Positions 1-64,000 of a stretch of DNA of 64,000 nt are shown here, piece by piece (the first letter of the stretch is position 1; every line of letters begins with the position of its first letter). The DNA is taken from the NCBI GenBank assembly GCA_047495785.1, contig JBLDXI010000074.1, forward strand, positions 124,001 to 188,000, given 5' to 3'. Under the pieces are notes generated by a model, which saw only the letters and a list, made by a program, of their open reading frames with translations, made no database searches and was not told the DNA's origin. The translations under genes and the position numbers were made by a program. This DNA is from Lepidodermella squamata. Lineage: Eukaryota; Animalia; Gastrotricha.

Positions 1-51
1 TTTTTTTAAATTTTCAAGATTTTTCAAAATTTAATTTTTGTTAACTTTCAG

Positions 52-3000
52 GTCAATTTTATGGAAGTTCAAATCAACGAGAAGGCCGTTCGAACTGTTT
101 CGATCGTCAACAACGGAAAATTCAACTTCGCCTACCGCTGGGACACGAATTTCCCGAAAGTTTTCGCCGACGCCCTTACAGTTGAACCCGCCGAGGGCAT
201 TATTCTAGCCCAGGGCAAGGGCGAATGCCTCGTCAAATTTTGCCCACGCCAGAAAATGGCCCTTCAAAAATGCGAAGCGCGCCTCGTTGTTGTCGACGGG
301 CCGTCATTCGGCGTTCACTTCAGCGGATCAGCCCGCGAGCCCGGGCTCCACTTTTCGTTCATCGAACACGATTTCGGACCGTCTTTCGTGTTCAAACCCG
401 GCCTTCCGCCTAAAACAGCTACGTTGACAATCACAAATCGTGATCAACGTGAGCATAGCCTCGAATGCCTCTACCAAACAACACCGCATTTGGTACACAA
501 CATGGAGCAAGTCTACCTGGTAAAACCCGACCAAACGGTAGATATTGTTTTCAACTTCTACCCACGCGAGGTTAGGAAGTATTCGGAGAAAATTGTGTTT
601 GAAATGAACGGAATCAGCCAGCAAGTTGTGACCATCCGCGGCTCGGGCAGTGAGTTCAGCCTAGTCTGCGCCAACCCGAAACAACGCCTCGTTAAATTAG
701 GCGCGCTAAAAACGGGAGATTCAGTCAAGCGTGTCGTTCCGATAATCAATCAAACTTCGGTTGATTTGAAGTTTAAACTCAATCTAATCCCATCTAACGC
801 GTTGTTGAAGAATTATTTGAGCCTTGACACGAAGAGTAAGAGCTTAGAGTTGGTTTTGAAGCCTCGTGAACAGCATAACGTTGAGGTTTCATTCTCGCCG
901 CATAGCAGGGTGCCTCAATTTACGGAGGAGGTCGTGGCTGAGTGCATCGGAATCACGCAGCCGATTTTCGCCGTAACCGGGTGTTGCCAGGCTGTTGAAG
1001 TCTCGCTAGACATGGAGTACATCTCATTCGGCGCTGTGGTACTAAGATCCCAGGCTTCAAGGCGTGTCCTAATGCAGAATAACGGCGATATCGGGGCGAA
1101 ATTCGAGTGGGAACAGGGCAAATTCTCGCCGAATTTCACCATGTCTCCCATGTCCGGATATTTGACCCCGGGTATGTCTGTTGAGCTGGAAGTCACCTAC
1201 CACCCGACTTCAACCACCTTGGAATGCCGCGTTGATAAGGCAAAGTGTATCGTCGAAGGTATGAAAAAGCCGTTGTCTATGACGCTAACTGGAAGCTGCG
1301 TTCAAATGCCTGTCCCACAACGTGAATCTATCCATTTTTCGACCGTAGTTCGGCAAAAGGAGACTAAGCCGTTGCTGATCGGTAACCGGACCAATCAACT
1401 GTGGACTCTGAGGCCTGTTATCGAGGGTGAGTACTTCAGCGGCCCAGAATTGGTCGTTGTCGAGCCGCAGCAGAATAAGTCGTTTGAAGTCAGCTATCAG
1501 CCGCTGACCATGACAACCGAGGGCAAGAAGCATACCGGGTCGATATTTTTCGCCACACCAGACGGCCAGGGTCTGCTGTACACCGTTACCGGATCGGCTG
1601 ATCCGCCCAAGGTGTCTGGTCGGATCCAGCGGGAGGTTCCGTTCAAAACTCAATATGTCGAAGTGCTGCAGGTTGAGAATTGGCTGAAGCGGCCGCAGAG
1701 GTTTAAGATGAAGATGGAGCCGATAAAGCCGGATAAATTGGACCCGGGTACGACAATCAAGGGCTTGGACTATATCGATGTGCCCGGGCTGGTGAAGAAG
1801 GACTATCGACTCACGTTTTTCGCGTATAAGGAAGCGACTTACCTGGTCAAGGTAAGCGCAATTATTCTGAATTTTACGATTTGTTAAGGTCTAAAATTGA
1901 GCAAAATGAGAAATCCAACATGCATTGGATTGAATTAAACATGTAGAAAATCAAAAATCAAAAGGATTCAAAAATTGTTAAGTCACACTCGTTATCGAGG
2001 TTCCAAAAGTAGATCAAAGAGATCAAAAATAGCGAAATTGTCTTAATTTTTGAAAAATCGACGAATTTTCAGCAGATATTAAATGGAACAAAAACAAGAA
2101 AATGTGAAAATTTGGGAAAAATTCCAATTATTCCTAAAAATTACGCCAACATTTGGGATTTTCATAAAAATTTTCAAATTTCGAACTTTTCAAATGAATT
2201 TAATTGAATGTTTAATCCTATGATGTTGCAGCTAAAAAATGTCTAAATTTTCCTCTAGAAATATTTTTTTCACAATTTTGATGACCCGGAAGATATTAAA
2301 AATCTCATGATTTTTCAATTTTTTGAAATTCCATTTCAAATTTTGATTTGCATTCATAAGTGGTAGAGCTTCAAAATTCAATTTTTCCAATTTTTCAACT
2401 CTATTATTTTAATTTTAACTATACTTCAGGTCACTTTCATCAATGAGGAAACCGGCGAGTACCAATTCTACGAACTCCAGTTCAAATCTGTCCGAGGCTC
2501 CCCGCTCCAGACCATCCGCCTTACAACCCCAGTTCGCCTCGCAACTTTCCACTCACTCCTCCTCCAAAACCCACTCGCTAACGACGTCACGATGTCCGTA
2601 ACCGCAACGGCCCAGGAACTTCAATTCCCGAGCCAGTTGACGTTGCCAGCTAAAAGCGAGGGAAAACTGACGCTGGAGTACAAGCCATTGAAAGTCGGCG
2701 AGGTTCGCGGCAAACTGGAATTGTCGCACCCTGAACTTGGCGCCTACGTCTACGACCTGGTTCTCAACGCTATAACACCAGCGCCTGAGAAGCAGCTTGT
2801 GTTCACGACCAGTCTCGGCCAGTCTCAGGTTCAACAGGCCGTTTTTCTGAATTTCGCGAAACAAAAAACGGAATATTCATGCAAAATCGAACACGCTGAT
2901 TTCCACGTCGATAAAACGGTATCAGCAGCTGCGAGTACGCAGAACGCTGGTACGGAGGTTAGCATCGATGTGACGTATGAGCCGAGCCAGCAGGGCGAAG

Positions 3001-4064
3001 TTCGGACGCAGATGTTGGTTTCATCGACGGTGGGCGGCGATTACGTGTTCCCGATTGTGGCGACCTGTACGCCGCCCAAGCCGCAGGGACCGTTCGTAGT
3101 GTCGGCCGGTAGCCAGACGGCGATCATTTTCCGCAATGTTTTCCATCAGTCGGTCACGTTCAGCTTCCACGTTGACAATCCGCTGTTCCACGTGGCGAAA
3201 GCGACGGAAACTGTTCGAGCCGGCAAAGACTGCAGGTAAACATAATTTTTTTGAGAACTTTTTTATTTTTCTTTTCCTATCGAGTCGCGCTATTTCGGTA
3301 GAGGAAAATTCGGGGATTAAAACAATCAACCCCCCATATTTTTATGATATACGGTTGCGGAGATATTCCAGTTTCAAGTTGGTCACGTGACCTTACCTGT
3401 TGTCACACCTGAGTGATTATCTCAAAAACGGTGATAGCTAGGTAGCCGCTCTCAAAGAAAAAGGTCATCAGCGGGATGATATCTACTTTGAAACACATCC
3501 ACATTGGTGACAGGTGATAATAATTTTTGCGAAATCCATTTTGATGGCACCTGGTGACAGTCTCATGAGATAACTCTAGGCTCGTCACACTTTTTTATTC
3601 ACTCTCAAAAAATTTGTTTTTTTTGTTTTGAAAAACCGTCTGGCTGAATTGAGAGGTTTCAATGCCCAAGAAAGAGCTATTTAATTTTCCGTTGGCCAGG
3701 GTACCAGAAAACTGTACAACAGTCCCAATTTATAGCTCAACTTATTTCGATAGTGTTGAAACAATTTTCTTTTATTTTTCAGGATAATGATTGGTTTCGA
3801 CGGGGTACAAGATGGGTCGCCATCGACTGGAAAACTGGTCATCGCAACGTCCGCAACGCCCCCACCTGCGGGCCCAACCGGAGGCGGTTCGCAGTCTGAG
3901 CGAGCAGCCGCAGCCGCAGCTGCAGCCGCTGGTATGTTCCATCTTTATTGTTTCGAATTTTCCGACATTTATATTTCAATATTTTTCCAGCTGCTGCCGC
4001 CGCAGCTCAACAGCAAGCGATCGGTGCCAACCAATGGGTCTACTACCTGAGAGGGGTGTCGTAA
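52..4064 (+). CDS. HYDIN: HYDIN axonemal central-pair protein, 3' portion (last four exons; 5' part lies upstream of the window)
   Basis: Exons 52-1851, 2430-3235, 3783-3931 and 3991-4064 join in frame through GT-AG introns. Tandem ASH/Ig-like repeats (e.g. MQNNGDIGAKFEW, VENWLKRPQRF) and C-terminus QWVYYLRGVS* resemble HYDIN. Confidence 0.9.
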
Positions 4065-4399
4065 GGAAACATCCTGATGGAAAACTTACCAACAAAATTG
4101 ATCTCATTCATTATACTCCAAATGTGATATCATTTTTAATAACAAATCCATTCATTATAAATGATTTTATTGCAACGTATGTATTGCTTATAATCTTAAC
4201 GATTTTAAAATGATAGGTAACACTGCTTATGATTTTCTCTGAGCAACACGATACTGTGATTTTTGACTGATGGTATACTTATACAAAGATCAAACAGGCG
4301 TCTGTCATTTGAAATATTCGGAATATATTTAAAATAAAGCAATTGCTTATCTATCCAGTAAAATGACCAGAAATGTGAACTTGTCCATCTTCTGTTTAA

Positions 4400-4670
4400 A
4401 GTGCTTCAACATTTTCTAATTTTCTGAACCTCAGCCAGGCAGGTACAGTGAAATCGTCCAGGGAAAAGTTCTCAGTAGAGTTCGAGGAACAAGGCCTGTT
4501 AAGGAACTGACCGCCGATTCGGAACCAGTTCCGCCAGATTCAACATTATTGAGATACAGCATAAGAGTCGCCAATCGACCGCCCAACTCCCTGTTTTCAA
4601 CTTTCGAGGAGAAGTAGTCAAAATGAGGCCTGTAATGGCCTCCTATACCGTAATTTCCATCTTGGAATTA
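4400..4670 (-). pseudogene. Decayed 3' fragment of the prolyl 4-hydroxylase gene
   Basis: Aligns by eye to about 8740-9155 with many substitutions and an internal deletion of about 150 bp (about 8863-9010 missing); no intact frame. Confidence 0.85.
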
Positions 4671-5146
4671 AGGTTTGTGTAGTTCAGTTTAACATACATA
4701 AACATAATTCGACGCTCAAAATTGAAAAGTAACCTATCAGATTGTTCTAATGATAAATGTGCCACAAATAAGCGATGACAGTCTTGATTTTGAGTCATGA
4801 ATAGCTTGAATGATTGAATAATTTCCTCACGTTTTCGACGATCTCTGAAATTTTCGCTGAAAATTTGAACGAAGGAAATTGAAGTACGCTTTGCGAGATG
4901 CCCACCACAAACTTTATTAAAATACAATTCACTCGGATCAATTCAATTGAATAATTTACCAACACCATCAAACATGATATGCTAGGCACGAAATTCACGA
5001 TTTTACGAAGTGGCTGACGCTAAAACCCCACACTGGTTTCTTTAAAGCTAACGTTGATAAATATATATAGTACTCATTATTTCACGCAACGATTGCTCTC
5101 AGGTTTTCGTAATGCTCGTCCTCTATTGGCGGTCTTCAGGCGGTCC

Positions 5147-6524
5147 TCAGGGTTCCTCGATGGAGAGACGTGCAGTGGGTTCCCCAACCGCGAGACGGGC
5201 TGAAGGTTCCTCGATGGAGAGACGAGCTGAGGGTACCCCAACTGCTAGACGAGCTGAAGGTTCCTCGATGGAGAGACGAGCTGAGGGTTCCCCAACCGCG
5301 AGACGTGCTGAAGGTTCCTCGATGGAGAGACGAGCTGAGGGTTCCCCAACCGCGAGACGGGCTGAAGGTTCCTCAATCGAGAGACGAGCTGAGGGTTCCC
5401 CAACCGCGAGACGTGCTGAAGGTTCCTCGATGGAGAGACGAGCTGTGGGTTCCCCAACCGCGAGACGGGCTGAAGGTTCCTCGATGGAGAGACGAGCTGA
5501 GGGTTCCCCAACCGCGAGACGGGCTGAAGGTTCCTCGATGGAGAGACGAGCTGTGGGTTCCCCAACTGCTAGACGAGCTGTGGGTTCCCCAACCGCGAGA
5601 CGGGCTGAAGGTTCCCCAACCGCTAGACGAGCTGAGGGTTCCCCAACCGCGAGACGGGCTGAAGGTTCCTCGATGGAGAGACGAGCTGTGGGTTCCCCAA
5701 CTGCTAGACGAGCTGTGGGTTCCCCAACCGCGAGACGGGCTGAAGGTTCCCCAACCGCTAGACGAGCTGAGGGTTCCCCAACCGCGAGACGTGCTGAAGG
5801 TTCCTCGATGGAGAGACGAGCTGAGGGTTCCCCAACCGCGAGACGGGCTGAAGGTTCCTCGATGGAGAGACGAGCTGTGGGTTCCCCAACCGCGAGACGG
5901 GCTGAAGGTTCCCCAACCGCTAGACGAGCTGAGGGTTCCCCAACCGCGAGACGGGCTGAAGGTTCCTCGATGGAGAGACGAGCTGTGGGTTCCCCAACTG
6001 CTAGACGAGCTGTGGGTTCCCCAACCGCGAGACGGGCTGAAGGTTCCCCAACCGCTAGACGAGCTGAGGGTTCCCCAACCGCGAGACGGGCTGAAGGTTC
6101 CTCGATGGAGAGACGAGCTGTGGGTTCCCCAACTGCTAGACGAGCTGTGGGTTCCCCAACCGCGAGACGGGCTGAAGGTTCCCCAACCGCGAGACGGGCT
6201 GAAGGTTCCTCAATCGAGAGACGAGCTGAGGGTTCCCCAACCGCGAGACGTGCTGAAGGTTCCTCGATGGAGAGACGAGCTGAGGGTTCCCCAACCGCGA
6301 GACGGGCTGAAGGTTCCTCGATGGAGAGACGAGCTGAGGGTTCCCCAACCGCGAGACGGGCTGAAGGTTCCTCGATGGAGAGACGAGCTGAGCCAGTTGG
6401 ATTCGCGCTCGTGGACCACACAGCTACTGCGGCCTGAGAAAATTACGTAGTTTTACAACAAAACATGAACCTATCACGGAATGAAACTTACTACTAGCAG
6501 CATTGAAACCAAACGCTTGTTCAT
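5147..6524 (-). CDS. Two-exon secreted tandem-repeat protein (~439 aa): signal peptide plus 46 x (S/T)ARL(SIE/AVG)EP
   Basis: Exon 1 6524-6492 (MNKRLVSMLLV), GTAAGT donor, 58-nt intron ending TTTTTCTCAG, exon 2 6433-5147 in phase 0 (AAVAVWSTSANPTG then repeats, TGA). Minus-strand AATAAA at 4913-4918. Repeat variants are almost all synonymous or S/T in this frame. Confidence 0.8.
5150..6391. repeat. 27-bp coding minisatellite, ~46 units of two main types
   Basis: Units of the form GAGACGAGCTGAGGGTTCCCCAACCGC and GAGACGGGCTGAAGGTTCCTCGATGGA, alternating or in higher-order blocks. Confidence 0.97.
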
Positions 6525-7207
6525 TCTGGTAGAAGTGGATTTAAGAGAAATACAAAATTGAAATGATGAAATATGCATTCGTTACCCCCAATTTTATAAG
6601 CCTGACTGATTCAACCTTGCATCTGTATAAATATTCCTGATGTTTCACGTGAAATTCACCTTTTGTTCACATGTGAAATCATCAACGGGCGAAATTGAAG
6701 GCTTACTGTCAGTTAGTATGGCTATTTACATTGTTAGCGTTAACTTGGTAAATTTTCTGACGCAATATTTATGCTTATAAAACTTTCTCGAACTTTGAAC
6801 GGGGATAGCTTTCGCATCCCTTCTCATACGGCTCCTTTCAATATTTACTCAAGATTCAATTATGATGAATTATATCTTGTTTAAAAATTGTCTTCTTGAC
6901 TCGATAACAGCGAAATTCTACTTGCTTGTACACGTTTTTCGAGCTGAGAAGCGCGATAATTTTGCTCCTGTTAACCTAGCTCCTTTCAATATTTACTGAA
7001 TAGTCAAATAAAATACATCCGCTGTAAGAATTGTCTTCCCCGCAGGAATAATTAATTAATCAGGTTAATCTAATCTCTAGGGCAGGAATAATAATATGAT
7101 AATAACATTATCATAATATTATTATATCAAGTTTTCAGCATGCAAAAATTGATGATTAAATTGAATGCTTTTATAATTATGAACTTGGACAATTTTTTCC
7201 ATTTCAG

Positions 7208-8165
7208 ACCCTCCTGATCGAGATAACCGACCGCGACCCTGGCAACAACCCCGGCGGTATCCCGTACCGCCTCGTTGCCGAAGGCTGTGCGCCAACCATC
7301 AACAATTCCGACTACCGCGACGTCTTGGAAGAGCGCACCATCATCAAAAGCATTATGGTCTCAGTGTCAGGACAAGCGAGTCTCAGTGATAAAACCGACG
7401 ATTTTGAATAAACGAGGCCAACCCGCTTTAATTTTCCGCCGGACCCTGCTAGGGTGTTCAGACGAGGCGACGTTCGAGCCGTCAAACGACGGAACTCTAC
7501 CATCGAAAGTCACGATTGATATAACCGACCCAGTCTCGTGTTTCCGGGTCGAATCCCTCCAACCGACCCCGCTGGAAATTACCGAAATCACCGATGATTC
7601 ACCCCCAGTTACAGCCTCAAAGACAAAAGCGATAACTGAGACAGTCTTAGTCGGAAAAACTGCGTTGTATAAGGTGATTTTCTCGCCAACCAGCGCTGTT
7701 CGTTCGATAGGCGGGGTGCGGATTCGCGTTGAAGATAACCCATACGAAGACACGGTTATCCAGCTGATCGGCGAGTCTTACGACGAGAATCACAGACGCG
7801 CCCTCGCCCCCGCCGAAAATCAGATTCGCCCCACTTGACCTGGGCGATATTTACGGGAATATCTAACTCCACGTGTCGAACGCGAATCCTGAAAACAGAA
7901 TTTTTCATACAATCGCGGTTAAGCGAGGGGTTTGCTGCCGTGGTGTCACTTCGAGTTACCGGATTGTGAGTATTTAGTCAAGCGGAATATTAAGCTACTC
8001 AGGCCTCAGGGCCTGCCCGCCGACAGCCGGGCTCCTAGCTGGACCCTAAAACCCGCGCGATTGAGTTCAGCGTAGCCGGGGTCAGAATTACTACAGCCAA
8101 AATTATCTCTGTTTTGAACCCGACGAATAAACGGTACCACTTCGAATGGGTCAGCACTGATACAC
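7208..8165 (+). pseudogene. Collapsed HYDIN duplicate (patchwork of internal HYDIN segments with deletions and frameshifts)
   Basis: Translated pieces EITDRDPGNNPGGIPYRLVAEGC, KPTILNKRGQPALIFRRTLLG...DNPYEDTVIQLIGESY, PWCHFELPDCEYL and LDPKTRAIEFSVAGVR...VLNPTNKRYHFEW resemble HYDIN segments that lie N-terminal to the part in this window; frames shift between pieces. Confidence 0.75.
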
Positions 8166-8331
8166 TGATACACTGATTTATTTTTGCAATTTGTCTCGCG
8201 ACGTTTAGCAATTAAAAAGGGTCGAGGCGCCTCACCACTGATATAGTATATTGTTCTAGTTCACAGGCAATGCTTCTAGTATATTTTACGAAATTAAAAT
8301 GAGAGCTATTTACGACCTCACAGGGTATAGA

Positions 8332-8710
8332 CGCAGCTCAACAGCAAGCGATCGGTGCCAACCAATGGGTCTACTACCTGAGAGGGGTGTCGTAAGGAAA
8401 CATCCTGATGGAAAACTTACCAACAAAATTGATCTCATTCATTATACTCCAACTGTGATATCATTTTTAATAACAAATCCATTCATTATAAATGATTTTA
8501 TTGCAACGTATGTATTGCTTATAATCTTAACGATTTTAAAATGATAGGTAACACTGCTTATGATTTTCTCTGAGCAACACGATACTGTGATTTTTGACTG
8601 ATGGTATACTTATACAAAGATCAAACAGGCGTCTGTCATTTGAAATATTCGGAATATATTTAAAATAAAGCAATTGCTTATCTATCCAGTAAAATGACCA
8701 GAAATGCGAA
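8332..8710 (+). repeat. Near-identical copy of 4001-4380 (most of the last HYDIN exon plus 3' UTR)
   Basis: Direct comparison shows only isolated mismatches over about 375 bp. Confidence 0.95.
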
Positions 8711-8739
8711 CACGTCTAATTTCTGTTTAAAATAATGCC

Positions 8740-9981
8740 TCATACGTCTTCTACTTTCCTGAACCTCAACCAGTCAGGTACAGTAAAATCGTCCAGGGAA
8801 AAGTTCTCAGTAGAGTTTGAGGAACATGGCCTGTAAAGGAATTGGCCGCCGATTCGGAACCATTTGTTAGTCACCCATTTTTCACCTCGCAAAACTGGAC
8901 ATCCGCTGTGGAGCGTCCGCTCATCTGCCACCTCGTTTTTGCGATAGTTGTACCAGAAAATACCGGCCAACTTCTTAGCAGTTACCCTGAATTTCAGTTC
9001 GTGGAAACCAGTCCCGCCTCCAGATTCAACATCATTGAGATACAGCATAAGAGTCGCCAATCGATCGCCCAACTCCCTGTTTTGAACTTCTGAGGCGAAG
9101 TAGTCCAAATGAGGCATGTAGTGGCCTCCTATACCGTAATTTCCAACTTGGAATTCCTCACTGCCATCGAAACCAGGGTAAAGGCCTGTGTAGGCTGAGA
9201 TGAGTTGTGATAGCTCTGGCAGGAAAGAATGATCAAGCCAAGCAGTACGAGCCCGCCTTACGCTGTAGTCATATTCGGAACTTCCAGGTTCCTCCCCAAC
9301 AACTCCTGCCGATTCCAATTTAGCCGTTGCTTTTTCGATCAGCTGTGTGCCGTACTTCTTAGGAATAAAATCATGCCATAACACGACAAGCGGGTCCAAG
9401 TTGATAACTTCTTCCTTCACTGGCGATAGAATCAGCAAAGGATGCCGACCTCTGTCATCGTAGCGGCAGAAGCGTTTCGGGTCTCTCGCGAGGGCTTTTA
9501 GCTGCACATTTGCTTCGCCATCTCGACATATCTCGTACTCTGATGTCGCTGCTAATTTCTCTGCTGCGGACATCCTTTCCTCCAGAGGCTTTGTATCGAA
9601 GTCATTTGGCTCGGCAGGTGTTTTCACCTGGGACATGTAGTAATTCTTCCAAGAGGTCAGGTGTTTTAGCAGGTTATCATCAGTTCTTGGCATCTTGTTT
9701 AATGCAAGGTTGCAAAGGTAAAGAGCCTCCGATTTTTTTCCAAGGCCGAATGCGGCGTACTGCATGTAGTCGAGGATTTCCACTTCTCGTATCGAGCCAA
9801 TTTCGCTGGCATATGTACTGTTGAAAACTCGCCAAGCATTGAGCGCTGCTGCGTAGAGTTCTTCGAACTTCTTGGCATCTGACAGTTCCTGCAACGGTTT
9901 GTACGCTTCGTAGAGTTCAGTTGAAGTTTCTGAACCAGTTGACAACTTGAACGTTAGCAAAAGGATGAGGGCAATACTCAT
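8740..9981 (-). CDS. Prolyl 4-hydroxylase alpha-subunit-like 2OG-Fe(II) dioxygenase, intronless, shortened N-terminus
   Basis: Signal peptide; TPR-like EILDYMQYA segment; SEEFQVGNYGIGGHYMPHLD (HxD), GDRLATLMLYLNDVESGGGTGF, TLHSGCPVLRGEKWVTNKW. Confidence 0.93.
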   Translation of the reverse strand: MSIALILLLTFKLSTGSETSTELYEAYKPLQELSDAKKFEELYAAALNAWRVFNSTYASEIGSIREVEILDYMQYAAFGLGKKSEALYLCNLALNKMPRTDDNLLKHLTSWKNYYMSQVKTPAEPNDFDTKPLEERMSAAEKLAATSEYEICRDGEANVQLKALARDPKRFCRYDDRGRHPLLILSPVKEEVINLDPLVVLWHDFIPKKYGTQLIEKATAKLESAGVVGEEPGSSEYDYSVRRARTAWLDHSFLPELSQLISAYTGLYPGFDGSEEFQVGNYGIGGHYMPHLDYFASEVQNRELGDRLATLMLYLNDVESGGGTGFHELKFRVTAKKLAGIFWYNYRKNEVADERTLHSGCPVLRGEKWVTNKWFRIGGQFLYRPCSSNSTENFSLDDFTVPDWLRFRKVEDV

Positions 9982-10046
9982 TGTAAAAACTTGATAACCA
10001 GATTTTTGGAGTACTAATGGTTGATGAAATTGAGCACTATAAGTTT

Positions 10047-10091
10047 ATATCCAACGTTTCGGTTATTTTCCATAACCTTCTTCAAGGATAT
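10047..10091 (-). ncRNA. Second hammerhead-like motif (C3 to U core variant)
   Basis: Minus strand reads AUAUCC-UUGAAGA-A-GGUUAU(GGAAA)AUAACC-GAAA-CG-UU-GGAUAU with 6-bp stems I and II. Confidence 0.45.
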
Positions 10092-10288
10092 CAAGGGTAA
10101 CATTTCCGCATGAAGTTGATATTATAAAATTAAGGCGGAAATTTTAAATTAGCGTTAGTGAGGATTATAAGCCTAATCTGATCCAGTAAGTTGAGCTATT
10201 CTAACTAAAATTTTCTCGGCTTGTTCGACTGCACTTCTCATGAAAGATGGACTCCGTGAAGAGTTTCGCCTTAATCGAATCGAATTGG

Positions 10289-10331
10289 TATCCCTGAAGA
10301 TGGTTATGAAAAAGAACCGAAACGTTGGATA
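10289..10331 (+). ncRNA. Minimal type I hammerhead ribozyme-like motif
   Basis: UAUCC-CUGAAGA-U-GGUU(9-nt loop)AACC-GAAA-CG-UU-GGAUA: core boxes, stem I and stem II all present; stem III is only the palindrome ACGU. Confidence 0.55.
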
Positions 10332-11109
10332 TAAACTTATAGCGCCCAATCTCTTTGTAAAAGGATGTATAATAGGTACTAATAGTCAGTAATTTTTACA
10401 TCTTTGCGCCCGAATGAATTTTTTAACCGCTATTTGTTGAATCACCTGCCTGTGTTATTGAATGATGACTGCGTAGAGTTCTTACATCTTTGTAGTCCGT
10501 TAACGCACGCAGCGAACCTATCTGAAGGATGGCGGTCATTACAAAGCATGACAATGGACGGCACCGCAAATAATAAGACTCTCAAGGAGAACTCGGCGAG
10601 CTTCATAGTATCTGAGGATGGAAAAGGCTGAAACGATCGAATTACTTGTGGTCTAATATTTCTCACCTTCAGTTCTATGTATCAGGTGCTTCACCAAATC
10701 TAAACTTTTTCATATCAATATTGATGTAACATTGCTCTCACAATTTTTAAGTGCTATGCTATGCTTGCGCTTGGATTTCAGGATAGATGAGCGATCAGTA
10801 TGTGAAGGATCCAGCCTATAAATTCATGTCAATCTTGCAGTTTCTCTCGAAATTCTCGCCAGCAAATATAACGTGAATACTCATAGGCTGGATCGCCCTT
10901 CTGTCACTATCAGACCTGGAAACGCCCAACAAGCTGCCAGTGCTCAGTCGAGGGACTAAGTTATGGCAAAGAGTAAAGGCCGGCTTGTCATCGCGGAATA
11001 AATTGAGAGGTTTCATGCGTTCATTCCTAGGGTTGAAAAAAACCATTTGTAGGAGATAAGATAAGGCGGGCTCTACTAGCAAAGATGTTGGCAGACATTT
11101 TGAGACAAA

Positions 11110-12363
11110 ATGGATTTCCGCTTGCAAGTATTTTTCCAGATAGCAGCGATCTGCCTCATCAGTGCGTTCGCGCTTGAAGTGCCATGGCAAACATTTGGTG
11201 GGGATTTCACGCATTCCGGTTACCGGCCTGTCACGCTTGGACCTGACATTAGTTCTTTAAAACTTGCATGGACCGTCACTCAACCGCGCCCAGCTTCGGA
11301 CCCCTTCTATCCTCCAGTCATCTTCAATGAAACAGCTTATGTTCTAAGCGGACAAGGTTATCTCTTCGCTATAAATTTGAAAACTGGCTTTGTGACGAAT
11401 TTCGCTAATTTCACAAAAACTACGACTCAATACGGCGCGCCAACTCTGAGGGTATCAATCGATCGCTTTAATCCTAATCGAAAAATCGTAACAATTTATT
11501 CCCGATTGATGAATACTTCTCCACTGATAAATACCCTAGCCCTGTGCTCTATCGATGCGATAACCTTCAAGTTGAATTGGATTACAAATACTTTCAAACA
11601 AAACCTTCCATCAGCCATAGATGCGGCAGATGATGCTATCAGCGAAAAGCGAGACACCTACTATGTCTCAGGTGGTAATTGGTTTTCGGCCATCAACGCA
11701 TCAAGCGGCCGAGTAATTCTCGACTCGGTTTATACCCCGATTGGTTTCATCTTCCAAACAGCAGTCGATAAATCAGAAAGATTTTTGTTAGTGTCATCTT
11801 TTGGGAGTTTGTCCGGTTTGCATTTAGATAGTCTGCAATTAGCTTGGTCTACGTCAGTCAACAACACGAATGTCAATCTCTGGTACCCTATCGTGTCTCC
11901 AAATAACGACGGCAATTATCAAATGATTGTAATTGACGGTCCGGATGCAGAGCAATATCGCATTAAGGCTTTAGGATCGATGGGCGAGCTATTTTGGAGT
12001 AAGAAGTATCCCGGAAAGTATTGGGATATCAATGTTGTTCCTAGCCATAATGGTAGCCATATTTTTACGTATTCCAGTCTTAATGATGTTTCCATCTTGG
12101 ATGCCATGTCTGGTAAAACGGTTTCCTATTTGAAATGTGGCAACCCCTGTGGGAGAAATCGTTTCACTGACCAACCGATTATAACTAGAGACTACGCAAT
12201 TCTTAAAACGACGAATCAAATCTTTGTTTTTCGGTTGGTTTCTGGGGAATTGGCAGCGTTTACCCCTGAGCTGTCTGATACGATTAACTCAATGACACTA
12301 CGCGACGGTTACATTGTAATAGCTGACAGCTCTAATTCAGTGCTAGCGTTCAAGGCTGTATAA
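11110..12363 (+). CDS. Secreted PQQ-binding-like (BamB-type) beta-propeller protein, intronless
   Basis: Signal peptide; N-terminal WQTFGGDFTHSGY...LKLAWT motif; repeated blades LFAINLKTG, FSAINASSG, LDAMSGK with Trp docking residues. Confidence 0.75.
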   Translation: MDFRLQVFFQIAAICLISAFALEVPWQTFGGDFTHSGYRPVTLGPDISSLKLAWTVTQPRPASDPFYPPVIFNETAYVLSGQGYLFAINLKTGFVTNFANFTKTTTQYGAPTLRVSIDRFNPNRKIVTIYSRLMNTSPLINTLALCSIDAITFKLNWITNTFKQNLPSAIDAADDAISEKRDTYYVSGGNWFSAINASSGRVILDSVYTPIGFIFQTAVDKSERFLLVSSFGSLSGLHLDSLQLAWSTSVNNTNVNLWYPIVSPNNDGNYQMIVIDGPDAEQYRIKALGSMGELFWSKKYPGKYWDINVVPSHNGSHIFTYSSLNDVSILDAMSGKTVSYLKCGNPCGRNRFTDQPIITRDYAILKTTNQIFVFRLVSGELAAFTPELSDTINSMTLRDGYIVIADSSNSVLAFKAV

Positions 12364-13531
12364 ATATATTCAATCTTCAATCATGTATACATATTAATGA
12401 TGTTTTTCCTCTCTATTGGTTATCGTTGATTACAATAAAAACGGCTGTGGAGAAAACTAGGCCATTCTATTCTTGTATAGCCAGGCAAAGAAAAACATGA
12501 TGCCCACTTCCCAATTGATGAATTATTCACTTGTGATCGATCATATGAGGAAGAGAGCATGAGCGCCTAAACGTAAAGATGCCCGAGAAATGAATTCCTC
12601 GCATTACGTGAAACATCTTAATACCAGTCTTGCGCTGCTTTCATTGTCATCTTTAGCTATTCTGATTGTTCAATTAGCATTTTTGGATCGACGATATGTT
12701 TGTAGTCAATCTGGTGAAAAATCAGCCGTAAATAGCCAAAATGTCATTGTTTACCTTATTGGGCGAAAAGAGGCTGATGCTCAAAATCTCGCGGACTCCC
12801 TCGCCAACCTTTTCCGATTTTTCAACCGGAAGTTCGGCTATCGTATAATCATATTCCACGAAAAGGAAACTGATCCATACAAAGTTTTGGAACTCATCAA
12901 TTCCCGGCATGAGCTTATGGATAATGAGGTATCGCTGATCGAGTTCGCAGAGGTGGAGTTCAAGTTACCGCCTCATTTCTTCCCTCGCTATGGGACAGGC
13001 TTGAACAAACTGAATTTCAAACCGGTTGACGAGGAAAGATTTCCCGGGTACCATCATATGTGCAACTTCTGGTTTCAGGGTATTTTTGACCACCCAGCAA
13101 TGAACGACGTCAAGTACTACATGCGGCTCGATACTGATTCTCAACTGAGGTCGAACATCAAATACGATTTGTTCAAATTTATGGAGAATAATGGCTTCTT
13201 ATACTCATATCGGAGTAAGCTAACGGACGAGCCTTTGGCCACTGTTGGATTGGCTGATTTTGTACAAGATTTTGAGTCAAGGCATGGAGAAAACCTCGCC
13301 GCTCTTCAGTTGCTGAACATACCTCGTAGAAATTCGACCAAACGATTAAATTATCGCCTCCCAATTTACTACAACAACTTCGAAATCGTTCACGTACCGA
13401 CTTTCCGCGAAAACCCACTCATCCAAGCTTTTGAGAGTGAAGTTGTTGATTCAGTGAAGATTTACCTGCACCGCTGGGGCGATGCTCCACTGCGGTACTT
13501 GACCGTCAATATGGTCTTCAATCTTAGGAAA

Positions 13532-15650
13532 TTAAGGAATTCTTCCCGGTGTTGAGGGCAGAACCGAGAATTCTGCCCGCTGAAAATGCCCGAGGGCGTA
13601 GCGGAGCGCAGCGAAGCGAAGCCCGAGGGTATTTTCAAGGGCTGAATTCGAGGTTTTGCCCGAGACACAAGGGAAGAGTTCCTGTTCCTTCCCAGTTGGT
13701 TATTTTCGTTAATCCGACACTCGGACGAGTGAAAATGGGGAATGGTGTATAGTGCGTATGAAAGATGACCGTTGTTAATAACGAAAATAAGAAATCCAGC
13801 TTAAAATTTGTAGCAAATTTTTTTTTTGAATTTTTTTTGTTCGTTGTTCATTTCCTTGTTTTATTATCAATTGAATATTGCGAATTTCCGTCGAATTTTC
13901 AATGGAGATCACTTTTGATATTGGCGACCTGGGCCTCGGTGCTCTCGCTGACGGCTCCGTGGAAGTGAAACTGCGCGAAGAATCCGATCCAATTCGACTT
14001 CTCGAACGAGAACTTGATGCTGATATCGAAGAAGAAGAATCCGATGAAGAGGGTGATACGTCGGAGTTCATTCAAGAAGTCGAAAATTTCGTGGCTGGTT
14101 TTGAAGCAAACGGCACAGCTCAGAAAACCAAGCAGCACTGGAGCCGATTTGTCGCATTTGTCGAGCAGCGATTCCACATTTCGGAGCAACTATTAGTTGA
14201 ACTTACGGTCAAGGATATGGATCTCTATGTCGCTCTTTTTCTCAAGCAGTTGACGAAGACTGATGGTAGCGCGATGGAGCCGACAACGATTCGAGGCATT
14301 TATTCCTCCATCATTCGCCATCTCCGCGATGTGACGAAGAACGAAATCAACTTCACCATGGCGAGAGTCGATTTCTTCTACAGCATGAAAATGCTGAAAT
14401 CCAAGTTTGTCGAATCTAAGCGTGCTGGAAAGGGAAATAAAGCCCGAGCATCTGAATGCCTAGAACGAGAAGATATTGATAAAATGCGTGAGGCGAAAAC
14501 GCTGACTGATGACACGCCAATCGGTTTGATCACGATGCTGTGGCTGGTTTTCACCGTGTATTTCGGTCTTCGTGGCCGTGATGAACATCTACAAATGAAG
14601 TAGGTTGTTGGATTGCCATTGAAAAATTGTTAAATTGGCCGTTTTCAGGTTTGGTGATGTCCAGCTAAAAACCGAATCTGGAGGTCGCAGGTATCTCGAA
14701 TTCAACGAGCGACAGACTAAAACCAGGAATGGCGAATCAACCCACTCAAAACTGGCACCACGAGCATACGAGAACGGTGGCTTTTTCTGCCCGGTTCGAT
14801 TGTTCCTTATTTTTTGTGCAAAACGACCGGGAAAGTTTTCGCGCCCGAGTGACCCAATGTATGTTGGTTGCCTGACCCGATTTCGACCCGACGGCCTCTT
14901 CTACAAATGCCAAAATTTGGGCAAGAACCCCCTTGGATCGCTCCTCAAGGACGCCGCTGTCGGTGCTGGTATTACCAAACGAATCACGAACCACTCGGCT
15001 CGAAAGTTTCTCGTCTCAACCCTCTCTGAACTCGGTGTCGATTCTCGAAAGATCATCCAGATTTCTGGTCATGCATCGGTCGATTCTCTGAACAGTTACC
15101 ACAAACTCAACACCTCTGAACGACGAAGTATCAGCGACAAACTGGCTGTCGGTTTCGGTGATGGACAATCAGCTGCAGTTTCGGGTGTGTCTGCACAAGA
15201 GATCAAGCCAACCGAAGGATTGGTGGTGGCCGAGTCGCATTTCTCGCAAACGCTGCTGCTTCGAAACGTCGAAAATGACCCGCGCGATGAGCCACCCGTA
15301 AAGCAAGCTAAACCCATGCCGATCTTCAATTTCTCGAATTGCTCCGTCGTTATTAACAATTAATCCGGCCCAAACACTTGTTTTAAAGTTTAAACATTCT
15401 AATAAAGGTTATTCACTTGTTCACTCGTTTGGTCAGAGTCTGAAGGTTGTAGTAAAGGGACTGGGAACGGAAATTGAAGTTGTGCAACATTATTTCAGGT
15501 GAGAGGTTTTCCCGAATTTTCGAGAGCATCAATTGATTTTCGAAAATAAAAAATCCACCCTAATCGTTTGAGCGGGCAGAAACAGCGGGCAGAAACATCG
15601 GGCAGAATCACTTTTTCCGTCTAGGCAAAAAATAACCAACTGGGCAGGAA
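13532..15650 (+). mobile_element. Crypton-type tyrosine-recombinase DNA transposon (~2.1 kb)
   Basis: Bounded by the interrupted GT15 gene; AGGAA at both junctions; ~150-bp hairpin at the left end (13535-13683); asymmetric inverted repeat 13681-13706 vs 15629-15654; YR ORF inside. Confidence 0.85.
13902..15363 (+). CDS. DUF3504-type tyrosine recombinase (~470 aa, two exons)
   Basis: Exons 13902-14599 and 14649-15363 (49-nt GT-AG intron) give GLRGRDEHLQMKFGD; catalytic set R (GLRG), K (QTKT), HxxR (TNHSAR), H (ISGH), Y (SLNSY) intact. Confidence 0.9.
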
Positions 15651-17185
15651 CAGGTTTACAAGTTCTGCGACTTCGATTATGAACACGCGTCTTATTTCTA
15701 CGCTACATGCTTACCTCCGTGCGGACCGTAGCTGTCGTAACATAGTACTCATGCAAGGTATTAGAACACAGCAGTCACGCCAGGCCAATATGCTATTTTG
15801 GTGCTATTCATCCGGTTCAGCGACATCGCGTTGTTTACCGAAATTGTCTGTATAATGGTAAACGCGCATTTCGTCTTATTTATTATAATATCATTATTAC
15901 CCTGGCTTCCATACTCATGAAGGTTGCATAGCAGTGCGTAAAGAGGCTGATTTTTGCTTACATCCTCCTTATAATGAAATGACGTCATTTGGGTCAACGA
16001 ATCAGCTATGGAAGTTAACCGTTCGATCAGCTCGTTAATCTTCGTCGAAATGAAGAGACTGCCCATCATTCTGGTCTTCTGCTTCTTCATCTCCTTCACA
16101 TTCATCACTTACATCGAAGATTTCGTGAGAACGTCATACAACACCATTTTCTCCGGGGAAGTCGTTTCGTCGCATGAGATTGATCAATCCGGAGGCAGTT
16201 CTAACAGCTCAAAATATCCTGGCGAATAAACTAACGTGTGACAAATGTTTCGGCTAAAATGTTGCCAGAATGTGAAATAACCGGCTCGTGTCCATTGCCG
16301 CTTGCGATATGGACTACGAGTCGAGCTAAATTGATGGGTTAACGCGAACTTCGGCGACATGCGACGCCCACTTTTTCACCAAGAAAGGTACTTTTACATG
16401 GAATCCACTCGGCAATGGGAAAGCTGTGTGGTTTTAAAATGCCTTCTTATTGAAATTGATGGCCAATCCATGCCCAAAAAATAGCTTTAGGACGAATTTA
16501 CATTATAACGAGTTGGACAGTTTTTTGAGCCCAACTGGCCTCCCATTTTGAACTTTGCTGCTTGTGAATAATCCTACGTACGGTAGAGGCGTTGGTCAGC
16601 CCTAATATCAACTTTTCTTCATAATTTCTTCTCTTAACTTCACTCTCTCGATTCTCGGTCAACTTAATTCAAATCATGATTGATGATCACACTGTATTGT
16701 GCAAATCCTGTTTGTGTTCGCCATCACGTACATCACGTACGTACGTACATCATCGTCAACTCTTTTCATCTTCGCTGATGCCGGGAGCGATGCGCACAAA
16801 ACGGCAAGCTTCAGCTGATGAGCTGCTGCTGATTACAACAGCTGAGTGAACAATCGATTCGATTCCACGGCTATCACGAACTGTTTTTATTATTCAAACT
16901 AAAATGAACCCCTATCTGCGATAGAAGATAAGTAAATGATGTTGTAGTTCTGAAAATGGGGTTTTCAAACTGTTATCAAAATAGTGACTGACTTGGTTGC
17001 ACGCGTGGATCAATTCGTTCTCTATGATCAAAGATACATGTTGAAAGCTGGAATTTTTATTGTAAACTTGAGTGAACTATTATGATACACAAAGCTAAGC
17101 CAGCCCCATGAAAGGGCGAAAAATAATTGCAAGATATACATTTGGCAATAAAATGCGGTGCTTCTAATTTGATTCATGCCGGCAA

Positions 17186-17616
17186 TTACATTTGACCAAG
17201 CCGCTGCAGCAGGTAGTACGAAGACGCAAGTGCGATGGCTAGGGCCGTTTTGCTTGCCGACCAGTTCCGCTCAGCTCCGCTTGTTTGTGTATTACACAGG
17301 TCAGTTTGGCAGCACTGGGCATTGAAAACTCCGCTGGCCGTTGGGCAAGTGGGAGTGCACATACGGTTGTACATGCTAAATTTCAAGTTACATTGTACGA
17401 TTTAGATGAATTCATACTGTTTGAAACCTACGTTCCATAGCTACCAACTGCATAAGAAATTGTGAGGCAATTTGTGTAGCCCGTCGCGCAGGTGACCGGA
17501 TTCGTTGGAGTCGTACAAACCGCGCACTGGTAACACTGGAATGCGTCTGCGTTCAAAATCAGTGAGCCCAAAACTCCGAAGCAAACAAAAATCACGAAGA
17601 TGCCCGATTTCGCCAT
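17186..17616 (-). CDS. Ly6/uPAR three-finger protein 1 (predicted GPI anchor)
   Basis: Exons 17616-17432 and 17375-17186; signal peptide, FQCYQC...CCQTDLCN, 10 Cys, hydrophobic tail. Confidence 0.9.
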
Positions 17617-17795
17617 GATTTTAAAATTAATCTCACTTTTAAACTTCTATACGCTGTGTACAAACAAGTCAATAAAACTTTGACAGCAATCAGGAACTAC
17701 TCAGCGCCTACTCTCAGGAAAGCAAGGCAAGCTTCTAACCCAGTAGCCGAACTTCAAAGCAAGTTTAGAAGCTTCAAATAAAGCTGAAAGATTGT

Positions 17796-18254
17796 TCAGT
17801 AAATTTTATTCATTACTGCTACAACAGCGCCGAAAAATAATACAAGCACAGTCGAATCTGCCGCCGATAGCTTGCTAGATGCGCTAATTTTGTACGTATT
17901 ACATGTATCGGATGTGCAGCAGCTGAAAAATGTCAGGAATTAATGTTTTGAACATGTCAACCCTCAATCCTTACTTGATTGAAATAGATCCCCCACTAGT
18001 TGGACATGAAGGAGAACACATTCGGCTGTAGATGCTGTAAAATCCCATGTTAACTTACATCGGAAACTCTGGGAATTTACTTACGTTGAATATCCAGAAA
18101 AAGCGTACATGACAGTTACACAGTAGGTGTATCCGGTGGCACAAGTTGTAGTGCCTGACGGCGTTTCGCAGTTGGCACATTGATAGCATTGCAAAGCCGA
18201 AGATTGGTGCGTAATTACGGCGAAAGCGATCGAAAGAGCAAGTAATTTACTCAT
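17796..18254 (-). CDS. Ly6/uPAR three-finger protein 2 (absent from the ORF track)
   Basis: Exons 18254-18085, 18034-17975, 17922-17796: MSKLLALSIAFAVITHQSSALQCYQCANC...CCTSDTCN plus GPI-type tail. Confidence 0.9.
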
Positions 18255-19100
18255 TTTACCCGAAACGTATAATGCAAGCGTGCGGCAAAATAAGGAAAAC
18301 TAGAGCGCGATCTACTGGTTTCTGTCCCCTTTTTATAAGCCCCGGGCACTTGACATGATCATAAAGATATGATCAACACACGGCGGTGGACTGGCGTTAG
18401 GTGCCATTTTCGGCAGAACTGGGCTTAGATGAGGGCGCGGAGGACATTTTGAAGATATGTCATCTTGGAGATGATAGGGGTATTATTTAATTATCACTGC
18501 GCAACATGATCCGTTATACTCAACAATGCTTGTGTCCGCGCTCGAAAACAACCGCGGAATCGTGGGCGTAAACAAGTAGCAAAAATAACTGCTAGTCCGA
18601 ATCTCATTGTCATTTGCTTTGATCCGTAGCACTACTAATGAGAGACTTACCTCTCTGTTCTATTTCTTTCAAAAGCAAAAACTAAAATCTACTCTATTTC
18701 AGCCAAAAGCAGGCACGGGTTAATTTTTAACATTTTTATTACGAAAGGAAACAGTCATCATTGCAAGAAAATTACTGCTTTCCTCCAACTTTAAATACAA
18801 GTCATATACTGCTTATGAATCAGGATGAGAATTTCGATGAGAGACAGAGGTGAAAACTATCAGTCAAAATATCGATATAAAAAGCAATCAAGCATCATAC
18901 GTTGAGATATTAGCACCAAAAGCGGCTTTTCGCAATATACTTTCAAACCTTGCTTTATCGCGACTCGATGATGATTGAACGGAGCATTCTTATACAGATA
19001 TGAAATAAAATACGGAAAGGTTGATTCGTTATGAGTGTTGCGTAATAATATATGACTCGTGCACACGGTTGTTGTTTCAATGGGCATCGGACTGAGAAGT

Positions 19101-19590
19101 TTACTGACGGAAATACGCGGCGAGACCAACAGACGCCAGTAGGACGCTGAAGGACACAAACCGGCTGTTGGCATCGGAGCTGGCCGGGACGACGTACGAG
19201 TTGCACAAGTCAGTCGAGCAGCAGCTAAACATAGCAAATTTAAAATTCGACTGAATTCTAAGGTTTTTGCGAACTTACTTAGTAGTGAACGCGCCACTGC
19301 TGGTCGGGCAGCTTGGGGTGCACAGACGAGTGTAGGTCCTTGGGAAACACAGATATTTATAGGATTAACAAAGTCTAGAAATAGCTAAACACTCACGTTC
19401 CGTATCCTGAGACGGTGTAGTAAGCAGTCATGCATTTGGTGTAACCCGATCCACAGGTCACAACTTGGCCTGATGAAGAGCCAGCCGAAGCGCAGTTGGC
19501 GCACTGGTAGCACTGAAGGGCCAAAGTTTGCATGCAGAACATGCCGAGAACAACCAAGCAGGCGAGAACACCAACGGAGAACTTGTTCAT
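19101..19590 (-). CDS. Ly6/uPAR three-finger protein 3
   Basis: Exons 19590-19397, 19338-19279, 19224-19101; LQCYQCANC...CCSTDLCN plus hydrophobic tail. Confidence 0.9.
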
Positions 19591-19772
19591 TGTTGCCGAG
19601 AGTTTGATTTCGAAAGCTTAACTATAATAGCGCCTATAGCTGAGATGGAAATGAGCATTAAATTTATTCAAAGGAAAATCGGTCGCAAAAAACATAAATC
19701 TATGGAGGTAGAAAAATAATTCTATTTTTGGATCGTGATGAGCGTTCATGAAAGAGTCTTCGAAATGTTTTG

Positions 19773-20919
19773 TCAAAGAGCAAACATAATGCTGATCAGT
19801 GGAAAGAGGGCTATCGAAAGGCTTTCGACGCGATGTCTGAATGCTGAGCTCGAAATGGCACCATTGCAGTTGTTCGACTTGCAGCATGCTGAAAAATTAT
19901 ATCAGGGTGAAATGAAATCTCAAGAAGAAAAAACGTCGCAAGAGAATATCATATATACTTATGCATAATGACTTTAAGCTTCCACTATGGATAGGTTTTG
20001 CTACCAGGACTCCATCCTCTTAGATTATCGCGAAATATCTGTTTGAATAGGGACAAGGTCTAGGTAATTTTTATGGTTTTCATTGTGTCTCCGCCGAATT
20101 GCGTCTCCTTCGCGTCAAGAACGTTTTGCCTTAGTGCGATCACTTACAAAAGTTGCAAAACACAGCTGAAATGCGATATACAACCGGTGCCCTTGAAACC
20201 TATGCTACTGTTTGCGATAGGCTCATGTATTGACGGTGTATGTCTTGTCCGGGCTATTAAACATGACAGGGCAATAAAAAGGGAGTATTTCAATAAATAT
20301 GGTATGTTGGGAATGGATTAGGACTTAAAGTGACTATAATCAATGAATCAAAGCTACTTCCTTATCCAAAAAAATTCTCTAAAAACTCATGGATTTACAA
20401 TGGATTTACAATGGAAACCTTAGCTCCATTAAACGAAGTCCCTCAGACTTGAGGCCTAGAGTGAGAGTGAGTTGAGTAGAGGAATAAAGTCAGTTTGCCT
20501 AGGGTGGGAAAACAACACAAAGATGTTGTTAAGCTTATGGATCTTTCATATGGAGCATGTCCAATTTGCCAGGCGATAAAGCGTGATGTAGGGTGGGATA
20601 AAGGAGGTTTAAATACCGACGGAGAAGGATCCGCCCCCGATGGGGCAAAACGGCAGGCACATGCGTTCCGCGGTTCTGGAAAATTACAACCATTGTTAAG
20701 GTGCCAAATCGTGCGCGTCAAAGCGTCTTACTTTCCCCACACCTCGGCGTTGACTATGATGGTAACGCAGGTGTACGCGTTGGCTTTGCACGGCGTCGAT
20801 ACGCCAGTGTCGCCGAGACCGCAGCCACTGCACGAGTAGCAGTTGAGGGCGCTACTCGGCCGCATCAGCAGTAGCGGCATGACGGCGGCGAGCACGACTG
20901 CCAAGTGGTGATTCTTCAT
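19773..20919 (-). CDS. Ly6/uPAR three-finger protein 4
   Basis: Exons 20919-20732, 20675-20617, 19888-19773; LNCYSCSGC...ACCKSNNCN plus hydrophobic tail; splice phases compatible. Confidence 0.85.
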
Positions 20920-23151
20920 CGGCCGTCGTCGATTCTTATTCTTGGGTACTGTTTGAGGCCCAGTCAAGCGCAACTGGGCGTGCAATTGTTTTTCAACAAT
21001 ACCTGTCTATAGACGGGAAAAATCAGTTGTTATGACACCTTATTAGTAATGCTAATGATACGCAACCTTGGGCTATTTAATTGGCATGGCTTAGCAAAAA
21101 ATAGGGCAGGTCTGCATTAATGCGAGCGTGCGCGGAAAAAAATATGACCATCTCGTGATACGCGCGACTAAATGGGAGAAAAATAGCGGCCGCCTTATAA
21201 GACAATGTGGACAGACAATGCCGGGGCAGGCGTTACAGCGTGACACACTTGTATGTTAATGGCAATAATAAATAACAGGCAGGAGAGGCTTTTGTCAGCA
21301 TGTCAGCATGTCAGCGTAGGCTAGAGACAAGGGCTGCGTCGAGTGTTGCGCCATTGTCAGAATAGGAAGCGCGTCTGCAACTACTCGCAGCATATAGGTG
21401 CAAATACACCGGCTGTCTCGGGGAGGTGCAGAGGTGGCGGGGGCTGAGCGGCCAATTGGCCCTCGAACGTGCACCGGCAACCATCGTTCTGCCTGAGCCT
21501 TCAGCGTTCTCTCCTCGGCCACTCGAACAAAGACGATGTTAAACACAATAAAGCCGGTCGACAAACACTGCGAGTGGTTAGCAAGCCGACGTCTTCAGTC
21601 ACGCTTCGACGCGTGTTGTATCTCTCAATCGGCATGCGTGTGCGTGTGCCACTCCTTGGCAGGAAATGAGTTTAAAAGTGAGTCGTGATGCTCTGAATGA
21701 GGGGACTACTGCCTCTTCAATATGTCGAAGTGTCGCGGAACGGTTTTCGGTGCACGCGAGGTATCGTCATCGCTTCCGAGCGATGATGCACCCGCCGACC
21801 CAAAAAAATTGACCGTTTTCCATTCCATTTCCGTTCCATTCAGACATAGCACGTAGCCGAATCCATATGAAAAACGATTTGGTGTAAACTTATTCTTGCC
21901 TGGAATGCTTCCACGCTCTATAATCGTAGGCGTGAAATTTGCTAGTGACCTCTCTGCTCGGAATCGATGACTTCTTAATCGGTGATTAAGCATTGAGCAG
22001 CTTAAAATTGACCGCTAATTCATGGGCAGGAATTTCCTCAATCCTCATCATCTGATCAAACCTTTTTTGGTGCCTTACTTGGTACCACGCATCATATCTG
22101 GCTTCGCTTGATACAGAGCATCTCACGTTTTAAGGAAAGCAAAAGTATAGAAGTTATTTAGAATACAAATCAGAAACAGCAAAATTCAGGAAGTGGCTAA
22201 TCTTAAGGTTTCAGTGAACAGCAAATCCTAATTTTTTATCTAATTTTGGAACTTGCGAGTTACCTTCCCCGAGTTCTCATCGTTCAGACAGGGGAAATCT
22301 TAAATTAGGAATCAGAAATCCTGTCCTATGTCGAATGGTCCGACGGATTTTTACCTGTAAAATTTAGTAATATTGAAAGATTGAAGATTAATCCTCCAGC
22401 GATGCTTGCATTTGAGACGCCAGTTTAAAGGTTCAAATCTCCTCTCTAATTTCATTTATCCCTAATCCCTATAGGAGAATTAGATTGTAGAGAAGAACAG
22501 TATTCATACTTTTGTTAAACCTGGCAATACATTGTTTCCAACTGCACATCTGCAATGCTTTCACGCGTCTCCACGTTTTCTAACGAGCCCCTTCTCAATC
22601 TTCAAATTGTTCAGTTAAATTGCAGATCCTTATCCTCCGTCAACTAAGGATGATATTAATTGCCTTGACTAACATAAAGATGCCTCGTTTTGGGAGTTTT
22701 TTCCTTAGGTAAATATGCTTTAAGGTGGGTGGCAGTTGTCGTGAGGAGTCTCAGTTACTAAATAGCTCTGTTTTATGGTTAATGATCCTTGCCCAAGGTA
22801 AACAAGTTCGAAAACAGCATAACGCCTACCTGGGAAAGACTAATTTATAAACTTGGAGATCCCAAAGACTGAATCACTGCTTCGTCCAAAACCTTAATGA
22901 TATTTGCCTTATCGTAACACAATCCAACACTTGAGATGCCTTTGCACTTGACACCTATTGCTTTTGAATAGAGGCCTCATGAATACTTCCAGTTTTATTA
23001 CTTTTTGTTCGCATTTTCCCAATCGCATTGGCCGTCGATGAAGAAGGGCAATTCGAAAGTAGAAGAAATGTATGCTGTTTAACTACAAAATATCAGAATG
23101 AGTAGCGGAAGAAAGGAGAAAAGAGCTTTTCATTGTTTTTTTCATTTCATG

Positions 23152-23642
23152 TCATTTTGCGACCTTCTTAAAGACCTGTGGTAACATCGCAATGATTGAG
23201 GTAAAAAGGATGATTTGATAAGACCAAGGTTCCAACGAAGCTGAGGCGTCTGTCGAAGATTTGTAGCCAGAATTGCAGTAATCTTGAAAAAAGATATCAG
23301 TATCAGAAACTCCGCAGATCAATGATGCCATTGTCTTACCTGTCGAACAGCAAGAAATGCAGTAGGCTCCGCTAGATTCCGGACAGCCCGGAGCACAATA
23401 TCTAGCGATGACTCTGAACAAAATAAAAAATTGGTCATTTCATCTCAAAATATAAAGACTTACGCTGTTGTATCATTCACAATGGTTAATTCTGCGCAGT
23501 ATTTGTAAGCCGAAGGGCATTGCTGGGATGTCCCACCCTGTGAGACGCAATTTGTGCATTGGTAGCACAACAATGCTGAAGCTAGATGCCAACTTGAGGC
23601 CAACGCTAGCAATAATCCAGGTATAACGGCTAAATAATTCAT
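23152..23642 (-). CDS. Ly6/uPAR three-finger protein 5
   Basis: Exons 23642-23464, 23413-23340, 23282-23152; LLCYQCTNC...YCISCCSTDYCN plus hydrophobic tail. Confidence 0.88.
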
Positions 23643-25889
23643 CTGCAACAAGATATATACGAGTGGTTGCTAAGGACGCTATAAAATCGAATTTCCTTGG
23701 CAACGGTAGTTTCCTATAGTTGAAAGCATCCAATTTCAGGCTCAAGAAGGTTAAGCAATTGGGATACAGTGAATTTCGCTCCGAATGGTACCTAGCAACC
23801 ATTGGTAACTAAGGACGCTAAGTCATCAAAACAACCTTTACTGGAAATCGTTCGAACAGGACAATTTAAAAGTCAGGAAATCATAAATAGACCTGTATTT
23901 ATTTTTACCTAATGTCTCATTGCCTTATGTAAAAAACCAGCCACCATTAGCGTAGTGCTAATTAACCGATCCGTTAAAGATATGCGTGATTATCATCATA
24001 TCCATGATATATATCGCCATCGCTGCCACAATACGGCCTCGTATTGTTATTGTTATTTTTATACAAACAGGTATAATATCATTGCTGCGAGTATATGCGG
24101 ATGCTTTATTATTTGCCATCAGGGTGTAGGCTTTTGATTTTATTATCATCATCATCAGCAGCATCATATATGACATGCGCGTGTCTTCTGCGTGCGCGCG
24201 CGCTCTGCAACTAGCCACCCGCCTGCAATAAAAACGTTTTTGCGTCAATGATACCATCGCGCCTCGCGTGGTTGATGCGCCGCTTCTCAATTCCGAGCTC
24301 AAGTATACACAACTTAATATAGCTATGTTTTGTATTTCATCAATATGTTAATGGTAGATGTGTCTCGCGCTGACCGCAAACAACTGCCTTAAAAACTCGC
24401 AACTTTGCGGCTATAGACAAGGCCCTCGACTTGGTTTCAACGAGGCAAACGCCATTAGACGATCGGCTACTAGTGGTTTTTTCCTGGCACGCGCAACTTG
24501 GTCAATAAAAGGTGTGCAAAAACATTGCATTTGGCTCCGTTGTGGTACAAAGCCGAGAAAAAAACCAATGTCCATCAGTGCATTTTTTTGCTATTCAGCG
24601 GCTACTCGTCGTCACGCTAATTGAGAGTCACTGGCTCGTGTCCTTAGTACAATATATGCAGCTTGATTTCTTTCATGGGCTCTGTTAGTGTGCGCTGTGC
24701 GCCAAAAACCACTATAATTTCTTCAAATTCGGAAAAAAGGTTTATACACCGTGTACCATAAGTAACGCAAGCAAAGATGATACAGGAAAGGGGTTCAGAA
24801 ACTCTAAAATGGTGGCCGGAAATTTTTTTGTTAATTCGAAAGTCACGAGAATTCTAAGCAATTATGCCACCTTTTAATGGGTCCGGAAAAGTCCAGAAAA
24901 ATGTGGTCCACCGGGTAAAATACCGAAAATTACCGAACCAGTTGCCATCGGCGTTTTCCGGAGTTTCTTCGGTAAGTTTTTTCTTCGGTTAAACGCGTAT
25001 AAAAGGTGGAATATTCTCTCGATGGGTAATTTTTGAAAAATTGGTTGAATTTCCTACAAATATTTGCCAAATTACAAATTACAACTTCCGGAACACGCAG
25101 TACTGTTTGCTGATTTTATACGGAATAATTTCGTATAGTTTGAGTTTTTTCCGAATTTTTTCGAGAACATTTTCTATTTTAGAAAATTCATAAACCGTTT
25201 GCTTTTAAATCTAGAACGCGTTCTCAATTTTTTACCATCCCTCTGGAAATTGTCCAAACCGACCTTTTTAAATATTGCTTTGCTGTTGCTTTGCATCAAA
25301 TTATGAAATACAGCGTGGGCAATTTGCAAAAAATAACAAAAAATATACGCCAAGAGTCAAATCGCCTGATGGTATCATGAGCAGCTGGATACATTGAAGC
25401 TTGACGGTAATGTAATATTGGTTCATGAAAATGTATGTGAAACCTCACCGTCAACAGTAGGTGAATCATGAAAAATGATTGGAAATTTCCCCGACATAAA
25501 AAACACGCAAGTTTATACAGCTGCGATTTCCAATTTATTCAACTGACCAAATTTTGTTATTTTGCATAATTTTTTCTCATCCGCCAAATTTATACCATAT
25601 CAAACGGAGACGCAAATAAAGGTACAATATTATTATACGGTTATATAAATATTAATATTGCCGATTTTATAATAATAGTAATAATCAAACGATTTATATA
25701 TATAGCAAGAATTTTTACAGAAAATCAAATAATTTGATAAATAATTTCGTGAAACTTGATACACATTACGATGAATCAAACCGACCGAGGAGGAAAGAAA
25801 ACGAAAATAATCGGTGAATGAATTTTTTACAAGACGCGTTTCAACTTTTTTACAACAATTTTAATCGCAAAAAAATGACACATTTTCGC

Positions 25890-28800
25890 TCAATGGCAGC
25901 TAGTTGTCGCTGATTGCCGCGATTCTGGCCGGTTGTTCGCCTGGCCGTTGCACGAGCTGGGCGTCGTCGAAGTCGAGGCATGAGCCGCAATGCCGGGAGA
26001 CATTGATTCGGGCTTTACAATCAAATTTTTCGAGGCGCGCCTGTGATCTATGGCGACAGCGGGCGGCGGCGGTGGTGATGATTCAGAGTTCGATCGGCCG
26101 TCTGCGACGTGGTCGTCCTTGTTTGTGCTCGATGGTTCAATATCGGCGGCGCTTGACCGGCGCGAATCGCCGGCTGCGAGTTGGCGGCACTGAAGACGGT
26201 GGCGCTGCCAGTCGTGCAGTTGGCAGAACCGGCCGCAATAACGCACGTGTTCGCACGCGCTGCAACGCTCAGATGCGACCCGGCCGCAATTCGCACAGTT
26301 CTGAAATTAAAAAAAAAATTAAATTAAATAAAGAAATTTCCATCTTCTTGAAGGCAATGATTGACAAAAGAATAGTTTTAGATTCTTGTAGTTTTTTCAA
26401 ATTTTTTCGAAATTCTTAACAAATTTTTAAAAAAAAGTCATGAATATTTTTAAATTGAAAATTTTGAATTCCGCGCACTTTTTCAAATCATCTCAGAAGC
26501 TCTTCACGAGACTTCATTCTCGTAGCCTTGACCCTATCCTTAAAATGATCAGAAAATTGAAATTGAGATTTTTCTGATTATTTCGAAAAACCCAAAAAAT
26601 CCTGGAAATGTCAAAAATTCACACTCCCGCAGTTTTATGATCAGGGAATTTGCATCAAATTTATTCATTTTTTAAATAAAATCTACCGGGAGAATTCCTC
26701 ATCGGGTTTTCAGCGAATATCGCATAAATCCACATTTTATCAGGTAAAAAAATGGGAAAAACCCGATGGTTACTAGTTCGGTAAATTCTACGGTATTTTC
26801 GGTATTTTCGGTATTTTCGATATTTTCTCCAGATTTTTCAGTTTCATTAGCAAGTGTAATTTAGTGAATTTAAATTTTCAATCACGGCTTACCTCTGGCG
26901 CGTCTTCCTGCTTCGTCCAGGTCGAACTAGCCTCTTCGAAGCCACGCTGCCTAGCCTCAGCCAATTCTCTCATCATTCTCGTCCTCTCCATGGCGACCAT
27001 CTCCCTCGCTTTCGTCTCAGCCGCCGCAACACCGCGCTGCAGTTCCAAACACGCCTGTCGCTTAATTTCATTAACCGCCTCCTCCGCCCGTCGCCGGATC
27101 TCCTCAACCTCCTGCGACGCGCCGGCCACCCCCAGCCTCGCCCCAGCAATTCGGGCCTGGAGTTCACGCTCTCGAAGGGCGACGGCCGACCGGCGGCAAG
27201 TCAACGCCGCATCGGCCAGTGACGACAGTTGCTGATCCAAAAGTCGCCACATCTCCTCATTCGCGCCAGGCTCAGCCATGGCGGCGTTATTTTGACCTAG
27301 ATTCGAGACAGAGGTCAACGGGGGCGGTTGTTGCGGCTGTTGGGGCCAGGCGACGTCAAGGCCGGGTGTCTTCGGGATCGGCTGGATCACCCCGGGCGTC
27401 CCTGAGTTCGGGTTCATCTGCCCCTTGTTGACAGGGGTGCTGTGGGTGGGCGCCCGGTTGCTGATCGGGCTGCGTGACCTGACCCTTTTATTAGGGGGCG
27501 ACGACCGCGACGAGTTGAGGCTCACGTTATCCGGGCTCTTCTCGCGCAGACGCTGGAGTCGCTGGTGCTGGGCGAAGGGTGACATGTCGAAGGGTGACTC
27601 GGGTGGTTCGGCGGGTGACGGGTCGCCCGGAATGGGTGACGACGTGGCTTTATTGACCGGGCTGCTTGTAGGTAACGGGGCGTAGACGAGGGATTCGTTT
27701 GACATGAGGAATTGTTGCGGCGTCTGGCGGGCCAGCCGGGCGCAGTGAGCAAGTTCGCGCTGGAGCAGCGGCAGGTTCGCCTTCAGGAAAGGAATGACAA
27801 ATGGGCGCAGTGGGTAACCCGTCAGTTCTTGCAGCTTCGAGTGGAACTCTTCGACATTGATCAAATTATTCTGTGAATGAAAAAGTTCGTTGTAAATGAC
27901 ATGACGAAATTAAAATTAATTTGGATTAAATAGCTGTTACGCGTAATTTCCAGAATTTGACCTTAATTGGGACTTTCACATACACACACGAATTTTTCTC
28001 GCAGTTTGGGTTAACGCAAGAAAGTTTACTCTCATGAAGAAAAAATTCGAACTCGGAAACTGAATCTGAAACCCATTTAACCTTTTTTTAATCTAAAATC
28101 ATTCGTAGAAATCATTTATATTTTGGAAATTCTCAATTTTATTTAATAATGAAATGGAAAAATTGAGAATAAATATTTCTGAGGTTCTATTAAATTCCCA
28201 AGAAAAATGGTTAATATTTGAAAAAAAATTAAAATCGCAATTTTGAAATGTAATTATTTGAAAAACTTACAACAAGAGCGAGGATGAGCAGGCGAACGCG
28301 GTCGCACAACTCGGGCGCGAGGTCGCGCGCGAATTGCACGAGCGTTGTGAGGAAGCGCTTGAGCTTCGACAACTGCTTGGCGCCGCAAGCCGGCGGCAGT
28401 TGGTGCAGCGCGGCCGCTGCGGCACTGACGCCGCCGTGCGAGTGGCGCGCCGCGTGCTGGTTCGACAAGTTGACGAGCGCATCAGCAGCCACGTGGTCGA
28501 TGCTGTGGTCACCGGCGGCGCCGGCCGACGACGCGTGGTCAGGTACGAGGTTCTCGCCGGCTGCAAGCCCAGCAAGTCCGGCGATGTGCTGCGCGTGAAG
28601 TTGCGCCTGCAGGGCTTGCAGGAACGCTGCACCGCTCGACTGCTTGTTCGTCAGCGCTATCGGAGATGACGATCGTGATTCTGACATTTCAAATCAAAAC
28701 CAATCGTTAAAAATGAAAAAATCTCAAAAATCGCAAATTAATTCTTAAATTTCTAAATAAAATATTAGAAATATTATTTTTCATTAATTATAATCGATAG

Positions 28801-31523
28801 GCAAGGTAAAAATAATAAATTAGTCAATCAATTAATTATTTAAATATAATTTCAAAATTTAAATTTTTGAAAATTTGCAAAATTTCAGCATATTTTTGGC
28901 CACACTCCTAATTTTGCTGATTGGCTCTATAATTGGGCATAATATATTGTATTGGACAACAAATTATCAAAGAATTAATAAAAATTATTAAAGAGCTATA
29001 AGAAATGGAAATTGGAATTACTTCGATATTGGAAACCTTTCATCAATGAATCATCTCCAAAATTGAACACTATCTTATAAGGAAAAATTTGACAAAAATT
29101 ACGTTCTAAAATATAAGGCATGAAAAAGTTTGAAAAATGTACTGAAGTGTGACTAAAAATTGGGCTAGTTTATTGTTTTGAGGCCGGTCTAAATTGTAGG
29201 AGCAGATGGGTCGCGACGCAGGCCGGGCGGGGTGAGGCAGCAAGCTGCGCTGTGACCCGGGCGCATGTGACACACGTGTCGCGTGCAAAATGCAGTCTGT
29301 TGTCGCAAAAACAGTCGCAGCATCAGCATTGCTTACTACAGCTAACTCTATTATTATTATCGAGAGAAACTAAGGCGAACCAGCCAGGCAGCCAGCAGCT
29401 GAAAGGCGCGCGCGATTTCGATTTTCTCAAGGCGGCGCCAGATGACGGACGCGCGCGTCTCATCGCGCCCTGAAAAGTCGCGCGCGCGTTCATTCTATTA
29501 ACAGCAGCTGGGCTTCAGTAAAATTCACATTATTTTCATATAATATCATTTACAACAGCAACTAGCGATTAACAGGCAGATGGGAGAAGCGAGCGATAAT
29601 TGACGACAAGCGCGACGGCGAAAAATAATCGAATTTTGTAGCCACGACATAATTTTGTGGCAATTATTTATATTTATTATAAAGTATAACGTGGCCTAGT
29701 TTTAAGGCGGCAGATGGCACGGACGTCGGCGCCTCGCGTTTTATGGCCTCGCTCTGGCGACTCAAGTGTCACGACACGTCGCACCTGGCAGCGCATCACC
29801 TGCGGCTATTACTCAGACTTCAAACGCGCCGGCCGCTGCGGCTAATTATTGTTGCTGCTGTTTATTACCAAATTTGATCCCACGAAACACGCGTAATTGG
29901 CTTGTTTGCCGCGCTAAATACTTGTAGAACTTGCTGAAAACAGGGTGTTTGAACTTTGGATGCGCGAACTAAGCGCGAGTTATATGATGTTGTTTGACCA
30001 GGCGCCGCGCGGCGGCTGTGATGACACCGCGCGCGCAACAAGAAGCGCCCGCCTACTATAAATAATAGCCGCAATATTGACAAATAGACAAATAAAATGC
30101 GCTAATTAAGGGCGGATGCGCGCAGGTGATACTCGCCGCCTCGCGGCCTTTTTACCAGCTGCTCGTCGTGTACATGTTCAATGTGACTTTTTCATAAACA
30201 CGACTCGATGCGGGGTTCGTGCAAGTACGAGACAAATTACTCATGCCACTTGGCAAATTGTAGCTATTTTTGCTTGTAATCGGCAAAAAATTGTCAGTTG
30301 CGCATTAAATTGCTCAGGAAACCTAAAATGATATAGAGATCTCGGTGAGCTTTTTTAATAGCAATAAAATAATTGCTTCAAAAATAAATTAATGTAGGAA
30401 AATAACGAGCCAATATTCAGCATCGATTTTCCAAGTAGCTGATTCAGAACTTGGGACAGCTCTAAGATGAGTGCATTTTAAGAGTTTAATTAAAGCAAAC
30501 AAATACGGGTAACGGAGTAAAAGATGGTTAGCTCAAATAAAAATTGTCATCCCCAATGTGCACTAGGCTGTAATAAAATGACGATAAACTAATGAAGCAA
30601 ATAAACTAACGGCAATACTAAAATTTAACCTGGTTTATTTTAACTCCTAACGTTTTCATGACCCCATAAAATTGCTCATAGGATCATTTTTTAGCTACCC
30701 ATTTATTATAGGTAACACATTAAAATTGCACAATTGACTGAAATATGGGTCAAGTATCTAATTAGATAGCTCATCGAATATTTTATATTTTAATAGAATA
30801 TGGATCATCAGCCTTGTCTAGCAATAGCCCAAATTAACTGAAAATGTTCACTTGAAAACCAGAGGGTACAATTATGCGAGTGCTAAAACCCACCAAGGTG
30901 AACGCGACATTACAGGTGCGCCCTATATCGACCACTTTTTCACCTGCCAGCGGACCGGGTTCGCATTTTTGCGGGTATATTTTCGATAAACATGCGTGAT
31001 ATGAGCGCAAGTATAACAGTGGCGTATATAGGTCGTTTGCGGCGAGACAGTATAACTCGACGGTGTGTCGTTATACTATGGCATGGGATCGCAGGCGATT
31101 TTTTCCCAGAGTGATGTGCTCGTTTTTAGTTTTTACGACATGACATGTGCGCAGTCGCCACTTGAAGGCGGCAGCGTTTTTATGAGGCGCAGTTGCCGCT
31201 TTCCCAGTCTCACGAGTCACTCGAATTGAGGCGTGAGAACGCGCATGTGGCTTATCGCGCGCGCAATTTTTAAATTGACGCGATAAATTTAGAAGGGCTA
31301 ATTATATCATTACTATATATTATATTATTATTATCATTATAATGTGCAACCAACCCTCTTGTTCGAGTTGTTGTTGTTGTTGTTGTTGACTTGTGGTTGG
31401 CACGGCTGAAGAACGAGGCGAAACAGGTGCGGCAGCGGCGGCGGCCGATTCGATTTTCAGAAGCCCGGCGTTATCGGCGCCGGTTACACGACCGGCCTTT
31501 TTCGGCGGCAGTTTGCTTTTCAT
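25890..31523 (-). CDS. nvy: MTG8/ETO/CBFA2T-family corepressor (nervy orthologue)
   Basis: Exons 31523-31355 (tentative, weak GTTGGT donor), 28680-28271, 27870-26893, 26300-25890. NHR1/TAFH ([40 protein letters not shown]), NHR3 ([12 protein letters not shown]) and MYND finger (CANCGR...CSAC...[14 protein letters not shown]). Confidence 0.92.
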
Positions 31524-34130
31524 TGTTTACACAGCCAAATTTACTCTTCACTCAGCGTTAAAATGTGTCTAATCGCTGCTGGTTAAAAATATAAGAAATA
31601 AAGATAAAGATTTCGTGGCTGAAACTATTGGAAACGGATGCGATGTAAATAATCACTAGTTCCAAGAGAAGATAATACAAAAATTGTAATGCAAAAATTG
31701 ATGTGAAATAAGTTGAAATTTAAAACTGATTGCATTTGCCTAAGGTTACAACATTCTACTGGTTATTGGGGTTGTCGATAAAATAAAAAATACCAAACTT
31801 TGGCAGTTATCACGCCCATCTTCTTCGAAAAGTTGGAAACGATCGAAATCCCAGAATACGAAGGAGCTATGGTTTCACCTTAGCATTCAATTCTACTGGA
31901 TATCCTTGCAGTGGGGCATTGCATTCTCAGGTCCGGCACTATATTGGTATATCCACCTTGAAAATAAGTTTCCTTCACTAACCTCAGCATTTCAGCATTT
32001 TAGCAATTTTGTAAGTTAGGGGTTCAAGCACCTTTAGAAGAGGTACGGTTTCGAAGAAATAACCACAAATCATTTGCTTCCAATTTCGAATGATGGCCTC
32101 CAATTTCGAAGATAACCTATAGTCAAGGAAGGCGAACATTCGATGAGTAAATTTCCTTCCAAAAATTTGATTACTTTCAGTGAAGCAAACAATTCAACAA
32201 ATTTCGCATTTATTCAAGCTAATTTTAAGGTGGAAAATTGTATTTAAATAGCAATTTTGGCTGATTCCTAACGATTATAACTAGGGCGATGGTCAATCTA
32301 GCTCATCGGGTGAGCTTGTTATATCCCAAAAGTTAGTTCGGATTTTAAGGCGTTGACATTTTTTTGGGAAAGGTTGAGAACCTGGAATGATTCGCATTTT
32401 TCGGACAAATGGCTGTCTGGGAGCAATCTCCGCCAGATCGCCGCATCTGCCCGAAAAATGTGCCGCGCGCCTTTATGCTCATTAATAGCAGATGTCGGAG
32501 TGGTGGATAGGTATATTTAGAAGTATAATAAGTAGAATCTGCCCACAGCTGGCGCTGTTTATAGCACCGCGAAAACCAACTCCAGCCCGCACGGGTAAAA
32601 TTCACGATTGGAAAGTTGTAGAATTAGAGGAAGAATACCTAAGTAAAACACTAGCGTGATGTTTTAGTTATATTGCAAGGTAGCACCAGCAGTTGTTAGA
32701 ACCCGGCGCCAGGCTTTTTACTTACCTACCTGAGCGCGATCATCATCATGATTGAAAAGAAGCCGGAGAGTCACGCGCGCGCGTTTTTTTTATTGCCTGA
32801 TATATCCTTAAGCCACTATAATTGGAAACGCCCGCAAATAACGCACCGGGCTTGCGATGAATATTACGGCGGCAGATGTACGAACAGCAGCTACCCACCT
32901 GTTCACAACAACGCAACATGCCCTGTATTTTTCGACGCGCTTATCGCTCGCGTACACAGGTAAACAACACAAGCGCGCAATAAAATATTGCCAAATTAAG
33001 CATTTTTCATTTCATCCGCGCTGCCGCCAAAAGCAATACGCCGCAGTCGGATGATGATAATGCTTATTACATGCCAGCCAAAAAATGTTCACTATGGCCT
33101 GACACATTTCACGCGAGCGCTGTGGGAAACAGAACAAGACAAATGATGCACGCGCAATATGTCCTACATTATATGAGAGCGCATCAGACGAATGAGCGGC
33201 GCCAGGTGTGCCCGGGACCTTAATGCGCGTGAACCGCTTGTACGCATCTTTCACCTGTTGCTGTCATATCCGCGAAAAATTGAGCATAACCGGATGGAAA
33301 AAAACCCGGCATTAGTGCGCAGTGGAAATATCTAGTAACGTCGTTATAAGTATGCCTACCAATTACTAGATTGCACTGATTACTCGACGTTTTGCGCTTG
33401 CGGCAGTAATAGTTCGGCAAACTAAGTTTTACCTAAAAACGCATAGGTAAGGATAATAACCCTGAATACTACCCCATTCTGAACGCTAAGGATATGAGCA
33501 AGAAATGACAATTGAAGGGTAGAGATTATGAAAGGAGCTTAGTTCGCAAAACTCCCGAATTTATAATATAATGACTGAGATCCTGAAAACGTTCCTGGAG
33601 CTTTGAAGCTTCGAAGGATCGTAATCAGCCGTATCGCCTTGCAGCGTTCAATTTAAACTAGATTCTTTTGGAATGAAGTTGAAAATATTATTTAGAAATG
33701 ACCATTTTTTGGTGTGGCAGCAGTGGGAATTTCATCATCGAATCCGACTTCAACAGATTGAAGAGATATGACCCATGATGACCTTTGCTCAAGGATTTGA
33801 CGTAGAGCCCGGATTAGTTATCCGATTGTCTGTTGTCCCAGGACAAGATTTTCTGATCTCTCAGAAAAAAAACGAAGTGATGATGTTTTGTTTTGATTGA
33901 ACAACTCATCTGACGTGTTGTTTTTTCGCCTGATGGCAACGCCGCCTGATGCCCCGCAGCTGTGCGAGATCGAGAACGGACGCGGCTCACTTTAACAAAC
34001 ACACACGAGCGCGTGCGCATCTGGCGCCAGCAACATCTGCACCCACTGACTCAACTTCTGCTCGCTGGAAATAGTAAAATTATTATTTCACGTTGCCGGC
34101 CGGCCGGCTCTGTATCAGCCGCCGCGCCCA

Positions 34131-35210
34131 AAAAGCAGACATGGCCATCTGGAAAATATAATATCGACGAAAAATCTTGTTTTCTCCCCGCGCGATCACC
34201 TGCGTTTTGTAAGTATCGAGTCCTGAAAAGGACTGGTTTTCCTAATACCAGATTTTATTTTCTCTCATCAATAAAACAACAAAACAAAGACTAGGTGTAA
34301 AAAATATACAAGTGGCGCAGGTAAGCCAAAGACTAACATCGTTTTGAGGTAAATCAATTTCTTCGCATTTAGATTTTGCATAACACGAGAATTATAGTCC
34401 TCAAATACGATCAGTCTCCAGAAAAACAGTCATTTTAGTATAGCTAACTTGTATCTTGATTCCAAGTCGTTGTAAAGCACAAGCACCAAGGACATTCAAA
34501 CCCTTGAAATGACTGCTTGGTAGAGTCAAGCTGACTGCGACGCCATCTGTTCCATGAAGCGACAAAGCAGTTGTCGGAGGAATTAAGTCAGCTTTGAATA
34601 CCGACTCACTCAGGTAAGTATTAGGAGAGCATGTGTCTATTATGAAGAAAACATTAACGGGCTTCTTCTTCAGTTTGACAACCAAAGGAACTATTGCTCG
34701 GAGATTATTACCGAATAATATTCCAGAAACAGGAAACACAGGTGGCTTCCGTCAAATATCCAATTTCAAATACCTGGCAACACCTAACTTCAAATCATCT
34801 TCGGACAGGTCGGTCAGAAATATGTCTTCTAACTCGGATCAATATAATCAGGACTGTCCATCAGCATAACGTCTTTACGTCCTGATGACAAATAGGCAAT
34901 GCGTATCGGCTTCACAATTCGCTTTGGCGTTCCAATAGGAGACAACTTTGAACATATCGATTGCGACAGATTTTTAGCGAGCGAAAACATATCTAGAAAT
35001 AAAAATGTAGTAAACATATGAAATAAAAAAGCAGACATGGTCATCTGGAAAATAAAATATCGACGAAAAATCTTGCTTCCTCCCCGCTCGATCACCTATG
35101 TTTTGTATCAAGCCCTGAAAAGGACTGGTTTTTCCTAATACCAGATTTTATTCTCTTTCATCATCATATTCTTTCATCTCTCAATATTTTAAACAATAAA
35201 ACGAAGACTC
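34131..35210. repeat. Pair of imperfect direct repeats (34131-34293 and 35027-35210) flanking the protease-like pseudogene
   Basis: Both begin AAAAGCAGACATGG(C/T)CATCTGGAAAAT and share CCTGAAAAGGACTGGTTTT...CCTAATACCAGATTTTATT. Confidence 0.9.
34401..34868 (-). pseudogene. Clan-AA-like aspartic-protease-fold ORF with a disrupted 5' part
   Basis: VFFIIDTCSPNTYLSE and NVLG motifs; upstream MLMDSPDYIDPS and EDIFLTDLSEDDL segments are separated from it by a frameshift and a stop. Confidence 0.6.
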
Positions 35211-36246
35211 AGTTCTACCATAATACTATCGGTTTTTACACCAAAAAGGCGACGTCAATAGGGAAATGAAGAAATTGAGTAATTGCTTGCTACCGCGGGG
35301 AAAAAGACTATCAAAATTGCGGCGAGAGACGCAAACAATAACAAAGGGCAAGTTGCACAGAAACAGTCGATCAATCAATCAATTCTCCCTCACAGCTACC
35401 TATTTACAAATAGCGTAAATAACACGCGAGAGGCAAGCACAACAGCTCGAAGAGTAGAAAACAGGGGGAGAAACCATTTTTGTCTCGAGTACACTAATTT
35501 TTGCATTTTTTCTAAGAAAAACTGACTATAATTTTTGTTTACAGACAACAACGAACAGAAAGAAAGAAAACAGATCCGCAACCTCTCAAGGTGGGAATGT
35601 GCGTCGTTATATATATATATTAAGTAAGCCAGAAAAAATAAAGTGCTCATTCTATCACATATTTTAGAGCTGAAATATTGATTCAAATTCGGAAAAAGAA
35701 GTCAATCAATAATACATGTAAAGATCGAGTCAGAAAATGGGATGGTGTTGTTTAAGAAATGAGATTATATGAGCAATCTTTGGTTGATTTCGCTTCCACC
35801 ATAATAATATTGCAGCAACAGCCCAGGATCCCATGAGAACAAAATCATGAGTTATCAAGTTTTGAACTTTCAGCTATAATATATAAGGAAGGTAGATATT
35901 TAATAATATTAGCAAAAAACAGCGACCAATACAGGAGAGATCGGAGATAGTCGAATCGCTAATAAGAGATTGTTGCGTAATAAGTGGTCAGTTGTAATTT
36001 TTTCAGAAAAAACAACCACAATTTTCTAGATCGTGCGTAGAAAATAGCGCAGAAAAGAAGAAAAAGAAGCAGATCGATTAAAAATAGAAAAAATGCTGCG
36101 AATCAGCCAGTCGAAGAAAACGGCACAGTATAATATTTTCCATATATTGACGGGACTTTCCAATTTAGTTCATACTGATTCATCAGATCACAATAAATTA
36201 TTAAAGTTAACAGCTCATTTTGTTTCAGATCACATTGTTTTATTGT

Positions 36247-39041
36247 TCATAGAATTTCCTCAATTTTGCAGTAGACCTGGTTATCGAAACCAGGCAACGG
36301 GTCGTCATCATTGCGCAGCTCGAGCGTCGCTAAATTCGCGTCCAAATTTTTCCCGCCATATTTATTCAAACTCGCCCGTTTCCGCTCGAGTTCATGCACG
36401 GGGAAAAACCGAAATCGGTACTTCCGGCCAAACCGGCTAAACGCGTGCCGGACATCTCGTAGGCACAGCAGTTCAAGCGGCTTGGATGCGAAGAGGCAGT
36501 ACGGCCCTGAGCCGTCGCTGTTGAAGTAGAAAATTCGGCAGCCGGAATAGCCGTTTTTACCACCGCGTATCAGCCCGTCTTCCAGTTCATTATCGCCATT
36601 CTCCGGAGAACTCAACGCGTGGTGATTTGTACTACCGAAATACAGCGACTTTTTATGCGAACCGCCGTTGAAAAACGAGTGATTGTTGCTATTCGCTTCA
36701 TGCGTCGGCGAAGTCGCGGCTACGGCGAGTTCTTTCAACTCGGCAACTTCCCGCCGTCCTTCCGATATTAAGTCGTGAATTTTCGACTGCAAATGCGAGA
36801 CTAAGCGATCGCGTTCCGCCAGCGACGCCTGCATATCGGCCAACTGCCGGTCGCGATCAACCAACCGGCATTGCAGTTCGCGTTTTTCCAGCGCCAACTC
36901 GTCTATAGTCAAGTTCATTTCGCAAATTTGCGTACGAAGTTGCAGGACAATGGCGTCGTGGCTGCTGTTGTTATTGTTTAGAGGCGCCTTTTGACCGCCC
37001 GTGCTATTTGTTCCTTCGTCTGCTGCGCCGTCTTGTTCAAACAGCTGTAAAGAAATATTGTTTGTTTTCAAATATTGGTTGTATATATTTATGAAACACT
37101 AACCATTTGCTGCAGTAGTAGTAGCGTCTTTTTCGCGTTTGCGATGTCAGACTGAAGGCCGTTAAAATCTTGCTCATCCATCACGATTTGCTTGTTATTG
37201 CCACTGCTTTCTAACGAACAAGTCGAAGTTGCACCGTTTGATCCAGCTTGAAAAAATTGAATGAAAATTTTTAAAAAAATCCTTGTGGAACAATGAAAGG
37301 GGACATTTTGTAAAACGGTTTTAACCCTTAGGCTATTTTTCACGGCCAACAAAGCGGCATTGGTGAGAATACATGTGTAACAAACAAATAACAGGTAAAT
37401 TGCATTATTAGATCGCACACTGCGAGAGCAATTAGCCCATTATCTCAAGCTTAGAAACCACAACAGGCCACCTCAAGATAAAAAATGAGAAAAAATCCCG
37501 TCCTAATGACCAAGTCTGAATGATTAGATTAAGTCATGAAAAACAAGATAAAAACAACTAAAATCAATAATTAAAATTTTATTATTGCTCCGCCTCCATA
37601 ATTGAGGGAAGAGCTCCTAGCAGCTAAGTGGCAATTGGAATAAATTTCTTTTTATAATAAACAGAAGCTCGATAAATTAGATTTCGGCTTTGAGGATAAA
37701 AACAGGGAAAAATTTACGATAATTAAGATTTATTTGACTGGCGAGAGAATTTTCAATTCTACGATCGTGAGGTTTAGAGACAGCCCGAAATTTAGAATTT
37801 TCCCAAAATATAGCTTATTCAACTTTTTCTCAGTAAATTCTAAAGAGACAAATCAAGAGAGAAATGTCGGTTTTTGATCGGTTGAACTAGAGAAATCCAG
37901 AAATTTTGAATTTCAGCACCAATATTTCCCACAATTTAGCCTATTCGAATTTTTCTCAATAAATTCTCAAGATGCTAAGAACCAAGATCTATTGTCGCTA
38001 TCAACTAAAAAATTTTCGAGATTTTTTGCTGATTTCAAATTTTGAGGTTATCAAAAAATCACGAATTCCTCCTTAAAATTCCATAATGCGATAAAAATGC
38101 ATTCTCATACCTTGGGCTTCATGGCTGAGTGGCGATGAGACCTGAGAATCCTCCCTCGAATTCGGAATACACTCATCCACCTCATCGTCGAACATCTGCG
38201 TAGAAGACGGCCGCTGGCCATGTCCCAAAACCGACAAATCCGAGTAGATTCCGGACGAATTCGACAGCACTGTTCTCGGCGATCGAACCGCCTTGTATTT
38301 CAGCAACTTCGCCGTATAAATCTGCTGTTGATTCTGCGGCGGAGGCCGCGAAAAAGTCGGCGAAATGCACGACGACTGATTGCTGCCGCTACTCCTAGCC
38401 GGCGTAACCGGCGGCGATGGTGTCATATAAGAATCTGAGCTGAAATTGAACACCCGTTGAACAACAGGTGGTTGATGCGTCGGTGTTTTCGGGGTACTAG
38501 TCACCATCGTCGCCGCCGCCGTCGATGGCTGGCGCATGACGCTATGCGGGCGAAAATGCGCGGCAAGCGCTAGGAGAAGGCGCAGCGTGGCGCGTATATC
38601 GCCGTCGACAACTTCAGTCGACAGTACCGGGTGCATTTTGACGCGCCACCGCAGCGCAAATTTCAGCACTTCATCAACGTTTGTCAACATTTGCTGCCGC
38701 GTAACAGGGTGCGGGTGCACTTTTTCGAGTTTTTCGCCGTTTGACAACTTCTCGACTAGCCGCGCTAGAATGACGCCGTTTCGCAAATCTCGCCCCAGGT
38801 CTTTCACGGCGGCCCCCGGGCTCGGTACCATCAACCCGGGTCTGCTCTGAACTAACTGATTTGGGCTATTTCCATTGCTTGGACTGCCACTTTCAGCGAG
38901 AATCGAGTTGATCCAGGCGATGTACGTGTCGCATGTGCATTTATCGAGAGGCGGCCCGGTGGATAGGCTGGATGGGTGATGGTGAAGAGGGCCGGTGAAA
39001 CGGGCCGAGGTAACGGTTTGGTCGGGCAGGATACCAGACAT
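36247..39041 (-). CDS. DIXDC1: Dixin (CH domain, coiled coil, DIX domain)
   Basis: Exons 39041-38111, 37246-37104, 37044-36247; CH domain (YIAWINSIL, DLRNGVILARLVE), coiled coil, C-terminal DIX (YRFRFF...ELRNDDDPLPGFDNQV). Confidence 0.88.
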
Positions 39042-39990
39042 CAGGAAGATTTATAGTTCACTCCATTCGTTCAATTTATATTAAATCACCTAAAATGTGG
39101 CAGCAAAAATACTAATTAATCAAGGGAATAAAATACAAATCGCGCTTTGCCAGAAAAACTAAAAAAATGTCTAATACGAGCTTGCTTTGAAGCTTGCTTC
39201 AAGGCGTAATTATTCCAGATATTATCCGTGAAATGGAAATTTGAGATATAAAAGCGAACATAATTGCCATCGAGTATACTAACTTTCTCATAAAATTGTA
39301 GCACCTATGTAACATCTTTTGGGCAATTTTTTGACAACAAATTTATTGCCTTCAGCATAAAAAAGGAAGAAATAAAAAGAGTGAGGCCTCGAAAAACATC
39401 ATGGCGCTAAAGCGTAAATCCGAAATTTTGAAAATTATCTATTTCTCGAAGTTTCAGCAGATCGCAAGCTTAAATTATTTTCAAAATTTGTGGTACTTCA
39501 ATATTTTTTATGGAATTTTGCCAGATATTAATATGACCAGCGTTTCCTATAGTTGTCGCCACTGCCGCACTCGGAAGTGAATGTAACAAAACAGGAAAAA
39601 TTGAAAGAAAGAAAGCTCGTTTCATTATTTCCTCGGCCCGCAAAAATATGAGGACACAAAAATAGTAGCCACCACCGTCACAGCCCATACAAGTCCGGGC
39701 GGAATCCGTCATCAAACTGTACAGCAATAATAACAGCGATAATAATAATAACAAAAAGAAATGATGACGGGTTGTTTTTTACACAGACGGTTCGGTACTC
39801 GGTTTAAGAAGAGAAAGTCAGAGAAAAAACAGGTAGTCGGATTTTCTTGTAGTAGTTTGAAGCAACAATGCAGCGGTTATATCGACTTCAAAAAATATAT
39901 ATATTCAATATGTGTTACTCGGCTTGCAAGTTTTCAAAGGAAGGTACCGAACAAAAATTCATCCATCTCAAATTTCGATATAATAATTTA

Positions 39991-42393
39991 CTATTGCTGC
40001 AAGCGACCGGTGAGAAGATTTTTGCGCGACGCCGACCACACGTCCTCATCGTCTTCGATATCGTCGTCGAAATGGCCACTGTCGCCAAATTCACCGGCTG
40101 AAAGGCCGTTACTAGTGACCAGAGGCTCTGATTCACCCTCGCCATCACGGGTAACAGCTTTGTGGCTCACACCATGCGCCAGATCTGACATTTCCAACTC
40201 ATTGGACTGCTGATTTGATTCGCCTAAATCAAGACAAAAATTACCAAAAATCCCCAAAAAAAATTAAATAAAATCGTTCAAATTTAAATTTAGTGATTAG
40301 AATCTTAAATTAAAAATCAACGGTTAACTGCGATATAGCGTGTTGCATAAAAGATGTGCTATCATCTACCAAATGGATTAGGAAGTTTTCACAAGTAATT
40401 GGTAACAAAGCAAGTCCCATCACCTTTGTAAATTTGCCACCGCCACCAATTTGTTATATGTCTTGTATTATTATTATTTTTTTTTAGGTTTGAAATGGAA
40501 AAGTGAAGTATGGTTAATGTAGGAAAGGAATAAAGCGGGCAAAAGCGGCACTAACTTACTACGACCTTGCTTAAACTTGACGAAAGCGTGAAGCGCAATG
40601 CCGCACAGACACATCGCAACGCCGGCCCAGTTCAACGGCGAGATTGGGTCGTTCTTGAAGTAAGCCGCCAACAGCAATGTGCATAGTTCCTGAAAAGCGA
40701 GAAATTATCGTAGATTAAGATGCTTACAACTAACATTAAATTCAAGATTATTATATCAGATAGACATCTCTGTAACAAAATATTTTAAGTAGGCTTTCGT
40801 TAAGATTTTCATGATTGTATTTGACCAACGTTTTCACATCTGAGATATTAGACAAATTCTCAAGTACATGTTTTTAACTCTAAAGCCTAATAATATTGAA
40901 CGGCTTACGAAAGATTAGATGGCCAATCTCGTTTTAGTACTAAAGGATTTTCTTCAGTCGTTGGATGATATTCAATAAAAATAATGATATCCGAATTCCA
41001 AATTAATGCTGCAATGCTATTTTCCAGCGCAATAATTTATATCCCCCAATTGAAAATCGGTTAAATTAGACAAAACTTGAACAAATTTGGCCCTTTTTAC
41101 GAGTATTTGGTCTGAAAAAATCGCGAGATGTTAATTTTTCTGCTCCGCAATGTCCCTCGCAATAATCAAGGTTTGAAACTTACTTTTAAGATTCCAGAAA
41201 CTGAGAGAGTAAGAGATGAAGTATTTCGCACGAGCAAAAATTCAGAAAATTCCAGCAGAAACGCGAGAACACAACCGGCGAGAAGTAGGCCTATCGCAAA
41301 GGCGAAGGAATTGTTTTTATCACCAAGTTCAGTCGCGAAAAAGTAAGGACTGAGCGCGAAGTCAACGCCCTCGTTGACAACAGACAGCGGAAGAATGCTA
41401 ATAGCCATGAACGGCTGCAAGTGGTACATTAAATCGAGCGGATTATTCAGGCCAATCTCCGCTTTCTGCATGACCAGCTGCGTGAGAGACCAGCGAACGC
41501 CGGACAGCGCCGAAGCCATTAGAACCAGGATGAAGCCACCGGTGCTGAACTGAGATGAGCGGTACGTGAACAGAAACAGCCCGCCGGCTATCAACACCAC
41601 AAGAACTCCAGTCGACCATCGCTAGATAATATTTTCGTCGTAAAACTACTACTCATTAAATCGAGTGCAATAAAACTTACAGCTTTTTCAATCTTGAAAA
41701 CAACCGAGAAGAATAAAACAAACAAAATAGCCGAGCTTTTCGTCATTGTATATCTGTTTGCGGTGTAATTAAAAACATCGAGACGGTGTTTAATTATCAT
41801 AATATTTTGAATAAATATTTACAGCGAAATAGTGACGAATTCAAAGCTCCAGTTTGAAAGACCAATGTCCAGCGACCCAGCAACAGCTAAATAACAATAA
41901 TTATCACTTAGATATTACGCGAAATTGTGGCTTTATCTACGTTTATCTAGCTCATAATGAGACTCATTGTTTGAAGAACAAGTTATATAGAGGATATTTA
42001 TTAAAGAATTTATCAATTTTTGAAAAATATTGATTAATTTGCCTTAATTATTAATGGATGACTTCTCATTAAATCTTACCGCATGGAAGAATTCGCATCA
42101 AGCATTGCCTCCAATTAAGGTGGATGACTCTCATTGTACCTCGCCACATGAATATCGTGCGAACCATACTCGCAATCATGAATTTTACAACGAAGTGGCA
42201 TAGCGTTAGAATCAACGGAAAATTGAAATTCTGCGTGGGTGAAATACAAATTGCATAATTTAAACGTTTTGATTTTTGCTGCACGACTCACTCGCACAAA
42301 ATTCTGGTTGTAAAATGTGATGCCAATGGAAGTGAGATAATAGAACCCGATGAGACAGCCGACCTTCAGCACCGTGATGCAACACTGCTTCAT
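39991..42393 (-). CDS. SLC35C2: Solute carrier family 35 member C2 (multi-exon)
   Basis: SIGITFYN, FPLILTLCHFVVKF, YTMTKSS, GLFLFTYRSSQF, SGVRWSLTQLVMQKAEIGLNNPLDLMYHLQP, SEFLLVRNTSSLTLSVSGILKE spread over GT-AG-bounded exons. Confidence 0.9.
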
Positions 42394-42578
42394 ATCGTAA
42401 AAACACTCGCTTCGGGCTTCACCGCATGGCTTTCAATGCAGCATAATATACCTAGCGGGCATAAACAATACGAGATTATGAAAAATTAATTGAAATAATC
42501 GTGTTATTTTGAAAATCAAAAAATAAATAACGGCAGGCACCAGGGCTCATGATTAAATCACAGGTAGGTATATTGTTA

Positions 42579-43070
42579 TCATTTCGACGGGTCAACAATC
42601 AACAAATCCGGATCGTCAAATTCCTCTTCATTTGAATTGCTAAAAATGTAAGGCCGGCCATGAGGCCCCAAAGAGTCGTAGTTGTCGTAGTAAGGGTATG
42701 ACAATAAATGCTCGGGGAACCGGCCTTGGGGTAACAAATAGGCTAAAATTGTTTCATTGATTCGACTGCCATCGGATAACTTTTCCAGCTCAATAGTCTG
42801 TCGAACGTAATAATCAGGGTGGCCTTCCAATTCGTCCAAATTGGCTAATACTTCACTATCGACGTCGTAAATTTCACCGAATATTTGGTGACCTCGACCA
42901 GGAACTTGAAGCATAAATGGAAGATTAAATCTCGTGCCAATAACCAGTGGATATTTTTGAGCAGTTCTAGCAGTTTGAACAAATTTTGCTTTGGAAGGAT
43001 CGGCAAGGAATGAGTGATTTGGCTGTCCCTTTTTCAAAGAACCATAAACAAAAACTCGGGTGTACTCCAT
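42579..43070 (-). CDS. GGACT: Gamma-glutamylamine cyclotransferase paralogue 1 (AIG2-like); alternative ATG at 43106
   Basis: VFVYGSLKKGQPNH, GEIYDVD, LDELEGHP (catalytic Glu). Confidence 0.9.
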   Translation of the reverse strand: MEYTRVFVYGSLKKGQPNHSFLADPSKAKFVQTARTAQKYPLVIGTRFNLPFMLQVPGRGHQIFGEIYDVDSEVLANLDELEGHPDYYVRQTIELEKLSDGSRINETILAYLLPQGRFPEHLLSYPYYDNYDSLGPHGRPYIFSNSNEEEFDDPDLLIVDPSK

Positions 43071-43141
43071 CGTTAATAAAATTGACCTAGCAATAAAATT
43101 CGGCATCTAAATCATCAGGCAAGCGTAGTGGAAAATTTTGA

Positions 43142-43663
43142 TCAAATTTTGCATTCCGATTTTGATTTTGATCCATGCCAAGTTGAAAGTAAGTCTTTGT
43201 CCTCAAAATCCCCTTCCCATGCATCGCTGAAAATATATCGGCGCCCGTGCTCGCCGTAAGAATCGTAACAGGACATGCAGGGATACGTCAAAAGATGGTC
43301 AGGAAAGCGATTACGAGGTAGCAAGTAAGCTTGGACCGGGTATGTAATTGGGGTAGCGTCAGCATAATCAGTCACGGATATGAGTTGTCTGACGTAGTAA
43401 TTGGGATGAAATTCCAGCGCATCCAATTCAGCCAAAATATTATCATCTACCACATAGATTTCTCCAATGACTTGCTCGCCACGTCCGGGTACTTCAAGGA
43501 GAAATGGCAAATTAAACTGCGTACCAATGACGAGGGGAAATTTCTCTACGGTACGAGCGTGTTTAATAAATTTGGCGTAACCTTTTGAAGGGTCTTCAAG
43601 TAATCTATGGTTGGGTTGACCTGATTTCAAGGTTCCATAAACAAATATTCTAGTTAGAGCCAT
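43142..43663 (-). CDS. GGACT: Gamma-glutamylamine cyclotransferase paralogue 2
   Basis: IFVYGTLKSGQPNH, GEIYVVD, LDALEFHP. Confidence 0.9.
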   Translation of the reverse strand: MALTRIFVYGTLKSGQPNHRLLEDPSKGYAKFIKHARTVEKFPLVIGTQFNLPFLLEVPGRGEQVIGEIYVVDDNILAELDALEFHPNYYVRQLISVTDYADATPITYPVQAYLLPRNRFPDHLLTYPCMSCYDSYGEHGRRYIFSDAWEGDFEDKDLLSTWHGSKSKSECKI

Positions 43664-43848
43664 TTCTTCACTTATAAATACGGAATTATACCTAAAATAA
43701 CACAAAATACCAATTATATGATTACATTAATTTCAATAGGCACCGGGAGTTGGCAAGCAGTCACAAGAATCAGGTAAAAATATATTAATTAGAATGCAAA
43801 TATTGACTGGTTCTAATTACCGCGCAATATGTCTCAAACAACTAAAGT

Positions 43849-44355
43849 TCAATGAAGTTTGTGCCGATGCCAGCTAATTAATACATCGGGGTCATCAACT
43901 TTCTCATCCCGAGACTTGCTTCGGACGTATTGACGACCATGTGGCCCATTGGTATCGTAGGAAGTCATGTAAGGATATGACAACAAGTGCTCTGGAAATC
44001 GATCACGAGGTAGTAAATATGCTTGGACTTTCTCATCGATTGCAATTCCCGTCAATGCATCGACGAGCCTAATATCCTGCCTAATGTAATAATTAGGATG
44101 ATCCTCGAGCAAGTCTAGCGTTGCGAGAACACTATCATCCACTTCGTAAATTTCACCATTAACATTATCGCCAACGCCAGGAACTTGTAGTAAGAATGGT
44201 ATGTTGAACTGTGTAGCAATGACTAGAGGATACTTTTCATAAGTCACTGCTTTTTGGATAAACTTTGCTGAACCATCCGATGGATCTTCGAGTAATTTAT
44301 GATTCGGCTGTCCCTTCTTTAAAGTTCCATAAACGAATACCTTGGTAAATGGCAT
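43849..44355 (-). CDS. GGACT: Gamma-glutamylamine cyclotransferase paralogue 3
   Basis: VFVYGTLKKGQPNH, GEIYEVD, LDLLEDHP. Confidence 0.9.
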   Translation of the reverse strand: MPFTKVFVYGTLKKGQPNHKLLEDPSDGSAKFIQKAVTYEKYPLVIATQFNIPFLLQVPGVGDNVNGEIYEVDDSVLATLDLLEDHPNYYIRQDIRLVDALTGIAIDEKVQAYLLPRDRFPEHLLSYPYMTSYDTNGPHGRQYVRSKSRDEKVDDPDVLISWHRHKLH

Positions 44356-45213
44356 CTAAGTAAGAATGAATCTAGTATTATGGCAATGTTAGTTGAGAGT
44401 CTCGAGGTGTCAGTTGACAAGAATGCAAGCTAATCAGTGGTCAATAATCAATTGCCAATTTCCTAAGCCTAAGCTAACGAGTTGAGAGTTGGAACTCAAA
44501 TAGAATTGAGTTAATAGGTGATCGACCGGTAACAAAACGGACTGGCAACTGGCCTCTGACGCCTGAAGCCTGGAGCCTGGTGCCTAGTGCGATCGGCTTT
44601 CTTTCGCGAAGTGTGGATCTGGGGTTCGCTTTTCATTCACATTTTTGGTTCGGTTTTTTTGTGAGAATACGCGAAGATCACTAATTATTAAAAATATATG
44701 TGATTTTGGCAATAAAAGGGTTTAAGCCTTTTCTCAGCCATATTCAATTATTATTGCGCAATAAAATGTTTAGACCAGTCAAGGATGTGCGCGCTAAAAC
44801 CGAGTCCAAAGTCCAAAAAGATCGCCGAAACCGCCGGTAAGGTGGAAACCACAGGGAGCTGTTTTTCTTATCTTGGAGTTGGTTTTTCTTTCGACATACA
44901 GAGCCCTTAGCAGATTAAAGTTTCCTTAAACACACCCCTCTGAGGCTGATTTGAAAGGACAACTAAGTTTTCCTTTCTAGTTTTTCTAGTCTTAGTTTTT
45001 CTTTCTAGTTTTTTTTAAGTTTACTGGTTTGGAATTTAGTCGTATTGAATCCTGAAAGATTCACCTCCAGCTTATGTGATATAGTTGGATTCTTTGCCTC
45101 TTAAATCAAGAGTTAAATAGTTGAAAGTTTCATTCACACGCTTCTTCTTCTTCTTCTTCTTCTTATTGATAGCTGTATGTGTTATTTTGCATTCGCAATG
45201 TAGGCGGTAGACA

Positions 45214-47250
45214 ATGAAAAGAACTCACGAACAGGCTTTTAAAGAATTTAATGACTCCGTTCATGGCTTCATCGAGCTCAACTCGACCTTGCTCGCCTTT
45301 ATCGATACTCCACAATTCCAGCGACTGCGATATGTCAAGCAGTTGGGACTAACTTATTTCGTTTACTTCGGCGCTATGCATTCACGATTCGAGCACTGCA
45401 TTGGGTATACTTATCATACCAATATATTTTATCCATTTCACCATTCTATCTTATTAGCACATGCTACTTGGCGGGGTTATTAGTGCGACGATTGCGAGAT
45501 CTACAACCTGAACTCAACATCACACCGCAAGATATTCTTTGCGTTGAAATTGCAGCTCTATGTCATGACTTGGGTATGAATACTTGCTCAACGTAAACGA
45601 ATTATCAGCCAAGCTTGAATGTCTTATTTAAGGACATGGCCCGTTTTCGCATTCTTTCGAAATGTTTATGCATCAGGCGAGGCCTGAAAGGAAGTGGGAG
45701 GTACGCATTTATATGACAATCAATCCACATCAACACATACTTTTTCTTGCAGCATGAGATGGCATCGATGGAAATGCTGGAATGCCTTATTGCTGACAAT
45801 CATCGCGTAAAAGAGGAACTTGCCAATGCTGGCCTCGGCGCTAAAGACATCCAATTCATCAAAGACCTCATCAACGGTTACCGTACTCCGGACTGTGGCC
45901 GTGACAAAAAGAAAGCTTTCCTCTTCAACATTGTGGCCAACAAAGAAAACGGAATCGATGTTGACAAATTCGATTACTTTGCCCGAGATTGTCACCATTC
46001 TGGTCTTCGTTACGGTTTCGATCACCTTCGCGTCATCAAAAACACGCGAGTTCTTTTCACCGCCGATGGTGTTAGTCACATTTGCTTCCGAGACAAGGTC
46101 GGTACTCAATTATCAATAGGATCAATTAGTTGTTTACCTTATCATTAATTTCGATTATTAGATCGTTAATGATCTCGGCGATATGTTTCAATTCAGATAC
46201 TTGCTGCATAGAAGAGCGGTAGGCTTGCTTGGAATTGCTTTACTAATGAGACTAACTTGCTATTATTAATAATTTAGTACCAACACCGCACGACGCGATT
46301 GCTGGAATACATGTAAGTTTTCCCGGTAAATAAATGGCTAGCAGGGTCAAATTAAAATCGATATTCAGGATGACCGAGGTGTTATTGAAAGCAGACAAAT
46401 ATTTGCAATTCGAGGGCAAAGGCGGCAAAATGCTTACGTTATCCGAGTGCGTCGATGACATGGTTGCGTATTCTAAATTACGCGACAGCATTATTGACAT
46501 GATTCGTTGGTCAAATGACGAGCGCCTCTTGCCGGCTAAACAAATTCTGGAGGCAATCGAACGCCGCGAACACTACAAAAGAATCGGCGAGGTTGAACTC
46601 GATAAAGATGAGGATGAAAAAGAGCTACAACAGCACATTGTTGATAAGTGTAAACTGCCAAAAGAGGACGTTGTTGTTATTGTGAGTTGCTAATTTTCCG
46701 TGCGCTTGAGTTTCAGTCCCAAGTATTTTTTTCCTGTGCAGCCTGTTAAATTCAATTTTGGTCACGGCATCAACAATCCGCTAGAGAAGGTGCTTTTCTT
46801 TGAGAAGGGAAGCTCAGACCCGCAACAGCTGTCAACGGCTAAGGTGAGTGCTATGCGTATTCAAATTTGTACCTCGCAAAGTGGTTTTTTCATGTCTCAG
46901 GGCGCTATCCTCTCACGTTTCAATGCCGAGAAGTATTCCTACCGTAAGAGCAGTGTGTATTTGAAAAAACGTGACGATTTGCAGTTGTATCACACTGCCC
47001 TGGACGCTTTCAATGAATGGTGCCGTCTGAAGAGCGCGCGTGCCAAAGTCTGTTTTCAATTCAATTTTTCAAAACAGCGACGCACTAATTATTGTCTCAT
47101 TTTGCATAGACGAACGATCTTGACTTCACGCCTCACAAGGGCGGCATCCCTATCGACGGCGTAAACAATCTGTCGCCGCCTGAAACTGTGAAAAGAAATA
47201 CACCGAGCTCGTATTCGGACGCGAAATCCCGCCGCGCGCTCGATAAATAA
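45214..47250 (+). CDS. SAMHD1: SAMHD1-like dNTP triphosphohydrolase (10 exons, no SAM domain visible)
   Basis: [56 protein letters not shown] assembled across nine short GT-AG introns. Confidence 0.93.
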
Positions 47251-47488
47251 ATAACAGCAAATCTTCCAACGAATTATTTCAGCTTTATTTCAGCTTTTAT
47301 ACTCGACTGCCTTGAAGATTGAACGGTGCTCGTTCTTGCCTGCGAAAATGAGATGATCCGATTATTTGATTGACTATCACCATTCCTGCACTTTTGTTTG
47401 CGCACGCCTTGTACTTGATAATATATTCGAGAAAATTTGACATTAATTACTTATTTTTCCTCTGATTTATAGACTGTTTTTACATGTA

Positions 47489-50317
47489 ATGATGTTGAAT
47501 GTCAAATATTTGCGTAGCCACCCTGAATTGACAACGGCTGTCATATTAGCCGGCGCTGGGCTGACCGGCATCACAGTATGGCGGTATCTTGAAAGCGTGC
47601 GAGAGAAGCAGACGAAATGGGCCCGAATAGAAGATTTACGAGAGAGTGAAGCTGAATTTCGGCGTGATTTACTGCTGAAACTTGAGCCTAACGCGGCGAG
47701 ACATCTCGAAATTTGCGAGTTGACCTTTGAAGAGTTGGTTCATCAACTTCAAAGCGGCAAATTGACAGCGATAGAGGCGTTACATGCCTATCAATATGGT
47801 GCTTTAAGAGCGACGGCGAAAACAAATTGCGTCGCTCAATTTGTTGGAGATGCCGAGAAAAGAGCGCTAGAACTCGACGCTCTACCTCGGAGCCATCAGA
47901 AAAAGCCGTTACATGGAGTTCCAGTCACCTTAAAAGACACCTTTCTACTCGAAGGAACCGAGGCAACAGTCGGTAAATTATATTTTGAATAAATTTAAAT
48001 TAAATTCAAAATAAATTCGCCTATATAAATCAACTATTTAAATATCGAACTTTTGAAAAACATGAAAATGTATTTTTTTAATTTTAAAATTGAAAAAATT
48101 CAGCTAATTTTTTTTAAATTTTCAAATAATTTTTTCCAGGCTTCAGCTCGTATATTGGAAAAAATAAACATGTTGGTACTTCGCCTGTTGTCCAGTTTTT
48201 GATCGATCAAGGCTGCGTGCCATTTGCGAAAACCAATGTCCCACAGGGCATCTTGTCATTTGACTCGCGAAACCCAGTCTACGGCATAACTACTCATCCT
48301 CTGTACCCGAAACGATCCCCAGGCGGGTCGACCAGCGGCGAAGGCGCTATTCTCGCGCAGCACGGGTCGATTCTAGGCATTGGTACAGATATCGGAGGCA
48401 GTTCTCGCATTCCGCCGGCGTGGTGTGGCGCGTGCAGTTTGAAACCGACCAGCCAGCGGATGATTTCAGACCGGGGCGGAGCGGAACCGGGTTCTGATGG
48501 CACCCTAAGAGTGATGCGTAAGTCGAAAATATTTATTGATAAAAAATTAATTTTTTTACACGTTGTGAAAATAACTGGCAAAACAAAATTAAACTGGATA
48601 ATTAAATTAAAAACTATTGTATTAATTAATTGAACTAATTGAACTAAAAATGTATTTATTGAATTGAATTAATATGGGAATATTAATTTTTTCTTTCTGT
48701 AGCTCCGGATTTTGGAACGTACTCTTTTATGACTCGCGATGTCGAAACACTGTCAACAGTCTACCGGTTATTTTTTTCTGAGGAAACCTATTCGAAAAAT
48801 CCAGAACTCGTCCCGCTGTCATGGCGCGATAATTTATTCACCAGCGATAAACCACTAACAATCGGCTATTACTACTCGTTAACAAGCACCGTCGAATCAG
48901 TACCGGCGATGAAACGCGGCATTCGGATAGCGAAAGAAGCCCTCGAAAAATGCGGCCATAAACTCGTAGAATTCTACCCACCCAACCCTAGAAAGGCTTA
49001 TTTATTAGAAGTCGAGGCGTTTGTCGTCGACGGCGGTTTAGATACAGGAAAGGCGTTGAATGAAGACGTTGAAATCTCCTACCCCAACCAGCATTTAGTC
49101 GCATCAACGTGGCCTGCGTGGTACCGGTCGCTTTTCGCCTGGTGGAATAAACGCGCGTTAGGCTCGCTGCCCATCGAGGGTCTATTCGCTATGGTAGTCG
49201 GTAAGAATCCGCACGATTTGAACGTGACGTGGCGCAAGGTGAAGGCGTATAGGCGCGAGTTTTTGGACGCGATGCGGCTGGCTGGCGTCGATGCGTTGCT
49301 TGGGCCGAGTTTCCCGGCGCCGGCGTGCCACTTGAACGACCCGAGGGATATGTTTTCGGCGGTGGTGTACACGGCTCTGTTCAATGTGCTCAACTTCCCG
49401 GCTGGTATTGTACCGGTTACCAAAGTCAGCCAAGCTGATCAGGTAAAAAATTCTTCTGATTCATTTTTGACAATTTTTTTTAATGAAATATTCCGAATTT
49501 CCTATACTTACAGTTGAATACATTTTCACTGAAATTCCAATAATTGTTAAAAAAAAATCGCAATTATTCCCTCAATTTTTTTCTTTGTTTAAAGAAATGA
49601 GCAAAATGTTACGAATACATTTTTTGAAATCCAGGCAAACAATTCTCATAAAATTCGAGTTTCATATATTTTATTCTCCACTAAAATTAATCAATTTATC
49701 AAAAAATACTTGGAATTTCGAACAAAATATATAGTTCTTTCGATGGGAAAAATTGAAAAATTATTTTTCCCTTAATTGGGCTCGTCACATTCTATTTCCG
49801 CTATCGTGAATTAACTTGGTAAATTAGAAATGGCGAGGCATTCAGGTCGGGTGGGCTTCATCGCGGCCATAAACCACGAAATACTTGGCTATTTTCATCA
49901 CAATTTTGCAGCTGCTCCTTCATTTTTCTGGGTTTACTGCCCATCTGTCGTATTTTCGGCTTATTTAATGACCAACCCGCAGAAAAATGGCCAGCCATTT
50001 TTTATTACGAAAATTCTCTCGCAGTAAAAATGTATTATTCGTAGCGTCTAGCCACAAGGGAAAAATTTAAAAAAATTTGAAATTCAACTTTTATTTGTTC
50101 TCAATTTTTCTAGAACGCAATGGCATCGTATCCTGAGTTGGATCTGACGCATCGAGTGATAAAGAACAGCTTATCAGCGGATTCTGTCGGTTTGCCTATC
50201 GCAGCTCAAATCGCATCGGCGCCTTACAATGAAGAAATTGTTCTTCGACTGATGCGAGACCTCGAATCAAAACTGCCCGCTACGAAAAACGGCAACAGCA
50301 GCCCACCCTCGCCGTGA
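47489..50317 (+). CDS. FAAH: Fatty-acid amide hydrolase-like amidase-signature enzyme
   Basis: Exons about 47489-47972, 48140-48517, 48703-49442, 50114-50317; N-terminal TM helix, LHGVPVTLKD, SPGGSTSGEG, GTDIGGSSRIP (Lys-Ser-Ser triad). Confidence 0.88.
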
Positions 50318-51563
50318 ACCAGAAATTCCTGAAACAAAAAACTATGCAAATTAATTTTTTTGCCTCAATTGCGAATTTGAAACTTCGCGATTGAATCTAT
50401 TTTTCGAACAATATTTATGTCTCTATCTGTTATATACACCGCATTTTTTGTGTGTTTGTGTTACATATCATGTTCTTACTCAACTTTATCGCGAGGTTAT
50501 ATTTCTCTTTATCAAACGATACCGGTTTCATTTGATGCGCGAAGATACACGTGCCAATCTGTGCAAATTATACAAAAATAACATCAATAAAAAGGTTTGC
50601 ATTATTATTATTTTAGTTAAACAACATTTTTAGCCAGTTTTCTGCGTTGTTTTCCTCGCCTAATTGACAGTTACCTGCGTTGCTAAGAAAAAATAAACGT
50701 TTTGCTAGTCGGACAAATATTGTTACCTACTTCGATGATCAATTTTAGGCGCTTTTATCGGATTCCCTTGTTAATTGCGCGGAAATTAGCTTGGAGAATA
50801 AAATGGACTGATATTTGAATTTTTCGTAATTATTTTTTATTAAAAATCAAGAATTTTCCTGATGTTCTTATTTTGCTACCAGATATAGCTTATCGCCGAA
50901 TTTCCACCTGCAAGCGGCTGCTAATACCCCATCAGAAGGCGTTTATTATTTTGCCCGTGGCGTATAGCCTTATATTGGTAGCGGAAGAAATCAAAGACGC
51001 CGAACTACAGAAACATTTATGAACGCGGTGAATAATATAAAGTCGAGGGCGTTAGATTGTTTACTTCCGAGAGCACAGCTTCCTCTATCGATGTTTTTGT
51101 TATTTTTATTCGCATTTGCGCGGACGCATAATAAATAATCAACATAATATTTGGCCTCTCACTCGGCAAATATTTGGCGCCCAGCAGAAACACCACCAAT
51201 GCAGGCGTCAAGAGTGCCCGGAGTAATAGCCATTCAAAATCGATCGGTGAAAAGCGTAATAATGTAAACGAAAAAATATTCCGATTCGGTATTATTCAAC
51301 CATTTCGAACTCTGGGTGCAATTTCAATATTTTCGAAAATTTTCAAAAAATTTAAATTTAATTTGTGAAAATTACGAAAGATACAATTTATTTAATAAAA
51401 ATACAGTAAATATACCCAATTTTTGCAACGAAGAAGATGAACGAAATATACCCGGAAATGCTGAAATAATGAGGATTGGTTCAGCTGTCTCGCTGAGATG
51501 ACCAGTGCGTGTAAAATGATTTTAATTCCGCAACTTTGACACTTGTTCGCTCATAATTTTACC

Positions 51564-52580
51564 ATGACTCAAACACCGCAGAATAAAATATACAAAAGCC
51601 AAATAGGCCTAGTGCTATCAACGCTTTACAACACCTTTATCGTCCTACTGATGCGATATTCCCAGATCCGGAATCAGCAGCACGAAGACATCAATCGGCT
51701 TCATTTATTCTCGATTCTAGTCTCGGAAATCGTCAAATTTACCATCTACTTCATCATGCTGATACGGACAAGTGAGGCCAGTCCGTTAGAAATGATCAAA
51801 TCGGAATTGCTAACCCGGCCTAAACATGTCATTCGATTCGCTCTACCTGCTTTTTGCTACGCAGTTCAGAATAATTTAATTTTCGTCGCCGCTGAAAATT
51901 TGGATGCGACATCATTTCTAATTTCGTCCCCTCTGAAAATTTTGACAACCTCAATAATCAGTGCGGTTTTTCTGCGCCACAGTTTTACGCGAGTTCAATG
52001 GACAGCTATGACCGGTTTAATATTTTCGATAACGACCTGCCATGTGGTTAGATTTTGGCAATCACAACCGATTTTCAACGACGATTTCTTCTACGGAGCG
52101 ATTTGTCTAATCGGAGCGTGTTGGCTGTCAGCTATCGGAAATGTCTCTTTCGAAGCTATCACTTCAAAACACCAAGATTCGGCGAATAAATGGGTCCGCT
52201 ACGTCCAGTTGGGTGGAATGGCGATTCCCAGCTCGATTTTGAGTGTGATTTTAGCCTGTAAAGGCAGTTTCGAAATTTTCCTCAATCGAACTGAAATGGT
52301 TAATTTATTCCGCGGGGTTGACCACGACATTTTCTGGCTGATTGTCCTCATTCAAGCTATAGGAAATTTTATGATAATTTTAGCGAGTGATTTAGTGAAA
52401 CAAATCGCCTCAGTTGTATTTTTGGTCCTGCTTTTCGTGGCAATTGTCATAGATTCTTCATCTATAGGCTGTGCAATCGTTGGAGCAATAACTATTTTGT
52501 CAATCTCAATTTTCGGACTGAATGAACGGCAATTGTTAAATTGTCAAGTTAAATCTCTTGAAATTGTGAAAGTTAACTGA
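51564..52580 (+). CDS. Divergent SLC35A-family nucleotide-sugar transporter, intronless
   Basis: LLMRYS, SEIVKF, PAFCYAVQNNL, NLDA...LKILTT, QW motifs; multiple hydrophobic helices. Confidence 0.8.
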   Translation: MTQTPQNKIYKSQIGLVLSTLYNTFIVLLMRYSQIRNQQHEDINRLHLFSILVSEIVKFTIYFIMLIRTSEASPLEMIKSELLTRPKHVIRFALPAFCYAVQNNLIFVAAENLDATSFLISSPLKILTTSIISAVFLRHSFTRVQWTAMTGLIFSITTCHVVRFWQSQPIFNDDFFYGAICLIGACWLSAIGNVSFEAITSKHQDSANKWVRYVQLGGMAIPSSILSVILACKGSFEIFLNRTEMVNLFRGVDHDIFWLIVLIQAIGNFMIILASDLVKQIASVVFLVLLFVAIVIDSSSIGCAIVGAITILSISIFGLNERQLLNCQVKSLEIVKVN

Positions 52581-52695
52581 TTTTTTTGGTGAAGAAATAA
52601 AACAACCCGGTGTGAGCACGCGACTTGTAGCCACGCGACTAAATTTTTTCGATTATTTCATTAAATTTTCGAAGGCTCAGTTTTGGTTGAAAAAA

Positions 52696-55600
52696 ATGAG
52701 AATTTGCAATTTATTCGTAGTTTTAGTCAGCCTGCTAACGGTTGGTAATTGCTCGTTAATAGAGTCGGGATTTCACCCCCGTGATTTGCTGAGAAATCTC
52801 GTATTCAACAATCCATGCGTGACGCCGAATTTATTTATTGTCGTCGATCGATCGCGATATACCGCGTCAAACTTCGGCAAAACCATTCAGCCGCTGTTTC
52901 GTTGGGCGGCCGAAGCTGTTGGCAGTTGTAACCTTGTTAGCGGTTCCATTCTAGAAATCGGCGTGGGTGAAAATGTTAGAACTGTTACCCACGTTGAAGA
53001 TCAGCAAGCTTCGACGGTTTTTCGCACAGCTTTGCTGAATTATGTTATCGATAACAACTCTCCAAGTTCAGAATCCAGCGCTTCATTGACTACGGCCTTG
53101 GAGCAGATAACGACTCAGGTAAAAATCTTTCTAAGCAATAAATTAATTAATTAATACCCAAATAATTTATAAAGCTGAATTTTTAGGGAATTGTTTTGAT
53201 AGACTGTTGGTAATTATTGTAATTTGAATAAGCTGTTAAGCATTTTTGGCAAATTTTAGTTGGAATTTCAAAATTAATTAATTAATTATTTATTTAGTTA
53301 ATGAGCATTGATTATGTAGTTGAGAGCTCGACTTACCGTTGTAGACCGTTGTAAGTGCTGATATCTACCTACTGGCCGACGTTGAAAAATACTGTGACTG
53401 GCTTTGACGTAGAGGACCCCGCCCTAATTTCGGCCGCTTTTCAGGTTTTTCCGACTTTGCCAGCCAGGTAAATTTTCAGAAAATATTCGGCATAAGCAGA
53501 ATTAAAGAGGCGTTATTAGGCTATCGAATGCCGCTTTCCGCAAGTTCGGACGATTTTACCTTGATTTATGGCTAATTTTTTAGTCACCCAGACACCCGGC
53601 CGGAATTAGGGAGCGGGGTGCCCTAATTTCGGCCACCTCATCCAGGTACACTAATACCATAAGTTTGGTATCGTTAGATTTGTCTCAAAAAGCTGACTAT
53701 AAAAACCGCCTTTGTTGCTTCACCTGTGAGCTTTTCCTTGACGACGTGATGCCTGAAACTCAAACTTGTTATGACAGGTACAAGTTTGATAACTTGTTTT
53801 CTACCTAATAGCCTAACTGCGGTTGACTTTCTAAAATTCTGGAAAAATATCTAAAAAATCCCTTGCCTTCTGTAGAATGAGAGTATTGATTTTGTTTTCC
53901 CGAATTCAATTCCCCTATTGACTGCTAATTTTTGGAATCAAACCCTCAAAAACCCTAAAATTGGCCCTCTGGATCTCTTCACCTGGGCGGTTTTAGATAG
54001 AATACTTTATACCAAAATAAAGCTGGCGTTTAGCTGGTAATTATTGAGGTGAAAGCAGTAAATTTTAAAGAGCCAGTTTCAGGTAAATTATACCTGCAAA
54101 GTAGCGGTAACTGAGCACTCGAGAAGCGACATAAGCCCGCTCGCTCGCATTTAGAATTATTTTTTTGCGATCACGTGCTTGAAAAATCATGAAACAGATG
54201 GGCCCAACAATGCAAAATTCTTGAATTGCGTGCAAATAAATTTGCTGTACCGTAAGGCGGTCTTACTTCGGACAGGGTAACTTCGGACACTTTTGACTTT
54301 GAACTGTGATTTCTCCTTAACCCCGGTGAATATAGAGACCGTTCAAATTGCAAAAGATAGCCCTGAGTCTTGGCTTTCAAATGACACCAGATACATTGAA
54401 AACAGATAAGTTTGCGAAGAATAGTCCAACTTCTTGGCAGTCATGTCCCGCGACCCAAAATTTCTAACTTTTCACCAGGTATGTATTTTTTGCTGGAGAG
54501 AAGCGGAAAAGATAGAGCACCATCGACTTAGTAATGCTGTCATGTTCAAACCAATTTTTAACGAAAATTTTGATCAGGAAATACTTTAGAAAACAAGTTT
54601 TGTCCCGGGTAAGTTCGGACAGCTTCAAACTACGGGAAATTCAAAAAGATGTCAATTGACCTTGACATTTTTTAAACTCCATATTTTATTGAGAACAGCA
54701 CTAAGCTGCGTTGGGAGCACAATTCAATATTGAGGGTTCGAATCCCTCATCATACATTTTGGTTTTTTTTTAAGTTTTTTTTCTTAAATCTGCTCACAAA
54801 TTTTATCTCGCTTTAATGTGAACTTTGACCCCAATCTAAATATTCACATTGAGCTGTCCGAAGTTACCCCAGTTGTGTCCGAAGTTAGCCGGACCAGTTT
54901 TCCTTTAATACCTTTACGGGAAAAATTAATTTTTTTCCGGAGTTGATACTAGAATATGCAGTTTTTCAAGGCGCATCTTTTGACATAAAGCCCGTCAAAA
55001 AATTCGTGCACCTCGAAAAACTAAGCCCCAAAAACACGTTTTTGTCCGAAGTAAGACCGCCTTACGGTACAGCACTTCGTGTCCAAATTTCGGCCGGTGG
55101 CCGAAGTTAGGACGCAGCGGCCGAATTTAGGAAGTGGCCGAAATTAGGGCGGGGTCCTCTAGACGATTCGAAAATGTGAAATCTTAAACGTTAGTCGGCT
55201 GGGCTCCGGGCTTCGGGCTCATTTTTGATGGATAATGGTCATGTTATACGCCGATGTCCCTTTTTGGCAGGACAAATTACGTAACACTTTTGGATGGGAA
55301 GACAATTGTTTCTTGTGCATTTTGTTATTTTTTCATGCGTCGCTTTTTCATTCGATTATTCATGCCTAAATCATCGCCTCGCGGTATAAAATTTTGCATG
55401 GTGGCTGGCAGCTGGATCAGTTGGATCAGTTGTTGCCTCAAGTGCCGGCGATGTTGCTTCTAGCCTTAGCTAAGATTTTAAGATTTTGCTGCTATTAGCA
55501 CAATTGCTGTTAAAATTTTGCGATCGAGCCCACGGAGCAGGTGGAAATTCGAATTCGAGATTTCGATTCGCTGTGGCATTGACATTTTGGCCCAAGGTAT

Positions 55601-58600
55601 CATAATAATTTTACATAGAGAACGTAGTGTTCACTACATTCTCTATGCATCTTCATTGCTTAATTTAATAAGGTTGAGGTCCATAGGGCGTGTTCAAAAA
55701 GTCCCAGCGCTCTGGAACTCACATTCTTAATTACTTCCCTCTCTGAAACCTCTAAAAAAATGCGCGTTAATTAGTAATAGTATTTTCTTCATTTTCGGCC
55801 AAAAAAATCGAGCGGTATCATCAGAAGATGCTTCACCTTGCCTGGCAATTTCGGCGACAGGGTTCGAACTTGTCGACGTTGTCGCTGCGATCGAAATTGG
55901 AGGTTGAGCAGCGGCAGTAGTCGTCGTTATTGAAGTCGAAGCTCGAGCTACAGTTGTAGTCGCTAAAGCAGAACCTTTGCCGACCACTTGAGGCCGCTTT
56001 TCGAGCACGCTTCGCAGGTGATGCTGGGCGAAGTGACAAATCAGCCAATTGCGCGTCCACCGGTAACGCGGCATTAGGTCCAGTCCGGATGAAGTCTGGA
56101 TTAAGAGGATAAAGTCCAGGAATATTGCCGAGGTTATAATTAGAGAAATTGGGATTCTGGAACAATTCTTGAGGTGGCTGCACAGCAGGCGGGTAATAAT
56201 TCTGAGGGCAGTAGAATTCGGCCGGATTGCCAAAGTTCATCAAAGGGTTAACATGTTGCTGTTGTGGTTGTCGTAAAAAATTCGGCGGAATTTGCATACC
56301 CGGTAGAGGGTCCAATGGTCGTTGCTGCCCTGCAGTCGTTGCTGCCCATCGGTCAAGATGAGCCGGACGATTCGGAACTGGCAACCGCGGATCTGGCTGT
56401 GGATTTCTTGGCCGATTTTGGCTGGGATCCGCCGAAAACCTGTATTGCCACGGGTCCATTTCAGCAAGAATTTTGCTAGTTCAAAAGGTATTCCTATCCT
56501 AAAATGGAAAATCGAAAAATTCATCGGGGAAGTTCAGCAGGTTTTCAACAAGGCCAGAATGGTTTCAAGGGGAGGCGATCATAATGGCAAACACACTTTG
56601 GCAGACACGTTATGGCATACTCACTCTGGCTCGATTTGACTATAGCCTAAAACCACTCTAAAATTCATCAATCATTATGGCAAATCACAAAATAAAACAG
56701 GAGGTTGTCATTCTGGCACATTCTGGACCATATGGCGCCCATGGCGTTACACCCCTTTTCTCGCGAGTAGTCAGTCTATACTGATATTATGTCTATGGTT
56801 AACACCGCCTTGGAGAAATGGAAGAAACAGCCAATCAAAACAATGTTTGGCCAAACTTCGAGCAGGGCCTTCTGAGCGGCCCATTCGAAATCGGTGATGC
56901 ACGTCGTTAGAAACAGCCCGGGGTACAAAAACCGAACGGATTTGAAAGCCAGAAGGTAGATGTCGTAGTTTTTCCACGGCAACAACATGTACAGCGTCGG
57001 GAAAATAGTACCATGGGCGTGTGTATGAAGCGTGTAAAGCTGGGTGAACTGCGGCGGCGCGATTTTGAAGGTTCCATCACAGCTAGCATGACCGCGAAGC
57101 CGCATCAGTCGGTATAGCATCGACATCGTACCGAAGATGAGAAATCGGTTGTTCGCCCAACAAGAGAGCACAAGTCGCCAAGCAATCTCGGTTTTGCCAG
57201 CGTAGCGTAAATCATAGCTTTCATGATTATCGGAATGGGAGATTTCTGTGTAGTTAACATGTCTGCATTCGCTCGAATAAAACGATGGACCAAATTCACG
57301 ATTCTGTATGCCGGGAGAGAAGGCCTACAACCAATTGATTGGTTACGGCCCAAGTTTTGCGGTGTTATTATGGCGAAATGTATGTAATTCTAGATTCTAT
57401 TACCTCTTAGGTCAGCTCTCGACTGGGTGACGATGCGATGACAATCGAGGCGGTCGTGGTTTTGATCACCGAAAGCGATCCAGCCGACATTGAATCCGCG
57501 CTACTTCAAGCCTCAATCTTGCAACAAATGAGAACGCGTTTCTTTCTGGTTCAATTTTTCGAGACTCAAACTCCTACTCGGCTATCGACCATATCTTCTT
57601 ACTACGTCACTTTACCGCCGAATTTCGCCGACATTGTCTCAGCAAGTTTCGGCTTTCTTGATTCACTTTGCGCGCAGAAAATTTCGGCTCCTAAAAATGC
57701 TGGCCTGACCGGGGGCAGAAATGAGCAGGCTGATAACGAACCTCAACAGCAAGGAGAAAAGGTCGATTCTGATAAAGAACAACCAGCAAATAGCGAGACC
57801 AAGGATGCCCCGCAGGTTGCTCAGATAAACCAGCCTTCATCTTACCCAGACGTCGATGAGTCTGATAAAGTTGTCATTCAAACTAATGGCGATGTCGAAC
57901 AGAAACGCAGTGTTGTTCCGCCAAAAGCGACTGGTTTAGTGGTGAATCCACTTTGGGTCGAGCCTGCTGATGCCGGTGAAGGGGATGTTACAGCAGACAC
58001 TAAAACGACGAAGTTCCCAGGCCAGATCCTGCTTGAAGCTAGGCCGGATGCTAGTCGAGCAAAATCTGTCGCTACTGTGAAAGGTTCAGATGATCTCGAA
58101 AGCCAGAGTTCCCCTGATGCCAGAGTTCCCATCGAGCAAGCTGTTAGTGATATCCTGAACTTTGGTAACTCAGAAACTCCCAGAAAAGAAGTTCGGATCG
58201 TCCCGAATATCGACTCATCGCCTTCGGGCTCTGATCTCGTCAAACCCAAGGATTCATCGCTGCCGAAAGAAATTGAAGCCACCAAGGTTTGGAAACCTCA
58301 GGGGGCAGATCAAAGTGCTAATAAACCAGTTACTACTTGGATCGATTCAAAAGCCAAGATAGAGCCAGGTGCTGTTAGTGATGTCTTGAACTTTGGTAAC
58401 TCGGAAAGTCCTAAACAAGAAGTTCGGATCGTCCCGAATATTGACTCAGTTCCCTCCGGCTCTGACCTCTTCAAGCCTAAGGATTCATTACAACCGAAAC
58501 AAATTGAAGCTAGCCAAGTTTCGAAATCTCAGGAGGCAGGTCGAGATGCTAGTAAACCAGTTATCACCTGGATTGATTCAGAAGCCAAGGCTGAACAGGT

Positions 58601-61550
58601 TCAAAGTTCGAAAAACGCTGCTGAAAATGACGAAGCCGACGAGGAAGATGAGATTATCGGGGATCCTGATCCGCCAAGGATTCCAAAAGAGGTTCCAAGA
58701 GATCGCATCGATGCGAAAATCGAAATTCCCTCTAACCCGGCTTCAACGCAAGTCGGTACCGAAGATCGCGCTGTTAGGATTGTCCCTGATTTAGGAGATG
58801 AAGTTCGGAAAATACCGGCAAATGAACCTGTCCAGATTAATCCAGGTGTTCTAGCTGGCTCTGATTCGAACGCCCCGTCGACTGCTCGAGATTCCAGTAG
58901 TGGCCAAGAATCTCGCGATAAGAAGATTGAAAGTTTTGATGAAGACTTGCTCCCGAAATCTCAGCCGAATATCGATCCGAGACCTAACCTTGTACCCTCG
59001 AACATCCCTCAATCGATTAACATTATCAACGAAAATCTACCGAAGTTGAAGCCAATAGAAACAGCAAAGCCTGCTGAGAAGGCCGATCCTGAACCTATTG
59101 CTAAGAAACTACCCAAGGATGGTATACGAAATTCAGACGATATTCAGCGGAATAAAATCAGCCCTGTGTCTGAAAACAAACCGGTGATTTTGCCTGATGG
59201 CCATTTTATCCCAGTTAACAAGCCCAGCGAGTCGCAGGCTCAGCTTATCAATGACAAGTTTAATGAGAAGCCAGTTGATGTCAACAGGGTGGTTAATGGT
59301 CAGGGATCTCCTGTTGCTGAAAGTGAAAAGCCGGTGGAGGAGTTTAAAGCTCCCGAAATTCCGATCCCGAAACCGGATTCGGGTAATCTTCAGAATGCAA
59401 TCGAATCAACGACGAAGCAAAGCACAGTAAGCTTCGATACAGGTTAGGAATTCTGAAATAATCTTAATGATAGGCAGCTTGAAATTGCAAACCACCTTGA
59501 TTAGGAAATTATAGGAAAGACCCTTTTCCTCGCACTGAATTTATAATTTGACTTATTTCTACAGTTACCATCAGTTCACCGGAGCTGACCTCCACCGCGA
59601 CCCAGGCTTCAACAACCAAAGTTCAATGGTCTCCGAAGATCAAGGAAGCCAGCTCAAAGCTTACAACAACTTCGACATTGCCAACAACTCAACTTCCTGT
59701 AACAACCGAAAAATCCTCGATTTTGCCGGATGCGCAAACGTCCACTACAACCGCTGCAACTACGTCTACGACGAAGAAACCTGTAACTGTTACTGAAAAA
59801 ACCACTCGGCGAGGTAAATCGACTACTGCACCAGCTTCAACTACAACAACGCAATCAATCTTACCCGATCCGACATTCGACGCGAATGAGTTCTGCTTCT
59901 CATGCTTATCCCGTCGCAACCAGAAGGACCTGTACTCGAATCCGGTAGATTGTCACTCTTACTATCAGTGCTTATACAAAAGCGAAACTCAAGCCATCGC
60001 GTTCTTGAGAAGATGTCCTGAAGGAACGTTTTTCCACGAAGAAGTTCTCAGCTGTTTGCCGGAAGGTGACATTCCTTGCATGGATCCATGCCAGGACGAC
60101 ACGATCGCCTCTCAACACTGCTATGCAGCTCCCGAGGATTGCGCCAAATTTTTCACATGCTCGAATTCTGCTTCGTATGCCCAGTGCTGCCCGGATGGAA
60201 CTCGATTCAACGAAGCTATTTGCTCTTGCGTGACAGACGCAACTTGCGTGTCTGATTGCAGCATGCTTTTGGGTGGCTACAATGACGCCCCTGTTGTAGC
60301 GCCGAAAACTGATGGAGTGACTTGTACGGATGCTTACAACAACGTAATGCGACCAACGAAACGAGCTGAAATTTTCGAACTGGTCGACATGTCCAACGGG
60401 CAGGTGCCGAGGTACATTCCGATACCTTGTGCACCTGGTTCGCTGTTTGACATAAACGCTTGTCAATGTTCGATTTCGACCGATTTTCTAGATTTTCCAA
60501 CCGTCACGCCTGATGTGTTGAAGTGCAGTTTGTATCTACCGTTTGATGGCGATTACCAGGACAAGTCAACGAGTCATTTTCAGATTTACAAGTATGGTGA
60601 TGTAAATTTTCTCCGGAATGATTCGGCCGTTGGTTCGGGTGGGTCGATGCGTTTCCGAGATGGAATTTTGGAGGTTCCGGGACTCAAAACTATGGACCAT
60701 CGGGATAAAGCGTCATGGTGCCTTTTCTTCAGGTGAGACAGGTTTTCTCCAGGATAATTCACACTTCAACTTTCTTCATATAACACAGATGTGAAAATAC
60801 CGATGGAACCTTTACTTGCACGGAACCGAGCGGAATTATATCGAATAATAACAACAACGACGATAACGTTTTCAAAACATGCGATTACTCGATTATAACC
60901 GCAACTCGATCAGACGGACTGATTGAGATTAGGTTGAATTTCAAACACCCCAAGAGCCGTCAATCAGTGGTTAGTGGACCTTTCAATGCTTCGTCAACTG
61001 GCTGGGTGCAAGTCTGCACGGTGTATGACGGCACATTCATCAAGCTTTACGTCAATGGGGTGAGTATCAATTGTTTTCCACTAGTATTCCCGTTCTCCCT
61101 GAATCTTCGCGGAATTTTTTTGCACTAGGCTAACGAGTTCAAATTGCTTGGTGAATTCCTTCTGAACTTGTTTTTTTCGATAAACACCTTAATTTTTGGT
61201 GAAATTAAGCTTAATATCAGCGAACACTTGAGATGTGAAGCCATATAACAATTGCTTACATTTTTGCAGGAAGGCGTAGCCGCTTCTCCAGCAGGTGGTA
61301 CTCTTGCGATAAGGTGAGTTCCATTGCCGTTGATTTAGCAAGGCAATCATTCAAATTCACCTGGATCTCCTTTTTCAGTCATTGCCCATACGCGATTGGA
61401 GGAGATGAGCTGTATGGACAGTTTGAAGGATCAGTCGATGAAGTTCTTGTCTGTGGGCATGCGATGACATCGGACGAAATCAAAGCGCATTACGAAGGGG
61501 ATCGAAGTTATCTGGTAACGAAAGGTCTCATTCCGAATCGTATAGCCTGA
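52696..61550 (+). CDS. Large secreted Pif/BMSP-like protein: degenerate VWA, acidic/Pro-rich linker, Thr-rich region, CBM14 chitin-binding repeats, LamG/ConA-like domain
   Basis: Exons 52696-53118, 57411-59442, 59565-60732, 60789-61059, 61270-61313, 61379-61550 are phase-compatible. LFIVVDRS and AVVVLIT (VWA-like); NPVDCHSYYQC..CPEGTFF and CCPDGTRFN (CBM14); LYLPFDGD, WVQVCTVYDG..IKLYVNG, FEGSVDEV (LamG). Confidence 0.78.
53412..55159. mobile_element. Non-autonomous TIR element (Tc1/mariner/pogo-type), TA target duplication
   Basis: TA-GAGGACCCCGCCCTAATTTCGGCC ... GGCCGAAATTAGGGCGGGGTCCTC-TA. Confidence 0.85.
54250..55067. mobile_element. pogo-like MITE nested inside the previous element
   Basis: TA-CCGTAAGGCGGTCTTACTTCGGACA ... 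TGTCCGAAGTAAGACCGCCTTACGG-TA; internal GGGTAA(C/G)TTCGGACA repeats. Confidence 0.88.
55833..56459 (-). other. Pro/Gln/Asn-rich ORF of unknown function next to the MULE fragment
   Basis: 208-aa ATG ORF, antisense within the host intron; no recognisable domain. Confidence 0.3.
56776..57180 (-). mobile_element. MULE/Mutator transposase fragment
   Basis: CDGTFKIAPPQFTQLYTLH, ITDFE, GCFFHFSKAV (D, D, CxxH); truncated before the catalytic Glu. Confidence 0.88.
58140..58590 (+). repeat. Internal 231-bp (77-aa) tandem duplication in the Pif-like linker
   Basis: AVSDILNFGNSETP...WIDSKAK repeated as AVSDVLNFGNSESP...WIDSEAK. Confidence 0.9.
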
Positions 61551-61988
61551 TCATACTCTCTATGTAAATGAAAGTATTTATCGTGGGCAATTTTATGCTC
61601 ATATTTAGCTCTTATTCTGCCGCTCTATTTGTGTTTAATAAATAAAAAGAATTGGTCTCTGTTCAACTTTTAACCTCTTTGCGTTTTTGCGATGTTGGAC
61701 GAATCCTTTGTCTCTAAACGCCTAATGATTATTGAAACACATTTTGTAAGGTGGACGATTTAGGCAGCCTAATAGAGGTAAAGGATTACTCTAGAGCTTG
61801 CCAAAGAGAAATGCGTTCTTCTCCCGATCTGAAACTCCGGAGGCGAACCTAAGGCAAGCGAACGACAAACGAAGAGATGGTTTCAGAGATGACTAGCTAT
61901 AGAGTATCCCTTCAATCCTTTCTCAGAGCTGCCAAGTTTTTCTTGAAAATCTTTTTACTTTCTTCAGTAAATGTTACATCGTGCATAG

Positions 61989-63044
61989 CTAGAACATGAC
62001 AATCAGTAGGGAAATAATCAAGGCATGAATAGAAGCTAGCAACTTCGCGCTGTGATTCCTAACTTTAGGAACCCAGTTGATCTCAACTTTTCGTCCGTTA
62101 AGCGGTTGCATTTCTTTGCGATACAGATTGACGAGAGGCCGGTTGTCGACGTCCTTCATCTTGCCGTTGCGAAACTGGTTCAGCTGACTAACAGGCATTC
62201 GAATCACTCGTCGATATACCGTCCACCAAATGTTCTCCCCACAGGCTGGTCCAGTAAGAGCCCCAAAGTATCTGTAGTAGACAGCGTCCTTGTTCTCCAA
62301 AACGCCCGGTGGGATCAGATTTTTCATGTTAAGACATACATTTTCAACCCGGCTATTTGGCTCAATGAGTTGCGGCAGTAGATCAACTATTGGCTTGTAG
62401 TCAGTTTCATTCATTTGATGCGTTTCATCATCAGGAACGGCTACAAAGTGAAACATGAGGTTGCTCAATCCGTCAGGCGCTGCCAACGCCTCGTCGTAGG
62501 TCTTGTACTTCGTGTTGTAGTGGACAAAATGAACTTCCATCTGAGCTGGCCTGTAATCAACCAAATGTTCCGCGCCATATGATGTGCCATCCTCCGCGCC
62601 CCAATGGAGATGGAAATTTATCAAGACATACGTTGCGTCGTTCATATGGTTGGCTTGATAAATGCGTGGCAGGCGCGTTATGTCAGGATTCGTATTGTAA
62701 TCGATGTGGTTATATACAACAAAGTGGCCGTTGTTTGACAGATTGCCGCAGAATACTTGATCATAGCTAAGAATTTGCAGAGGGTTGTCAATCAAAGCTT
62801 GCGATGGTTCGGCTAATTCCAAGTTGAGCTCGACAGGTGACTGCTGCTTTCCTGACCCGCAAATGGGAGACGCTTCGGGCCATTTGTCCTGATCTTCAAA
62901 ATTTTTACAATGGAATTCTTTCTTTTATAGCTCAGAAACTTGCTAAAAAAACATACCGTAGTAGTTCCATACAAGTTGGCTGCTTGACAGCTTTATTGTA
63001 AGGAGAAGAACAACAACAATTTGTTGGCAATTAAGCGAAGCCAT
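61989..63044 (-). CDS. Alpha-carbonic anhydrase, secreted and probably GPI-anchored
   Basis: Exons 63044-62957 and 62893-61989; signal peptide, QSPV, NNGH, FHLHWG, AEH, MEVHFVH (three Zn His), hydrophobic C-terminal tail. Confidence 0.93.
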
Positions 63045-64000
63045 TTTAGGGAAGTAATTAACGTTATAGGATGAGAGTGGTGTGTTAAAGAAATTGACTT
63101 CCCAGCGCGAGATAAGATAAGATACGGTAATGGAGAGACCGTTCAGTTGAGTCCATGATAATTGCTCATCCGCAGCAGTCATGTGACTTGTCGTCGGTCT
63201 CATGTCAGAAGTAAAGGGCGTGATCGAGAAATGGTATCTTGAAAAAAGGCGGTTCCTTATGCATATAAGCACCGCCCTGAATTTAGAGGTCTGCTCTGGG
63301 TGTTGCGTGCTACAATACCTAGCCGTGGTTATCAAAATATGAATGAAACCAAAATCAATGCTGATTTCCTTAATGCTGATGACTAAAAACAGCAGATTTC
63401 TTCCCGCCCGGTTATATAAAATAGCATTTGGATGCTAAAAGACTCGGCCTTTATTAAATTATTTTTATTGGGTCGATCGGTGGGATATTATTTGCACCAC
63501 GAAAAATGAGGTTCCAGCATTAAATTTAAACGTCCTGGTAATACATTTTTCGGATTCTTTGCGATTTCGGCGTTTTCGATTTTTGATCGATACTGACGAT
63601 CTCCCTGAACTTACGTTTTTTATTTTAGCTACCTGGCGCCGTCAGCTTTTTGGAAAAATTCCGTTAGAAAAATTATCAAATCTGAAAAATCACTGATTTG
63701 TAAAATCAATACTTGGAATCGATATCGGCTCTGCAGGCTGAAGTATAACTCGTAAACTGACCGCTCATAGCGCAAAATACGCGTACTAATAGGAAGATCC
63801 ATCGGTTAGATAAAAAATTGAGTTCCAGAGAAGACATGAAGCTCGAAAAAGCATAGGTATGCATAGGGAAATCTAGTGCTAGAGTCTCGAATTTTGTGCT
63901 GGAACCCTGAATTTAGGGTGCGCACGCCCATATTTTTGTTTTCTTCCTAATTCAACGGAAATTGAGGGTGAAATGGCAATTATAAATCCTTGAATCCATG

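Follow-up and report, generated by a model that had tools for sequence, protein, structure and literature searches.

In the alpha-factor and apidaecin precursors, an endoprotease cut at a dibasic site (KR or RR) precedes trimming by dipeptidyl peptidases, which are exopeptidases that remove N-terminal X-Pro or X-Ala pairs only; promelittin carries an N-terminal pro-region made entirely of such pairs. Convertases cut at (K/R)-Xn-(K/R), where n is 0, 2, 4 or 6, and SKI-1/S1P cuts at R-X-aliphatic-Z, where Z excludes Val, Pro, Cys and Glu (PMC8310232). The notothenioid antifreeze glycoprotein (AFGP) gene consists of a signal exon and a polyprotein exon that is free of dibasic sites, and its Thr-Ala-Ala runs are separated by distinct, conserved, cleavable three-residue linkers (PMC10256766).

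We analyzed a window of 64,000 nt (the whole stretch of DNA under study) from the gastrotrich Lepidodermella squamata, in which a sequence with the look of a 27-base minisatellite most likely constitutes a small animal gene with two exons, whose product is exported and consists of 46 nine-residue units. The predicted product resembles the alpha-factor, apidaecin and promelittin precursors in combining a putative signal peptide with short repeated units that place Glu-Pro and X-Ala pairs beside a candidate peptide, but differs from them in having neither a dibasic site nor an all-dipeptide pro-region, its N-terminus being NP-TG. The AFGP gene is the closest architectural parallel that likewise lacks dibasic sites. 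However, the units of the repeat gene are all equivalent, with no separate linker element, and its protein shares no sequence similarity with AFGP and has no Thr-Ala-Ala glycosylation motif.

Anatomy of the probable gene and its repeat array

The predicted gene lies on the minus strand and comprises the following features, listed in the direction of transcription:

6592 to 6598, minus strand: TATAAAA box, read from the sequence
A at 6564, minus strand: Inr-like TCATTTC, about 34 nt downstream of the TATAAAA
6564 to 6525, minus strand: predicted 5'UTR of about 40 nt
6492 to 6524, minus strand: coding part of exon 1, 11 codons (MNKRLVSMLLV), ATG with A at -3
6434 to 6491, minus strand: phase-0 intron of 58 nt, GTAAGT...TTCTCAG
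6433 to 5147, minus strand: exon 2, 1,287 nt, 429 codons
6392 to 6433, minus strand: non-repeat head of exon 2, AAVAVWSTSA then NPTG
5150 to 6391, minus strand: repeat array, 46 x 27 nt, [ST]ARL[SA][IV][EG]EP
5147 to 5149, minus strand: TGA stop, directly after unit 46
5146 to about 4895, minus strand: predicted 3'UTR
4913 to 4918, minus strand: AATAAA polyadenylation signal followed by a GT-rich stretch, 230 nt downstream of the stop

This is the two-exon arrangement that an earlier note had described from the sequence, with an 11-codon first exon, an in-phase 58-nt intron, and a signal peptide and NPTG followed by 46 units and a stop, and we found it as described. The TATAAAA box contains the only TATAAA in the 375 nt upstream of the ATG. 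Exon 1 encodes the n-region and the first half of the h-region of the predicted signal peptide, and AAVAVWSTSA at the start of exon 2 supplies the rest, placing T at -3 and A at -1 of the cut. The signal peptide and its cleavage site, judged by eye from the two exon translations, comprise a basic n-region, a 13-residue hydrophobic core that spans both exons, and T-S-A before the cut. Exon 2 translates as AAVAVWSTSANPTG, then the 46 units, then TGA. The hydrophobic core on the minus strand is completed only by splicing the canonical phase-0 intron; if the intron is retained, the frame stops after six further codons. The gene model proposed in the earlier note is thus supported by its sequence signals, while the RNA junction at 6492/6433 that would accompany it was seen in no spliced read or contig of three sequencing runs (X1, X2 and X3) over positions 6300-7200. 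Annotation of a barely studied animal would miss a secreted-protein gene as repetitive as this, because repeat masking hides it.

The array measures 1,242 nt and holds exactly 46 units of 27 nt, without any indel. Ten distinct DNA variants of the unit encode five peptide variants, namely SARLSIEEP, TARLSIEEP, SARLAVGEP, TARLAVGEP and SARLAVGVP, and the units divide into 17 of the SIE type and 29 of the AVG type. The earlier formula of (S/T)ARL(SIE/AVG)EP repeated 46 times holds for the count, with one unit, the single SARLAVGVP, departing from it. Tandem Repeats Finder reports periods of 54 and 135 nt for the array, and a five-unit (135-nt) higher-order block occurs four times in the order of the units, from which we infer that the array grew by recent block duplication. 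Unequal crossing-over in the 27- and 135-nt register would keep such an array homogeneous while changing its size. The copy number is corroborated by read depth and is not an assembly artefact: in X2 (2024, genomic), the k-mer depth of the array contig is 796 against 95 for the single-copy flank, an 8.4-fold excess, and the same array k-mers have a mean multiplicity of 8.7 in the assembled window. If it codes as predicted, the gene would illustrate cleanly how a coding array can expand through in-frame duplication of its unit.

Coding status, sequencing runs and immediate surroundings

Three of the six reading frames are open through the array, two of them on the plus strand, so that an open frame alone says little about coding. 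The same count is what might be expected if the locus were a non-coding minisatellite, or the relic of a dead or never-expressed gene, in which the open frames are a by-product of a GC-rich 27-nt unit. We therefore turn to the variants among the units, where 13 distinct departures from the consensus were scored with the SIE and AVG unit types treated separately. In minus frame 0, ten of these are synonymous and three non-synonymous, against an expected synonymous share of 0.29 (binomial P = 5e-4); in plus frame 1, the split is nine to four (P = 2e-3). A single codon phase accounts for ten of the 13 variants (P about 0.005 for any phase) and, when counted by column, for six of eight (P about 0.06). 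This third-base variation suggests coding in minus frame 0 or plus frame 1. The synonymous test cannot separate the strands, because the wobble positions of these two frames coincide, and the earlier argument that doubly synonymous variants favour the minus strand proved weak when the 10:3 of minus frame 0 was set against the 9:4 of plus frame 1. The genome has little codon bias, and a codon-usage score based on nine ORFs of the window did not separate the frames either. We call the strand minus because the gene signals are in register there, together with a soft profile of read depth.

That profile comes from the reads of X1, X2 and X3, none of which is recorded as RNA, and which were compared with positions 6300-7200 beside the array. 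X2 is plainly genomic; one of its contigs extends without a break from unit 1, across the intron, to 7200. X3 (2014, under the same organism label, its kind unrecorded) covers the array at a depth of about 8-9 per copy after division by k-mer multiplicity, and a contig that connects the final units with the 37 nt immediately past the stop has a depth of 15.8, with all of its k-mers single-copy. It has no coverage over 6393-7200, a hole that by itself proves nothing, and the spliced 5' contig expected of it was not found there. This depth profile is unlike that of genomic DNA, because uniform DNA at such depth should cover the upstream flank; it fits 3'-biased minus-strand RNA better, which we take as soft evidence. 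X1, from a differently labelled organism, yields contigs of 45-60 nt that are about 95% identical to the units (aligned at 6302-6346), implying that a close relative has a diverged version of the array. A hybrid variant unit in X1 reads RFSMGEP in the minus frame, with Leu replaced by Phe and Ile by Met so that hydrophobic residues stay hydrophobic; read in the plus frame, the change is just as mild.

We consider it unlikely that the locus is a non-coding minisatellite or a gene relic. Such a reading would sit well with the borderline phase bias by column, with the fact that no run recorded as RNA contains the gene and no homologue was found, and with the gene debris that flanks the locus, an oxygenase fragment on one side and a stray HYDIN fragment on the other. 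However, it leaves the third-base periodicity of the variants and the lack of indels to chance, and it does not account for a full, in-register set of signals for promoter, start, splicing, stop and polyadenylation, for the RNA-like depth profile of X3, or for a relative in X1 whose unit is still about 95% identical and has a variant that preserves the hydrophobic pattern.

The surroundings contain the following features:

61 to 3239 (61 to 1887 and 2592 to 3239), plus strand: C-terminal exons of HYDIN
4001 to 4669, minus strand: partial copy of the 3' end of a 2OG-Fe(II) oxygenase gene, gene debris, compared with 8332 to 9155
7275 to 7838, plus strand: isolated HYDIN-like fragment, gene debris, matching mammalian HYDIN residues 3513-3649

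The HYDIN exon at 2592-3236 matches residues 4903-5105 of 5154. We considered and rejected a nesting of the repeat gene within a HYDIN intron, as this last exon lies near the HYDIN C-terminus; judging by these matches, the repeat gene is downstream of HYDIN and convergent with it. The copy at 4001-4669 is 91-95% identical to 8332-9155, with a 140-nt gap, and sits just past the poly(A) signal of the repeat gene. Its source is the gene of a secreted 2OG-Fe(II) oxygenase (prolyl-hydroxylase-like) at 8740-9981, together with downstream DNA. The HYDIN-like fragment at 7275-7838 is out of order relative to the C-terminal exons and is probably either a remnant of a pseudogene or part of a second HYDIN-like gene. 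The stretch of the repeat gene, about 4.3 kb, is bounded by the oxygenase copy and the stray HYDIN fragment, which suggests a rearranged, young locus.

The predicted protein, the search for relatives and possible processing

Removal of the predicted signal peptide would leave a mature product of 418 residues (about 43 kDa, pI about 4.9) with no Cys, no Lys and no aromatic residue. We favour, with moderate confidence, the explanation that a genuine gene of two exons, specific to this lineage, lies on the minus strand and that its exported repeat protein acts whole in extracellular material. Splicing would join the short signal-peptide exon to the long exon of 46 nonapeptide units, and the protein, once exported, could work as an intact, polymer-like component of that material, which might be cuticle or scale, the egg envelope, an adhesive or mucus. 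If the protein does help to build cuticle, scales, egg envelope or adhesive, it would offer a first molecular handle on those materials.

Within the unit, small or hydrophobic residues (A2, L4 and V/I6) alternate with polar ones (R3, S/A5 and E/G7), so that each set would occupy its own face, and an E-P-S/T turn follows. Each unit could thus form a short amphipathic strand closed by that turn, and the chain might stack as a beta-solenoid or else stay extended. AlphaFold, given the single sequence, predicts a solenoid with one strand per unit (mean pLDDT 74, 140 residues at 90 or above), with one of five models confident. Foldseek returned weak matches to generic beta-helices only, none of them with E below 0.01. 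RTX beta-rolls and the N-terminal part of DUF6470 share the nine-residue period, the alternating hydrophobic positions and the turn. In contrast to RTX proteins, the repeat protein has no GGxGxD calcium motif.

In Pfam, DUF6470 scores 95.9 bits against a gathering threshold of 28.9. The proteins of this family (YviE) occur in bacteria, measure about 180 residues and are associated with the flagellum (PMC13277936). The match covers only positions 8-63 of the 178 in the profile, about a third of it, and the score grows by about 3 bits per unit, from 19.9 for 54 residues (six units) to 32-38 for 108 residues (twelve units). We rejected membership in the family, given a partial profile match, a score summed over repeats, and a protein that is eukaryotic, spliced in our model, predicted to be secreted and encoded by 429 codons in exon 2 alone, whereas DUF6470 proteins are bacterial and about 180 residues long; the likeness appears to reflect a common strand-turn nonapeptide motif and not kinship. 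Pfam and NCBIfam matches to HYR, PAXX, T2SSN and MXAN_5187_C were also set aside, being sums over repeats with no single stretch that passes.

No homologue was returned by a word-indexed search with exon 2. An exhaustive phmmer search of 1.84 billion representatives gave 616 matches; those examined were unrelated low-complexity proteins, either of period 9 or rich in E/P/S/A, and neither the unit motif nor the head motif occurred in any of the best 150 of the 616. A 108-residue piece had a sole match, the EukProt Trinity ORF P0066 (180 aa, 59% identical), a minor, fourth-ranked ORF in a transcript of a protist, built of EEPSARLAA(A) repeats, and we took this as a chance low-complexity likeness. 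The ESM Atlas search returned nothing above 0.83, a degenerate unit pattern met two single chance matches without repeats in JGI metagenomes, and exact-product look-ups for the plus-strand ORF and the neighbouring oxygenase ORF gave no match. There is no paralogue of the repeat gene inside the 64,000-nt window. The repeat gene is probably a lineage-specific orphan, with no relatives in the public data covered by the word-indexed, phmmer, ESM Atlas and JGI metagenome searches.

The main alternative for the fate of the protein is a multi-copy precursor in which a non-canonical or unknown endoprotease makes one cut in each unit, for instance behind the single Arg or behind Pro. About 46 peptides of eight or nine residues, in two kinds, would be set free and perhaps then be trimmed by dipeptidyl peptidases. 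The design of the protein invites this reading, with a signal peptide followed by almost no pro-region and then only near-identical units of two alternating sorts, in which EP-SA and EP-TA are X-Pro and X-Ala pairs. There is also a precedent for polyprotein processing at non-dibasic sites in the Leu-X-Phe linkers of AFGP (PMC10256766). The mature chain, however, contains none of the convertase sites of the form (K/R)-Xn-(K/R) that would flank the units: Arg occurs once per unit, Lys is absent, and all 45 spacings between basic residues are 9, so that n is 8 and not 0, 2, 4 or 6. The lone Arg has Leu at P1'. The SKI-1/S1P motif R-X-aliphatic-Z fails in both unit types, RLAV having Val at Z (P1) and RLSI having Ser at the aliphatic position (P2). 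Nor is there an amidation signal, as no Gly-basic pair is present and Gly is always followed by Glu-Pro.

The earlier proposal that dipeptidyl peptidases by themselves release RLAVG and RLSIE, which was based on the EP-SA or EP-TA dipeptides directly before RL in every unit, is likewise not supported. The chain after the predicted signal-peptide cut starts NP-TG-SA-RL, and trimming would stall after one step because NP is followed by TG, so that these enzymes could not begin on the units. Exopeptidases cannot cut the internal bonds E|EP or G|EP, and RLAVG and RLSIE would therefore not be freed. Two further points tell against the precursor reading: no position of the unit varies as a relaxed spacer would, and the peptides released would have unblocked ends and an acidic character, in which known signalling and defence peptides differ from them. 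Altogether we regard once-per-unit cleavage by such an endoprotease as rather unlikely, and we think it a shade more doubtful that a 46-copy precursor is matured by a route free of dibasic, amidation and SKI-1/S1P signals, such as a novel endoprotease combined with EP-SA trimming. Cleavage of the protein into peptides, if it occurred, would imply a processing enzyme that is so far unknown, and the precursor reading, if true, would mean that animals can mature secreted peptides by a new logic, here in a phylum with an unexplored peptide repertoire. The unprocessed adhesive or structural secretion that the earlier note listed as an alternative is a better fit than release by dipeptidyl peptidases, although the lack of processing is itself inferred.

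The plus strand and more distant neighbours

It is very improbable that the plus strand codes instead, through an intronless ORF at 5112-6437 for an intracellular, highly charged, disordered protein of 441 aa with units GSSMERRAE / GSPTARRAE, the minus-strand signals being fortuitous: this frame is open, has an ATG at 5112 with TATATA 50 nt upstream, and renders nine of the 13 unit variants synonymous, but its nearest AATAAA is 570 nt beyond the stop, its product has no Pfam match and was disordered throughout in the AlphaFold control (pLDDT 42), a plus-strand transcript would give a depth profile opposite to that of X3, which peaks at the would-be 5' end and is absent over the whole would-be 3'UTR, and the minus-strand intron, split signal peptide, TATA and poly(A) signal would all have to be coincidences, at a rough chance below 1e-4.

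Further along the window, the more distant neighbours of the repeat gene are secretory-pathway genes, a context that supports an exported product weakly at best. An ORF at 11110-12363 (plus strand) encodes 417 residues with a hydrophobic N-terminus and a weak PQQ_2/beta-propeller match, and may be a secreted propeller protein. The ORF at 12590-13555 (plus strand) carries a Glyco_transf_15 (Kre2/Mnt1-type alpha-1,2-mannosyltransferase) domain (E = 8e-25); this family is mainly fungal and is unusual in an animal genome. Farther downstream, an ORF of 669 residues at 57438-59447 (plus strand), which has no Pfam match, contains a 231-nt tandem duplication at 58140-58589, and it is adjoined by the gene of a chitin-binding peritrophin-A (CBM_14) protein at 59678-60736 (plus strand).
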